DNA of 63,611 bases, counting the filler, from Reticulomyxa filosa (taxonomy: Eukaryota; Protista; Foraminifera), in the NCBI GenBank assembly GCA_000512085.1. It is 13 parts of 13 records of this genome, joined end to end, with 100 filler letters (N's around TTAATTAATTAA, not from the genome) between each part and the next. Parts side by side here need not be neighbours in the genome. Positions count along the whole stretch, not along the records: positions 29,357 to 30,746 come from ASPP01010370.1; 12 more parts are not named here. One strand, 5' to 3'. A program made the position numbers and the translations under genes. Position 1 is the stretch's first letter. Each line of letters opens with the position of its first letter. This document shows, one piece after another, positions 1 to 63,611 of the stretch. Below the pieces are notes generated by a model. The model had not been told where the DNA came from and did no database searches. It saw only the letters and a program-made list of their open reading frames with translations.

Positions 1-134
1 GTGTTTCCCCCAAACGTTTGCATGAAGTATCGAAAACCAACGTAAATCATCGTTATACGGACGAAATTTCCCAAAAATCCTCCCTGTCCCTCTTGTGCTT
101 CATTAGGATCTCTTTGATTTGCAGCTTCGGCCAT
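1..134 (-). CDS. 5' end of a membrane protein, possibly CLPTM1-like (runs off the window)
   Basis: Manual translation from ATG at 134: MAEAANQRDPNEAQEGQGGFLGNFVRITMIYVGFRYFMQTFGGN. A polar N-terminus then a hydrophobic helix, resembling the CLPTM1 N-terminus. Family call is an inference. Confidence 0.4.
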   Translation of the reverse strand, partial: MAEAANQRDPNEAQEGQGGFLGNFVRITMIYVGFRYFMQTFGGN

Positions 135-1000
135 GATTAATTTCGAGTTTTTTTCCCACTCCTGGCACGTCCCCCCCCCCGCTACTTAAACATCAGCACC
201 GATAACATCTATTTTTGAAAATTTTTTTTTATATGCTGGACAGAAGTAATTCTGGCCATTTTACTCTTTTCCTTACGGCACATATATTAATGGTGAAAGC
301 AAAGTTTGTTCACATGCAAAATATTTAGTGTGATATGAAACTTACGATAGTGATCCATAAGTAACTCTAAACATCTTTCATTTTTTTAAAGAATATATAC
401 AAAAAAAGATCTCAATATATTATTTAGAATAAATATTGCAATTACAAATATTAAGCGGGAAATTAAGGAGATCTTTTTATTTGTAAGCGATTGGAATAGC
501 TTCTTCTAGATTATTAAAATGACTTTATCAGAGCTTCATTATGATCTGGTGGATTCAATTTACATTAATTATTTCGATGCTTTTGTTATTATTCTGCATG
601 GATTAGTAAATAAGTTCAACGGTTTTTTTTTAAATTTCTTTTTGAATTATAGTAAAACAATTTTTCAATAAGTTTTTTCAGTTTAGAGTATATCATCAAG
701 CGAATTAAAATTTTTAAATTTATCATTGTTGTAGATTGAAAAATAATATAACATATTTTATTGATGAATATTATTTTTTTTCTAAACACTAACAATAGCA
801 TTATATGCAAAATGATTGCCAATCTGTTGAAGGAAAGAACGGATAATATAATGAAACGACAATATCCATATTACATTGAATACCTTCCCACTCTTTATTT
901 TTTTTCGTTGTACCTCGTTAGAAAAATCGTCAAAGGGATGGGACTTTTTAATTGATAAGTTACAATATTTTTTCACTAATTACAATCCAGCAAACTCAGT

Positions 1001-1100
1001 NNNNNNNNNNNNNNNNNNNNNNNNNNNNNNNNNNNNNNNNNNNNTTAATTAATTAANNNNNNNNNNNNNNNNNNNNNNNNNNNNNNNNNNNNNNNNNNNN
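1001..1100. other. Artificial contig linker N44-TTAATTAATTAA-N44 (stops in all six frames)
   Basis: The same 100-nt spacer recurs at 2756-2855, 20631-20730, 22533-22632, 29257-29356, 30747-30846, 32185-32284, 35134-35233, 42139-42238, 43949-44048, 53128-53227 and 61618-61717. Gene neighbourhoods cannot be read across these. Confidence 0.99.
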
Positions 1101-3149
1101 TAGAATAAACTTTTACTCGATACAGTTGAGATTTCAAAAGATACACCAAAACACTTTTTTAGAACTTGGAAAGTAAAAAAAAAGCAAATGAAGACAAAAG
1201 CAAAAAGAAAGTGTTAATTCGGGCGGCGCCTGATTTAACTCTTTCTTTTTCGCTTTTTCCTTCCTTTGCTTTTTTTTAAAAATTTGTTTTCCTTAGACAA
1301 ACACAAGAGAAAGAAGATAGCTTCAATGCATTAATTTACTAATATTTTTTCATATGTGCACAATTTCAATATATTTTTAAAAACAAATTACTGATTTGTT
1401 TTTTATTTGCTACCCAACAAAGCTAAGTCCGTGATTTGTGTTTATGTAAAAAAAACACTTTCCAATCATTCAATGCGTAATTTTGACAATTATGAAACAT
1501 TTCAATAGATAAAAATTTATTGAAAAATTTGTGTCAATATTGAATTGTTTTGCTTAATCTTATCATCGATCTTCGAACTCAATTTTGAGAATTATTTCAT
1601 ATAATAAATATGCTCATGAAATGTCAAATGAAAATTAATCAACTGTTGTTATGATCGACATGCATTCTTTCATTATGTAATTGCAGATTTTCGTTTCTTT
1701 AAATGTTTAGACTAAGTTCAACATTATATTGTTAAATAACTTAACATTTTCAGAAATTATTTCATCAAAGTCATAAATTCGTTTTCTTTTAATAATATTC
1801 TTAAAACTCAATAAAACAAAAAAATTAACGTGCTATGAACAACCAATATTACGTAATGCAAGTATTATATTATCTGATTAACGGTTATTCATAATATCCA
1901 ATTGTACTAATTTTTTATTTGAGCAATATCTGCGTGTTTGGTTCCAATACAGAATTATTAAATTAACAAAAGTTTCTAAATGTTAAACAAATAACTTTAA
2001 AAGAATTATCAAACAATTGTTGTCATATTTATGCTACTCTTTAAACCAATGCGAAAAGTTTTTAACAGAAATAATTTTTGCCTATTTTTTTGTTTTTTAA
2101 GTATTACTTGTTGTTGAAATGGAATTAAACAGTTTTAAGCTGATTTTATTGTCATAATTTGTAAGTTGTGTTTCAATTTACATTCGTTCAGCTGCAATAT
2201 TTCAAATTTATTATTTGGAGCTGTTTTAAATTTTTTAATTACTGTTGTTAATTTTGACTTGCAATTTGCTACAAAAAAATTGACAAAATTTGAGATAATT
2301 TTTACTTGTTTTTTGCTTTGGACGAAATAAAAGTCGTAATACTTAATTGCAAATCTTCTTTTATTGAAACAAAGTTATTTCAAATGAAGTAAAAAATAAA
2401 CTTTTTGAGATATCACAGTTTGAAATAAACGCTTCATCACAAAAAATTAACGAAAGAACAGCAACCCCTTTTTTTTATAAATAATTTATAATTTAATTGT
2501 AAAATCAATCACAATCACATTGTGCAAATACAAAGATTAATTTAAAGAACTGAGAAATAATTGTTATTATAATGTTATTGGATGAAAATTTTTTGTTGTA
2601 AAATTATTTTTTAAGCGTCTTTTTGTTTTTTTCACAATTATTCCTTCTAGAAAGAGTTACTTTTAAAGTTTGTAATTTTAGGTAAATCTATCAGAAGAAA
2701 TCAAAGTAATTATTAAATATTGGATTAGAACATTGAACATTAAATTAGGATGGATNNNNNNNNNNNNNNNNNNNNNNNNNNNNNNNNNNNNNNNNNNNNT
2801 TAATTAATTAANNNNNNNNNNNNNNNNNNNNNNNNNNNNNNNNNNNNNNNNNNNNGTTAAAATATATTTTTGTAAAACAAAATAAAAAAAAATAGATATA
2901 AAATAGACTCAAATGGTTCAATCGGCTACGTATATCCACTGCAAGGTACTCCACTGCTACTTTCTCCCCCTTTTCAAATGTTCATCTTGTCCTTTTTTTT
3001 ATTTGATATTATAAATATATATTATCAATCTACAGCCCAATGCAATCACGACCAATCAACACCTTATATTAATTTTAGTCCACTTTCAGGCCCATTTTTG
3101 GTTTTTATTATTTATATTTATTGGATCGAATTCAATGTATCTGCATATT

Positions 3150-3480
3150 ATCTAAACTCATTCCACTCAACGCAATACACCCCAACACAACTCAATACAG
3201 CCCAATACAACTTAACTCACTCCAACTCTACTCAACCCAACTCAACTCAACACAACACAGGACACCTCAACACAATCCGAACCCAACACAACCAGATGAT
3301 ACTCAACATAGCCCAACACAATCCAACTACAACTATCTCAAAATAACACAACGCCGCCAAAGCTAACGCAATCCAACAACTACCAATCCGACTCAACATA
3401 ACCAGAATCGATCCAACGCAACGTAGCCAACTTAATCCAATACAAGCTGACCCAACTCGACAAATTAAATATAATTCAAA
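3150..3480 (+). repeat. Degenerate pentamer satellite (AACTC/AACAC/AATCC/AACCC)n
   Basis: 5-nt periodicity is directly visible, e.g. aactc aactc aacac aacac. Related tracts at 14170-14550 (reverse) and 15180-15555. Confidence 0.85.
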
Positions 3481-3724
3481 TGTCTTCCACAAACTGCCTT
3501 CGCCATTTGATCAACATGAGTCTATATCAATTATATATTTGTGTTATCAATTCTTTTTTTTTGTTGTTTATACAGATTAAAACATCAAATATAGATTACG
3601 TTGTGATATCGACATCAGGTATCAATTTACAAATCTATCTATTAATCAATTAGTTATCCAACGACTTACTAATCACCCAATCAAATGTTATTAATAGTGC
3701 AATCATCCGATCCCAGCAGCAAGC

Positions 3725-5145
3725 TCAGAACTTTAAAAAGAGGCAACGCTTTCCGCAATAGTCACTCATCGCGTCCTTGAGTATTTTCTCCATCATTTCG
3801 TTTGCTTTTTGTTCAGCTAGTTGTTCTTTGAGTTCTTCTTCTCGCAGTATTTCTTCACGCGTTTTATATTTTTTTCCAGTCGATCTCATGCTCGTGCATC
3901 TTTGGAATTCGTTTGTGGGCTCCTGTTCCAATTGTTGCTGTTGGTGCTGCTGTCCCGATTGTTGCTCTTGCACTTGTTGCTCTTGTACTTGTTGCTCTTG
4001 TACTTGTTGCTCTTGTACTTGTTGCTCTTGCACTTGTTGCTCTTGCACTTGTTGCTCTTGCACTTGCTCAGAGTGTGGTTGATCTACTTGCTGCTCTGGC
4101 TGTCGACTTTCTTCTTCTTCTTCTTCTTGCTGCTGATGTTGTTGGATCTGTTCTCTGTGGAAAACCTATTTACATATATGTATATGAAAGCATCAACGAA
4201 TAGTAATAAAATATTATATTGTATTATATAATGAATCTTAGTTTGTGTATAACTTTTCTTCTAATGCAGCTGATGATATCTCCACAATAGCTGCTCAATG
4301 TGTTCATTAATCCACCAATGCGCATATGCAAGTTCGTACATACTTGCGCCAACTATTTTTATATTCAGTTTTATTTATCAGGTATGTAGTGTAAATCGAT
4401 TTGATGTGATATGTGTATATATATAACAAGTGAAAAGTAACTCTTTGACGTTTTGGAGCTGGTCCACTCTCTTGGGAGACATCATCTTCATTCATTTCTC
4501 TACGGCTCCTTTTCATCGTCGTTCGTCGTTGTTGGCTTCGTGTATTCACTTCTTGCGCTTGGTGGAGCTGCCCTTCTTCTTTTCCTTCTTGGGCTTGATC
4601 TATGTGTTCTTTCAGCTCTGTAGTTTCTTGCACGTGCGACGGTATTTGACCTTGCACTTGTGTTTGCGTTTGTGGTGGCACTGTTGCACTAATAATTGTA
4701 TTTGTGCTTGCGCTTGATGTGGCACTTGCTGGATTAGTGGTTGTACTTGTGCTGGCGCTTGCTGGACTTGAGGTTGCGGTTGTTGGGCTTGGGGTAGCGC
4801 TTGCTGGACTAGTGGTTGTGTTTGTGCTGGCGCATGCTGGATTTGAATTTGTACTTGTTGGACATGATGTGGAGCTTGCTGCACAAGTGGCTGTACTTGA
4901 GCTGGCGCATGCTGGACTTGGAGTGGCACTTGTTGGACTTGAGGTGGCGCTTGCTGGGCTTGTGGTGGTGCTTGTTGGATTTGAGGTGGCGCTTGCTGGA
5001 CTTGGAGTGGCGCTTGCACCTGCTGTACTTGTTGTATTGGCTGTTGTTGTTGGGCTTGCGGGATTTGCACTTGCTGTTGCGGTTGATTTCCCACTCCGTG
5101 TTGATGATGAACCGCTTGCCCATTATTTGCCTGTGTTTGGCCCAT
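3725..5145 (-). CDS. Gln/Pro/Glu-rich low-complexity protein with a bipartite-NLS-like segment (spliced, possibly frameshifted or a pseudogene)
   Basis: ORFs 4612-5145 (QQAPPQV repeats), 4307-4681 (KRSRREMNEDDVSQESGPAPKRQRV) and 3725-4063 (QEQQV repeats). A paralog lies at about 13170-13980 on +. Confidence 0.55.
3959..4066. repeat. 15-nt coding minisatellite (CTTGTTGCTCTTGYA) x about 7, encoding QEQQV
   Basis: Near-perfect tandem units are visible. Confidence 0.9.
4710..5060. repeat. About 21-nt degenerate coding minisatellite encoding QQAPPQV-like units
   Basis: Repeated gcgcttgctggacttgaggtg-like units. Confidence 0.8.
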
Positions 5146-5979
5146 TAATTATTATTAATACCAATTATATTATAATTGTTATCATACATATCATTAAAAT
5201 AAATAATAAAATTAATTGGAAAGAGAACAAACTCTATATCTCTTGCTTGCCGGTAACGTATCGTCAGAAAAGAACGGCCTTCCCCTCTTTACCACTCTAC
5301 TTCTGCGGCTTTCGTCTATTATTCAATTTATTTATTTGGTATGTTTATTTTTTTTTTTATTTGTCTGCTTGCCTCCAAAAACGTAGCCAATGCACACAAA
5401 ATGAACCATAAAAATTTTTTTGTATGAAAAAAAATAAGCAGTGCACCAGTGGGAACAAGAAAAAAGAGTAATGTATGAGAAAATCAAAATGGAGATTCAC
5501 AGAAAATATATTTGACGTAGAACAAATGGTACAAATGGGTGTTATAACAATCAAGCCTCCGTTTTTTACACTCTTTTTTTTTGTTTGTTGTGTTGTGCAA
5601 ATGTGTGTTTTTTTGTTTACAATTGGAAAAGCCTGAGGCTGATTCGTCATTATTTTGTCCGTTTTTTTGCATTTTTTTTTTCTTTTTTCCAAAATTTTTT
5701 AAACTGTTGTGCAAACTTGAAAACTAAGGGGATTAGTGAACTTCTTTCATTTTGGTGAGAATTTTTAAAAAGATTAAATTTAACAGTTTTTTTTTGTCAT
5801 TCCAAAAGAATAATTATTTTTTCCATTGATCTAGAGTTACTTTTTTTTTTGCTGGGTCAGATTCAAATACAAATCATTTGACAACGAGCTTAGGGTTCCA
5901 AAAAAAACTACATAAAGAAAAAAACAAATTATCATGACTCAGGGAGTGAAAGTAGAAAAATGTCCTTACGTTGAACTAA

Positions 5980-6410
5980 ACTCACGTCAAAAACTTCCTC
6001 AATTAGGTTTTGGGATGTTTCTCTTGAAAGACAAGGCGTGTGGTCAGCTGGGTATCGACACTGTAATATTTTATGAGCATGAACATGAACTAGGTGAAGG
6101 TATTTAATCATACCGTAAAAAAGAATAATATCGAAAAAGTGAGTCCAAAAGATATATTCGTAACAAGCAAGCTGTGGTCGGATGACCACAGACACAATAA
6201 AACGATTTCTGCTGGTAAATAACAGTCCGAAAGTCAGTGGATTGGACCATTTTGATTCATTCACCTATTGGAGGTGAAAGCCTTAAGACATATATCAAGC
6301 CTTGATGGACTTGCAAGGAAAAGGCAGAATTAAATTCATCGGTAAGTCGTACGATTAACCAGTTATTCATATATAGCAAAATAAAACGATGCTTCGTTGT
6401 ACAAATGCAT
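5980..6410 (+). pseudogene. Degenerate copy of an unknown gene with an IHSPIGGE...DLQG...KFI motif
   Basis: Translation WTILIHSPIGGESLKT/YQALMDLQGKGRIKFI followed by a GTAAGT donor; contains stops and a frameshift. Inverted homolog at 11165-11650. Confidence 0.55.
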
Positions 6411-7560
6411 TCCCGAGATTTCAGCATCGATTAAGATATTGCTATCATGTCATGGCCACTAAAGTACTTGAATATGGTACGGAAATCCAGGTCAGAACTG
6501 CTCACAGAACAAAATCGAATCTATTCAAAATATAAACAAATAGAACGACATTGTTGTGAATGTTGGCTGATAGGCCGTTCCAAAGGTGTTATTATGCCAG
6601 CGAAACCCATTTCTGCAAAAGTTTTCGATGATGGCTGTATCATGCGTTATGGGCTCAATCTGGCAGTTTGCTTATTTTAACAAAAAAAAAAAAAAAAAAA
6701 AAGATGTACAAGCTAATTGAAATAATCACACGCAAAAAAAAAAATAGCATGACAGCAATAATTTACCTCGGACCAATGCCTCGTTAACTCAAACAACTGT
6801 CTGCCTTCGCACATAGTTGCATAATGCAATCGTATTCACATAATCAAACTTATTAAGTGTTGTTATCCGCAAAGTAATATAATAATCTTTTCTTTGGGTT
6901 TTTGTGTGCATGTCAACGCCTTTTTTTTCCCCTCATTTGGTCTATGTATGTATCAATTGCATTCTCACAAATAAAGGATCGCACAATCGGCTTCCTTTGA
7001 TCATCGTAATAACTTGTCACGTAACTCTGTCTGCATCGTCACTTGGCACCTCGTTTCTGCTTGTTTCAGTAGCAATTTTGTGTTGAGAGAAGAACCAAGA
7101 GGCATTCACTTCTTGATGCTATTTTATTTTATATTAATCAGATGTGAGATATCGTCTTAAATTAGCATAGCAGAGAGAAATAATTGTATTAACATCTAAC
7201 TGACACTTTCATATAAAGAAATTTATAATTTGAATTCTAATCAAACATTTGAACACGACCTTTTACAATGATATTATTGCAATCTGTAACTTTTTTTTTA
7301 GGTTTTGGCTTGCAACGTTATGACAAGGAAAACACCATAGTTAAATTTTAATAGTGCTCAACATTTTTTAATTAAAATTCTTCAATGCGAAATAACGCAT
7401 AAAGAAACAAAAAGGAATGATGTCAAAATGAAACAAAAAAGAAAGAGGAAACACAATACAGTGCAGGAAGTAATACTGAATCAAATATACAATGTTTATT
7501 GCTAAAAAGAAAATAATATCCCTTTTGCTTGTATTTCGTTTTGACCAGTGAATTTTAACG

Positions 7561-7617
7561 GAAAAACGATGGCAAAGAATTGTACAAAATGATTTGGAAG
7601 ACATTGCAGTGGTGTAG
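7561..7617 (+). pseudogene. MAPEG (microsomal GST / PGE synthase-like) fragment
   Basis: EKRWQRIVQNDLEDIAVV* resembles the MAPEG ERxxRxxxNDxEN motif. Confidence 0.45.
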
Positions 7618-7898
7618 TTGATGTTGTGAACCAAATTATTTTGAACATTACCATTGACAAATCTATGATCAAACTGCTATTATTAACACCATTTAACCGA
7701 TTCAATAAAATTCCAATCGATCTTATGAAAACAAATATATTTACTATTAAAAAAATTAAAAATAAAATTTATAATGGCAAGAGCCATTTGAACATTAAGA
7801 TAATTTTTTTAATGCGGTAATTTACATACACACATTATGTAAAAAGTTCGCTATTGTCACATTAAAAATGGACCAACAAAAAAAAGGGTGTCACTAGT

Positions 7899-8036
7899 TC
7901 AATCCATCCTCTTTGTAGGCATTGCCTGCACCAATATATTGACTGACCCCAAAGCTGCAAAAACAGCCAAGAAATACGCGATAGTGCGCCCGGGCACAAG
8001 GTCATAGATGTAACAAAATGAATGTGCTACTCTTGT
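7899..8036 (-). pseudogene. MAPEG C-terminal fragment
   Basis: TRVAHSFCYIYDLVPGRTIAYFLAVFAALGSVNILVQAMPTKRMD* resembles the MAPEG RxxHxxxY...PxR helices; preceded by an in-frame stop. Confidence 0.45.
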
Positions 8037-8234
8037 TTAACGACCAGAAATTGCACTTAATAACAAAAAACATACAGCATAACTGACAAGCATACTTATG
8101 ACATTGATGGATAAAAGCTCATGTGATAATAAGCAAACGTTCTTTGTTTGGTTTGTTTACTGAAGAAGGAGATGTTGATGCTTTGCGGTGGGATAAGTCA
8201 CTTGGTTTTTCACTTTTTTGTCCTTTGTGTCTGT

Positions 8235-8555
8235 TGTCTGATTTCATTGCGCTCTCCTTATGTATGATCACGATCACATTTTATCCCTTGCCGACAAGGG
8301 GACACAAACTATTTGCTTGTACACTTCGAACACGACAAGCCATTCTATTTTCTAGTTTTTTTTTAGGTGCAATCTCTACGTTTCCCCAACCAATTTTGAG
8401 AAATTATTATAAATTTTCTATTTTTTTCATTTTAACAGAAAATTTTAAAATATTTTTACATTGGTTGGAAAAACACTAAATAAGATCAAAAAACAAAAAA
8501 ACTCTTAAAAGAGAAAAACTTAAAACTGACCACGCCTTCAAGTTCGCTGCTGGTG
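8235..8555 (+). repeat. About 320-bp dispersed repeat; inverted copy at 12045-12365
   Basis: Aligned by eye, e.g. GCTCTCCTTATG(T/C)ATGATCAC, TTTCCC(C)AACCAATTTTGA, TTTTTTTCATTTTAACAGAAA and TAAATAAGATCAAAAA are shared in reverse complement. Confidence 0.85.
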
Positions 8556-11164
8556 TTTCAATAAAGTTTGAAAAAAAACAAAAATGGCAACAAAAAGAGA
8601 AGAAAAAAGGCTTGTGGAAGATACTTCAGCTGAGGAGAATAAGAATTTTACCTCAGGTAGGCGAAACGAAAGAGTCATACTGACTCCAACAAACAAAACA
8701 CAAAAAATGAGCACGTGGATATTGCAGAAATAACAAACAATTTTTAATTTTATTTTACACGATACATTTACTTTTCCTTCACTTGCCTTTTCTTTCCCAC
8801 ATGCTATGCAATAATTTTTTTTCTTTTCAATAAACGACAAAATGTACCTACATTTTTTTTAACAAAACATTGAGACAAATATTTATTGTATGTTTATAAT
8901 GTTCATAAATGAAAGAGAATGAATTGTCAGCAAACAACATGCACAACAAAAAATGTAACTGTGTTGAATAGATGAAAGCAAGAGAAGAAGCAGTAAAAGT
9001 AGTAGCAGCAAGAGCAGTAACAGCGCGAGCTCACTCAAAAGAAGCTTTTTTCAAATACGAGACGATACAATAACGGACCAGACAAGCAAACGCTCAAAGG
9101 TTTGTTATTTATCCACAATAAAATATATTGTCTATCTTTCACATGTTTCAATTTTTTTTAATCAAAATAATTTCAAAAAATCGTGCATATATTGATGAAT
9201 GTTTATACCAGCGTACGAAAAGCTGCATTCAATCGCTGGTATCATTTTCGCGACACAGCAAACAAGAAGAAGCGGAGGTACGTCATTTTGGGTATTCGTT
9301 CACGTATATAAATTAATGTGAAATAATAATTTCAACTGCAAATAAATCCAAACAGGAAAAGAGTGGCTCAGAGCGAGTATCAACGCAGAACCCAGAAATA
9401 CGACAACAAAGACGAATCAAACGGAGCATGCAGGAAATGAGTAATGAAATAGATAGAAAAGAATTGGATACCAAAGCGATCAAGAGTTTTTTTTATTTGT
9501 TCCTTTTGTATAATATAAGCACCAGTAATTGGGATGATTATTAATTCAATTTCATTTGCCAAAAATATTAATATTTTCTATTTTTTTTAATAAAAATAAA
9601 TATACATTTTGTGTTACCATATGAAATACATTAAACAGATTGTAGCATAATGCCAATAAAAAAAAAGCAAGTTGCAAAGAAAATCAAAGTTTTTCTTACA
9701 AATCGATATCGTCATTCGTGTACATTATTAGTATGTCCACACGTGATCTTTGCATTTATATTGATATTTATCTCATGTAAAGCATTTATTTATAAAATAA
9801 CACAAGCTAAAATATGAATGTTGGTATATTGTGGGGTGAGTTGATGATTTTATCATTATAATCAATCGGTTAATTTTAATTCATCATGTGATGCTTGGTT
9901 CAGTTGAATCCAACGTATTTGCATGTAATCTTTATTCAGCAAGTATTGGCCAGCATTTTCAACCTTGTGCGATCGTGTCCCTTATTTATATTTTAACATC
10001 ATTGTAATAAACTCTAATTCAACACATAGTCTACTTATTCATCTGATTTAAGCAATTGCAATATTACATTCACTTCAAATTGACTGATTGCATTAATACC
10101 GACTTCGATTCATTCTATCTGTTTGTTCAATCATCCGTTTAATTTATTCACACGTTTATTAGTTCGTTTATTTGTGCAATCACTAAATTCAATCGATTGT
10201 CTTCCCCAATTCATTCTAATTTCAATACAATTACCGATACAATTCCGATTGCACAAATATAGTTATCACACGTGTCGAATCTTCAAGCCACAACCAAAGA
10301 AACAATATCGATAAATTAACAAAAAGCAAATAAAACAGTTATTGTTTGCCATTTCTTTTTGTTTTTTTAATCAATATTATTTCTTCTTTTCGTTAAGGTA
10401 CCGCTTATTTTAGGAAAAAAAATGAAATTAATGTATGCATATATTTAAACATTTATGCAAATAATTCCTTTTATTTTTTATTAGCATTTTTTGAGTTGAT
10501 TTATTTTGTGTTGTTGTGAGAAATGCTTGAGTTAAAATAGCATCACTAGCATGCTATTTTCAATTTGATGTCTTTCACTTAACTTTATTTTTTTAAATTC
10601 CGTTTGTTTGTGCTTCTTTTGTCTGCATTTACGTTCGTTTGATTTTTGTTTTTTTAACACTATCATTTTGAGTTTCAAAACGAATGTTAATTTTTGTTCT
10701 GAGAGCTGTCTTTATAGTATCTAGTATACGGCATAAATCTTTATCATCAGTATATTTCAACTCAGCAAAATAATATATTTTCCTTCAAATTTGTTAATTG
10801 ATACTTGCTCATTTTTTAAGATAATCTTGAATATAACAGAGCGTTCAAAATAACAACTAGTTGCAATGGATGATCAGTTCCAATAAGACAATCGAGTAAT
10901 TTTTCAAAAATTAAACTCGATTATATTCCAATTTCTTTTTTTTCCATTTTCATTTCATCGCCTGCCGTATTTTTTACATTGATAAGTGATTCTCAACAAA
11001 TCAGCAATCATTTTGAGTAGTTTGTTGGTATCTTTCAAATTCTTCGCATTACTTTTTACCTTTGATCAATCCTACCTCTACGATCATCAATATAGTCAAT
11101 GGATCATTTTTTATGAGTTTTAAAAACTTGATATCATTCACATTAACACAAACTATCCTTGATA

Positions 11165-11650
11165 GCCACTCGTCGCTTTTGTTTTGTTATTATAAAACTA
11201 ATTGATATTATGACTTACCAATGAATTTACTTTTGTCTCTTCCTTGCAAATCCGCCAATGTTTGATATATCTTAATATTTTCACCTCCAATGGGTGAATG
11301 GATCAATACAAATCAAAATTGTCCAATCACTGACTTTAGACTGCTGTTTACAGCAGAAATCGTTTTATTATATCTGTAGTTGTCTGAGCAACTTTCTTGT
11401 CACGAATATATTCTCGAATCACTTGTCCAGTGTTTTTAAGGTACGATTGAATATTCGCCCCGCTTCTTTTTCATTTTTATAAAATACTGCAGTGTCAATG
11501 TGTCGATACCAAATTGTTAAAGCTTCTTGCACCGTTTGACTAAGTCTTTTGTCTTTCACGAGACGTTCTGAAACCCAATTGAGGAATTTTTGACACGGGT
11601 TTAGTTTTACATAGTTGCATTCTCCTACTTTCACTGCCTGGGTCATGATA
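11165..11650 (-). pseudogene. Second degenerate copy of the IHSPIGGE-motif gene
   Basis: ORF 11419-11646 plus downstream IHSPIGGENIKIYQTLADLQGRDKSKFI followed by GTAAGT. The intron donor is at the same position as in the copy near 6340. Confidence 0.55.
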
Positions 11651-12044
11651 TTTTTTTTATATGCAGTTTTTTTGGAACACTAAGCTTGTTCTCAAACAAT
11701 TTGTATTCACTGGATCTATCAAGTAAAAAGTAGCCAAAGTCAGTGGAAAAAACTAAGGATTACGTCAAACAGAAAAAGTTTAAAGTATGCGAATAATAGT
11801 TAAAAAAAGTACAGTCATCAAAGCTTTTTGGTTCCATCTGTGAATAGAAGAGTCATTTATGTTAACATTGAAATGGTGATGCTTGTTTCCTTTTCTTGAG
11901 TATTGTGCGTTGACGGTAACATTCAAATAAGATATGGAAAAAAAAGTCAAACGAATTTAAAGGCATCACAAAAGCCAATATAAGCAAACACAAACACAAT
12001 AAAAAAGTAAAAATGAACAAAGGCTAAGAAAGAAACAGTTGAAA

Positions 12045-12365
12045 AAGTCAGCAGCGAACCGGGAGCTTGAAGGTGCAGTCAGTTTTAAATTTACTTTTAA
12101 GAATAATTTGTTTTTGATCTTATTTAATGCTTTTTTAAATAATGTAAAAATTTTTAAAGTTTCTGTTAAAATGAAAAAAACAGACAATTTATAATTAATT
12201 TCTTCAAAATTGGTTGGGAAACAGAGATTGCGCTTAAAAAACTAGAAAATATAATGTCTGTTGTGTTCCTAAGTGTCCTGCAAACAACTTGTGTCCTTTC
12301 ATTGGCAAGTGACAAAATATGATTGTGATCATGCATAAGGAGAGCAAAATGAAATCAAGACATCA
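12045..12365 (-). repeat. Inverted copy of the 8235-8555 repeat
   Basis: See 8235-8555. Confidence 0.85.
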
Positions 12366-13169
12366 TGCACGAAAAACTTCTTACTAACTGCGGCAAATCT
12401 GCAAACAATGCAAGTGTCGAAATAAACTAATGAAATTTACATTTAAAAAACAGACAATATGATTATGCAAAGAAAAGGAACTCAATGAAGTTGTGAGGAC
12501 TGTGAAAGAACATTTACAGTTGTTGAATGATCATTGACAACGGAATAGCTTTCGTTGTATCCAGTCGCAACGAAAACAACCAGCATAATTTTTTTGTTTT
12601 TGTTGATTTTTCTTAAGGCTTCCCAAAATGAGATGTTTCAAATTTGTCAGCATTTTAATTTATTCGATTCTTCGAATCAAATACATTCATTTTATCTTCA
12701 GCTTCAAAGTATGTCCCCTTTTACGTTTCAAGTTCACTGTCGACAACAACAATACAACAACGTTAAAAAATATGGAAAATAAAAGAAATGAAGAAAAAAA
12801 TGTTGAGAATGCATCAACAAAACTCGCCGGTAGCCAAAAAGAGCAATATACACACACATAAAAAAAGAGCCAAAAACATTAAGAAACACAAACTTTTTAA
12901 TAATGAATTGCATATACTCATTATTATAATATACTCTTTTTAATATTCACTTTTGTAGTACATTAGTTGTGTTTTTAAAAAATACAAACCAAATTGACAG
13001 GTAACAGCAGTAAAAGGAGATTACATCAGAAACGAGGTTTGCGTGATTTACAGGACGAAAAGATAGACACAGCAACAAAGAAACTAAGGGTATGTGATTG
13101 ATGAAATCATTCTCTTTTCTGAACACATTGTGACTCATGCTGACAATAGATAATCAAATAAAATATGAT

Positions 13170-13980
13170 AGATAAATCAAGAAGCAGCGTCCCAAGTCCA
13201 CCAACAGCAGCAGGAACTCCAAGATCGACCCCAAGAGTTACCACATGAACCACTCCAAGAACAGCACAACGAGCAACAATCTCTGCTATCAGAAGAAGCA
13301 AAACAAGCACAACAACAGCAAAATCCAAGAAAAAGGAGCCTATCAGAAGCAATTGACGAAAAAGAAATAGAAGAAGTGCAGCCCCCATTGAAGAGAACAA
13401 GAGTTCTTTTGTTTTTATATTTAAAAAAACGGGAAAAAATTTAAAACATGCAAATATGTACATAAAATGGAAAAACAGATTGCTAAACTCTGTGAACGTA
13501 TACGTACATATATGGGCACATGGATGACAACATTGAAAAGTTGGTGGGCGAAGCTAATAGGCAGCAAAATGCCAAGGGTAAATTATCTTATATGGCTACA
13601 ATCTCCGTAAATTAGTTCATATGACTAGTTCATGTTTATGATATACTATTTAGGATCAATCTGAAGAACATGCTCATCAAGAGCAGCAACAACAACCAGA
13701 GACAAACGAACATGAAGAGACAAAGGAGCAGAATCAAGATCAAATTGACGAACAGGAAGATAAACATGAAGAAAAAGACGATCATAATAATGAACAGGGA
13801 CAGCAAGTGCCACAATTGAATAATACCAACAAAGAAGATGAAGACATCGAACGAATGAAAAGGGAGTTGGGAGATCAAGATGAGCAAAAAATAAAAGAAA
13901 AAGCCAAAAAGGTCGTCAATTCAGTGCTCAGTGGCCATAGCAGAAAAATGATAATTCGTTTTAAATTGCTGCCGCGATAA
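13170..13980 (+). CDS. Gln/Glu-rich protein, paralog of 3725-5145 (spliced; intactness uncertain)
   Basis: Manual translation ...QQQQNPRKRSLSEAIDEKEIEEVQPPLKRTRV and ...KEKAKKVVNSVLSGHSRKMIIRFKL parallels ...MKRSRREMNEDDVSQESGPAPKRQRV and ...KANEMMEKILKDAMSDYCGKRCLFLKF. Confidence 0.5.
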
Positions 13981-14169
13981 TGCAATAATGTATGTAATAT
14001 ACACTACATCTTATCTTTGAAAATGTTATGTCATTTGCGATGAGAAAAAATCCAAACAAAATAATAATAACTTTCTAATTCTCGTTTTGTTTTATGTATA
14101 AATGTGCAATTCAGTTATTGGATGACATCAAGACAAACCGAACAGCATTTCCAATCTATGGGTCTTGTT

Positions 14170-14550
14170 CATTTGAGTTAAATCGCATTGGATTAGATTA
14201 CGTTGGATGATTTTGGATTAAGTTGATTTGGATCGATCTAAGTCTGTCTGGATTAAGTTGGTTAGATTAAGTTGGAATAAATTATGCTGGATTAAGTTTT
14301 GCTGTGTTGTATTGGATCAGGTTGTATTGATTGGATTGCTTTGGATTGGATTGAGTTGATTTGAGTTGGGTTAGTTTGAGTTATGTTTTGTTGAGTTAAA
14401 TTGGGGTTGTTGAATTATATTAAGTTAGTTTGAATTGATTTGAGTTAATTGGGTTGGTGCAAGTAAGTTTACACTAAATTGAGTTAAGTATGTTAGTTGG
14501 TTAGGTTAGTTTGATTGTATAATAAATAAATGAATTGAATTTGATTGGAT
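14170..14550 (-). repeat. Degenerate pentamer satellite (GAGTT/GGATT/GGGTT)n, reverse complement of the 3150-3480 type
   Basis: Visible 5-nt periodicity. Confidence 0.85.
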
Positions 14551-15179
14551 TGGAAAGTGATAATTAAAATTGATAGCAGCAGGTGGATGGACTTGAATCG
14601 CACTTGACAACAATATAAATGACAAATTTATTTTTATAATAATAAATTTAAAAAAACAGGATATTGAAAAAAAGAAAAAGGGGGAGAAAGTAACATTGAA
14701 TACCTTGCTGAAGCGAAAAATAGTCAATTAAACAATTTAAGTCGATATACGTACATATATTTCCCTTTTTTCCTTTTTTGTTCTATTGCAAAAATAAACA
14801 TCAATCAACATCAATTGTGTGTTGTGTTTTTATGTGATATGTGTTTGTGTTTGTATTTTGTGTTGAATTGTATGTATCATATGAAAAGTGAAAAAGGGTT
14901 AGCAAAAAATGAAAGCGACGAAACTACACCAACAAAATGGACAATAAAATTTAAGTTTCTTTTTTGTTATTCTTTATGTCAGGCTGTTGTTTGAATTGCA
15001 AAATGATACTACCATATGTTTGTGTATTTAGGCAAGGTATTCATGTTGCTTTCTCCCTTCGATTTTTTATATCAAATACCTGTTCCAAATGAAAGGATAA
15101 AAAAAATAACTTTGATTTGGATAACAAAAGTCAATGCGATTCATTCATCACCTGACGAAGCAATTTAATTATCACTAGT

Positions 15180-15555
15180 ACGACTCAATCTTATTCAGTG
15201 GAAAAAAATTAATACAATCAAATTGATCTAATTAATTCAATTAATACAGCTCAATTTAGTGCAGCCCAATAATAATTTCCATTAAGCTCAAATCAATCCA
15301 CGCTGGCTCAATATAATTCAATCAATTTCAATACAACTCAATCTAATTTATATTGAACTACTTCAACTCAAATCAATTCAATCTGTTCAATTCAGCTCGA
15401 TTCGATCCTGTTCAATGTAATACAGTTTAATTTAATTTAATTTAGTTCAATTAGTTTGATTCAATTTGATTCAGTTCGATTTAATTCGGTTCGATTTCAT
15501 TTAATCTAATTCCATTCGGTTTAATTTAATTCAATGAAATTCAATTCAATTGAAT
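15180..15555 (+). repeat. Degenerate pentamer satellite (AATTC/AACTC/AATTT)n
   Basis: Visible 5-nt periodicity, e.g. ttcaa ttcaa ttcag. Confidence 0.8.
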
Positions 15556-17193
15556 CACTTGTCTCGTTTATTATATGATGGTATCACATATATCTCTTTT
15601 TTTGCTTGTTGTGAAAGAATGAGTGCGTATAATAAAATTTGATAAATGTGTAAATGATTTGAATAGACAATGATAATTGCATATAGATAAAGACAAGATA
15701 AAGCAAATGCATAGTTCAATTTTAAATGATTGCAAAGTACGTCTTGTCGTCATCATTATTTATTATAGACAACGATCACTCAATAATCAATACATGCATT
15801 AAATATATGTACACATACATAATATTTGAGTAAATAGACCTTAACTAAACAGTTGCAAAAGAAAAACAAGCAAAACAGCATTGAACAATGTAGACTTCAT
15901 CATTATTTGGACACTTCTAAGCTATAATAGCATCGTCGATGGCTTGGACCATAGCTATTCAATGCCACTTTCATATTTATTGTATTCATCCTATTCTCAC
16001 TCTTAGTCCTTTTCTATATCCATGTCAACTGCGGCATTTGATAAAACAGATTACATACTTGGACTTGCAATCTGCTTTTAATCAATAACAAAATGATTGG
16101 AAATGCAATGTCGCATATCACTGACGTTTTGATACAAAGTACTGATGAATTGGCACTTCCTTTTTATTAACAGTACGTATTTTTTTAAATAACACAAACA
16201 TGCAGATTCTCATGACATGTGTACATTTGTAAATAGACATGCAATTGGGTTAAACAACACAATCGGATATCCATTGGAAATAATGTTGATGATACCACAC
16301 CAGCTGCATTTCGTTGATATATCGTTCTATATAGTTCAATTTCATAATCTTATTCAGTCGTGCATTGCATATTCTAGTGTTTGTGGGCATGATGAAGAAA
16401 GTAATTAAATACACTGCAAAAGTAATTAAGTGATTATAAAGCATATTAATGTTTCCTTTCTATAATATGTTCATATTCATCCCCTATCCGACCAAAAATC
16501 AAAACATAATCTTTTGGAATGTAGCAGAGATTGTCTATTGCATAATTTGTCTGTCAAGTCTATGACTCATTCGATCAACAACATTTTCATTGCAGGTTCA
16601 TTGAGTCATCCACTTCGGCTCCTTTATTCATTTGCTCATTTATCCGTCCATTCATTAATGCATCGTCGATTTGTTTATTAGTCCATTTTATCTTATCGAT
16701 GACGCTGTCCATCATTGTCTCTCTTTTGCAAAAAGAAATCATCTTTATCACTTGTACTAACAGTTTTTTTTGTTTGAGAGTTAGTAGCAGTTGTGTTGGA
16801 AATGGTGTGGCATACCACTTTCACAATAACCTTTTTTGATTATCTTCGATTTGTCACACATGCCAAGAATATTGAAGAAGTTCTATTTCTGGAATATAAA
16901 TACACTCCATCACTTAAAACTGAATCCTTTGAAAAATTGTGTGATGTCCTTTTATTTTTGTTTGAATTTGTGTTTGCATTTATGTGGCCTTTACCATTCG
17001 TTCTTTTTTTTTGTTATAAACGAATGACGACTTTTTTCCTGAAAGTTTCAACACTGCCTTCTACTCCCATCATAGCATTTCTTTCAGGGTCCTGTTTAAC
17101 ATCACACTAAAAATGTGTTCTCTTCTTGACAACATGTTCTTTTTAAATATACGTCATTAATAGTGGCACTAAAAAAAAAGTTCTCTTTTTTCT

Positions 17194-17805
17194 TTATTTT
17201 GTCTTTCGTCCATATCGCAATGCTAATTCAATTCCAACTTCGCAAGTATAGTGATAAATAGTAAATGCGGTTGTAGTGATCCCAACAAATTGCCAAGTTT
17301 TTTGTATGTAACACATTGTTTGAATATCTTTAATTATCACATTTGCATAAATACTTTGTCGATAGAAAGGATTGTCATTATAATATAGTACTCTTTTAGA
17401 CTTTCTGTGGTACATAAGGCTTGGTCTGAACTTTGGTACTTGCCAACACATAATATGTAACACATTTGTGTTCCAAGAAAACCAACAATGTAATTCACTC
17501 AAGCCATTTGTCACTACACTAGCCAATATTGTAGTAATCCCATCTGGGACAAAGCGTCCAATGTAAATGTGCATATCGATTTAATCAACAATTGTCAATA
17601 TAAAAACTGGCATTTTGCTTGTTCAATACCCTTCTGCTCTCTGTGTTGTCGAGAGTTGTCGTCGAAAATGGCCAATGTATATAACTCCCAAGCAACATAC
17701 TTTGGACAAGTGAATAGCCGCCTCTTTAGCTAATATTTCATTCTTATTCAATATATCTTCCATTCTTTTCAAACTCTCGAATTGGTAAACTTTCAATTTC
17801 ATCAA
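17194..17805 (-). pseudogene. Interrupted coding region of unknown family
   Basis: Two consecutive ORFs (17623-17805 and 17194-17574) with globular-looking composition, separated by stops; no motif recognised. Confidence 0.3.
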
Positions 17806-18654
17806 TCAATAGTCCTTCATCTTCAAGTTCACGTTTCTTGCGTTTTCTGTCGAAATGACACATTGTAAGTAGTGTCATTTCTACCTTGCGATATATTTGT
17901 CATCTGCGGACATATACGTTTTGTGTGTGTGTATTAAAAACATTGACGGATAAATGCGCATCGACAGTTAGGGTCTGCAATACATCGGTCATATGTTCAA
18001 AGACGAATTTCATTTGTTTATATAGTGGATTCATCTTGCTTGTTTTTAAAAATTTATATTCACAAAATTGTGAACAATTTTTATAATAATTTCAGAAATA
18101 AGTTAGATAAAAGTTTTTTTCATGGCTAGTCTATTAAAAAAGCAAAAATGTTTCGTACATTCAAGATTAGTCACGGAATTGATAGCTCGAATCTATTTCT
18201 CACAGCAATGTGAATCCCTTTGTTTTGTCCAAAAGAAAATAACTTTATTATGTTGTAAATAAGTTATCGCGTCCATGTATTTATGTTTGAAAACACATGC
18301 ACGCGCCGAGTTAACATGTATTCTACATTTTTTTTAGAAGATTTTTTTTTAAACAAAACATCTATTAATAAGTACCCATCGAAGTAAATACAAATACATA
18401 AGTAATAATACTTTGAATATTTACTGAAACCAGAGAAAACAGACAAACAAATAAAAGAAAAGTTTTGTTTTTTAAATTAGAAACAATGGATCGAAATAAT
18501 ATTTAATAACCAAATTGAGAATACTTTGTGCCATTCAAATACACTCATGATTATGTGTTTCGAAAAAAAAAAATTTTAAAAAAATGTCGACTAAATACAA
18601 ACGCAGCGACATCACAGAGCCAAAAATAAAAAATTTACTTTCTTGAAAGCGCCT

Positions 18655-20275
18655 TAATGTAGAGCTGAGTTGTTGAAATTGGAAGTGCCATGTCTTTGTT
18701 TGGCTAAATATTGTTTGTACTGGTCTTCTACTGAAACATCGACACGAGATCGAAATTTGTCGGCGTCACCTTCTCGTTTGACGATTTCTTCTCGGATTTG
18801 CATCAACGCCTTGACTAGCATTTTTTTCAAGTTTGACTTGGTTTAATTCATTTTCGATATCCTCTTCACTGGGTCCACGCTTGATGGCCGTCAAATTGCT
18901 CTGGACTTTGTACTTGCGCTGCATTTGCACTTACTGCTCTTGAAACGTTTGCTTCAGCTTGACAATCTCCGTCGCCCAGCGTTTCAGTTTGCTCTTGCAA
19001 TTGCGTATTTTCTCATGCAGTCTCTATTTCTCTAATCCATTGTCACTTAATTTCTGCTCAATTTCCCATTTTTGAACCTTCCACCTGCTTATCTCGCGCA
19101 TTCTATCGAACAACGAATTCTGCATAAAATTCAGTATTCCTTGGCCTGTACAAAAAAAAGCACAACAAGAAATGATAACAATAACAATAATTAATAATGA
19201 TAAATAATAATAAATATTATTACAGTAATACAAATATTATCTAATAATAATATTTATTATTATTTATCATTATTAATTTTGTTGTTGTTATCATTTCTTA
19301 CCGTGCTCGCCTCGCCTCTCTATCCTAAAGTTTTAGTGAATCTGTTTTATAGCGCTCTTCCAATTCGTTTCGGTCTTACTCTGTTTGCGCGATAAGCATT
19401 TGCAGTTGCTGCATAAAGCGCTAGTAGATATCGTCAAGCTTAGGCTGCACGCGCTGGGAGACCAGGATGTTGGTGCTACTCCCTTTCTCGAACTTGAGTA
19501 TAGCGCTACGTAGTTGTTACTTGGATTATGCCCCGACGGAGACGGGTGTTCCCAGCAACGCATCTTCAGTCTGATTTCCGTCAACTGCATTAAAAACTGT
19601 GGCTGTAATAGTTGTAATACCACACATTCGAAGTCAAGCAGATTTTGTGTTAATCTTCCAAATCCAAAAACCTGTTTTTCAAAACGAAAACATTAAAAAA
19701 TTATCCTAAAAAACTTGGTAAAAAAAAGGGGGTAATAATAACAATAAATAAGTGAATAATTTTTTTTTTGATAATAATAAATAAAGGTAACTGCAAAAGA
19801 CTGCGTTTATTTGCATCGGAAAATTGAGATATATCTTTAAGCAGAGAAAATTTTTTAGATTACAGGAGGAGTTCGTCCAAATGGTTTCGACTTGTGCTAT
19901 CTCGATGGAGACGGATCTGTGTCTGTGTAGACAGATGTTGCGACTTGCCGTCCGGATTTTTTGTATTTTTGTCCTTTTGTCTTCGCCTCAGTTTTCGTGT
20001 TCATTTCGTATTCATTTTCGTTTCCTACTGCTTCTTTTTTGCTTTGTATCTTTCATCATCGCTTCTTATTATTGTTATTATTGTTTGCCAGCTTGTGCGT
20101 GTTTAATTTGTCCAGGCCGTTGCTTTGTCTCTCGTTCAACACTTGCAACAATATCATACGGTCCAAGTCTGCTTCTCGCAATAAACGCTTGAAAATCAAC
20201 TTCTCTTGGATCATCATAACGTTGTTGCGTTGAAGAACACCACAAATTTCCAGTACCTGCAGAAGATGAAAACAT
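18655..20275 (-). pseudogene. Three-exon coiled-coil protein pseudogene
   Basis: Coiled-coil-like translations (FMQQLQMLIAQTE*DRNELEERYK; KLKRWATEIVKLKQTFQEQ*VQMQRK) with GT-AG introns, several in-frame TAA/TAG and at least one frameshift. Confidence 0.55.
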
Positions 20276-20769
20276 ACTAGAAGTTTTTTTTCTAAGAACT
20301 AAAGTTCCGCCTTGTCTGCAGAAGCTAACCAGACCGATTATTAAAAAATGCAAGCTTAACCAATTTGTACTGCAGTTGTTTGCGCAAAGTTTCAGTGCAC
20401 GTGCTTTATGGAAACCTCAGTTGAATTATTAACCTTAAACACATAAAGGGAAAAAAAACAATACTTTTCCCCAGTTTGCAGTATCAACAATGTGCTGTTC
20501 TTTTTGTTCCACAACGTAGGTCTCCAAAGCTACCACAGCTGAACATAAAAAAAACTTTGTAATACAGTAGATTGCAAAAAAAACTGCCATACCTAAATGG
20601 CACTATATGAAGAAAATCGATTTCTCCATGNNNNNNNNNNNNNNNNNNNNNNNNNNNNNNNNNNNNNNNNNNNNTTAATTAATTAANNNNNNNNNNNNNN
20701 NNNNNNNNNNNNNNNNNNNNNNNNNNNNNNTTTTTTTTTTTTTAAAGAACTTATTTCATTCAAAAATTC

Positions 20770-21105
20770 ATACTTTCCAACGTCACAAGAAATTGCCAGA
20801 ACTTGCTGTGAATCGTCGATGCATGCTTTCAACAACTTGTCACGAGCAGCTCTCAAATTCTTTTCATTTCTTGCCACTATTGACACGCTTGCTCCTTTTT
20901 TTATACACGCGTGCGCAATCCAGTAACCAATCCCTTTCGACGCGCCTGTTATCAGCACTCTCCCACCCTTCAGCTTTATCTTTGGCTCTCGCACTCGACA
21001 CAACAAATGCCAAAGCAATATAAAACCAAATAACCCACCAAAATATTTCAATGATGGCTTCAGTCTCTTTATTGTAGCAATTCCAGGATTGGAATTATCA
21101 CTCAT
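20770..21105 (-). CDS. KDSR: 3-ketodihydrosphingosine reductase-like SDR, first exon (truncated by contig end)
   Basis: N-terminal TM helix, then VLITGASKGIG (TGxxxGxG) and VSIVARNEKNL...ISCDV, typical of KDSR/TSC10. Confidence 0.7.
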
Positions 21106-21478
21106 ATTGATAATATCAAAGATTCAATAATAACCTTTTTTTTTTTTTTTTTTTTAAGTTTAATTGAGTTTTTCTCTTCTCAAACTTTAAAGTAATTTTG
21201 AAGCAGTACAGATGCCTAGCTATGTTAATGGATAATGACTAAATCTTGTGAACAGTTACAAGTTTCGCAAATCAGATTTAAAAGTTCAAGAAAATACTCG
21301 GTTTATTGTGAGATCAATTGGCCAAAGGTCTTTAAACACAAAAGAGTAACTCTACTTTTTTCCTCCAAGGGATAATTTCCATGACAATAAAACAAGAGTC
21401 AGATACTCTCTTTTTCTTGTTTGTTTTGGATATTGTGTAAAGAAAACAATTAAAAAAAAAGAACCCATTATTGATGCT

Positions 21479-21949
21479 TTATTCTGTGTCTTCCAGCAAA
21501 GCAGACACCATTACTTCTTTTTTGCACTCCGCGTCAATCAATTTTTTTGGAGTGTTCCATTCAATAAGAGTTGGAACAGCTTTCAAAGAAAAACGCTTGT
21601 CCTTTCGAAATATGCAATTGGGATCTTTCCAAAAAGGTCGATCGCCGACGTAGCATTTGATAAAAATACTTTTGTCCCATTCCTTGTCAGACAATTTGCT
21701 TAAGCATTTGTTGATTACAGGGTCAGCTTCTACGCAGTCAGGACACCACGAACCACCAGTTTTCTCATCGATTGTACCACAGAATAATACCCACACACGA
21801 GCATACTTTTTGCTGCTCTCTTCCAAACGACTGTTCAGTTCGTCCATTCCATTCACAACCACTATTCGTTTTTTACCCGAAGATTCTGCGTCCGTTTTAT
21901 GGGCAAGAAAGGCCATAATATCGTCTAATAGCTTTACAGAATCTGACAT
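21479..21949 (-). CDS. TXNDC17: Thioredoxin domain-containing protein 17 (TRP14/DUF953)
   Basis: GGSWCPDCVEADPVI active site, VGDRPFWKDPNCIFR and VPTLIEW are diagnostic of TRP14. Confidence 0.92.
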   Translation of the reverse strand: MSDSVKLLDDIMAFLAHKTDAESSGKKRIVVVNGMDELNSRLEESSKKYARVWVLFCGTIDEKTGGSWCPDCVEADPVINKCLSKLSDKEWDKSIFIKCYVGDRPFWKDPNCIFRKDKRFSLKAVPTLIEWNTPKKLIDAECKKEVMVSALLEDTE

Positions 21950-22206
21950 GAATAGATTTTTTTTGAGATCAATATTTTTTCAAGGTCTTGTAACGGGGAT
22001 CATTATTTTTAAAAAAATTTTTTAAGTGGTAATCAACAAACGTATTTTTTTTTTTTGGAGTAGTCGGTTCTCTTGTTTGTTTTACAGGTCCTATACAAAA
22101 GAAAAGAATAACATTTAGCAAAGAATTGAAAATAGACATTGGATAAGAAAAAAAAGCTGGTAGACCCTTTACAGTTGTGAACTTGCTCAGATTAAAAAAA
22201 GTTTTC

Positions 22207-22513
22207 ATGTTCCTTCACAAACGTGTAAGTGGTGTTCTGTACACCCGTTGCCTCCGTCATTTTTCTTACGCGAACGCATTTCCGAAGAAGGATAATGATG
22301 TAAAGTTCGACTTTGAAGACACAAAAACCTTTCTGACGCACAAATGCGAACGCCCGCGACTGTTTACCTATGCAAATAAGAATGAAATGATCAAATACTA
22401 CAAAGACATGTTCACAATTCGCCGAATGGAGTTACTGGCAGATCAATACTACAAAGCCAAAAAGATTTGGGGTTTTTGCCATTTGTATGACGGGCAAGAA
22501 GCTGTTTGTGTAG
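22207..22513 (+). CDS. PDHA1: Mitochondrial pyruvate dehydrogenase E1 alpha, first exon
   Basis: Presequence-like N-terminus, then IRRMELLADQYYKAKKIWGFCHLYDGQEAVCVG (GFCHL..GQEA motif). Confidence 0.92.
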
Positions 22514-23287
22514 GTTAAAAAAAAAAAAAAAANNNNNNNNNNNNNNNNNNNNNNNNNNNNNNNNNNNNNNNNNNNNTTAATTAATTAANNNNNNNNNNNN
22601 NNNNNNNNNNNNNNNNNNNNNNNNNNNNNNNNAAAAAAAAATTTAGAGAATCAATATTTGACATAAATCAATTACTGTGTATAAACTCTGATAAATCAAT
22701 ATTATGCCTTTTTTTTTGTTGTTGTGTACATACATTATTACACTTTCCTTCATTCAATAAAATGCCGAGCACAATCAAAATAAATCCAGACTGTAATCTT
22801 CTATTTCTAAGTTTAACTTGAAAGATTTTGTAATAAAAAAAGCTCAGTTGAGAAAAAGTATTGAAAGCTAAAGAGCTCTTTGTGTAATTTAACTCGAAAA
22901 CATTGTTTTGCATCACTTAGTATTGATATTTGATATCTTTACGTATCAAAAACTTTTCAAACAAGGTTATACAATGACGGATGTATAGATAGTACAACAT
23001 TTAAAAAAGAATAGAAAATTCCCACATAAAGAACACTTTAATTACAAACTAAAAACTTATAAGAAAAAAAATAAAAGAAGATAGTGTTTATAATTCTTAT
23101 ATTATTTCCTCATATATCTTGTAAAAATGGGCAAATAGCTATTGCTGTCATGATGTCGATGTTCCTTCGTTTTCTTTTGTGCTGATTGGTTGATGTTGCA
23201 AAGCCTTTTTTTATCAAACGAAAACACAAATAATGTACAATAAGCATATTTATGTACATATTCAATGAGGAAAAAAGCTCATTTAGA

Positions 23288-24839
23288 CTAAACTGATTGC
23301 GGCGATTTATCAAATTGTGCCTGCTGATCAAATGATGTTTGTTGCACAGTTTGTGGTTGCGATTGTGGCTGCAAGACAATGCTCGGAGGCACTGAACCTT
23401 GATAATAAATTACTACAACAGGTTGAGTACCGGCTTGAATAACTTGCGGCTGTTGCATTTGCGTGTATAAAGGTTGCTGGGTCTGTAATGCGATACCACC
23501 TAGTCCGGCCATTAAGCAAATTTTTTGTGTTCATAAAAAAAAAAGGTCGCAATGATATTGTAATTTTGAGCAAGCAATTTTATCTTCAGGATGTGCACAC
23601 ATTATATCTACACGTATTAAAGCACTATTCCCTTCAAAGATAAAAAGAGCCTTAAAAAACAAAACACAAAAACAAAAAAACTTTGCGGAAATGGAACAGA
23701 AGAACGTGGAATTCGTGATCTTTTCCACATGATGGCCCAACGAATAAGGACGGCTCCAGCAAAAAATACAAACCATCCATTGAAATAGCCAAAAACAGGG
23801 ATGTACAACATCATTAAAATACCCAAGACTAAGTCACGAAAGAAAAGTTGAAGATATTTTAACCATGACGATACTGCAAGTGCTCCAGTTTCGTTAGCGA
23901 CTTCCGCTTCTACACATCGCTCTTTTTTTTTTTTTTTTAAAAAAAATTTTGCACACAGCATAAAAAGCAATAGGAAAAAAAAAAAAAAAAAAAAGAGATT
24001 TAACATACGTGGGTTAAAATATTTGAAAACAATGAACGCCCATGAATCAATCACATGCCGAATACAAGATTTCTCAATAGGGTCAGCTCTCGAGTCGCAA
24101 CAACAAGAACGGTTGCTACTCTTTGAATTACAACGACCATTGCAACTTCTTTCCTCACATTCACAAGCACAACATTGCCCATTAATAGCATTGTAAAACT
24201 ATACACAAAAAAATACATACATAAATGTGTACATATGTATCGCAAAAGTAGTACAAGGAGTTTTTTTTTATATTAGAAATGATTAAAAAAAACAAACCAC
24301 AATAAAGCCTTTAGTGATTTCGACGATCATAGCGACGCTAAATATGATTGTGTAGGTGACAAATAGCGCAGTATAGCCTATACGTGGCTGACAATCACAT
24401 TCCATAGAATAACATGTATTACTTGTACAACCATACGCTATTATTTGTCCATGTGCATTTATGTCCTTTTTTCAGTTCATTTAACAACAACAAATTTATA
24501 GCTTTTCTTTCAGTGCATGGATCCACACAATCTATTTTTGTTGTTCTAACTGGGCCCTTCGTAGTAATAATGAACAATTTCACAGCCTGGGTTTTCGTTA
24601 CATGAATCGACACGATAGCAACTTACGGTACTGGGAGAATTCGCGTCAGCGGAATAATTCAAGGTGGAATAATTCACGTGATGCGAGAACTGATAATCGC
24701 CATAACAAGGAGTACGTATTGCCAACTGGTGATAACTAACATGAACCCAAACGAACGTGCAAACTATTATCAGCACGTCCAAAAAGGCAGCCCCGTACAA
24801 AAGCCAGGAGTACAAAAACAAAGGTTTTGATATTTGCAT
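23288..24839 (-). CDS. Cys-rich multi-pass membrane protein, tandem paralog A (multi-exon)
   Basis: TM helices with Cys-rich loops (CCCDSRADPIEKSCIRHVIDSWAF) and a Q/P-rich tail; exon-by-exon similarity to 25330-26735. The 3' end is approximate. Confidence 0.65.
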
Positions 24840-25329
24840 TGCCAACAAAACAAATGTTGAAATGTTGATGCTAACACTCTTTGGCACTAGAGATATCAAA
24901 AGAATGGCAGACAGGCACCAAGTTTTTTTTACCGTAACCTCAATAAAAACACGCTTTCCTAGTTTTCGGCGCATTTTACAAATATCAAAAAAGCATTGAT
25001 TGTACTTTGGAATTGTTTTGTCAACATTAAATTGTTTATTAGAATCGATGCAAATCTCAGATATAAAAAACTTCAAGTTTATTCTCACTTACAAAAAAAA
25101 AGATCTTTGAATACAAAAAACTTCAAAGTGAGGTCGAAAAAAAGACTGATTTACAATTTTGTAAATTTTCAGTCCTACTTTGTTTCTCTCAGTCTAAAAA
25201 CCAACAATTTATTACGAATAGGTTATAACCCCTCTTGATTTTCATTTGGTGGACCATCCTTTTTTTAAAGAAAATGTACGTAAAAAAAAAATGAAAAGAA
25301 ACACAGCGTAATAAAATAAAAACTAAACT

Positions 25330-26735
25330 TGTTGTGGCTGAGCGGGTTGGCCAACTAATTTTTGCCCAGGATCTTCTGGTTTCTGAGCTTCTAGAGAGAT
25401 GCCTTCTAATTATAGGGACCACAATTTTTTCCCACACAAAAAACACTTACGTATACAAATTATGTGTGGTACATTCTTACGTACATATCAAATGTGAGTT
25501 TTTTCTATTGCGAAGATTGATTTTGGTTGTGACAAAAAGGTGATAAAAAAAAGGCATAAGCGTAAAAATATGACCTGGTTGTGATACGATTGACAAAGGT
25601 GAAATGTATAACCTTCTCGACACAAAGATGCAACGTATAATAACAACAACAATAAATAACACGACCAAGGGGTGAATATAGCGTCGGGTAGCGCTATAGG
25701 CTATTAGTAAAATACTTAAGCCAATATCACGAAGTAAAAATTGAACCAACTTTATCCATGAAAATATTGCTAATTTTCCATTTGAATTCGCGATTTCCAA
25801 TTCGACGGCTCGTTCTTTATGTTTTTTTTTTAAAACAAAAAAGGGGTACAAAAAAAGAAAAAGGAAAAAGGAAAAAGGAAAAGAAAAAAAGTATTTTTGT
25901 CAATTATGTAACTTGGATGAAAAAGTCTCAAAGCAAGAAATGCCCATGAATCGCCGATGTGTCGAATGCAGGATGTTTCGAGAGGTTCTGCTTTGGAATC
26001 GCAAAAACAAGAACCTGTTGCACACTCATCATCACACTCGCAGTTACAGCGACCGTGCGCTACTACGGCAAACTGTATGCGAGCGATCATTTAGGAGGTC
26101 ATTTAGTTGCGTCAAAAAAAAAAGATAAACCGCACGTATATTCATTTGTGTAATTGAACAAAAAAAAAACAAAAAAATTGCTATCTAAATGACCTCACAA
26201 ACAGATAAAAAAAGACTACAAACCATAATGAGGCCTTTTATCACTTCAATGACCATCGCCACGGCAAAAGTTATTATGTACACATAAAATAATGTAATTA
26301 AAGCGTCATGCATTGACGATACACAATAACAACTACCAGGTGTACATGTGTCCTGAGGGCAAACTTTTTTGTCCAACAAATAAAATTTGGGATTAATTTG
26401 TAAGCAACAAAAATGATCTTTTTGTCGTTTTTTAAAGACAAAGAATGCATTATTTTTTTTGCTGTTTTTTTTACGTAACGGTTCTTAGAACTACCAAAAG
26501 TTAGCTTGCAGTACTCGTCATTGCTACAGTCACTTGAGTAGATACAAGACAGAGACCCATAAAGTCCTTCACTGGTATTAACTTGACTGTAACTCGTCAA
26601 AAAATGATCTCTACAATAAGCTACTTTAAATTCCCTCCATACGTAAGCGATACTGACCCAAGCAATTGCGGATGCCAGTATTATCACGTCCAAAACAGCA
26701 GTCGTGTACAAATACACAAAACTAGTTTTTATCAT
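25330..26735 (-). CDS. Cys-rich multi-pass membrane protein, tandem paralog B (multi-exon)
   Basis: CFCDSKAEPLETSCIRHIGDSWAF and ERAVELEIANSNGKLAIFSWIKLVQFLLRD match paralog A (ERCVEAEVANETGALAVSSWLKYLQLFFRD). The 3' end is approximate. Confidence 0.65.
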
Positions 26736-27954
26736 TTCTCGTAAACTAACGTTTGACTAAGAAGATTTTGTTTTCAGGGCAAAAGACAAGAATAGCCACA
26801 AGAAAAAACACAATGAGAAAGAAGTTTTTTTGTGTCAAGGCCAGGGCTTAGAAAAAAAGTTGCTCTTACTCATTATGACAATGTACAAAAAAACCTCAAT
26901 AAACAAAAGATGGAATATCTCCAAACTTCTTTATTGTCTATTATGAAAAAAGTTTTTCAGCTTTTTTGCTTCTGGATGATGAGTTAATCACAAATCAACT
27001 GGCCAGAATAGTTGCTGAGTGTAACAGAACTCAGCCCCAAATCGGGCATGATATTTAAAAAAACAAATATTTGGTAATGTTTGAAACAAAAATTTGAGTG
27101 TAGTTGATGGCATTACATGTTTGTAGGACAAAAACAAACAACTTATGCAACATCCCACTAAAAATTGACATTTGCTTGTCATAATGATACACTTTCGCTA
27201 CTGTAATCAGAAAACTTTCACAAACCTACATGTTTCCCGTTTGGTGAAATCTTTTGATAGATTAAACAAAGCATTTTTTTACATTAAACAAAATGTAACC
27301 TTGCACAAGTGTAACACTTGATAAATAGTTCACAAGGTATTAAAGTATTTCCACTTGAAAGCACTCTCCTCGCAAGACGTGCGTCACTGCAGTCGACGTT
27401 GTTTGTAAAACGAAAGAGTTACAGTGTACGTCACGAAAGAAAAACTTTAACTGATTTACAGACCATATAAACAATATCTCTTTGATAAATGAAAATTTGA
27501 GTAACAGGTAATCAACAGTCAACTTCCCACATTGTAGGGAACTGTAAAGGGAAGTTCGCCTGAACTGGTGTATCCCTTCTTCCCAAAAAAATCTCCTTAC
27601 TTCATTATCTATTTCATGTTTGGGTTTTTGTTTATAACTTTATTAATTTTCTTTAAAAGAAGATCTCAAAAATAAATATATTCAAATCAGCGCTTCCTTA
27701 TAACATATTTTCCAAATTAAATTAAAAACCTTGTCTTCAATTTTGGAGTAGCAAGATTTGTATATGAACCTACTATTTGCTGACGCATGCTATCTATATA
27801 TTTATTGGTGTTGGTAACACTGAAAACAATTCTCACAAACGCGATACAGAAATTAGTTATTTTTTTTTGTCAAGTATCAAATACGTTGCCGAAAGCTTGA
27901 ACTAGTAAATTTTTTTAGTAATTCCTTAAAGAATCCATTTGACTCAGAGAAAGG

Positions 27955-29191
27955 ATGACAAAACTTTCTGACGATAGCTACGAGAAATTTAAAGAACGTG
28001 CGAATCACGCAGAAAGCCTCCTGGAAAAGTTGGAAACCGAAATTAAAAAATTGAAAGAAAACAACCGGAGTGAGCCCATTTCGAAAACACTGCAAGGTGA
28101 TCCGACCTTTCCTCCGTGGTATCCTCCTTATCAAATTGGGGAAGAACCAAAAGGCAGCAATGCAATAATGGTGACAAACAGCCTAATTCCATCGCAAAAA
28201 GTCCCCTTTGTGCCACAAAAGGGGAACTTAGGTTTGTAGTCTTTTCATTTGCAACATCACGAGAAATTTCCAAAGAAATTTCCCAAGAAATTGTAATAAA
28301 TTCCAAAAAAAAAAAGTCAAATGGTACACTTGCGGTCCAACTGTGTATGCTCCGTCTCACATGGGACATGCGCGAACCTATATAACATTTGACATAATTC
28401 GAAATATTTTGGAGTTTTACTTTGGTTTCCGTGTGAATTTGGTGATGAACATAACTGACGTGGACGATAAGATTATATTGAAAGCACGTGAAAATTACCT
28501 ATTTGCCGAGTACTCTAGCGAAGTGCAGAAGTGGACACGAGAAAAGGTGGTGAGTGACATTGTCACAGCATTTGAGCTGATTACAAAGAAGCGAAAAGAC
28601 GCATTGACCGTATGTTGTTTTTTTTTTGCATTTAAATTATTTTTGTCATAACTTCAAAAAAAAAAAAAAAGGGACAACAAAACATTTATATATATGTGTA
28701 TATATTTATTTACTTATTTCTGTACAAAAAATAAAAAAGGCATCGGAAGAGGAGTTGAAATCAGCGCAAGAAAAACACAAAAAAGAAATCGAAGAAAATG
28801 TCCTTGGCAACCGGGTGAAATTGGAGAATGTATTGAAGAACAGGCAAGGCTTTGAAAATGCCAAAGACACGGAAGACACAAAGACATTGGTATCGATATC
28901 GCAGCCCGTTTTAGCGGAGTGGCTGGATTCGATCAAAGGCGATACGGTGACGGATCAAAAGATTTTCCGAGCACACGCGGAAGAGTATGAAAAGCAATTC
29001 TTCGAAGACATGAGACAACTACACGTTCGAGATCCGGATGTGTTGACCCGAGTGACCGAGTACATTCCCCAAATCATTCGATTTGTGCAGCAGCTTATCG
29101 ACAATGGCTACGGATATGTGTCCAACCATTCCGTCTATTTCGACATTGACAAATTCCGTGACGATGTTGATTTCCCAAAATTGGACCCAAA
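27955..29191 (+). CDS. CARS1: Cytosolic cysteinyl-tRNA synthetase, 5' part (exons 27955-28231, 28317-28609, 28740-29191)
   Basis: [21 protein letters not shown] (HIGH-like motif), [26 protein letters not shown] and [13 protein letters not shown]; GT-AG introns restore the frame. Confidence 0.95.
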
Positions 29192-29356
29192 GTATGTGTA
29201 TATGTTTTGTTTTGTTTTGTTTTGTTTTGTAAGAGAAGAAAGAGGGGAGAAAGGGANNNNNNNNNNNNNNNNNNNNNNNNNNNNNNNNNNNNNNNNNNNN
29301 TTAATTAATTAANNNNNNNNNNNNNNNNNNNNNNNNNNNNNNNNNNNNNNNNNNNN

Positions 29357-29973
29357 AAGCTCAGCTTGATGGCCACGACCAGGCCGGTGACCGCAATGCT
29401 GGACAGGATGAGGCCGAACACGCGCGTTATGATCTCGATGCCCGGCTTGCCGAGCAGGCGAAACAGGGTTCCGGCGACGGCGTAGACGACGAAGAGCAGG
29501 CAGAGGCAGAGCGCCAGGATCGCCGTGGTCGTGACCTGCTCGCCGAGCGAGCGGACATTGTTGTCGGTCAGCAGCACGACCGTGAGGATCGCGCCGGCGC
29601 CGGCGATGCCGGGAACGGCCAGCGGGAAGACCGCCCGCTGGAACGGCGTCGCATCGGGCGGCACGCTCATGGCTTCCTCGGCCACCTTGCCCAGTGCCAT
29701 CTTGAGGCCGAACAGCAGCAGGATGAGCGATCCCGCAAGCTGGAACGAGGCCATGGGAATGTGGAGTGCCGCCAGCAGCGGCCTTCCGACCACGATGAAG
29801 AAGAGCATGACGAGGAACGCGACGCCCAGCGCGTAGGCCGCAACCAGCAGCGATTGCCGCCGATCGAGGCCGGCCGTGACCATGAGAAAGATGGGCACGG
29901 TGGCGAACGGATCGAGGATCACGAGCAGGGTGACGAATTCGTAGAAGAAGTCGTGGAGAAATGCTTGACCCAA
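29357..29973 (-). CDS. marC: MarC family (UPF0056) inner-membrane protein; last few codons cut off by the contig end
   Basis: FVTLLVILDPFATVPIF, SFQLAGSLILLLFGLKM, AVFPLAVPGIAGAGAILTVVLL and LGKPGIEIITRVFGLILSSIAV are MarC hallmarks. The likely start is TTG at 29973 after an AGGGAAG SD, not the ORF-track start at 30267. Confidence 0.93.
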
Positions 29974-29998
29974 GCGAGGCTTCCCTGATTGTTGCCTC

Positions 29999-30027
29999 AC
30001 AAGAGAGTGCCGGGCCAGGACTGTCAA
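29999..30027 (-). promoter_or_regulatory. Candidate sigma70 promoter for marC
   Basis: Perfect TTGACA on the minus strand at 30022-30027, about 50 nt upstream of the marC start; the -10 element is weak. Confidence 0.3.
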
Positions 30028-30250
30028 CGTAACAGCCCGTCCCGTGATGCGGGCAACCGGCCGGTTCACGCCCCGGGGACGTGGCCGATATTGGCCCCGG
30101 CGCCTTCGGCCGGATCTCGGTGATCCTTGCTGTCGCTCATGCAGCGCCGGCGTGCGATCTGGCCGCCGGCTCATCGACCCTCCGTCACCTCGGACGCAGG
30201 CGGTGCGCACTCGATTGCGGTCCGAGCGGTGCCGTGACAGTATTTTCTCC

Positions 30251-30257
30251 GAGAGGA
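30251..30257 (+). promoter_or_regulatory. Shine-Dalgarno site for the RiPP precursor
   Basis: GAGAGGA ends 8 nt upstream of the ATG at 30266. Confidence 0.75.
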
Positions 30258-30265
30258 ATGGCAGC

Positions 30266-30433
30266 ATGGACGAAAAGTCAGATCATCAGACCAAGCCGGT
30301 AACGGGCAAGCGGGTTTATTCCGCCCCGGTGTTGCAGCGCTTGGGAACGCTGAAGGACCTCACGCGATCCGTAGGCCAGAGGGGCTCCAAAGACGGTGGG
30401 CGCTCCGGCAATCAAAAAAAGACCAGCTGGTAG
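30266..30433 (+). CDS. Lasso-type RiPP precursor peptide (55 aa)
   Basis: MDEKSDHQTKPVTGKRVYSAPVLQRLGTLKDLTR-SVGQRGSKDGGRSGNQKKTSW. YxxPxL at -17/-14/-12, Gly-8, Thr-2, core Ser1 with Asp9; good SD. Confidence 0.85.
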   Translation: MDEKSDHQTKPVTGKRVYSAPVLQRLGTLKDLTRSVGQRGSKDGGRSGNQKKTSW

Positions 30434-30525
30434 GCTTGGCGCTGCGCGATGAGCTTCCGGGCATCTCCAGGTTCCGAGGCCACACGCCGCCGTCTGCAGC
30501 AGGCTGGACTGGCCCGCGAAGGTGC

Positions 30526-30744
30526 CTACTCACCGCGGTCTCGTCGCAGAGCGTCCCTGGCCAGCTTCGATCGCCGGTTTCGGGCCCTGACCTGGGATGA
30601 GACGAACACCGCATCGCATCGTCTTGCGACCGGCCATCCGGCCTGATCGTATACCCTGAACAGGTAGTAGCCGAGGGGATCCAGATAGTCCCGGAAGGAC
30701 TGGAAGGGGACGTGGAGCTTGTTGGTCGCGTTGAGGCCGCATTC
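30526..30744 (-). CDS. FkbM-family SAM methyltransferase, C-terminal 72 aa (5' end off the contig; not in the ORF track)
   Basis: Manual translation ECGLNATNKLHVPFQSFRDYLDPLGYYLFRVYDQAGWPVARRCDAVFVSSQVRARNRRSKLARDALRRDRGE*. The E...F..YL..LGY.LF..Y......D.VF pattern is typical of FkbM C-termini. Confidence 0.65.
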   Translation of the reverse strand, partial: ECGLNATNKLHVPFQSFRDYLDPLGYYLFRVYDQAGWPVARRCDAVFVSSQVRARNRRSKLARDALRRDRGE

Positions 30745-30846
30745 GANNNNNNNNNNNNNNNNNNNNNNNNNNNNNNNNNNNNNNNNNNNNTTAATTAATT
30801 AANNNNNNNNNNNNNNNNNNNNNNNNNNNNNNNNNNNNNNNNNNNN

Positions 30847-32184
30847 CAAAGGATTGTAATGTGTCGAATTCTTGGTGTAATGAACCAGACCGCTTATGAC
30901 AATGTCAATGTAATCTATCAACTTCCTCCTTTCGAATGGCGAATAAATGTATCAGATGGTCAGGTCGATTCAATGGTCATAATCTTGTATTGGCATACAA
31001 GATTTGGAATGAATCGAGACCAAAGATACATTTGAATTAAATCTCATGGACTGGTAAATTGTCAGCATTATCTCGTGGATGTATCCATGCGGCTGAGGCT
31101 GGAGTGCCGATGGCTGAACCAGATTCCCATGCAATTATAAATGTCCCACCAATGCAAATTGCAATGATGCCACAATCTAACAAGTCACCATTTGCAATCT
31201 TCAATGAGCCGACATCAGATGAGATTTTGATATCGCTGGACAATAATTGCATTGTGGTATTTTGCGATGGTAGCACATATCCCAATCCTGGTATTGGAGG
31301 CGCAGGACTTGTAATTCAAGATCCAAACATGCCAAATTGGTTAGAATTGGAATATCCAATTACAGGCATCACAACAACATTGGTTCATAGATCAAGGCAA
31401 TGAGACTTGCATTGGAATATGTTGGTAATCATTACAGATTCCATTGTGCAAGTTCGTGATTAATGCAATATTCAATAAATGGGATTCTGATATCTATAAA
31501 TTGCCAATTATTGATTGTCAGAAGATATTGAAATCATTTAATGAGGATAACGTACCAGAGATCTATTGGATTAAAGGTCATTCTGGTATCCCTGGTAATG
31601 ATAAAGTGGATCTTGTTGCAAATAATGCTCGCAGGAAAGAGTCGCAATTGCAAACAGATTTGAATAACAACACTGATTAGCTACATTCCTGAATAATCAT
31701 GGATTGAATCCCTATTTCACAGAGCAATGGAATAGACATTGGATATGTGAAGGAGTGGATAATACAAGACATGTGATGCCCGATATTTCTTATCTAACCT
31801 GATGGGAGTACAATCATTTGAGAAGATTGTTATGCATTCATTGACATTTAGTGAACGCAGAATCATTTGTCGGTTGATTACTGGTAAAGTTGGATTGAAT
31901 GATTATTTGTATAACATCCAAAAATCAGAGTCTCCTGATTGCATTTGGTGTGAAGAAGAAGAGCATGTCGAAAATTTCTTGATAGAATGTTTGAAATATC
32001 AAGACTTAAGTCGCTATTGGTGGACAAATGTCCAGAAATTGCTTCCAGATATCAATATATTGTCCCTGTCGATGAAATATTCCATCATTGGGGACCGAAC
32101 GTGGAAACCAGACATTAGGATCAAGGTTGTCAAGGCAGCGGCCAAGTTCGTTGTCGATACCAAGAGAAAGATTTGAACAATTTC
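30847..32184 (+). mobile_element. Degenerate non-LTR retrotransposon (LINE) ORF2 3' part: RNase H plus C-terminal Cys/His knuckle
   Basis: VVFCDGSTYPNPGIGGAG and IYWIKGHSGIPGNDKVDLVA (RNase H); LITGKVGLNDYL...CIWC.....VENFLIEC. Frameshifts and stops are present. Confidence 0.88.
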
Positions 32185-32359
32185 NNNNNNNNNNNNNNNN
32201 NNNNNNNNNNNNNNNNNNNNNNNNNNNNTTAATTAATTAANNNNNNNNNNNNNNNNNNNNNNNNNNNNNNNNNNNNNNNNNNNNCTTTTTTTTTTTTTTT
32301 TTTACGTATACACATATATATGTATACATATATGTAATTGAAAAAAAAAAAAACACCTG

Positions 32360-32927
32360 GCAAATAAATCTCAGACTGCTCGTCGGGGGAAGGAATGTTT
32401 GCAAAGACTTGGCGATAGAGAACATCAAACGAACAATGCTTTAGGTTTTGCAATTGAATGGTCAATTGTTTATACGCTTGTGGGAAGATCACTAAGCTAT
32501 TCACTCGGGTGCTTTGTATACGTTCGACTAGCTCTTTTTCTTTTTCACGTTGTTTTTCGGCTTCGGTTTGGAGTGGTATTTGCTTTGCCTCTTTTTTCTC
32601 TTCGCTGCGTTCTTTCATGGGATAGAACACGCTCTGCTTGGTATCTTTGGCAACTGGGAGTCGCAACTCCGTCACTGCGTATCCTTGTCCCTCCGTTTCT
32701 GAGGATAGAGCGCACATGCCGTCGAGTATGCACTCCACTGTTATTGTCTTGGTGGACCACTCTTGTTGCTTCTCGTCAAAGAACTCCACTTTACTGCCTT
32801 CGGTCATTCCCTTCATTGCATCTTGTGCAAAGTCAAACACCAGTCGTTTGTCCAAACACACTCTCTCGTCTTGCCAATTCCTTAACCATACATGTTCGTC
32901 GTCGTCTTCTATCTCTTCCACTCGAGC

Positions 32928-32962
<35 letters not shown>

Positions 32963-33636
32963 TGTGTGCATGCATGTGCGTGTGTATGTATGTTCTTCCA
33001 TATGCCTCTATATTTCTTTTTCGTTTTGTTCACTCTAAAAAAAAAAAAAAAAATTTTTTTTGGTTTTCCGATATTTTAACAAAGTCCAAAATATATCCCT
33101 CCTTTCTTGCTCAGACAACAAACCTGGCCAGAAATGATGTCGCCCGCGTTGTTCAGGTGGCTCCAAAATTGTTGTATTGTCTTGCAGCACTTTTTCCAAC
33201 TCCAATTTAAAGTCTTTTGGATACATTACTAGTTTACCTTCTTTCAGCCAGTCCTTGTTTGTTTTTTTTTCATGTTCAATTTTTTTTTTTTTTTTTTTTT
33301 TAATATTATCACCAATGATCAAATCACTACGCAAAAAACAAACATACACTGAGGTTGTACTATTACCATTGGCAGAGACTTCACTTTTGGGGATGTTGTC
33401 TTTCTCGCACTTAATCCTAATTGTATTGCCTTCCAACCTTTGATCAAATTTTCACATACCATGTCACTCAACTCAAATGCTTCGCATAGGTTTCGGATAT
33501 CTCTTTCGCTACTTTCTGCTATAGCTGAGAGAGTAATGCTGTTGGACTCAAGTAACTCATGAACTTTTTCATCATCAATATTCCAATTAAGCAACCATTG
33601 TTTCAACCCAATGTCTGGAATTTCTAGCTTCGACAT
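32360..33636 (-). CDS. Protein with an N-terminal SAM-like domain and possible Tudor/Agenet-like beta domains (multi-exon, truncated)
   Basis: LKQWLLNWNIDDEKVHELLESNSITLSAIAESSERDIRNLC is SAM-like; EGSKVEFFDEKQQEW is Tudor-like (inference). Confidence 0.5.
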
Positions 33637-33930
33637 TCTTTTACGTGCAGCGTTTGCGACAGGGAAAAAGAAATTATCTCCCTCAAAGCTCAGTTTTTTA
33701 CAGGTCAGTTTGATTTTTTAAAAATGTTTTACAGGCTTTTGCTTAGACACAAAACCAAAATGAGAACGGAAGAGTTTTGAAATTAGAAAATAATTATTCT
33801 TTCTTGTATTAACATCTTTAGCAAGTTTATATGAAGATTTCGAGTATATCAAATTCTACAAACAAGCATTTTTTTTTTTTTTTTTGTAAGGGGGGCTGAA
33901 AATTTATTAAAAAAAGACTAGAGAATAATC

Positions 33931-35102
33931 ATGACGACAAAGAAATCCAAAGTCTCGCGAGAATTGCACATAGCTTGGTTAGGAAATTCGTTTCCAGTGA
34001 CGTATCACTTCAGTAACAGTTGGAAGCATGTGTTCAAGCGAATAACAACGTCGGAGCAAAAAGAAGACAATATGGCAGTAGTAACAGCCATAGAATATGC
34101 CGCATTTCCAATGTATGAAACAGACAAAGAGGTGAAAAGCAACGGAATTGAAATGGAAGAATATAAGGTCCAACTTTGGGAGATAACAGAGATGGGATAT
34201 GAAGCATTGACACAACGAATGTTCAGTGAACAAGAGAAATTCGATTTCATGATGATCGGCATTGAATGTCCAGCCAATGCCACTGAGATGGAAATCTGCG
34301 TGGAAGGTATTATTCAAAAGCTGTTGCAGATTGCTGTGTGTATGTACGACACAATGACTGGAGCAAATCGATTGGAAGAATACTTGAGCGACATCCAACA
34401 ATTGTTTGATCAAAAAATACTCATTGTAATCAATTTGGAAGAAAAGGACCACCTCGATCAAGCCCACGTGTTGAGAGAATGTTCCGTGACTACACTCCCC
34501 ATATATGACTATGCGTACATTGTGCGAAATTGCGTGCACACGCGCAGCGCATGTTGTGCACGTGCATATGTACATATATATGTATGGCAATCAAATGTTT
34601 ATATATATATATTATTTTTTTTTTTTTTAAAAAAAAACAAAAAAATACAAAACAAATAAAATCAGTGAATGTCAAATTGCAGGCAAAATTGGGACAATTT
34701 AATGATAATGAAACGTTCAAAAGTGATGGGAAAGTAATTTTTAAGTTGAGTTGTATAATGTTTTTGTATATATTTTGCCAGCTGTGAGGGGGACTACAAT
34801 ATTGAATATGCTTTGTGAGTGTAGAAATTATGAGTTTACGTACACGTGGTTAAACTTCCTAAGTACCACAGACAACGGATATTGGCAGTATTGTTTATTG
34901 AAGAATATGGTGGATCGATTAAAACAATTTTGCAGTAACATCGACACACTGATAACACTTTGTTGTGTTTGTAAATTATTGGCAGAAAACGGAGCCACTG
35001 ACAAATACTTGAAACTATATTACACGATGTTACCAGACCAAAGTGAATTTGATGAATTGAAAGTGCAACTTGACTGTTTAGATTCTGTTTTGTTTAAACA
35101 TG
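33931..35102 (+). CDS. Unknown protein with a degenerate small-GTPase-like N-terminal fold (multi-exon, truncated)
   Basis: Long ORF. LHIAWLG, YKVQLWEI and KILIVINL occupy G1/G3/G4-strand-like positions but lack GxxxxGK, DxxG and NKxD. Confidence 0.45.
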
Positions 35103-35619
35103 GTCTTTTTTTTTTTATCTCATTTTGTTGTTTNNNNNNNNNNNNNNNNNNNNNNNNNNNNNNNNNNNNNNNNNNNNTTAATTAATTAANNNNNNNNNNN
35201 NNNNNNNNNNNNNNNNNNNNNNNNNNNNNNNNNCAAACACTTATTTTTTTTGTTTTACAAAACTCTTTTATTTTTTTGAAAGCTATAACCTTTTAAAAAA
35301 AATCTTAGTTAAAACTTTACTCTACTCTTCTAAGAAAAAAAGATGATGATATTTTTTTGTATTGTGATTGACACCTTTTTTTCTAATAGTGATATATTTT
35401 TGTAAGTGTGTCCGAGATAATGTAGTTATAAATCTCTATTATTTCAAGCAGAAGTAATAATGTAAAAGAGTTAAAATGTTAGTCATCTGGGATAAAATTT
35501 CGATATATAATTGATTGTTGTCACTCTGTTTTAAATTTTACTTGCAGAAATTCGGAATATTGCAAAAAATAAGATACGAACTTTTCTTTTAAAAGGATTT
35601 TAATTAAAGTTTTTACAAA

Positions 35620-38427
35620 ATATCCCTTGACAGTGGAAGATGACCAAACAATTCTGTCAGTAATGACAATAAGAAAAAACAGTTGGAAGATATAGAAAAA
35701 GTTTTGTCACTGATTCGAAAAGCAGATGACAAGAGATTAGCAAAGCGAAAAGGATTGACAGAAGCAAAGATTACTGAAGCATATAAGCAATACTATCTCG
35801 ATGAGGTACGCGAAAATAATATTTTTTTTCCCCGACCATGGGCATATTATTTGTTGTGTGACATTGAATACAGAAAATGTATGAAATAACGTTGCAGAGC
35901 GTCCGTTGGGCTTTAGTGTGATCTAGTGTTATCAATCCAAAACGCAGAGAAGACCAAGACGAGGATGAAAATCTCATCTCGAATGTACAAAGTGAACAGA
36001 CGAAGAGTCTATGATCTAAAATACAAAGAAATATTGAAAATCGTGGATTCCTTCAAATGCCCTTTTTACATCGTTTTCAAAGCAGTACATTTTCTTTACT
36101 TAGCCAGGTTTTTAGTCTCAAAGAAAATATAGAGAATAAAAAAGTATATGATAGAGATGGCACGTTGTACATTGCATTTGATAAAAAAAAAGGCAAAAGA
36201 CAACAAGCAACATAAAAAAGCGCATTAAATGACTTGACTCGAGGTAATGTGGTACACCATGTATTTATTTATATATTGACATGTGTAACGTTGTTTGCAA
36301 GTCAACGGGAGACAGTGATTACGAAGAGAGTAAAAGCAGCAGCTACTCGAGCGACGACGATATTAGATATTTGGAACAGTACAATACACGCAAGCAACAA
36401 GACCCACAAAACAGGAAAAAGCGAGTCAGCAAAGGGATATTCAAATTTAATGAAATCGATATGTGGGATGAAGGAGACTTGGACACTGAAAAAAAGGAAA
36501 TGTTCAAAGAACTTGCCAAACTTATGGTTACTATCACTGTGTCTAATGTCGAACCAACTACAGAAGTTTCGAATTTTTTTTTCTTCACTCCTTATACACT
36601 AGTCTTTATTATTTTCCAAAAAAAAAAGTGTACGTAATTACAATTGGGATGCTGAATGGGGAAAAAAAACAAAGCTAACATTAAAAGCGATGTTTCAAAC
36701 TCAAAAAGCAACGCTGTCGAAATTAGTAGACCATACTCCGACGGGAGGAGACAACAAAGTGACGACTTTTGATATGGCTAAACTGTGCAAGGGCGATGAC
36801 AAACATCGCGCTCCACACGATCCGGAAATCCTTCAATATCTGCAAGATTTGATTGGTAGCGAAGACAAGCGTTTTTCGAAATCGACATCTTCGGCTGCAG
36901 GTCACGCGTGGTATTATGACAACTTGTCACACGAGAATCAAGATCATCTGTCCATTCATTCTGAGTCTTTAGAAAATACTCATGGATTACATTTAGACCT
37001 GACTTCGAAAGATAATTGTTATGTGTATATCAAATGAAAAAAGGCAATGCTCTAGTTCGCTTCATTTGTGTTTTTATTTTTTATCTGTTTATTGAATACC
37101 GCTGTACTCATTTGCAAATATAATGTATAAATTGCAATCTCGTCAGCAGGTATCGTACGTTTTGAAGATTTTGTCCGACGCTACAAAGTTGGGTTTGCTT
37201 CACATTTGCAAGGGTAGTGAAATTGCAACACACTTCTACTTTTTTCTCAATCATTTTGCACAATGTTGACTCAGACGAGGACTTGCCGCCACAGTTTGCG
37301 CCAGCAATTGCAGCTGGTTGGGCAACCGTTCCAAGTATACGTCGTTTTTTTTTTTTGTCAACGGCACTATCTATTTTTGTTTTTTTTGTTAAAAATAAAC
37401 AGACAAAAACAAGCAAAGGAAGTAAAAGAACTTAACGTTGCAACATTTGATACTGCTTTCAAAATTGCGGCGAACTTGTGGACAATTTGGACTTTGTGCA
37501 AATGTGTGCTTGATAATCGCTTGATGATTGCTTGAATGGTACAGCGATACTTGTGGAAAAAAAAATTTGCAGTGGCTGCAGTTAGTGTTGATGTTTGTTG
37601 CTACGTTGTACCAAAACAATTCACAGCCAATGCTCACAATCGATATTCGCTCCATGCTGTTGCACGATCTATTCCATGATTGCGTACTTATAATTACATC
37701 CACCTTGCCATTCTTCGATATGCTGTTAGTTTTGTTTTTTTAAAAAAAAATCAGTTCTAAATAAAATACATAACATACACAATTCATCTTCTCCCCTTCA
37801 TATTTCTTGATATAAGTAAACATCCCTTTTTTTTTCATGATCATTTTTTTTTTCATTTGTCTTTTTGTCACTGTTATGTACCTGAATGTCGCTGATGTGA
37901 ATATCCATTTGTAAGCTGTCAGTTGTATAGTCGAAGGGGACGTGATTACACTCATTGTCGACATTTTGGATTGCAATTTCTTTTTGGACTGGTTTGTATT
38001 TGCACTTAGAGTGCTTTGGGAAATACGTATAATTTTATTTGTTAGTTAAATCGATTTATTGTTGGAAATTTGCAATGATATATTTGCCATGTTGTTGCGT
38101 AATTGTATGCATTGCTTAAATATCAACCTTTCCAGTTTCCACATGTGATTGAGCAATGTGCCACGTGATATTGCCATTATGTTCACATTGATATGTTGAT
38201 TAAAATGTTTTTGTTTGACCGCCTCAATTGTATTCGCTGTGACGTTAAGCGCAAGTGAGAGAAATACATTCAATACATGCAGCGCCACCAACACCAACGA
38301 CGATTTCATGCTGCCGTTTGAACAACTGAAGGCTTTCACTCAAGATTTTCTCCTCCGTTTGTCCCCTCCACTTCTACTGAGCACACCGAAACAGAAAGAC
38401 TTTCAATGGGCAATAAAGCCACTTTAA
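35620..38427 (+). pseudogene. Multi-exon gene of unknown function with in-frame stops and frameshifts
   Basis: Series of exon-like ORFs (35683-35889, 36281-36637, 36690-37037, 37528-37743, 38215-38427) with GT-AG introns; TGA stops in the exon at about 35900-36085. Confidence 0.4.
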
Positions 38428-39228
38428 GATAAAAATGAGAAAAATTTGTGGCAAACGAATGCATTTGTGAAACTTTAAATGGATTGCAAACGATTTATGG
38501 AAATACCAAGTTGATTGGAAATGAATTTGTTTTGTGTACATTCACTACAGCCCAAGACGAAAACAGTTGAACCTTTTCTAATTTAAGAACTCTTTTTACT
38601 TAAGAAGATAAACATGTATAGGTTAAAGAAAAACATGATTTTCAATCAAAGAAAAATGCAATGGAAAAATTGGTTATAGTAAATATTTCAACGATTTCCA
38701 AAAAAAAAAGCAAGAACAAAACGTTTGAAGCAGCCAGCTGCAAAAATGCTCACTAACCATTCCACCATCTTTCATATCATCAAATTTATAACTGTGTATG
38801 CGTTTGTGTATTGTGTATATCGCAATCGTTTTACATTTATTTCTTTTTTTTTTTTTTTTGATTGGGTGAAAAAGTAAATCATCTGAAAAAATTGATTGGT
38901 TGCATTTTGGCTTGTAGACAAGTGAACAAGATGAGAAATCCCTCCAAAAAAAGATACATGTACAACTCCAGTCTCTTATAAATACATTCGTCGTTGTCTC
39001 ATGCATCCCAGCACAACGTCATTCGGTGTTGTTCTTTGTGAGAACACACATAGATCTAATCGGGCTGAGACAAGCCTGGCAAGAGAAAGAATGTACTTTG
39101 ACAGGCTCGTGATGATACACCGTTTCAAATATCATTATCCAAGCGATCAACTCCAATGATGGTCATGACTTTGCTGAAGTAAGAGTTCATGTGCTTGGGG
39201 ATCGAAATCCCATTTCTCACTGACCTTT

Positions 39229-39660
39229 TCAACAATACATTCCAAATTTGCAATGGCCATTGCAATGATGAGTTCGGCTAAGTGTGAGCTCCTCCTTGGA
39301 AAGGTACTTGAACTGGCCACGTCCATCGGGCATGATCAAGATGTTGTCGGGATGAGTGTCAATTTTGAACCCTCTATTTTTGAAGATTTGATACTCATGC
39401 ACTAACAACGGCGTTTTCAGAAAAAGCACCAGATTGGGCACCACGGGTACGTCATGCGAGAGATAGGGCGCTGACTCTGATAACCTGTCAGACCAAGTCA
39501 GCGGGATAAACAGCAGAGTAAGCATGGTCACACTTACGTATCGCGTAGTGTTCCACAATACATTGCGTTTGAATATAACTAAGTTATTTGGGTTTTGGCG
39601 AGCTTTATTTCGGCTGTGCACATATCTTACGTTTTCGAATGGCATAAGTACTTCCCCCAA
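39229..39660 (-). CDS. Hypothetical protein fragment (probably frameshifted or a pseudogene)
   Basis: 143-aa ORF with coding-like GC content; the flanks continue in other frames. Confidence 0.35.
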   Translation of the reverse strand: MGEVLMPFENVRYVHSRNKARQNPNNLVIFKRNVLWNTTRYVSVTMLTLLFIPLTWSDRLSESAPYLSHDVPVVPNLVLFLKTPLLVHEYQIFKNRGFKIDTHPDNILIMPDGRGQFKYLSKEELTLSRTHHCNGHCKFGMYC

Positions 39661-42244
39661 TGCAAGTATACGTAGACCATTCTTTTCTTTTTTTTAAAAC
39701 AGTTTTCGCAAAAAAAAAGAAATGACCACATTGAGGCTACGCAGAATACTCCACTGTTTTTCATTGCACATGTTCTGATTTGAAATTTGTTTTGTTATGT
39801 GTTTTCATTAACTTGGCCGAAGGGACATTTATGAGCATCCAAGTCTTGGCAAATTATAAATTGATCGTTGGAAGCTAATGAAGAATATGTCGATATTTTG
39901 GCCAACGTCTTGTCGTGTTGTCATTTATTGTGATTTTTTTACTTGGCAAAGGTCTCCTTTGAAAGGACTGCTTATTGAAATCGTTATGATGTTTTTTTTT
40001 TTAAGCAACGTCACAATTTTTTCAAATCTGAACTCACCAGTTATACTAACCTTTCAAAAAGCAAAAGGAATTTAAAAACAAATTTGTGGACAATACTGTG
40101 ATCGAGTTGGTTTCACAGAAATAAAAAAACCTCCTTTCTGAACCTATTAAATGATAAAAACCCCCTTCATCTCCTTTATGTTGGATATGAAGGCCTCTGC
40201 CATAAAGAATAGAAAATCGCAAAAATGAGCCGACATTAAGAAACTGACGAACATATGAATTGAAAAATGACAGTGGACGGTTGAGCAAAAAGGAGAAATG
40301 GCGTGGACGACCAAGATCATTTAAACGCCACGTTCCCGTAGGATACCCAAAAGGTCCACCGAAATTGAAGCGCCTGACAAAAATTTGTAACAATTTACTA
40401 ATCCAATGATGAAAAGGTTTTAGGAAGGGGAACAAAGAACCCGTCAAGAACGAAGAAGAAGAGAGCTAGAACAAATGATCCAAAATCACTTGACTCTATC
40501 TTCGATCGAGGGATGAGAGTATTGTGATTTCCACAATCAACGCAGAATATACGTACCCCTTTATGAACTGGGTATGTGGTTTGGAGGCACTCCATATTGC
40601 AGAGAATATACGTAGCCCCACCATCGTAGTGACCACTGAAAAAGAGTCGGAGCATGTCTTGGTGCGTTTGATGGGTTTCCAAGTCGTGCGAGGAGGTTGA
40701 TTGGATATAAAAATTCAGAAAGAGGAAGCCGAAGAACTACAAATTGTACGTTCGTTCCTATTTTTATGACACTTTTGACGACGTTGAAATGCCTTGTGAT
40801 GGACTAGTTGATAACGTCAGCCCCGGCAACTCAGGTTTTATTCACACACTTCGCTGATGGTAATAATAATACTATTAAACCACGTTATCATTTATATTTA
40901 ATCAAAAATAATTGTTATTATTTTATGTATGTATTGTGCAACCTCTTCAAATCAATTCATTTTATTAAGTGCTCTTTGAATGTTTTTGAGAAATGGCTAT
41001 CCAAGAACAATTTATGATAAAAGAACTAAATAGTATTATATTTTTTAAAGTATATGATTAAAATTTATTTATACTCCACTATCAAAAACGATATTTCTCT
41101 AAAAAAAGCTTTCCAATTAACGGGTACTTAGATTAGCAAAATCAACTGTTTGATTTTTCAAGTCTGCCAAACACACAATACCTTATAATTTACAATGTAT
41201 GGAAACTAATCTGAAAACTTCTTGTTTTATTTTTATGAAAATTAATTATTAATTTTTTTTTTTTTATTGTAGCACTAAATAATAAGAATTATTATTCAAC
41301 AGTAAAAGAAACCCAAATATTCAATTATGCGCTTGTAATTAATAGATACAGGATATTTCATTATATCAATTAGATAACATTAGCAGCCAAAACTGTGAAA
41401 TATAGGGCAAGCCCTTTACTGTAATTTAAAGCATTGTGTTGACCAAGTGAAGGCGAACTGACACAATATTAACTTAAGGCAGGCACTTTAACAAGATAGA
41501 TAGTTTTTTTCATCAATACCACTCCTTGTTTTGAAAAGACATTCAACTTTAAAAAAAAGAACTTAACATTGTGAGAAAAGTTATATAATGGAAATACAAA
41601 AACACCGTCGTCTTTCCATGTATTAAAAATAAATTGCTTCCCCTCCTTAAAGAAAACAAAAACCAATAAAAACACTTTGCTCTTTATTGATATAACCCTA
41701 AATCAGTTTCACAGTTTACAAAATTTTTCTTGTCCACACTTCTCTATGTGACGTGCAAAACGAAATTCGTTTACCTTTTGAATCGAACCTTTGAACCCAA
41801 ACACAGACAAATAATTTATTTTTTTTGTACATATACACATATATATACAAAAAAAGAACATAAATGACGTACTTTCCGTTGTCACTGTCAAACAAGCAAG
41901 GAGCCCCTTCTTTCATCTTTAGCAAAGCCGATTGACTCGAATACTTTGTGGGATGCCACATTATTGTTCTTGTCACGATTTGCACATTGCAACTGATACA
42001 TTCCCGATTTGGCATATATCAATCCGTTCCTTAAACGTGATGGGAGCAACACTAATGTCCCTACATAATCGCCACAACATCCACTCCCAACCTCTCCACT
42101 TATTAACTCACTCTGTATTTTTTCCCTTTCGTTTTATTNNNNNNNNNNNNNNNNNNNNNNNNNNNNNNNNNNNNNNNNNNNNTTAATTAATTAANNNNNN
42201 NNNNNNNNNNNNNNNNNNNNNNNNNNNNNNNNNNNNNNTTAGGT

Positions 42245-42590
42245 ATGGCAGTTTTTTTTGCAATCTACTGTATAAAGAAAAGAAGAACAAATGAACAAAC
42301 TTCGCAAATGCAAATACAAATGCAAGTTGATGTGCGGGAAAGTGAAAAAAAAATCAAAGAGACATTAGAAAAATATGGATATTCAATTGAACAGGTCAAC
42401 AGAATGCAAATTGTTATTGCGACATCATCAAAACGAGATGATGTGATGAAGTTACTACAAGACAAGGAAATACATATTGGATACTCACAAGCTGTCATAT
42501 TTGACAAGAACAAGTCAAGATATTAGTGTCATTTCAAGCAATGTAAAAATTGCTTCAAATTGAACCACATTGCGAAAGAATGTTCAAAAA
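42245..42590 (+). mobile_element. LINE ORF1 (gag-like) fragment with a CCHC zinc knuckle
   Basis: CKNCFKLNHIAKEC = CX2CX4HX4C, lying just past an in-frame stop at 42526. Confidence 0.75.
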
Positions 42591-42592
42591 AA

Positions 42593-43830
42593 TTTTTTTT
42601 TTTAGATGGGTTGCAGTGGGGACGTGTCAAGTGTTGGACTACTATCTCGCTTCATCTTCAATTCGCAATGCTTTTTGCCCTCTCTACCTGCATAAACTCA
42701 GGCCTTTCTAATTAAAAGAGCAAACCGTTCTAAGAAATAGAACACAGCACTCAAAAGAAAAACAAAAACAAAAGAAAGACACACCAAATCTTACAACGAC
42801 CAAAAGGCCCATGCAAAACAATTAACAGAAAAATAATAAAGTTAGATTTGTCTTGAAGAAACTTGATAATTGTTCAAGATTACGAACTTGGCTGCTGTTC
42901 ACAACTTTGATCTTGACATCTGGTTTCCACGTTTCATCGACAGAGACAATACATTGATATCTGGGAGCAATTTTTGGACATTTATCCACTTGCGACGTAG
43001 TTCTTGATAACGTAAACATTCCATCAAGAGATATTCGACAGTCTTTTCTTCACACCAAATACGATCAGGTCGTAATTCCATTTGTTGGATATTCCAACCA
43101 CAGACATTGTGGCATATATGGATGTTGAATGGGCATTATTTCAATTTACATTGGCGAAATATTTGGGATTGGATGTGAATCTGGTCCAACTGCCGGCACT
43201 CCAGCATCAGCTTCATGGATACAGCCACGAGATAATGTCGACAATTTACCAATCAATGATATATAATTCAGATGGCTCCTTTTGGTCAGGACACTAGATT
43301 TCCACACAACACTATACATAACCTAATACATTGAACGTATTAGGCATGTTATTGAATGATCGTGATGATGAATGTAAATTTTTTCGACATAACACTACAA
43401 ATCTTCCTGTCTCAATCCAGTGATGAAAATAAAGATACTGGATATTATAATCGACGTTCCTCTTCTTTGATCTAAATCCTTCTTGCAATAAGCAGATATA
43501 TGTCTGCTTCTGATGCAAGTTTTGCTCTAATATTTGGGCCTTGGAATAAAATCCGTTGATTTTTCTGGAATATCAACATAATACTGTTATATATCTGTAT
43601 TCATATCAGTGTTTAATACTGCTTTCATCTCTTCAATTTCTCGTTTCAGTGAGGAAATTTCATCTGCACCTTTTCGATTATTATTCTGTGATCTTTGAAT
43701 TAATTTATTTTCTACAATTTGTTATTCTTGTTTTTGCTCTTCCAAGTTTTTCTATTATTTTGAATCACTTCTTGCGCCGACATTTCGATAATTCTTTAAA
43801 CCAATACTTATATCTTTCTTTTTTAAAAAA
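42593..43830 (-). mobile_element. Internally deleted LINE of the same family as 30847-32184, with a poly(A) tail
   Basis: APE endonuclease start (INGFYSKAQIL...ICLLQEGF), a pre-RNase H segment homologous to 31020-31200, C-terminus WINVQKLLPDINVLSLSMK matching about 32020-32080, a 3' UTR and an A-run at 42593-42603. Confidence 0.8.
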
Positions 43831-44408
43831 AAATATCAAGCCCCCTCATAATCATTGGCAGTCAATAGCCAAAAACAGGGGTAAAAAAGCCAGCACTTTA
43901 GGGAATGGGCACAATGTCCAAAATACATCTCCCATGGCGGCATGGCGANNNNNNNNNNNNNNNNNNNNNNNNNNNNNNNNNNNNNNNNNNNNTTAATTAA
44001 TTAANNNNNNNNNNNNNNNNNNNNNNNNNNNNNNNNNNNNNNNNNNNNTTTTTTTTTTTTTGAGATTTATTGAAAAATATATTTTGCTCCGAATTTGGAT
44101 GCAAAAAACTTATCAAACAAGGAGGGACCTTGGTATCACAAAAAAAGTTGCATTCTTTGTTGCTAAAAATTGTATTTCTTGAAATGGAAGAAAAAAATTG
44201 AGCATTGTTCAATTATAACCAAAAAATGGTGTTATTAAAATGGAGTGATGTGTTTATTTGAAAAATATAGGAAATTTTTTAAAATCTAAACATATTCTCT
44301 TTCTCTCACGAATTATATGAACTAAATTCAAAGTGACTCACCACAACTCGGTTGTGTTAAAATCTAATAACTAACTGAACCTTATAAAGCAATAGGAAAA
44401 AAGGGGGG

Positions 44409-45440
44409 TCACCACCCCACTTTTCCTTTTTCAGCATTTGTTTTGGGATCAGAAGTGAACTTTTGCAAAAAGTTGAGAATTTCGCTAAACTGATTTTGAG
44501 CATTTCGAACATCGACAATATACAATGCTCGCAAAATGATTGTCGCCGCATCAACCATTTCATCTGTTGGTTTTTTTTTTTAAAAAAAAAAATATATTAC
44601 TAATAATAATATATTATATATATATATAATATATTATTATTACCTCCAGTAGAAAAGTTGATCATTTCGGGATAGAATCGAATAATATCTTTGTAAGATT
44701 GAGTGCGCACCCAATGATCGTCATCATTCGAGGTTTTGGAGTGTTGTGTATTGACTTTGTCTTTGATATACTCTTCATAATTTTTGATGGACATGGGATT
44801 GAATTTGTCTTTGATAAAAGTCAAAATGGTCTGACACGTGACTGCATTGTCGGTGGGATGCATAGGTATACGTAGAAACGCACACAAGTCTTTGAGTGCA
44901 TTATTCATCTCTTTCGTCGAGCCACAATTCTCCAATTCGTACACTGTCTTTTCTTTTCGACGAATTGGCTTTCTCTCATTCAATTCGTCTTTGTGGTCGC
45001 TATATTCGCATAGAATCGCTTCTGATAACATCCAGTCGATTATGTACGTCCACTCAAGTTCTTGCGCTTTCATCTGTTCTTTGTCTTCCTTATTCGTCGA
45101 TGACGATGTGCTTTTCAATCGGTATGGCGAGTCCAATTCTTCCAAGTAGTCGTTCAAACACTCGTCCCATTTTGCGCTTTCCGTCTTTTTTAAGGGCCCT
45201 CTTGCTTCGACGCTGTAATGTCGAATCTTTGTTTGCTCGAGCCATACTACTAAGGCTTGGATGTGCTGTCGATCTTGTTTTTTTTTTTATCCTATGTTTT
45301 TTTTTTTCCTTCCCTCTCTCCCTTCCTTCTTTTTTTAGTAAAAAAAAAAACGCAAGAATGAAACTGGATATGTCGAAATTTTTCCAATCTGCATACTTCA
45401 AGGCAGCCAATTTACGGCGGAAAGGTGATATTCTCGACAT
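44409..45440 (-). CDS. RTRAF: RNA transcription, translation and transport factor (C14orf166/CGI-99), tRNA-ligase complex subunit
   Basis: FRRKLAALKY, VVWLEQTKIRHY, YLEELDSPY, IDWMLSEAILCEY and ILRALYIVDVRNAQ...DPKTNAEKGKVGW*; three exons. Confidence 0.9.
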
Positions 45441-45779
45441 TTAAATAATGTCAATTTAAATAGGTTTTTTTATTTGATCCTCCTTTGAGGTTTCCCCTTT
45501 TCACGCCGTGACCAAAAATACGACTAAAAACAAGGTACAGCAAACAATGTTATTGAGGTGTTGTATCCTCTTGAACATTCCCCTACTAAGCGTCTTTCTC
45601 GTACATCATCAGAAATTATTCTCTTTACAATAAAAATATTTTAACAACCAAACAATATCCTTTTCTGTGAAGCAGTAACTCGAGTGCACTGCTGTGAGCA
45701 AAGTTCTTTTGAAACATTTTTGTTGAACAGAACAATTTTTTCCTTCCCCCTTTTTCTGAATAAATTCAATTGGAACAAC

Positions 45780-47117
45780 ATGACCTCCACAGAAAATTTT
45801 GGGACACTGGAAAAATTCAAAATCTTAGATACTCGAAGTCGAGAAGATTTTGGTTAAGATGTAAAATAATTTTTTACAATATTTGTGTTACTGAGGTGGC
45901 AGTTGAAAGGACAGTGTACAGAAGAGAATAGGAGACAAAATAAAACAAACAAACAAAAAGCAAAGAAGAGCTTGAAAAACTCATGCAACATTCCCTTTGA
46001 AGAATTGGAACCACGTTTGTATGAGTTACCAGACAAAGACATTGAATTGATATTAGTGGGCTCGCAAGAGAGTAGGAATTATTTAGTAAGCAAAGGGTGG
46101 GACAAGTTGATCCACATTCCTTGCTCATTGTGCACGACAAAAAGTGGCAATGAATTGCCATTGAGTCTCTTCAACGAAACAATAGAGGCAACCGAATCAA
46201 CAACACAAGCAAACAATAATAATAATAATAATAAAGAAGAGAAGTATACGTATATCCCTTTATTCGATCCTTGCCCCATTTTATCTCAACATATGGACAC
46301 AATAATGTCCGAACTCCTTGCCCACAAAAAAGATGTCAATAACAATAAAAAAGAGTCAGTAAGTAATAATAATAATCCCACTATCAATATTTGTGACATT
46401 GGCTGTGGGGCTGGCCGTGACGATATATGGTTGCTATGGAAATACGTGAGATATATTGAGGAGGCCACTTGTGTGGACTTCAATCCCTCTTGCTTGCAGC
46501 GATTGTTGCAACTGTCAAAGCATGTGTTTGCGTCGAATGCCGACAGCAAATTGAATGTAATCAAATGTAAAATCCGTGGCGATGGAGTGCTCTGCAATTA
46601 TCCATCGATCGATGCCAAAGCACCATTTTTATCGTATAACATTAAAACGGATGAAACAAAGTGGCTACAATCTGCCAACAAAAAACAACAGAGTGACTCC
46701 AAAACAAGCGATCCTGACAAACATATCCCGCCATTGTCAAAGTTTGAGTTTTATCGAAAAAACGTTTGATATCGTTTTGAATATCCGTTTTTTGGAACGA
46801 ACGATGCTCTATGAATGCATACCTTATATGGTCAAACAGTTTGGATTTGTCATCATTTGGCAGTTTTTAGAAGGGGCTGAAAAATATGGATCCCCAAAAA
46901 ATCCGAGTCGTTTGTTGAAAAGAAAAATGAATTGAAACACCTATTTGTCGGGGAAAATGCTGATAAAATTTGGACCAACAAAAAGTCCAGAACGTCCAAT
47001 CTCGTCACTAACAACTCCTTTGTTTTCAAAATCTGGGCTGATGAAGAAATGCTTTTGAATGACGGTCGACCTATGGCTGCTTTCATTGCTCAAAGACTGC
47101 CATTGTCACAAAAGTAA
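45780..47117 (+). CDS. Rhodanese-like domain fused to a class I SAM methyltransferase (TehB-like)
   Basis: ILDTRSREDF...SCNIPFEELEPRLYELP (rhodanese); ICDIGCGAGRDDIWL (motif I); FDIVLNIRFLER; DGRPMAAFIAQR. Two apparent frameshifts near short homopolymers. Confidence 0.75.
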
Positions 47118-47325
47118 ACTTTTTTATTCTTTGGAATTGGACTCTTTTTGGCTCTGTTCTTTCCTTAGCCGTTTTGTTTAATCTTTTTTTTCACAGGTGA
47201 CATACAATTTTTGTAAAAAAAGTAAATTATTTCAAAAGTTTTCCAATTTGGGAAAGCCCTTTCAACTTCAAAAAATAATAATAATAAGTTAATAAAAAAT
47301 CAAGGTCAGAAAGCGAATATTCCTG

Positions 47326-48519
47326 TTAATGTTTGATTATTGACTTACTCCTGACTTGTTTCAGGACGATTTTTGGATTTCTTCTTTTTTTTGTTTTACG
47401 TTGTTTTTCACTTGGTTCCTCCACCGTAGAGTTTTGGGTGGTGTCAGTGCTAGTGGTCTCCTCTTGGAGTTTCTCTGTGGATAAAGCGTTAACATTTTTG
47501 GAAGCCTCTGGTTTAACATTTTCCTGGCTTTTTTGCATCAAATCCTCAAAGGTCTTAAGTTGGGCTTTTTTATTGCTCAAAAGCAAAACATCTTTTTTCG
47601 AGCACGGTTCGTCACACACTGGACACGCTTTCTCCTTTGAGTAATTTAAGCACATTATATACATACAATATATTTAAAGAAGAATCCAATTACATTAATG
47701 TGGGTAGTATCCCTCTCAAAATATTGCAAGGCGACAAAGGTTAAAAGTGTGTCCAAAACTTGTGCGCAATGCAAGTTGACACATTTCAAACAAATGATAT
47801 GTCCACATTGCCTCAAGCAAGTGAATTTTAATGGATCCTCTGTGGGCTGTATTGTTGATATGCCACAATTGTAACACTGGCGTTTCGGATGTAATTTGCA
47901 AGGTATCATATTTTTAATACTATTTTTTTTTTTTTGGTAAGTAATACAAGTTTCGAAAAGTTTGAAATTGAATTGGAAAAAAGGTTTGAACAAACGTGAT
48001 GGAAACACCGCATGCTGGACATACGGGAACCAATTTTGTACAGTCACGGTTTTCATTTGATTGCTGTTTGTTTGTTTGTTTGTTTGTTTTTAAGCTGTTT
48101 CGTTATGTTGCTCTTTTCATTCGTATAACAAATTTCAATCATTGTTCCATTGATCAATTATTGCTTTTAGTGAACCTTGTCCCTTTTTTTTTTTTGAGTA
48201 ACATTTAACTTGCTCCTTTCTACGACGTTGTAATCGGAACCCTTTTTGTTGGCTAATGTATTGAAAATACACCCTTTGCAAAGCATATCTCCATTCGGAC
48301 TGACCAATCATTTTTTTATTTTTGTTTTTTGTCCTTAATCTTTTCTTGTTTTTTCTTTTTTTTTTTTGCGTAATTATAGTTTGTTTTGTAACGTGTCGGT
48401 AGGGGTACCAACCATACAAACGGGTATTCCGGGACTTTTAGACACAATATACAGATATCTATCTGTTTTTGTCCAAAAACAAGGACATTTTTCTTGCCAT
48501 GAAGCTGGTGGGCTTGCAT
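47326..48519 (-). CDS. NOSIP/RTF2-like RING protein (multi-exon)
   Basis: DICILCLKVPEYP/LVSPNGDMLCKGCIFNTLANKK, CPACG, CLRQCGHIICLKCV and CPVCDEPCSKKDVLLL. Confidence 0.55.
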
Positions 48520-48757
48520 TTGTAAGATGCAAATGGACTATATAAAAAAAAAGGGGTCCTTCAGAATTTCTATTAATTTTTTTAAGCAAATTTTAAAATG
48601 TGTTAAGAACCGATACATAATGTCCGCATGTGTTTCTTGTTTTGAGTTAATTTGTTTCTTCATTTATTTTATTTTTAAAAAAGCAAAGTGTTTGTGTAAT
48701 GTCTCACGGTAGTGCGAATTCGAAAAATAAAACAAGATAATTAAGAAAAGAAGAAGA

Positions 48758-49665
48758 TTAAAGAAATCTGTTAGGTCTGAATAACGTCTGTGAAAAGTGG
48801 AGAGGAGGAACAAGGACAGGTCCGAGAGGTGAGTACTTCATAAGAGTGGTGGCCCTTCTCCACGCCCGTGGTGTCCAAGGGTGTTGAAGTTTGGAGGCAT
48901 CACTTTGACTGATTAAAGTGGCATGAGAAGAAGAAGGAGAAGAAGAAGATTGTGCAGTTGAGAGATTGTGTTTGTCATCACCGTCATTACAACTATTGTG
49001 TCTCCATTGTTCACAAATGGACAAGTATCTGGAGTCAATCTGTTTCTCCTCCTTATCCGACCAAGAGGCTTGCATACAAGAACGTGTGGAAAACAGTTTT
49101 CCAACGTATTGGTATTCCAATACATCTTTCTTCCATTCGTCATGGGGCAGCTTGCCCGGCGTTATGTCCGCATACACTGGAGGCACATACTCGGGCAGTC
49201 CTTTCAAATACCCTTGCGTCTTCAATCGCTCGTGGAGATATCTTGCCAATCTCATCTCTCCAAGTGTTATTTTCCTTCTCATTGGTGCGCTAAGAGTTTT
49301 TAAAAAATTACAAAATTCAATACATTTTTTTTTTATTTTTTTATTTTTTATTTTTTTTAAGTTTGTTTTTATCTTAACGCTGGAACCAATCCCGCAACTT
49401 CCAAAATATGATAAGCTCCACGTGTTATTCGCACACCGGTGCCGATCCAATATTTGACACGCTCCACTTTCAATCGGATGTAACGCTTGCCTCGCGAGTC
49501 GGTGTACGCTTGGTAGTAACCCAAATCTTCCATATATTTCCCGTCCGGTCGACCCCCGCGGTTATGTCGGATCACTAACTGGTATTGTGGATAGTTTCGA
49601 GTCCCTCGGCGGGCCAGATGCATCACTAGCCCCGGACCTCCCACATTTGGCATCTTTTTCCCCAT
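48758..49665 (-). CDS. MRPS16: Nuclear-encoded mitochondrial ribosomal protein S16 with a long C-terminal extension (intron 49290-49378)
   Basis: LARRGTRNYPQYQLVI...RPDGKYMEDLGYY...IRLKVERVKYWIGTG is the bS16 signature. Confidence 0.85.
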
Positions 49666-50191
49666 TTTTTGATTTTTTTCACTTGATAATAATCAAGTCG
49701 AAGTGAATGTTTGGAATTATTACATTTTCTTTTCCCTTACTCTTTTGTTGCTTCCCCTTGGTCACAATTTAGTGACTGCCAGTTCTTGAAAAATTAATGT
49801 TTTGCACTTTTAAATACCAATTTATGTTATGACTTTTCTCGAATCGTACATTTCTCAATACAGCCGGAAATATTATGTTTACTTTTGAAAATTATTTTAA
49901 AGATTTTGATTTTATGAAAATCTTTTGAGTATTGTTTGTGTTTGTTGTTATTTCCTTGAATATGCAAAAGATTAAAAAAATAAGATTCCATTGAACCACC
50001 TAATTAAAAATAAGATTTCGCAATTAATTGAAGTACTTGTGTAACTTGGAAAAAAAAGACTGGTTAAAAGAAAAAAAGAACAACACAATAAGACTACAAA
50101 GTGCAATGCTGGAAGATATCTAAAGTGATAATGATGGAGGAAAGATAGCAAAAAAAAAAAGAATGAAAAGTGAGTTATAAGATGAAAGGGA

Positions 50192-52010
50192 TCAATCATC
50201 AATAGGAATGGAAGTGTCGGAGACACTTGTTTCATCATAGATAGGTACGAGTTGATTAGTTTGAAAGTTTTTGTTAGTAAGCCAAGTGAAGATGATAAAA
50301 ACACAATGGACAAAACTCCAAAGAGTGGAGGCGACTCCTACACCCATCATATCACTTCCCAAATAGGTATGGGCTTCAGCCAGACTATGAAACAAGGTTT
50401 GATAAATAACATACCATTCCTCCACACATGTCACTACCAGCATTATTATCAACAATAATTCACATATCATCAAATTTCGCAAATGCATGCTTGCCTTTTT
50501 TTTTTTTTTTTTTACAAACATACATGTTACATATATACAAATATGTACATATATGTTATACGTATATCAAAAGAAATGAAACTTGTTTTAATTTATTGAT
50601 AAGAGTGGGTGCGCGCAGATGAGGATACAAGCCTTTGTTATCATTGAACTGGTTCAATTTGTCCAAGCATCGTGTTCTGACCACGGACACAATGAAACAG
50701 CAAGTGCCAATCATAGCCAAAGCGCACAGTTTCCATAAATTGTAGCCTTTTGTTTGTTTAATGTAATGTGGTTGCATGTGTAAATGACCTTTTAAATATA
50801 TATACAAACCAATGATGCGAATTGCAACAAAGGTACGATTATTATCTCGATTGTTCCAATCCATCCAAATGCCAAAGATGGATGACGTCCACTCGATGAA
50901 GGTACAGCATATCCAAAGCCACCAAACGCTAATCCAAAACTGCGACAGTTTGACATCGGACATGCTTTGCATGGAATATTCCATTTCTTTTTCTCCACTC
51001 TTTTCCTCACTCTCTTCCGCGCTTACGCTTTTGTTGGGATCATTTTCCATCACACTGTCGTCATTATCATTATCACTATCATTTTCATTATCATTTTCAT
51101 TGTTATTGTTATTGTTATTGTATTGTCATTGTCATTATTATTCATTTGTTTGTATGACAAGTCTTTATTACTCTCATCAAGACTGTCATTGTTACTATTG
51201 CTATTATTGGCTGCGTTCCAATTGTAAACATTTGCAAAGGCACTGTTGTTAATGCTACTGTTCACTGACGACGCCAACGAATGGTAAACCATTTGTCCGC
51301 TCGTCTTGATCCCGTCTTCGATCATCGAGTCTGTTGGCACTTGCCTGCTCCCTTTTATCTGCGTTTTTCTCCTTCCATTTCCATTTCCGTTTTCATTTCC
51401 ATTTCCGTTTTCATTTTCATTTCTCTTTCCATTTCCCTTTCCCTTTTCCTTTCCTTTTCCCTTTCCATTTGTTATATCCTGCTTCTTTTTGCTCTTTTGC
51501 TTTGTCTCCTTGTCCGATTCAGATGACGTGGTCAGGTACAGTTTTGTTATACGTATACTTAATGTTCGAAACCCATACGTTGATAACGTTACCCACAACT
51601 TTTTTTTTTTTTTTTTTTTTTAAAATTGGATAATTGTTGTTGTCATTCATTTAAATGGATAAATTAATGTATGCGTATATGTATACGTATATGTATATGC
51701 ATATATGTGTATGTGTGTATATATAATGATTTATGTACACAACTGGCCAGATCAATGCATAGATAAGGTACACATCAAATAAAAAGCCCATGTTCAGGAC
51801 TAGCTGGCAGATAATACATGCAACTGTAAGTACATGCATTAGGGATATTTGTGGATGGAAATTTCTTTTACTTTTCCTACAGCGTCGAAGCCATGGATAT
51901 AGTGACACGCCACACAAACAGCTACCCACTATCAACATTACAAACCATGACGCCGCGACGATGGAACCACAGGAAGAATTAAAATAAAGACACTTGATAT
52001 AGCTTCCCAT
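50192..52010 (-). CDS. Multi-pass (GPCR-like) membrane protein with a long low-complexity loop (multi-exon)
   Basis: Several hydrophobic helices in ORFs 51651-52010, 50556-51053 and 50192-50521; GK/GN/NE repeats at 51370-51470. Confidence 0.5.
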
Positions 52011-52335
52011 TCTTTCAATGCTGTACCATCAACATATATATATATGTCTCGTTTTTCGTTTCCTCCGTGGCAAGCGTGTTTTTTTAAAAACGTTCTGTTT
52101 TTATTTCCCCTTTCAAAGTTTGCTAGAAAAAATATCGCGAATAATTTCTGTCAAAGTTACTTTGAAAAGCAACAAAATTGTATAATTATATTTTAAAATA
52201 GAAAACAACATTTCTTTGTCAATTCAAATGAATTGAGTTGGTACCAGGTTCAACAAGCGTTTAGAAACACTCCAAAGGATTTTGATAATAATTTTTTTTT
52301 TTAAAACGTTAACTTGAGTGTAGGATCAATTGATA

Positions 52336-52960
52336 ATGCGTAAATTCAGCCTTTGCAATACCTCTCAAAAGCCACAGGTGTGTGTTTTGTTTTTGTGTTT
52401 GAAATCTTGACAACACAGCAAAAGTTGAGTAATGTGACCCCACTTCACAGGACCAAAACACATCGACCCGGTCTGACAAGAACGACAGGGTTAGGATATG
52501 TATATATATATTTTTTTTTTTGCATTATGTGAAAGATGTATGTTAAAAGAAAGTAAAAAAAAATGAAGACAAAAAGGCCATTGGATCTGAAAGGGGCACG
52601 AAAGTGGTCCGAATCGGAGGTGTACGAATGGATGAAAGAGATCGGATATCCGGAATATGCGAGTATATTTCTGCAGAACAACATAGACGGCGAGAGTCTA
52701 TTGGAATTTGGCAAAGAAGACTACGGCAGTTTGGGGATAACAAGTTTGGGCCATCGCAAAGCGTTGGACCGACATATCGATCAATTGCGTCAAGTGGTCA
52801 GTTCGACCAGTCTGAACCCATCTCATTCGCAATCGCGACTGCAACTGCAATCTCAACCCCAATCCCGACTGCAACTGCAATCCCAATCCCAATTGCATCC
52901 ACCATCCTCACCTCACAAAATACCATCTCCAAGAAACGACGAAACGCCCATCTTTAACAA
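52336..52960 (+). CDS. SAM-domain protein, 5' part
   Basis: KWSESEVYEWMKEIGYPEYASIFLQNNIDGESLLEF...LGITSLGHRKAL is a canonical SAM domain. The upstream exons from 52336 are inferred. Confidence 0.85.
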
Positions 52961-53518
52961 AGTTCTTTTTTTTTTTTTTAAAAAAAAAAAGGGGGGGGGT
53001 GGAGGTCATCACATAAAATACCAAAGAAATTATATAACACATATATGTATATTATTTTATGTTGTATGTAACACTATAGTGGATCCCGGTATACTTTATT
53101 CCAAAAAAAATTTTTTTTTTTTTTTTTNNNNNNNNNNNNNNNNNNNNNNNNNNNNNNNNNNNNNNNNNNNNTTAATTAATTAANNNNNNNNNNNNNNNNN
53201 NNNNNNNNNNNNNNNNNNNNNNNNNNNTCCGAGGAACGGTTGATTCCATTGGTGGTAACGCACATGAAAATACCTTTAAATAGTTTCTTTTTTTTGATGA
53301 TGCAATGCTTTTCCAGTTAAATTAAAAATGAAACAAATTTTTTTAATTGATAAAAGAAACTGCAAGCACAAAATCTCTTGTTCAATCACAAGATATTAAA
53401 ACGATTGACGTTGCAACAAATCATAGTAAAAAGATGTCGTATTCGCTGATATTAAAAAAAATTAAAGATAAGCAATTAACGAAGAAAACAGCACAAAAGC
53501 AACACGTAGAGCATTCAA

Positions 53519-54669
53519 TTATACTTTATGGTTAGCGTTATCGTTTTCTATGTCAATTGAATCAGTAGTTTTATTGCTGCTTTTCGGAACAACAAGTCTT
53601 AATGACGCTTGCTCATAATGATAAGCACAGAACAAACAAAATAGCAAGCAAGCAACGCCCACAGTATTGGCGTGTTTATCCCAAATGAGAAAATTGACGA
53701 TGACAGTTAAAATCTTGCAAACATTGCCCAAGACAGTGAAAGTAGCAGCACTTGTTAAATGTCTGGCCAAGAATGCAAAGTAACTCATGCCTAAACCTAA
53801 GCAACAAGACAAGATAAGAAAACCAAATCCAGTATAAGTCGTGGATTTAATGGAAGCCATTTCACCAGTAGTAACTCCAATTACAAGCAAAGGGATACTA
53901 GATAACAAATTGCAATAGTAAACTCTTCCCCAATTCGTTTTCATCGGAATAGCATCACAAACAAATTTGATGTATAATTGGTCAACGCAAAACACTATTG
54001 TTATTTGTATTTTATTATATCAATTGGTAGAATATCAAATACCAAATATGTACATTTGCTTTCTTCGTTTTTGTTTGTTTATTTTTGTTAATTCAATACC
54101 TAGATACCACAACAGCACGAATGTGTAACCATGAATATCATATCCTTGATCTGTGTACATGTATAAAAAAGCACCAACGATTAGACCAAACAAAGTGATC
54201 CACGACTTTATTGATGGCCATTCACGACCTAAACACATATAATCGCCAATCGACACCGCAATTGGTGTTGTCGCTCGAAATACGATAAACGTTTCTACAT
54301 TGCAGTATTGAAGCGTTTTCATATTAAAAAAACTGTCCCCAAAAACACAATTGCTACTAAAATGTAGGGTTTTATTTTTGGCATCTCTAGGTGATCCACT
54401 TCAATAATTTTTAATGTTCCCAAAATATAACAGCACAATGCACTAGTGAACAGCTGTGAAAATAGTACCAAAGATGGAGCTGTTAAATGGTGGACTGCCA
54501 GTTTGTTGATTATCAACATCAGTGATGAGCAAATCATGTATCCCGCCACTGCGAACTTGCACGCGCTGCTAAAGCGTTGCGGTGACGAAGTGGAAGAGGG
54601 GCTAGCCTTCAGATTACCCAATTGTGGGGTGTTATATACTCTTGTCCGAGCTAGCTGTGCTTCCAACAT
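53519..54669 (-). CDS. Golgi nucleotide-sugar transporter (GONST3/4-like GDP-fucose/GDP-mannose transporter, SLC35)
   Basis: GYMICSSLMLIINK, NVETFIVFRATTP, LGREWPS, WGRVYYCNLLS and SAATFTVLGNVCKILTV..IWDKHA. Apparent frameshift at a T-run near 54325. Confidence 0.88.
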
Positions 54670-54941
54670 CGTAATAATAATAATATTCAATGATTAATTT
54701 TTTAAAATATAAATATCCTTTTTAAACTGAAAGTTAAATGTGACCAATCATTCAAAGAATTTGTGAACACTTTTGTCCCTTTTATTTTATTTTGTATTGG
54801 CCAGTTAAAAATAAGGAAAAGTACGTGGAATAAGGACGGATTAGCAAAGAAAAAAGAAATTGCATTGTAAATAAAATTCCAAAAACAGTTGTGAACACTC
54901 TATTCCCTCCAAGGGGATAAAGTAACTAGGAAAAAAACAAG

Positions 54942-57900
54942 TCACTGTGGTTGGCGAATTTGCCTTCTATACATGCCATCGGAATGAATAATTCGATTAT
55001 CGGCAGCCATTTGATCCAATATTTTTTGTAAATAGTAAATATTCATTTTGCTAAATTGAGGATTTAGCTTCATTTGTTTTAATAGGTTAAAAATATTTTC
55101 AACCGATTGTGATTGGAATGTACTTAACAATTGTAAAATGCATGTTTCAAATTCCAACTGTAATTTGGTCTTTTCCTCTTCTGAGGACGGATTCTGCAAA
55201 CCGCGAGTAAAGTTTTGTGTTGACATCATCAGTAGTTCATCTGCCAAATCGTCAGTCAAAACATCATTTGCACCATCCGCGGAACCTCTTCCATTATTAC
55301 CATTCTCACCACCTTTGGAGTTGGCTACTTTCAACATAATTCTGTAAGCCTGCATTTCCTCTTCTTTACTATTACATAAGCGATACAAATTGCTATCATT
55401 TTTTGCACTTGTCAAATGTTTTTCTGCACCACATTTTTTCACCACACCACAGCGTTGCCAATACGTCAAGCTCTCTACTATTTGAGCTTCAGTTAATTTC
55501 AAGGCCTGCTTAATCTCTTGGCCACTAATGTATTTTGGGTTTTTTCCATCTCAGTGGCTTCGTTTTCGAAATGTTCCTATTGTTGATAGAATTACAATGA
55601 AGAAAAAACATAGATAAATAAAAAAGACGTATACGCATGCACAAATGGAGAGACAAACCTGCATAAAAACCAACACCGAAGCAAAGAGTGGGGATTGTAT
55701 TCCAGTCGATACAATTTCCCGCCAATTCAAGCTCCAATTCGACCGAACCAAAAGTGGGCATCCAAATGAGTTTGCGTGGATTCTTCGTCGAGCGATAGGC
55801 AGCATCATAAGCAGAGTACATATTTTGCAACGATTGTGGTAAGTTAAACATTAGATTTTCTTTCTTTGCATCTTTGTCATCGTCATCGCCATCTTCATCA
55901 CTATCTGCATTACTCTTATCATCACAGTCCATGTTACAATCATTTGAATTATCATGCACATTATTCTGTTTTTCATCTTTATATTCGGTCGACTTGTCCA
56001 CATATGACGTCCATCTGCGGAACATTCGATCCGAATATTTTTCCAGCATTTTCATGCGATCATCGTCAGTGTCTATAATGTGAGAAGGCCAATAATGTGC
56101 AGATATAATCTTCGCATCAAATTGTTGGAATGATGTAATTGCAGGAGGAATCTCTGTTTTTTGTGATATGTGTTGCAAGTGTTGATCCACTTGTTGATTG
56201 AAGTCCGTGTTACTATTCAAACGACGACTCTGTTCCAAGTCTTTGATCATTACATCACATTGTTGTAGGCTCTCATCACCAAATCTATTCACGTATACGT
56301 ATTGTATGATTCAATTTTGACATTCTGAAAATAATTTTTTTTTAAGAGAAAAACAAACAAACAAACAAACAAAAAAAAAAAGTAACCTAAGTTTCATTAA
56401 TTCAAGATATTCCACTTCTTTGTTAGTCGCTTCGATATCGGATACTTTGCAGTTGGAGTGAAAGAGACGGTCTCCAAGTAATTTGCGATATTCCTCGACG
56501 AAAATATCGCTATTTCCAAAAATCTTCACAAGCATGGCAATGATGTCCATATTGTCACGACGAAATATATTTGCCAGCGACGACGTTGGTGCGGACCCAG
56601 CATCATCAGCTGCATTGGGTTCGGTCGCATTTCCATCCACTGGGTCATCCTTTGTGCGTAAATCGCTCTCGATTGGGTCAGGTTGCCAACGGTACATTTC
56701 CTCTTCCATTTCTTCTGTTGGCATTTCTGTTCCTTTTTGACATTGCAAACATTAGCTCTTTTTTTTTTTTTTGAGTGTGTGTGTGTATATATGTGTTGTC
56801 TTTTCTCTCTATCCTCTTCCTTTTGAACATTCCTCCCTGTTTGTTTGTATGTGTAGTGAATTTGCAACACCTCTGGAAGCTAGTTCTTTGATATCGATTA
56901 AGTCATCTTCGTTATCTTCAACGTCATCACTGTTTGCCGTGTCCAGCACGTCTTGAGTTGGGTTGGAGTTGTCTGCTTGGCCATCACCATGGACATTGCC
57001 CCGACGACCAGCAGCAGACTCACACTGGTGTGAAACCTTCTTTTCTTGGTACTCTCTCAACAGTCCCTTCCTCACGACTTCTTGATTTTCATTTATCTCA
57101 TCCTGGAACAGATTGTTCACAACACATCGAATCGCATCGTCTCTGCCGCGGAGATACAATGCAATAGGTTCGCCCACAATTTGCAATGTCTTTTTTTTAA
57201 ACAACGTTTGCAAACAAGTAACATGAAAAAGAGCAATTTGCCAAAAAAAAAAAAAAGACAAGGGAAAAGGAAACATTGAAATTGCATACATACCACTCCA
57301 CAAGGATCGAGCATTCGAAGTGTTTTGACGGTTGATATGTACATGTCCACAATTGCATTGGTTTGTGCACCCGAGTGCAACAGGCGTTTTTTGAATGAGT
57401 GCAGTACCTTTATTTGCAGCTCTTGCCAATTGCTTTTCATTTTATTTTATTTGATATTTGATATTTGATATTTGATATTTGACATTTGAAAATAACTTGC
57501 TCCATGTATGTATTGGCTGTAAAAGTAAGACATACGCGGTGTGCTTGAGACAGGTCTTTAGATCAAGTAAGGCTGGCTTGGACTTATCCCAAACCATAAT
57601 GATGTCAAACAGCTCATTGATTCGCATTCGGCCAAACTTTTCATAAAGCAAACTTTCTAAGGATGTTCGAATGGTCTTTATCAATGGGTTGTGCAGCCAA
57701 TTCTCACAGCCTGTTTGTAACCATGCCATTGATCGCTGCTTGGAAGACGAGCAAGAAGAAGACTGTGATTGTGATTGCGATTGTGACTGAGGTTGAGATT
57801 GAGGTTGAGATTGAGAGTGGGGTTGAGATTGATGTCGATGTTGACGTTGGGGCTGAGACTGAAATGAAGAATCAGAAGACGTTGGAGACGAACTTGTCTT

Positions 57901-59798
57901 ACGATTCGTATGGCTCAACTTGCGACGTTTACGCACACCTCCAAAACAGCTGATATTCAAATAATCTTTATTTTGTACTGACGCATGCTCTATTTCCTTT
58001 TGTGTTTTGTGTGTTCCAACACACAAAGCAATACGAATGATCACCAGTAAGCATGTGTGGCTTACTTTGTAAAAAAATACTCACGTGTGACAGCAAATAA
58101 ATAAATAAAAAGGGGTATGCAAATATATGGAATATATGTGTACATATCCATATTATATACACATAAATATAAATATACAAATATATATGCTTATAAAAAT
58201 ATATATGCTTATAAAAATATATATGCTTATAAAAATATATATGTATATACACATATATGTATATGTATACATGTCCCAACGGCAGTTCCTCACGAACAAA
58301 TACGAGGTGGATCCATTTCAACACGACATTGGTGTTCCAGAGTTGGAACTGCCTTAATAGCCCTTTTTTCATAAACACATCATAAGCGGTGCAGACATTG
58401 GGACTAAGAATGGCAGGGTCCGTTTCCATTTGTGCATTGTGGCAGCGCACCAATGATTGATTGGGATTGGCAGCATAACAACGTAACAGCTCTTGATCGA
58501 TATAGCGATGTGCAACATTTAAAACAAGTGGCTGCAACTGCTGCAGCCACTTCAGACGGTCGAGTTTGTAGCAAATCCATTGAAACTGTTTCACATTGCT
58601 ATCATTCAATAATTTCTGTGACGTGGCTGCACAATGTGCTTTTCTCTTTTCCCACTCTTTGCTTTCCATATTCGTTTCGTCCAGAAAACTGCTGTGCTTT
58701 TTATCACTTTGTGCTATCGCTGCCGTGCATTGGCTATCCTCTTCCATTTCACTCCAATCGCCGTTGTGTTCTTTCATCATTTCACTATATAGCTGTTCAC
58801 AAAAACACTATTTTAAATTTCATTTGATTTGCTTCTCCTCACGTCTCATTCCAAAACAAACAAACAAAACTCTTTTGAAATGAATAAAACCATATTCAAA
58901 AAATAATTTAAACAGCAATTGAAATTCCTTGCATTCTGAGCTGAAAAACGTCACATAAACCAGGTCTTCCACTTGCTGTTGCAGCTTTATAAAAACGTCG
59001 CTGCTATTTCTCACTTTCTTTTGTGTCGATGCTGTCCTCTTTGAGGCATTGCGACAGCTATTGAACAAGTGCATTATTTGACAAAGCTGCGATACCGTCA
59101 CATGAATATTGCCAATTTTCTGATTTAACGACTCCATGTTCTATTTTTTTTTTGTTTTTTTTTTTTTTTTTTTTTTTTTGTTGACTTTGTCAAATACAGT
59201 TTTATTTTTTCACAAAAGTGGTAAAAGGTTTGATATTGTGATAATTGCACGTTAGTACCAATGTTCGCTGAGTCATCCATTTCTTGGCAAAAGGAGGGTG
59301 TCATAAAAAATTATTGAGTCAGCAAAAATTTGTTTGGTTTTATTATTATTATTATTGAGAGTACAAAAAGGCACAGAAGAGGAGGAGAAGGGGACAACAA
59401 CAATATATATGTGTTCGCAACAAACATATTAGGGTTACTTTGGTGATGTCGGTCATAAATTGATTCCATATGGTTGTGGAAAAATTGTCTGGGCTCATCA
59501 AAAACCAAGAACTTTCTCCAGTATCATTTAAATGGTAGGCTTGCAAACTCTCAAAATGTACCATCAGAGATTTTGTGATTTGACCCACAAATGGCATGTA
59601 AATATTTGCACATATGTGTGTTTTCAGGTGATTGAAATACCAATCGATCAAAAGGTTCTGAGAACCGTGCTCACACAGCTGCTTCAAATCACGGATAAAG
59701 TTGCCGTTTTCCAGTAAGTTCGGTGGGTTGCAGTCACAATTTCGCATGACTTCTGTCGCATTCTTCCAAGCAGAGCTTGTGACAAATATGGAGTCCAT
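54942..59798 (-). CDS. ANAPC2: Anaphase-promoting complex subunit 2 (cullin domain), multi-exon
   Basis: ELFDII...PALLDLKTCL, RLLHSGA.T, YLRGRDDAIRC, WQPDP, LVKIFGNSDIFVEEYRKLLGDRL, LRFGD..LQQCDVMIKDL, IISAHYWP and RKLIW...GSVELEL. Confidence 0.93.
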
Positions 59799-60233
59799 AA
59801 CTGATTGTTTTTGAAAAGTGAATATCAGATATATCTGAAAGCGTCAGGAATTGTTCCACAAAAAAAAGGGGAAACAAGTTCAGTTTGATCTTTCTGCTTG
59901 TTTAATCAAGAATAAATGTTGGTCTCTTTTTTAAAAACAAGGTAGTGTTTATAGCTAAATAATATGCGGTTTGTCATTGATAATGTGATCATTATTCCGA
60001 GTTAAATGAGTGTGATTTTTGTTGGAAAAATGAATTTGCGAACAAAACAGTGAATGATAACAGATTTTGTAAACTGATTTGGACAAAGACATTTAGTTAT
60101 TAGAAAAGAGATTTTTATCCATGAAATGAATATCACGCCTGAACAAAATTTGTGTTTTTACAATATTATACATACCCAAGGTAATAACAGCGAGACATAG
60201 AAAAAAAAATGGAGTGTTAGATCAAAGGCCAGT

Positions 60234-61617
60234 CTAAAAGCAACACCTCCATTTCGACTGACGAACGTCTTTGACTTCATTGTCGTTCGTTTCGTTGATG
60301 TCATGAGGTTCATTGGAAGCATCCTTTTGAAAAGGAATGGAAGGATCAGGATCCCCAATTCGCCCACATAAAAATATTTGATCTTGGGTTGCATTCATCA
60401 AATAGACATCAAATGGATAATTGAATGACTCTTTGTCATCCGTGCATTCCTTGACGATGTTGTCGGGAAGAGCATTTTCACCCATTTCATCAACGACAAG
60501 TCGAACATTATGTATCAATTGCGACACACATAGCCCAAGTTCTTTTGCTTTCTTCGACATTCTACTGAAGTCAGCCTCAGTCACATCAAATGTATTGTCG
60601 AGAGGTTCTTCCAAAACACTTGATAAGTCCACAAATGTGTCCAAACGTAATTTTGGAAATGACAGTTCCATCACTTGACGTTTGGATTTTTTCAGCGCAG
60701 AGTAGAATTCATTTAAACTGTTGCACATCAAAAAAAAAAAAAAAAGGGTTAGAAGAGGATTTACAATTAAAAAAAAAAAGGATTACCTTATGGGTTTTCT
60801 GCAAATGTGTTCTTTATCCTTTTTTTCAGTTTTTTTGGGAATACGTTTGACAAAGATAAGCGACAAGCGCTCCAACAAATCAGTTTTCTTCAAATGATAG
60901 TCTAGACATACAAAGGTCCAATCTGTGCCGTATTTCTTTCCGTTATAATATCGACACTTTGTTATGCCATTAATGAAAGGTGCGCTTTTCAGTTGTCGTG
61001 AAAGCGTGGAGTCGCTGAAAAATGGCAATGTCTTCGTGTTGCTGGGATCAAAGGAGTACCAAAATATTCCATGAAAATACAATGCACTAATACCGATCGC
61101 AGTTGCTTCGATCAATTGCAGTTGCGAGCCAATCATTGGCGCTTTTGATAATGTGTGTTTGGCCGTCCAATTATTGATTTGTTGAACAATCTCTGCATGT
61201 TTTGATTCGTCATAAAAGCGTGCATGTCGAACTGATTTCTTTATTTATTTTTTATCATTTCTCAGAAAATATGAGAGGGAAAAAAGAAGGGGGGGGGGGA
61301 AAAAAAACTTTAAAAAGTTTTCGAAATCGTGTGATTAATTGATACTCGGAATTGAGAAATAGACAATTGGAAATAAATAAGCATGTAATATTGGGTTCAT
61401 CTTTTAGTTCATCTTCATTATCTTGAGCTTCTTCTTTTTCCTCAGGAGCATCGTTCTCCTCCTGGTCCTCCTGTTCCTCTTGCTCCTCTTCTTTTTTCGT
61501 TTCGTCATTTTGACTCACCTTATCATATTCGTCTTGGTAGTGTGCAATCAGCTTCTTTAGCCACAAAGTCAATTGCTTTGCCTGGGTGTTGCAATCAATA
61601 TCCCAGCATCCCATTTC
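60234..61617 (-). CDS. Divergent serpin (5' end off the contig), multi-exon
   Basis: INNWTAKHT, ALYFHGIFWYSFDPSNT, LSFPKLRL, ADFSRM, VSQLIHNVRLVVDEMG and FNYPF...IFLCGRIGDP. Confidence 0.85.
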
Positions 61618-63193
61618 NNNNNNNNNNNNNNNNNNNNNNNNNNNNNNNNNNNNNNNNNNNNTTAATTAATTAANNNNNNNNNNNNNNNNNNNNNNNNNNN
61701 NNNNNNNNNNNNNNNNNTTTTTATTGATGATAGAGATTCCAAAATGAATTTTTTCTTTATACTCGGATTCTCCACGAAAAATTGCACTTTTTATTTTTTA
61801 TAAATATCAACAGTCTATTAGCATTGGAATTTGAAACTTTTTTAATTTTTTTTTTTTTTTTTTTTGTGTTATGTTAATTTTTGTCATTTTGATTATTTTG
61901 TTGACGAAATATTTCTTAACAATTATTAGATGAAAGTTTTATGACAAGATGGAAAGATTTAATAAAAAATCAAAATGATATTTAAAAACTACACGATTCG
62001 TAGATTTTTTAAAAATTTTTGATTAAATGTTATTTTTTCATGGAGAAACACAATAATCTCTATAACGTGGCATTTTAGATGTCAACTTTCTTTTTTATCC
62101 TCTGTATATTTATCAAGGAGTTGCTAATTACAGAACATATGGATATTCTATTAATCAAAAATGTACTGATTATTATCCAAAAAGTGCAACGTGCTTTTTT
62201 TGTTTCATTTTACTATGTCCTAAAATTGCTTTTTTTTATTATTGGCGAAAAAATTTTATATGTTAATAGTCTTGATTTATGATGTTAGGTGTATGTGTCA
62301 TTTAATTTTTTTTTTTGCAAATTAAAAATAGAATATGATTTTTCTTTCCATAATTATGTTTATGACCTGGGCCAACGGCCACAATAGGATTTTTTTCTTT
62401 TGTGCCATGAGCACTTGAATAAGCTTTTTCTTCAATCTTTTGCACTTGGAAGTATTGATCCGTGCATTACTTTATCCTTTATCATTTCGAAGACTTCATC
62501 AGCTTTTTTCTAGTCTCTATTTACGACTAGTAACCTAAACTTGTTTTTCTTTCCCAAATCAAATTTCTGTCCATGGCACGCCTACACAGTCGTTACCTCC
62601 TAAAAGCAGAAAATAAATTTTCAAATTAATCTTTTGTGAACAAGGACAAAATGTGAGTAAAAAGCTGAAGAAATATACTTTATTGAAAAAATATGCGCGA
62701 AAGAAAAGTTCACTCATGTAAACTTAAGATAAATTATAATTGAGCAATTCTTTTTATTTGATTGAGCAGTTGAATTGATACGATGAAGAGATATTAGTTT
62801 TCTTTTTAATTTGAACAGTTCACTTATTTGTGTTACCCATCAGTTACATAATCTTTTTTCACTCGATGACGAATTGTCTGAAACGTATTATCTGTATAAG
62901 CTAGGAAGTAATGAAACTGCAAAAATGTTTGATAATACGCTTTAGGACTAAATTTTCAACGATACATGGATGTTAGCGTATATAATATGTTATGAATTAT
63001 TCTCAAATTCATTTATTATTTTATTAAAATTCGGAAAGTTATAAACTTAACATTAGCCCCCATATGAAACAATAATCAAATTGAATGTGTTTCTTGTTTT
63101 ATCTCCAAATTCGAATTTTGCAGTCGGCAGAAGATGACACAGTGATATTACCATTTGGCAAGATATCTACTCCCCCTACATGGCTGGTGTTTT

Positions 63194-63604
63194 TTAATTA
63201 CTGTATTTTTTGCCTGATTTCATGTCCCATAGACAAACTGTTTTATCAAATGAACATGATACAATAAATTGACCATTTGGAAAAAATTGTACACGCTTTG
63301 CGACATCGGGATGCACTATTAATTGTTTCATCCTTGCACATGATTTTATGTCCCACAAAGCAATTGTTTTGTCAGTAGATGATGATACTATCATTTGGCA
63401 ATCTGGTGAATATTGTACAATCTCTACACCGCTTAGATGGCCTATCATGTTTTGTATCTCTCTACATGGATATATATCCCATAATTGTATTGCTCCATCA
63501 AATGAACTTGGCACAATAGTTTTACTATCAGGAGAAAAGGATACATACAATATTTTTTCGAAATATTTCTCAAATTTCATTTCTTCTTTTACAGTAGATT
63601 GCAA
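63194..63604 (-). CDS. WD40-repeat protein fragment (likely a degenerate member of an expanded family)
   Basis: VSFSPDSKTIVPSSFDGAIQLWD, GH..VQYSPDCQMIVSSSTDKTIALWD and IVSCSFDKTVCLWD. Confidence 0.85.
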   Translation of the reverse strand: MQSTVKEEMKFEKYFEKILYVSFSPDSKTIVPSSFDGAIQLWDIYPCREIQNMIGHLSGVEIVQYSPDCQMIVSSSTDKTIALWDIKSCARMKQLIVHPDVAKRVQFFPNGQFIVSCSFDKTVCLWDMKSGKKYSN

Positions 63605-63611
63605 AAAAAAC

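Follow-up and report, generated by a model that had tools for sequence, protein, structure and literature searches.

A solitary gene for a lasso-type precursor peptide, probably from Reyranella-like Alphaproteobacteria, in the Reticulomyxa filosa assembly

A small gene for a lasso-type precursor peptide stands alone among housekeeping genes in Reyranella-like Alphaproteobacteria. One copy was found in the window (the whole stretch of 63,611 nucleotides under analysis), on a 1.39 kb piece of 64% G+C (29357-30746, ASPP01010370.1) from the Reticulomyxa filosa assembly GCA_000512085.1. Judged from its leader and core, the 55-residue product belongs to a widespread family of lasso precursors. We lean, by a modest degree, towards a peptide that would still be a lasso substrate, encoded by a real, independently transcribed and unlinked precursor gene. 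Maturation in trans by enzymes located elsewhere is plausible on this reading.

A conserved gene of 55 codons

The gene occupies positions 30266-30433 on the plus strand, from an ATG at 30266 to a TAG at 30431-30433. A Shine-Dalgarno-like GAGAGGA (30251-30257, plus strand) ends 8 nt before the ATG, and the gene lies in frame within a GTG-started ORF of 129 residues (30044-30433). Both the ribosome-binding motif and the nesting in a longer ORF had been pointed out in a preliminary description of this DNA, and both are borne out. The longer ORF is an artefact of GC-rich DNA, because homologues carry stop codons just upstream of the conserved ATG. Such stops are found immediately 5' of the peptide ATG in L005, L006, L026, and L028, and the 129-residue extension is not conserved. 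At the position of the GAGAGGA, homologues display the weaker GCGAG or ACGAG.

Two other genes are found on the piece, both on the minus strand. A MarC-family membrane protein gene (29357-29973, TTG start at 29971-29973), the C-terminal end of which is cut by the edge of the piece, matches Pfam PF01914 (4.9e-35) and shares 95.6% identity with the L001 MarC; it is outside the peptide system. Convergent with the peptide gene lies the 3' part of an FkbM-type methyltransferase gene (Methyltransf_21, 30526-30746, stop at 30526-30528), which matches PF05050 (7.4e-16) and is 90% identical to the L001 gene by tblastn. It stops 7 codons before this L001 orthologue (L001 2270-2968, minus strand). A role as a tailoring enzyme, in a lassomycin-like manner, was considered and dropped because the gene is convergent and confined to one synteny group (group A, see below); it is probably unrelated to the peptide.

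At least ten close homologues of the peptide were found. Those recovered by a word-indexed search are 91% (P0001) and 71% (P0002) identical to it, and genome and metagenome scans contributed others of 55-75% identity: L005 (a Rhodospirillales MAG), L006 (a Reyranella MAG), and L026-L031. Among named organisms, Reyranella sp. and Rhodospirillales MAGs come closest, Reyranella belonging to the family Reyranellaceae (NCBI taxonomy). The preliminary description took the piece for a bacterial contig in a protist assembly, a putative assignment. Short contigs almost identical to the piece over the peptide gene were found in metagenomes from freshwater and aquatic sources, and also in runs of the coded "organism A"; none of the runs containing the locus was an RNA run. 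Exact-sequence look-ups of the 55- and 129-residue products returned no match.

Pairwise dN/dS values among close homologues range from 0.09 to 0.40, and purifying selection is seen in the peptide frame alone, each of the other five frames being interrupted by stops in at least one homologue. Selection is strongest on the predicted core (dN 0-0.02 at dS 0.3-1.6 between synteny groups B and C). The leader motif is constrained too (dN 0.03-0.20 at dS 0.2-1.9), and the first 16 residues vary freely. The 55-codon gene is therefore real. It is short and no Pfam model matches its product, as would be expected of a chance ORF in GC-rich DNA, but homologues in many contigs have diverged with a synonymous bias, the competing frames are broken, and the start, the stop, and an upstream block are all conserved. 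A chance origin has in effect already been refuted, and it retains a negligible probability.

A family of lasso precursors

The leader (M1-R34, 30266-30367, plus strand) is composed of a variable stretch, residues 1-16, and of residues 17-34, which carry the motif Y18-x-x-P21-x-L23-x3-G27-x5-T33-x. The predicted core (S35-W55, 30368-30430, plus strand) has Ser1 and Asp9 as putative isopeptide partners and a 12-residue tail ending in K-K-T-S-W. This cleavage site and core register are predicted from the Thr at -2 and from the cluster-embedded relatives described below. The preliminary description had placed Y18, P21, L23, G27, and T33 at -17, -14, -12, -8, and -2 from Ser35, and had described a 21-residue core with Asp at position 9 and a single C-terminal Trp; every one of these positions is correct. 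The peptide thus displays the leader of lasso precursors of class II, split-B type (YxxPxL...G...T at -2) together with a suitable core: a small residue 1 (Ser35), Asp43 at position 9, and a length of 21 residues, for a norm of ~15-25 residues with Asp or Glu at positions 7-9. The core has a pI of 11.1, a net charge of about +3.5, and, after loss of H2O, a calculated monoisotopic mass of 2201.105 Da. Its tail is poor in bulky residues able to plug a 9-membered ring, with R12, then Q/K/K, and W21.

The lasso leader HMM proposed earlier as a check gave a match: residues 18-37 score 22.1 bits (E 1.1e-4) against NCBIfam NF033521 (lasso_leader_L3), above its curated cut-off of 19, although this is a leader-only domain model that says nothing on the core or on the presence of enzymes. 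The core pattern of the family is also found in the lasso peptides of NF033528 (lasso_cyano), which go with NF033535 (lass_lactam_cya) cyclases. Against lasso_cyano, however, the window peptide scores 15.7 bits, under the 33-bit cut-off; its clade is alphaproteobacterial, and its gene is linked to no cyclase. Leads, and no more, came from the ESM Atlas: unnamed clusters (0.90-0.91) and names connected with lasso peptides, Subterisin and DUF5972 (0.80-0.81).

A profile built from three sequences and run against 1.84 billion protein cluster representatives (E<=1e-3) retrieved 118 of them, nearly all 42-96 residues long. In the alignment of 115 sequences used for counting (A3), G27 is invariant (115/115), and Y18, P21, L23, and T33 are each kept in at least 109, T33 in 114. 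In the core, G37, G40, and D43 are all conserved at 90% or more (G37 in 104/115, D43 in 112/115, or 97%), and T53 is present in 101/115. Position 35 is A, S, T, or G in 93 sequences, and Lys, Met, Asn, Gln, Arg, or His in about 20; from there to the C-terminus most members count 19-21 residues. The lasso_leader_L3 model matches 93 of the 115 members and lasso_cyano 86, the best at 5e-12. Loss of the leader motif or of Asp9 in homologues had been set beforehand as a refutation of the lasso assignment; both are retained. Two other early impressions have to be revised. The Gly/Lys/Arg-rich core, initially called unusual, is conserved across the family and is therefore a family signature (xVGxxGxxDGG...K/R-K/R-T) and not an oddity of this copy. 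The peptide is also less novel than supposed, the family being already covered by NCBIfam models. Among the proteins retrieved by the profile, P0007, P0048, and P0029 harbor 2-4 tandem leader-like K-x-Y-x-x-P-x-L...G...T modules per ORF; P0029, a 199-residue protein with DEPSGS-type cores, looks like a member of a different, multi-core family.

The gene content around distant members argues that the family is truly a lasso one. Five independent members, of about 40-48% identity, adjoin genes for a PqqD protein (B1), a transglutaminase-like B2, and an Asn-synthetase-like cyclase (C), in canonical clusters. In P0131 (L018, a 495-kb contig), the order is PqqD, Transglut_core3, Asn_synthase, precursor, and HprK-like, and it is the same in P0107 (L019-21). 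In P0128 (L036-39), an HprK-like gene is followed at some distance by B2, C, B1, the precursor, and NTP_transf_5, and in L032-34 the precursor precedes C, HprK-like, B1, and B2. In P0088 (L016, L015), a cyclase fragment lies directly upstream, and an ABC transporter and NTP_transf_5 lie downstream. An HPr-kinase-like gene and/or a nucleotidyltransferase is thus often part of these clusters. Their B2 proteins match the NCBIfam "lasso peptide biosynthesis B2 protein" above cut-off, and the best NCBIfam matches of their PqqD proteins are lasso PqqD chaperones. For the cyclases, NF033535 ranks first with L018 and with the fragment of L016 and third with L032, each time far short of its cut-off. 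The embedded precursors share the register of the window peptide, with T(-2), Ser, Ala, or Thr at position 1, and Asp9 (Glu8 in P0107).

Some of these clusters have further neighbours. In L019 (1-11046; also in L020 and L021), the lasso cluster comes directly after a polysaccharide-synthesis operon (Wzy, glycosyltransferases, Bac_transf, DegT) and lies ~2.4 kb upstream of rpoB-rpoC, two further genes being located in between. In L036 (2261-11339), the cluster of the same family is accompanied by two 2OG-Fe(II) oxygenase genes, PhyH, an HprK/ScmC-like kinase, and NTP_transf_5, which suggests a heavily tailored product.

Several known systems resemble this family in part. Alphaproteobacterial class II lasso peptides include ones with a 9-residue ring closed on Asp9 (e.g. 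astexin-1) and ones with Ser1 or Ala1 (caulonodins IV-VII). Their precursors belong to A-C-B(-isopeptidase) clusters, with hypervariable cores and bulky plug residues. The window peptide is similar to them in its predicted residue-1-to-Asp9 isopeptide, its lack of Cys, and its host class, but it is unlinked and its core is conserved and Gly/Lys/Arg-rich. Phosphorylated and phosphoglycosylated lasso peptides (paeninodin, the Sphingobium yanoikuyae-type proteobacterial clusters, and pseudomycoidin) have been reviewed (PMC8498205). By gene content, the cluster-embedded relatives are of the paeninodin/pseudomycoidin type, with split B1/B2, a cyclase, and an HPr-kinase homologue and/or nucleotidyltransferase, and the window family likewise has a conserved hydroxyl residue near the C-terminus. 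However, paeninodin-type kinases act on a C-terminal Ser, whereas the window peptide ends in Ser-Trp and its conserved residue is a Thr at -3; the orphan loci contain no kinase match. PqqA and MftA, both RRE-dependent, likewise combine a leader of RRE type and a conserved core in a short peptide. They differ in having no sequence relationship to the window peptide, in being clustered with their own enzymes, and in their chemistry; by analogy, the likeness favours a physiological product over an antibiotic.

A solitary gene with its own upstream region

As a rule, the genes for lasso precursors and for their enzymes lie together. No RRE, leader peptidase, or cyclase gene lies beside the window copy, as the piece holds, in addition to the peptide gene, only the MarC and methyltransferase genes. 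The clade of the window peptide displays at least three synteny contexts. In group A (window, L001), the gene is located between MarC and the methyltransferase; in group B (L005, L027, L031), between MlrC with a 365-residue protein and NadE with an acyl-CoA synthetase; and in group C (L006, L026, L028, L029), between an esterase and an Mrp antiporter. In L002-L004, it is followed by an ABC substrate-binding protein gene. The flanks available for clade members, 2-10 kb to each side, contained no lasso enzyme gene, Pfam matches revealing housekeeping neighbours only. HMMs for B1, B2, C, the kinase, and the nucleotidyltransferase were built from four or five cluster examples and recover every known cluster; they detected nothing at E<=0.01 in the window piece, L001, L005-L008, and L022-L031. 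The Ser1-Asp9 lasso peptide of the preliminary description is thus sustained in one respect, the peptide being a homologue of lasso precursors by its leader HMM match and by cluster-embedded relatives of the same register, and lacks support in another, the gene not being part of a lasso cluster.

Two neighbouring clades are solitary too. P0005 is found between NDUS4 and a TonB receptor/PiuC, and P0125 between an MFS transporter and a 329-residue protein. P0125-type peptides carry a C-terminal extension (GRGGHHLL...). The 329-residue ORF (L022 10326-11315; also in L023-L025), which is conserved across four contigs, lies on the strand of the P0125-type peptide gene and begins 35 nt downstream of it. 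Neither Pfam nor NCBIfam has a match for its product, which also bears no similarity to the kinase and nucleotidyltransferase HMMs; it could be a partner of that peptide. A phylogeny of weak resolution places nothing but orphans in the window clade (SH-aLRT 91). The orphan state requires 2 changes on this tree against a shuffled mean of 5.4, a clustering that partly reflects relatedness. Literature searches combining Reyranella with lasso, PEP-CTERM with lasso, or addressing orphan lasso precursors returned nothing relevant.

Upstream of the gene, a block of about 35 nt moves with it into different contexts and is nearly invariant in 8 homologous loci of differing genomic context. In the window (30210-30243, plus strand), this promoter-like block is composed of CTCGATTGCGG (30210-20), with TTGCGG as a possible -35 element, a 17-nt spacer, and TG-n-CAGTAT (30235-43) as a possible extended -10; an invariant TGCCGTGACAG (30230-40) is contained in the spacer region. 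A second conserved block, TCATCGACCCTCCGTCAC (consensus TCAACCTTACGTCAC), lies further upstream at 30171-30188 on the plus strand. The ensemble of TCAACCTTACGTCAC and CTCGATTGCGG-N9-TGCCGTGACAG (window 30171-30243) is kept in L001, L002, L005, L006, L027, L028, and L031 despite their differing flanking genes. From this arrangement we infer a TTGCGG-N17-CAGTAT promoter with an extended -10, and the two non-coding blocks probably correspond to a promoter and an operator. A simple scan for sigma-70 and terminator consensus motifs did not call the promoter-like block and found nothing else. Sigma-54 and ECF-type readings were rejected by eye, their spacing being wrong. An RNA fold of the upstream block is unsupported (consensus energy -7.2 kcal/mol, covariation term +0.35), and Rfam gave chance-level matches only across the piece. 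A riboswitch or leader RNA was therefore discarded, and a promoter or operator is preferred.

Possible maturation in trans or reuse of the precursor

If the peptide is still a lasso substrate, an RRE would recognize its leader Y18-x-x-P-x-L...G...T33, and B2 would cleave behind R34. A cyclase would then adenylate the Asp9 side chain and join it to the amine of Ser1. The product, with the mass given above, would be a ring of 9 residues encircling a cationic tail of 12. The conserved Thr/Ser near the C-terminus might, in addition, be phosphorylated. The gene itself, in Reyranella and related Alphaproteobacteria, would be unlinked, vertically inherited, and served by its own conserved promoter-like region. 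As the precursor is unlinked from enzymes, its maturation would need enzymes encoded elsewhere in the genome. Continued recognition by an RRE and by B2 would explain the purifying selection on the leader motif and on T(-2). A predicted complex of the window peptide with the L032 B1, from another organism, gave weak support, with 0.49 against 0.01 for the best control; the L032-type set is the one with the most similar leader. Of the solved complexes, 51 of 78 attained this mark, as did 2 of 108 mismatched pairs. At 0.60 or below, just 5 of the 78 attained it, and so did all 4 mismatches that passed (of 180). Contacts agree between runs to at least 87%, and the partner pLDDT is at least 54.

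The most serious rival is an exapted or relict precursor: descended from lasso precursors but no longer processed as one, the peptide would act in unmodified or differently modified form as a small basic peptide with a conserved cellular role. We consider this possible, and clearly the less probable of the two. It would account for the solitary, vertically inherited state of the gene, unlinked and with housekeeping neighbours only in at least three synteny groups and in both neighbouring clades, and for the clustering of the orphan state on the tree. The near invariance of the core at dS values up to 1.6 is what a fixed cellular partner would impose. Typical antibiotic RiPPs display the opposite conservation pattern, and the fact that the core is here far more conserved than the N-terminal leader counts against a lasso substrate. 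So does the loss of the YxxPxL proline in L006 (6231-6395) and L028 (1126-1290), in which Leu replaces it (YSALIL); the group sisters L026 and L029 retain Pro. The scarcity of bulky plug residues in the tail and the lack of enzyme genes near the clade members weigh in the same direction. Selection on the leader motif and on T(-2) would, however, be difficult to account for if no RRE and protease acted on them; length and register are the same as in cluster-embedded relatives, and the predicted complex with a family RRE, weakly positive, points the same way.

Other readings concern the chemistry. Cleavage before Gly37 would yield a 7-residue Gly1-Asp7 ring, as in xanthomonins. Known lasso peptides most often begin with Gly, and G37 is better conserved than position 35, which is occupied by a non-small residue in some 20 members. 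This register would however shift the almost invariant Thr33 from its canonical -2 to -4, and position 35 is Ser or Thr in the window clade and Ser, Ala, or Thr in all five cluster-embedded examples; we hold it to be improbable. Less probable still is that the peptide is the substrate of another RRE-dependent, non-lasso RiPP pathway with similar leader recognition. PqqD-like RREs do serve many RiPP classes (PMC8498205), and no enzyme genes are seen beside this copy, but all relatives found with enzymes nearby have complete lasso B1, B2, and C (a cyclase fragment in P0088), and the high conservation of Asp9 counts against this reading.

The basic classification of the peptide is ordinary, because an existing NCBIfam model already names such ORFs, and its solitary, strongly conserved state is the sole unusual aspect. 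Tentatively, a lasso-type precursor that is passed on vertically and has its own promoter may persist in Reyranella-like Alphaproteobacteria outside any biosynthetic cluster, its cationic core almost unchanged. The peptide would then be served in trans by a B1/B2/C set that is encoded elsewhere and has no precursor of its own, or else would have been exapted without knotting. Strong purifying selection on the core of a stably unlinked precursor points to a conserved target or physiological role, and not to an arms-race antibiotic. Lasso genome mining anchors on the cyclase and the protease and then seeks a nearby precursor, so that precursors located elsewhere are missed. If the peptide is matured in trans, its product would belong to a class of lasso peptides invisible to such enzyme-anchored mining, and would probably be physiological rather than antibiotic. 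Confirmation of this route would add unlinked substrates to lasso pathways and provide a compact, highly cationic scaffold; were there no maturation in trans, the gene would illustrate how a RiPP precursor can find a second use as a small protein.
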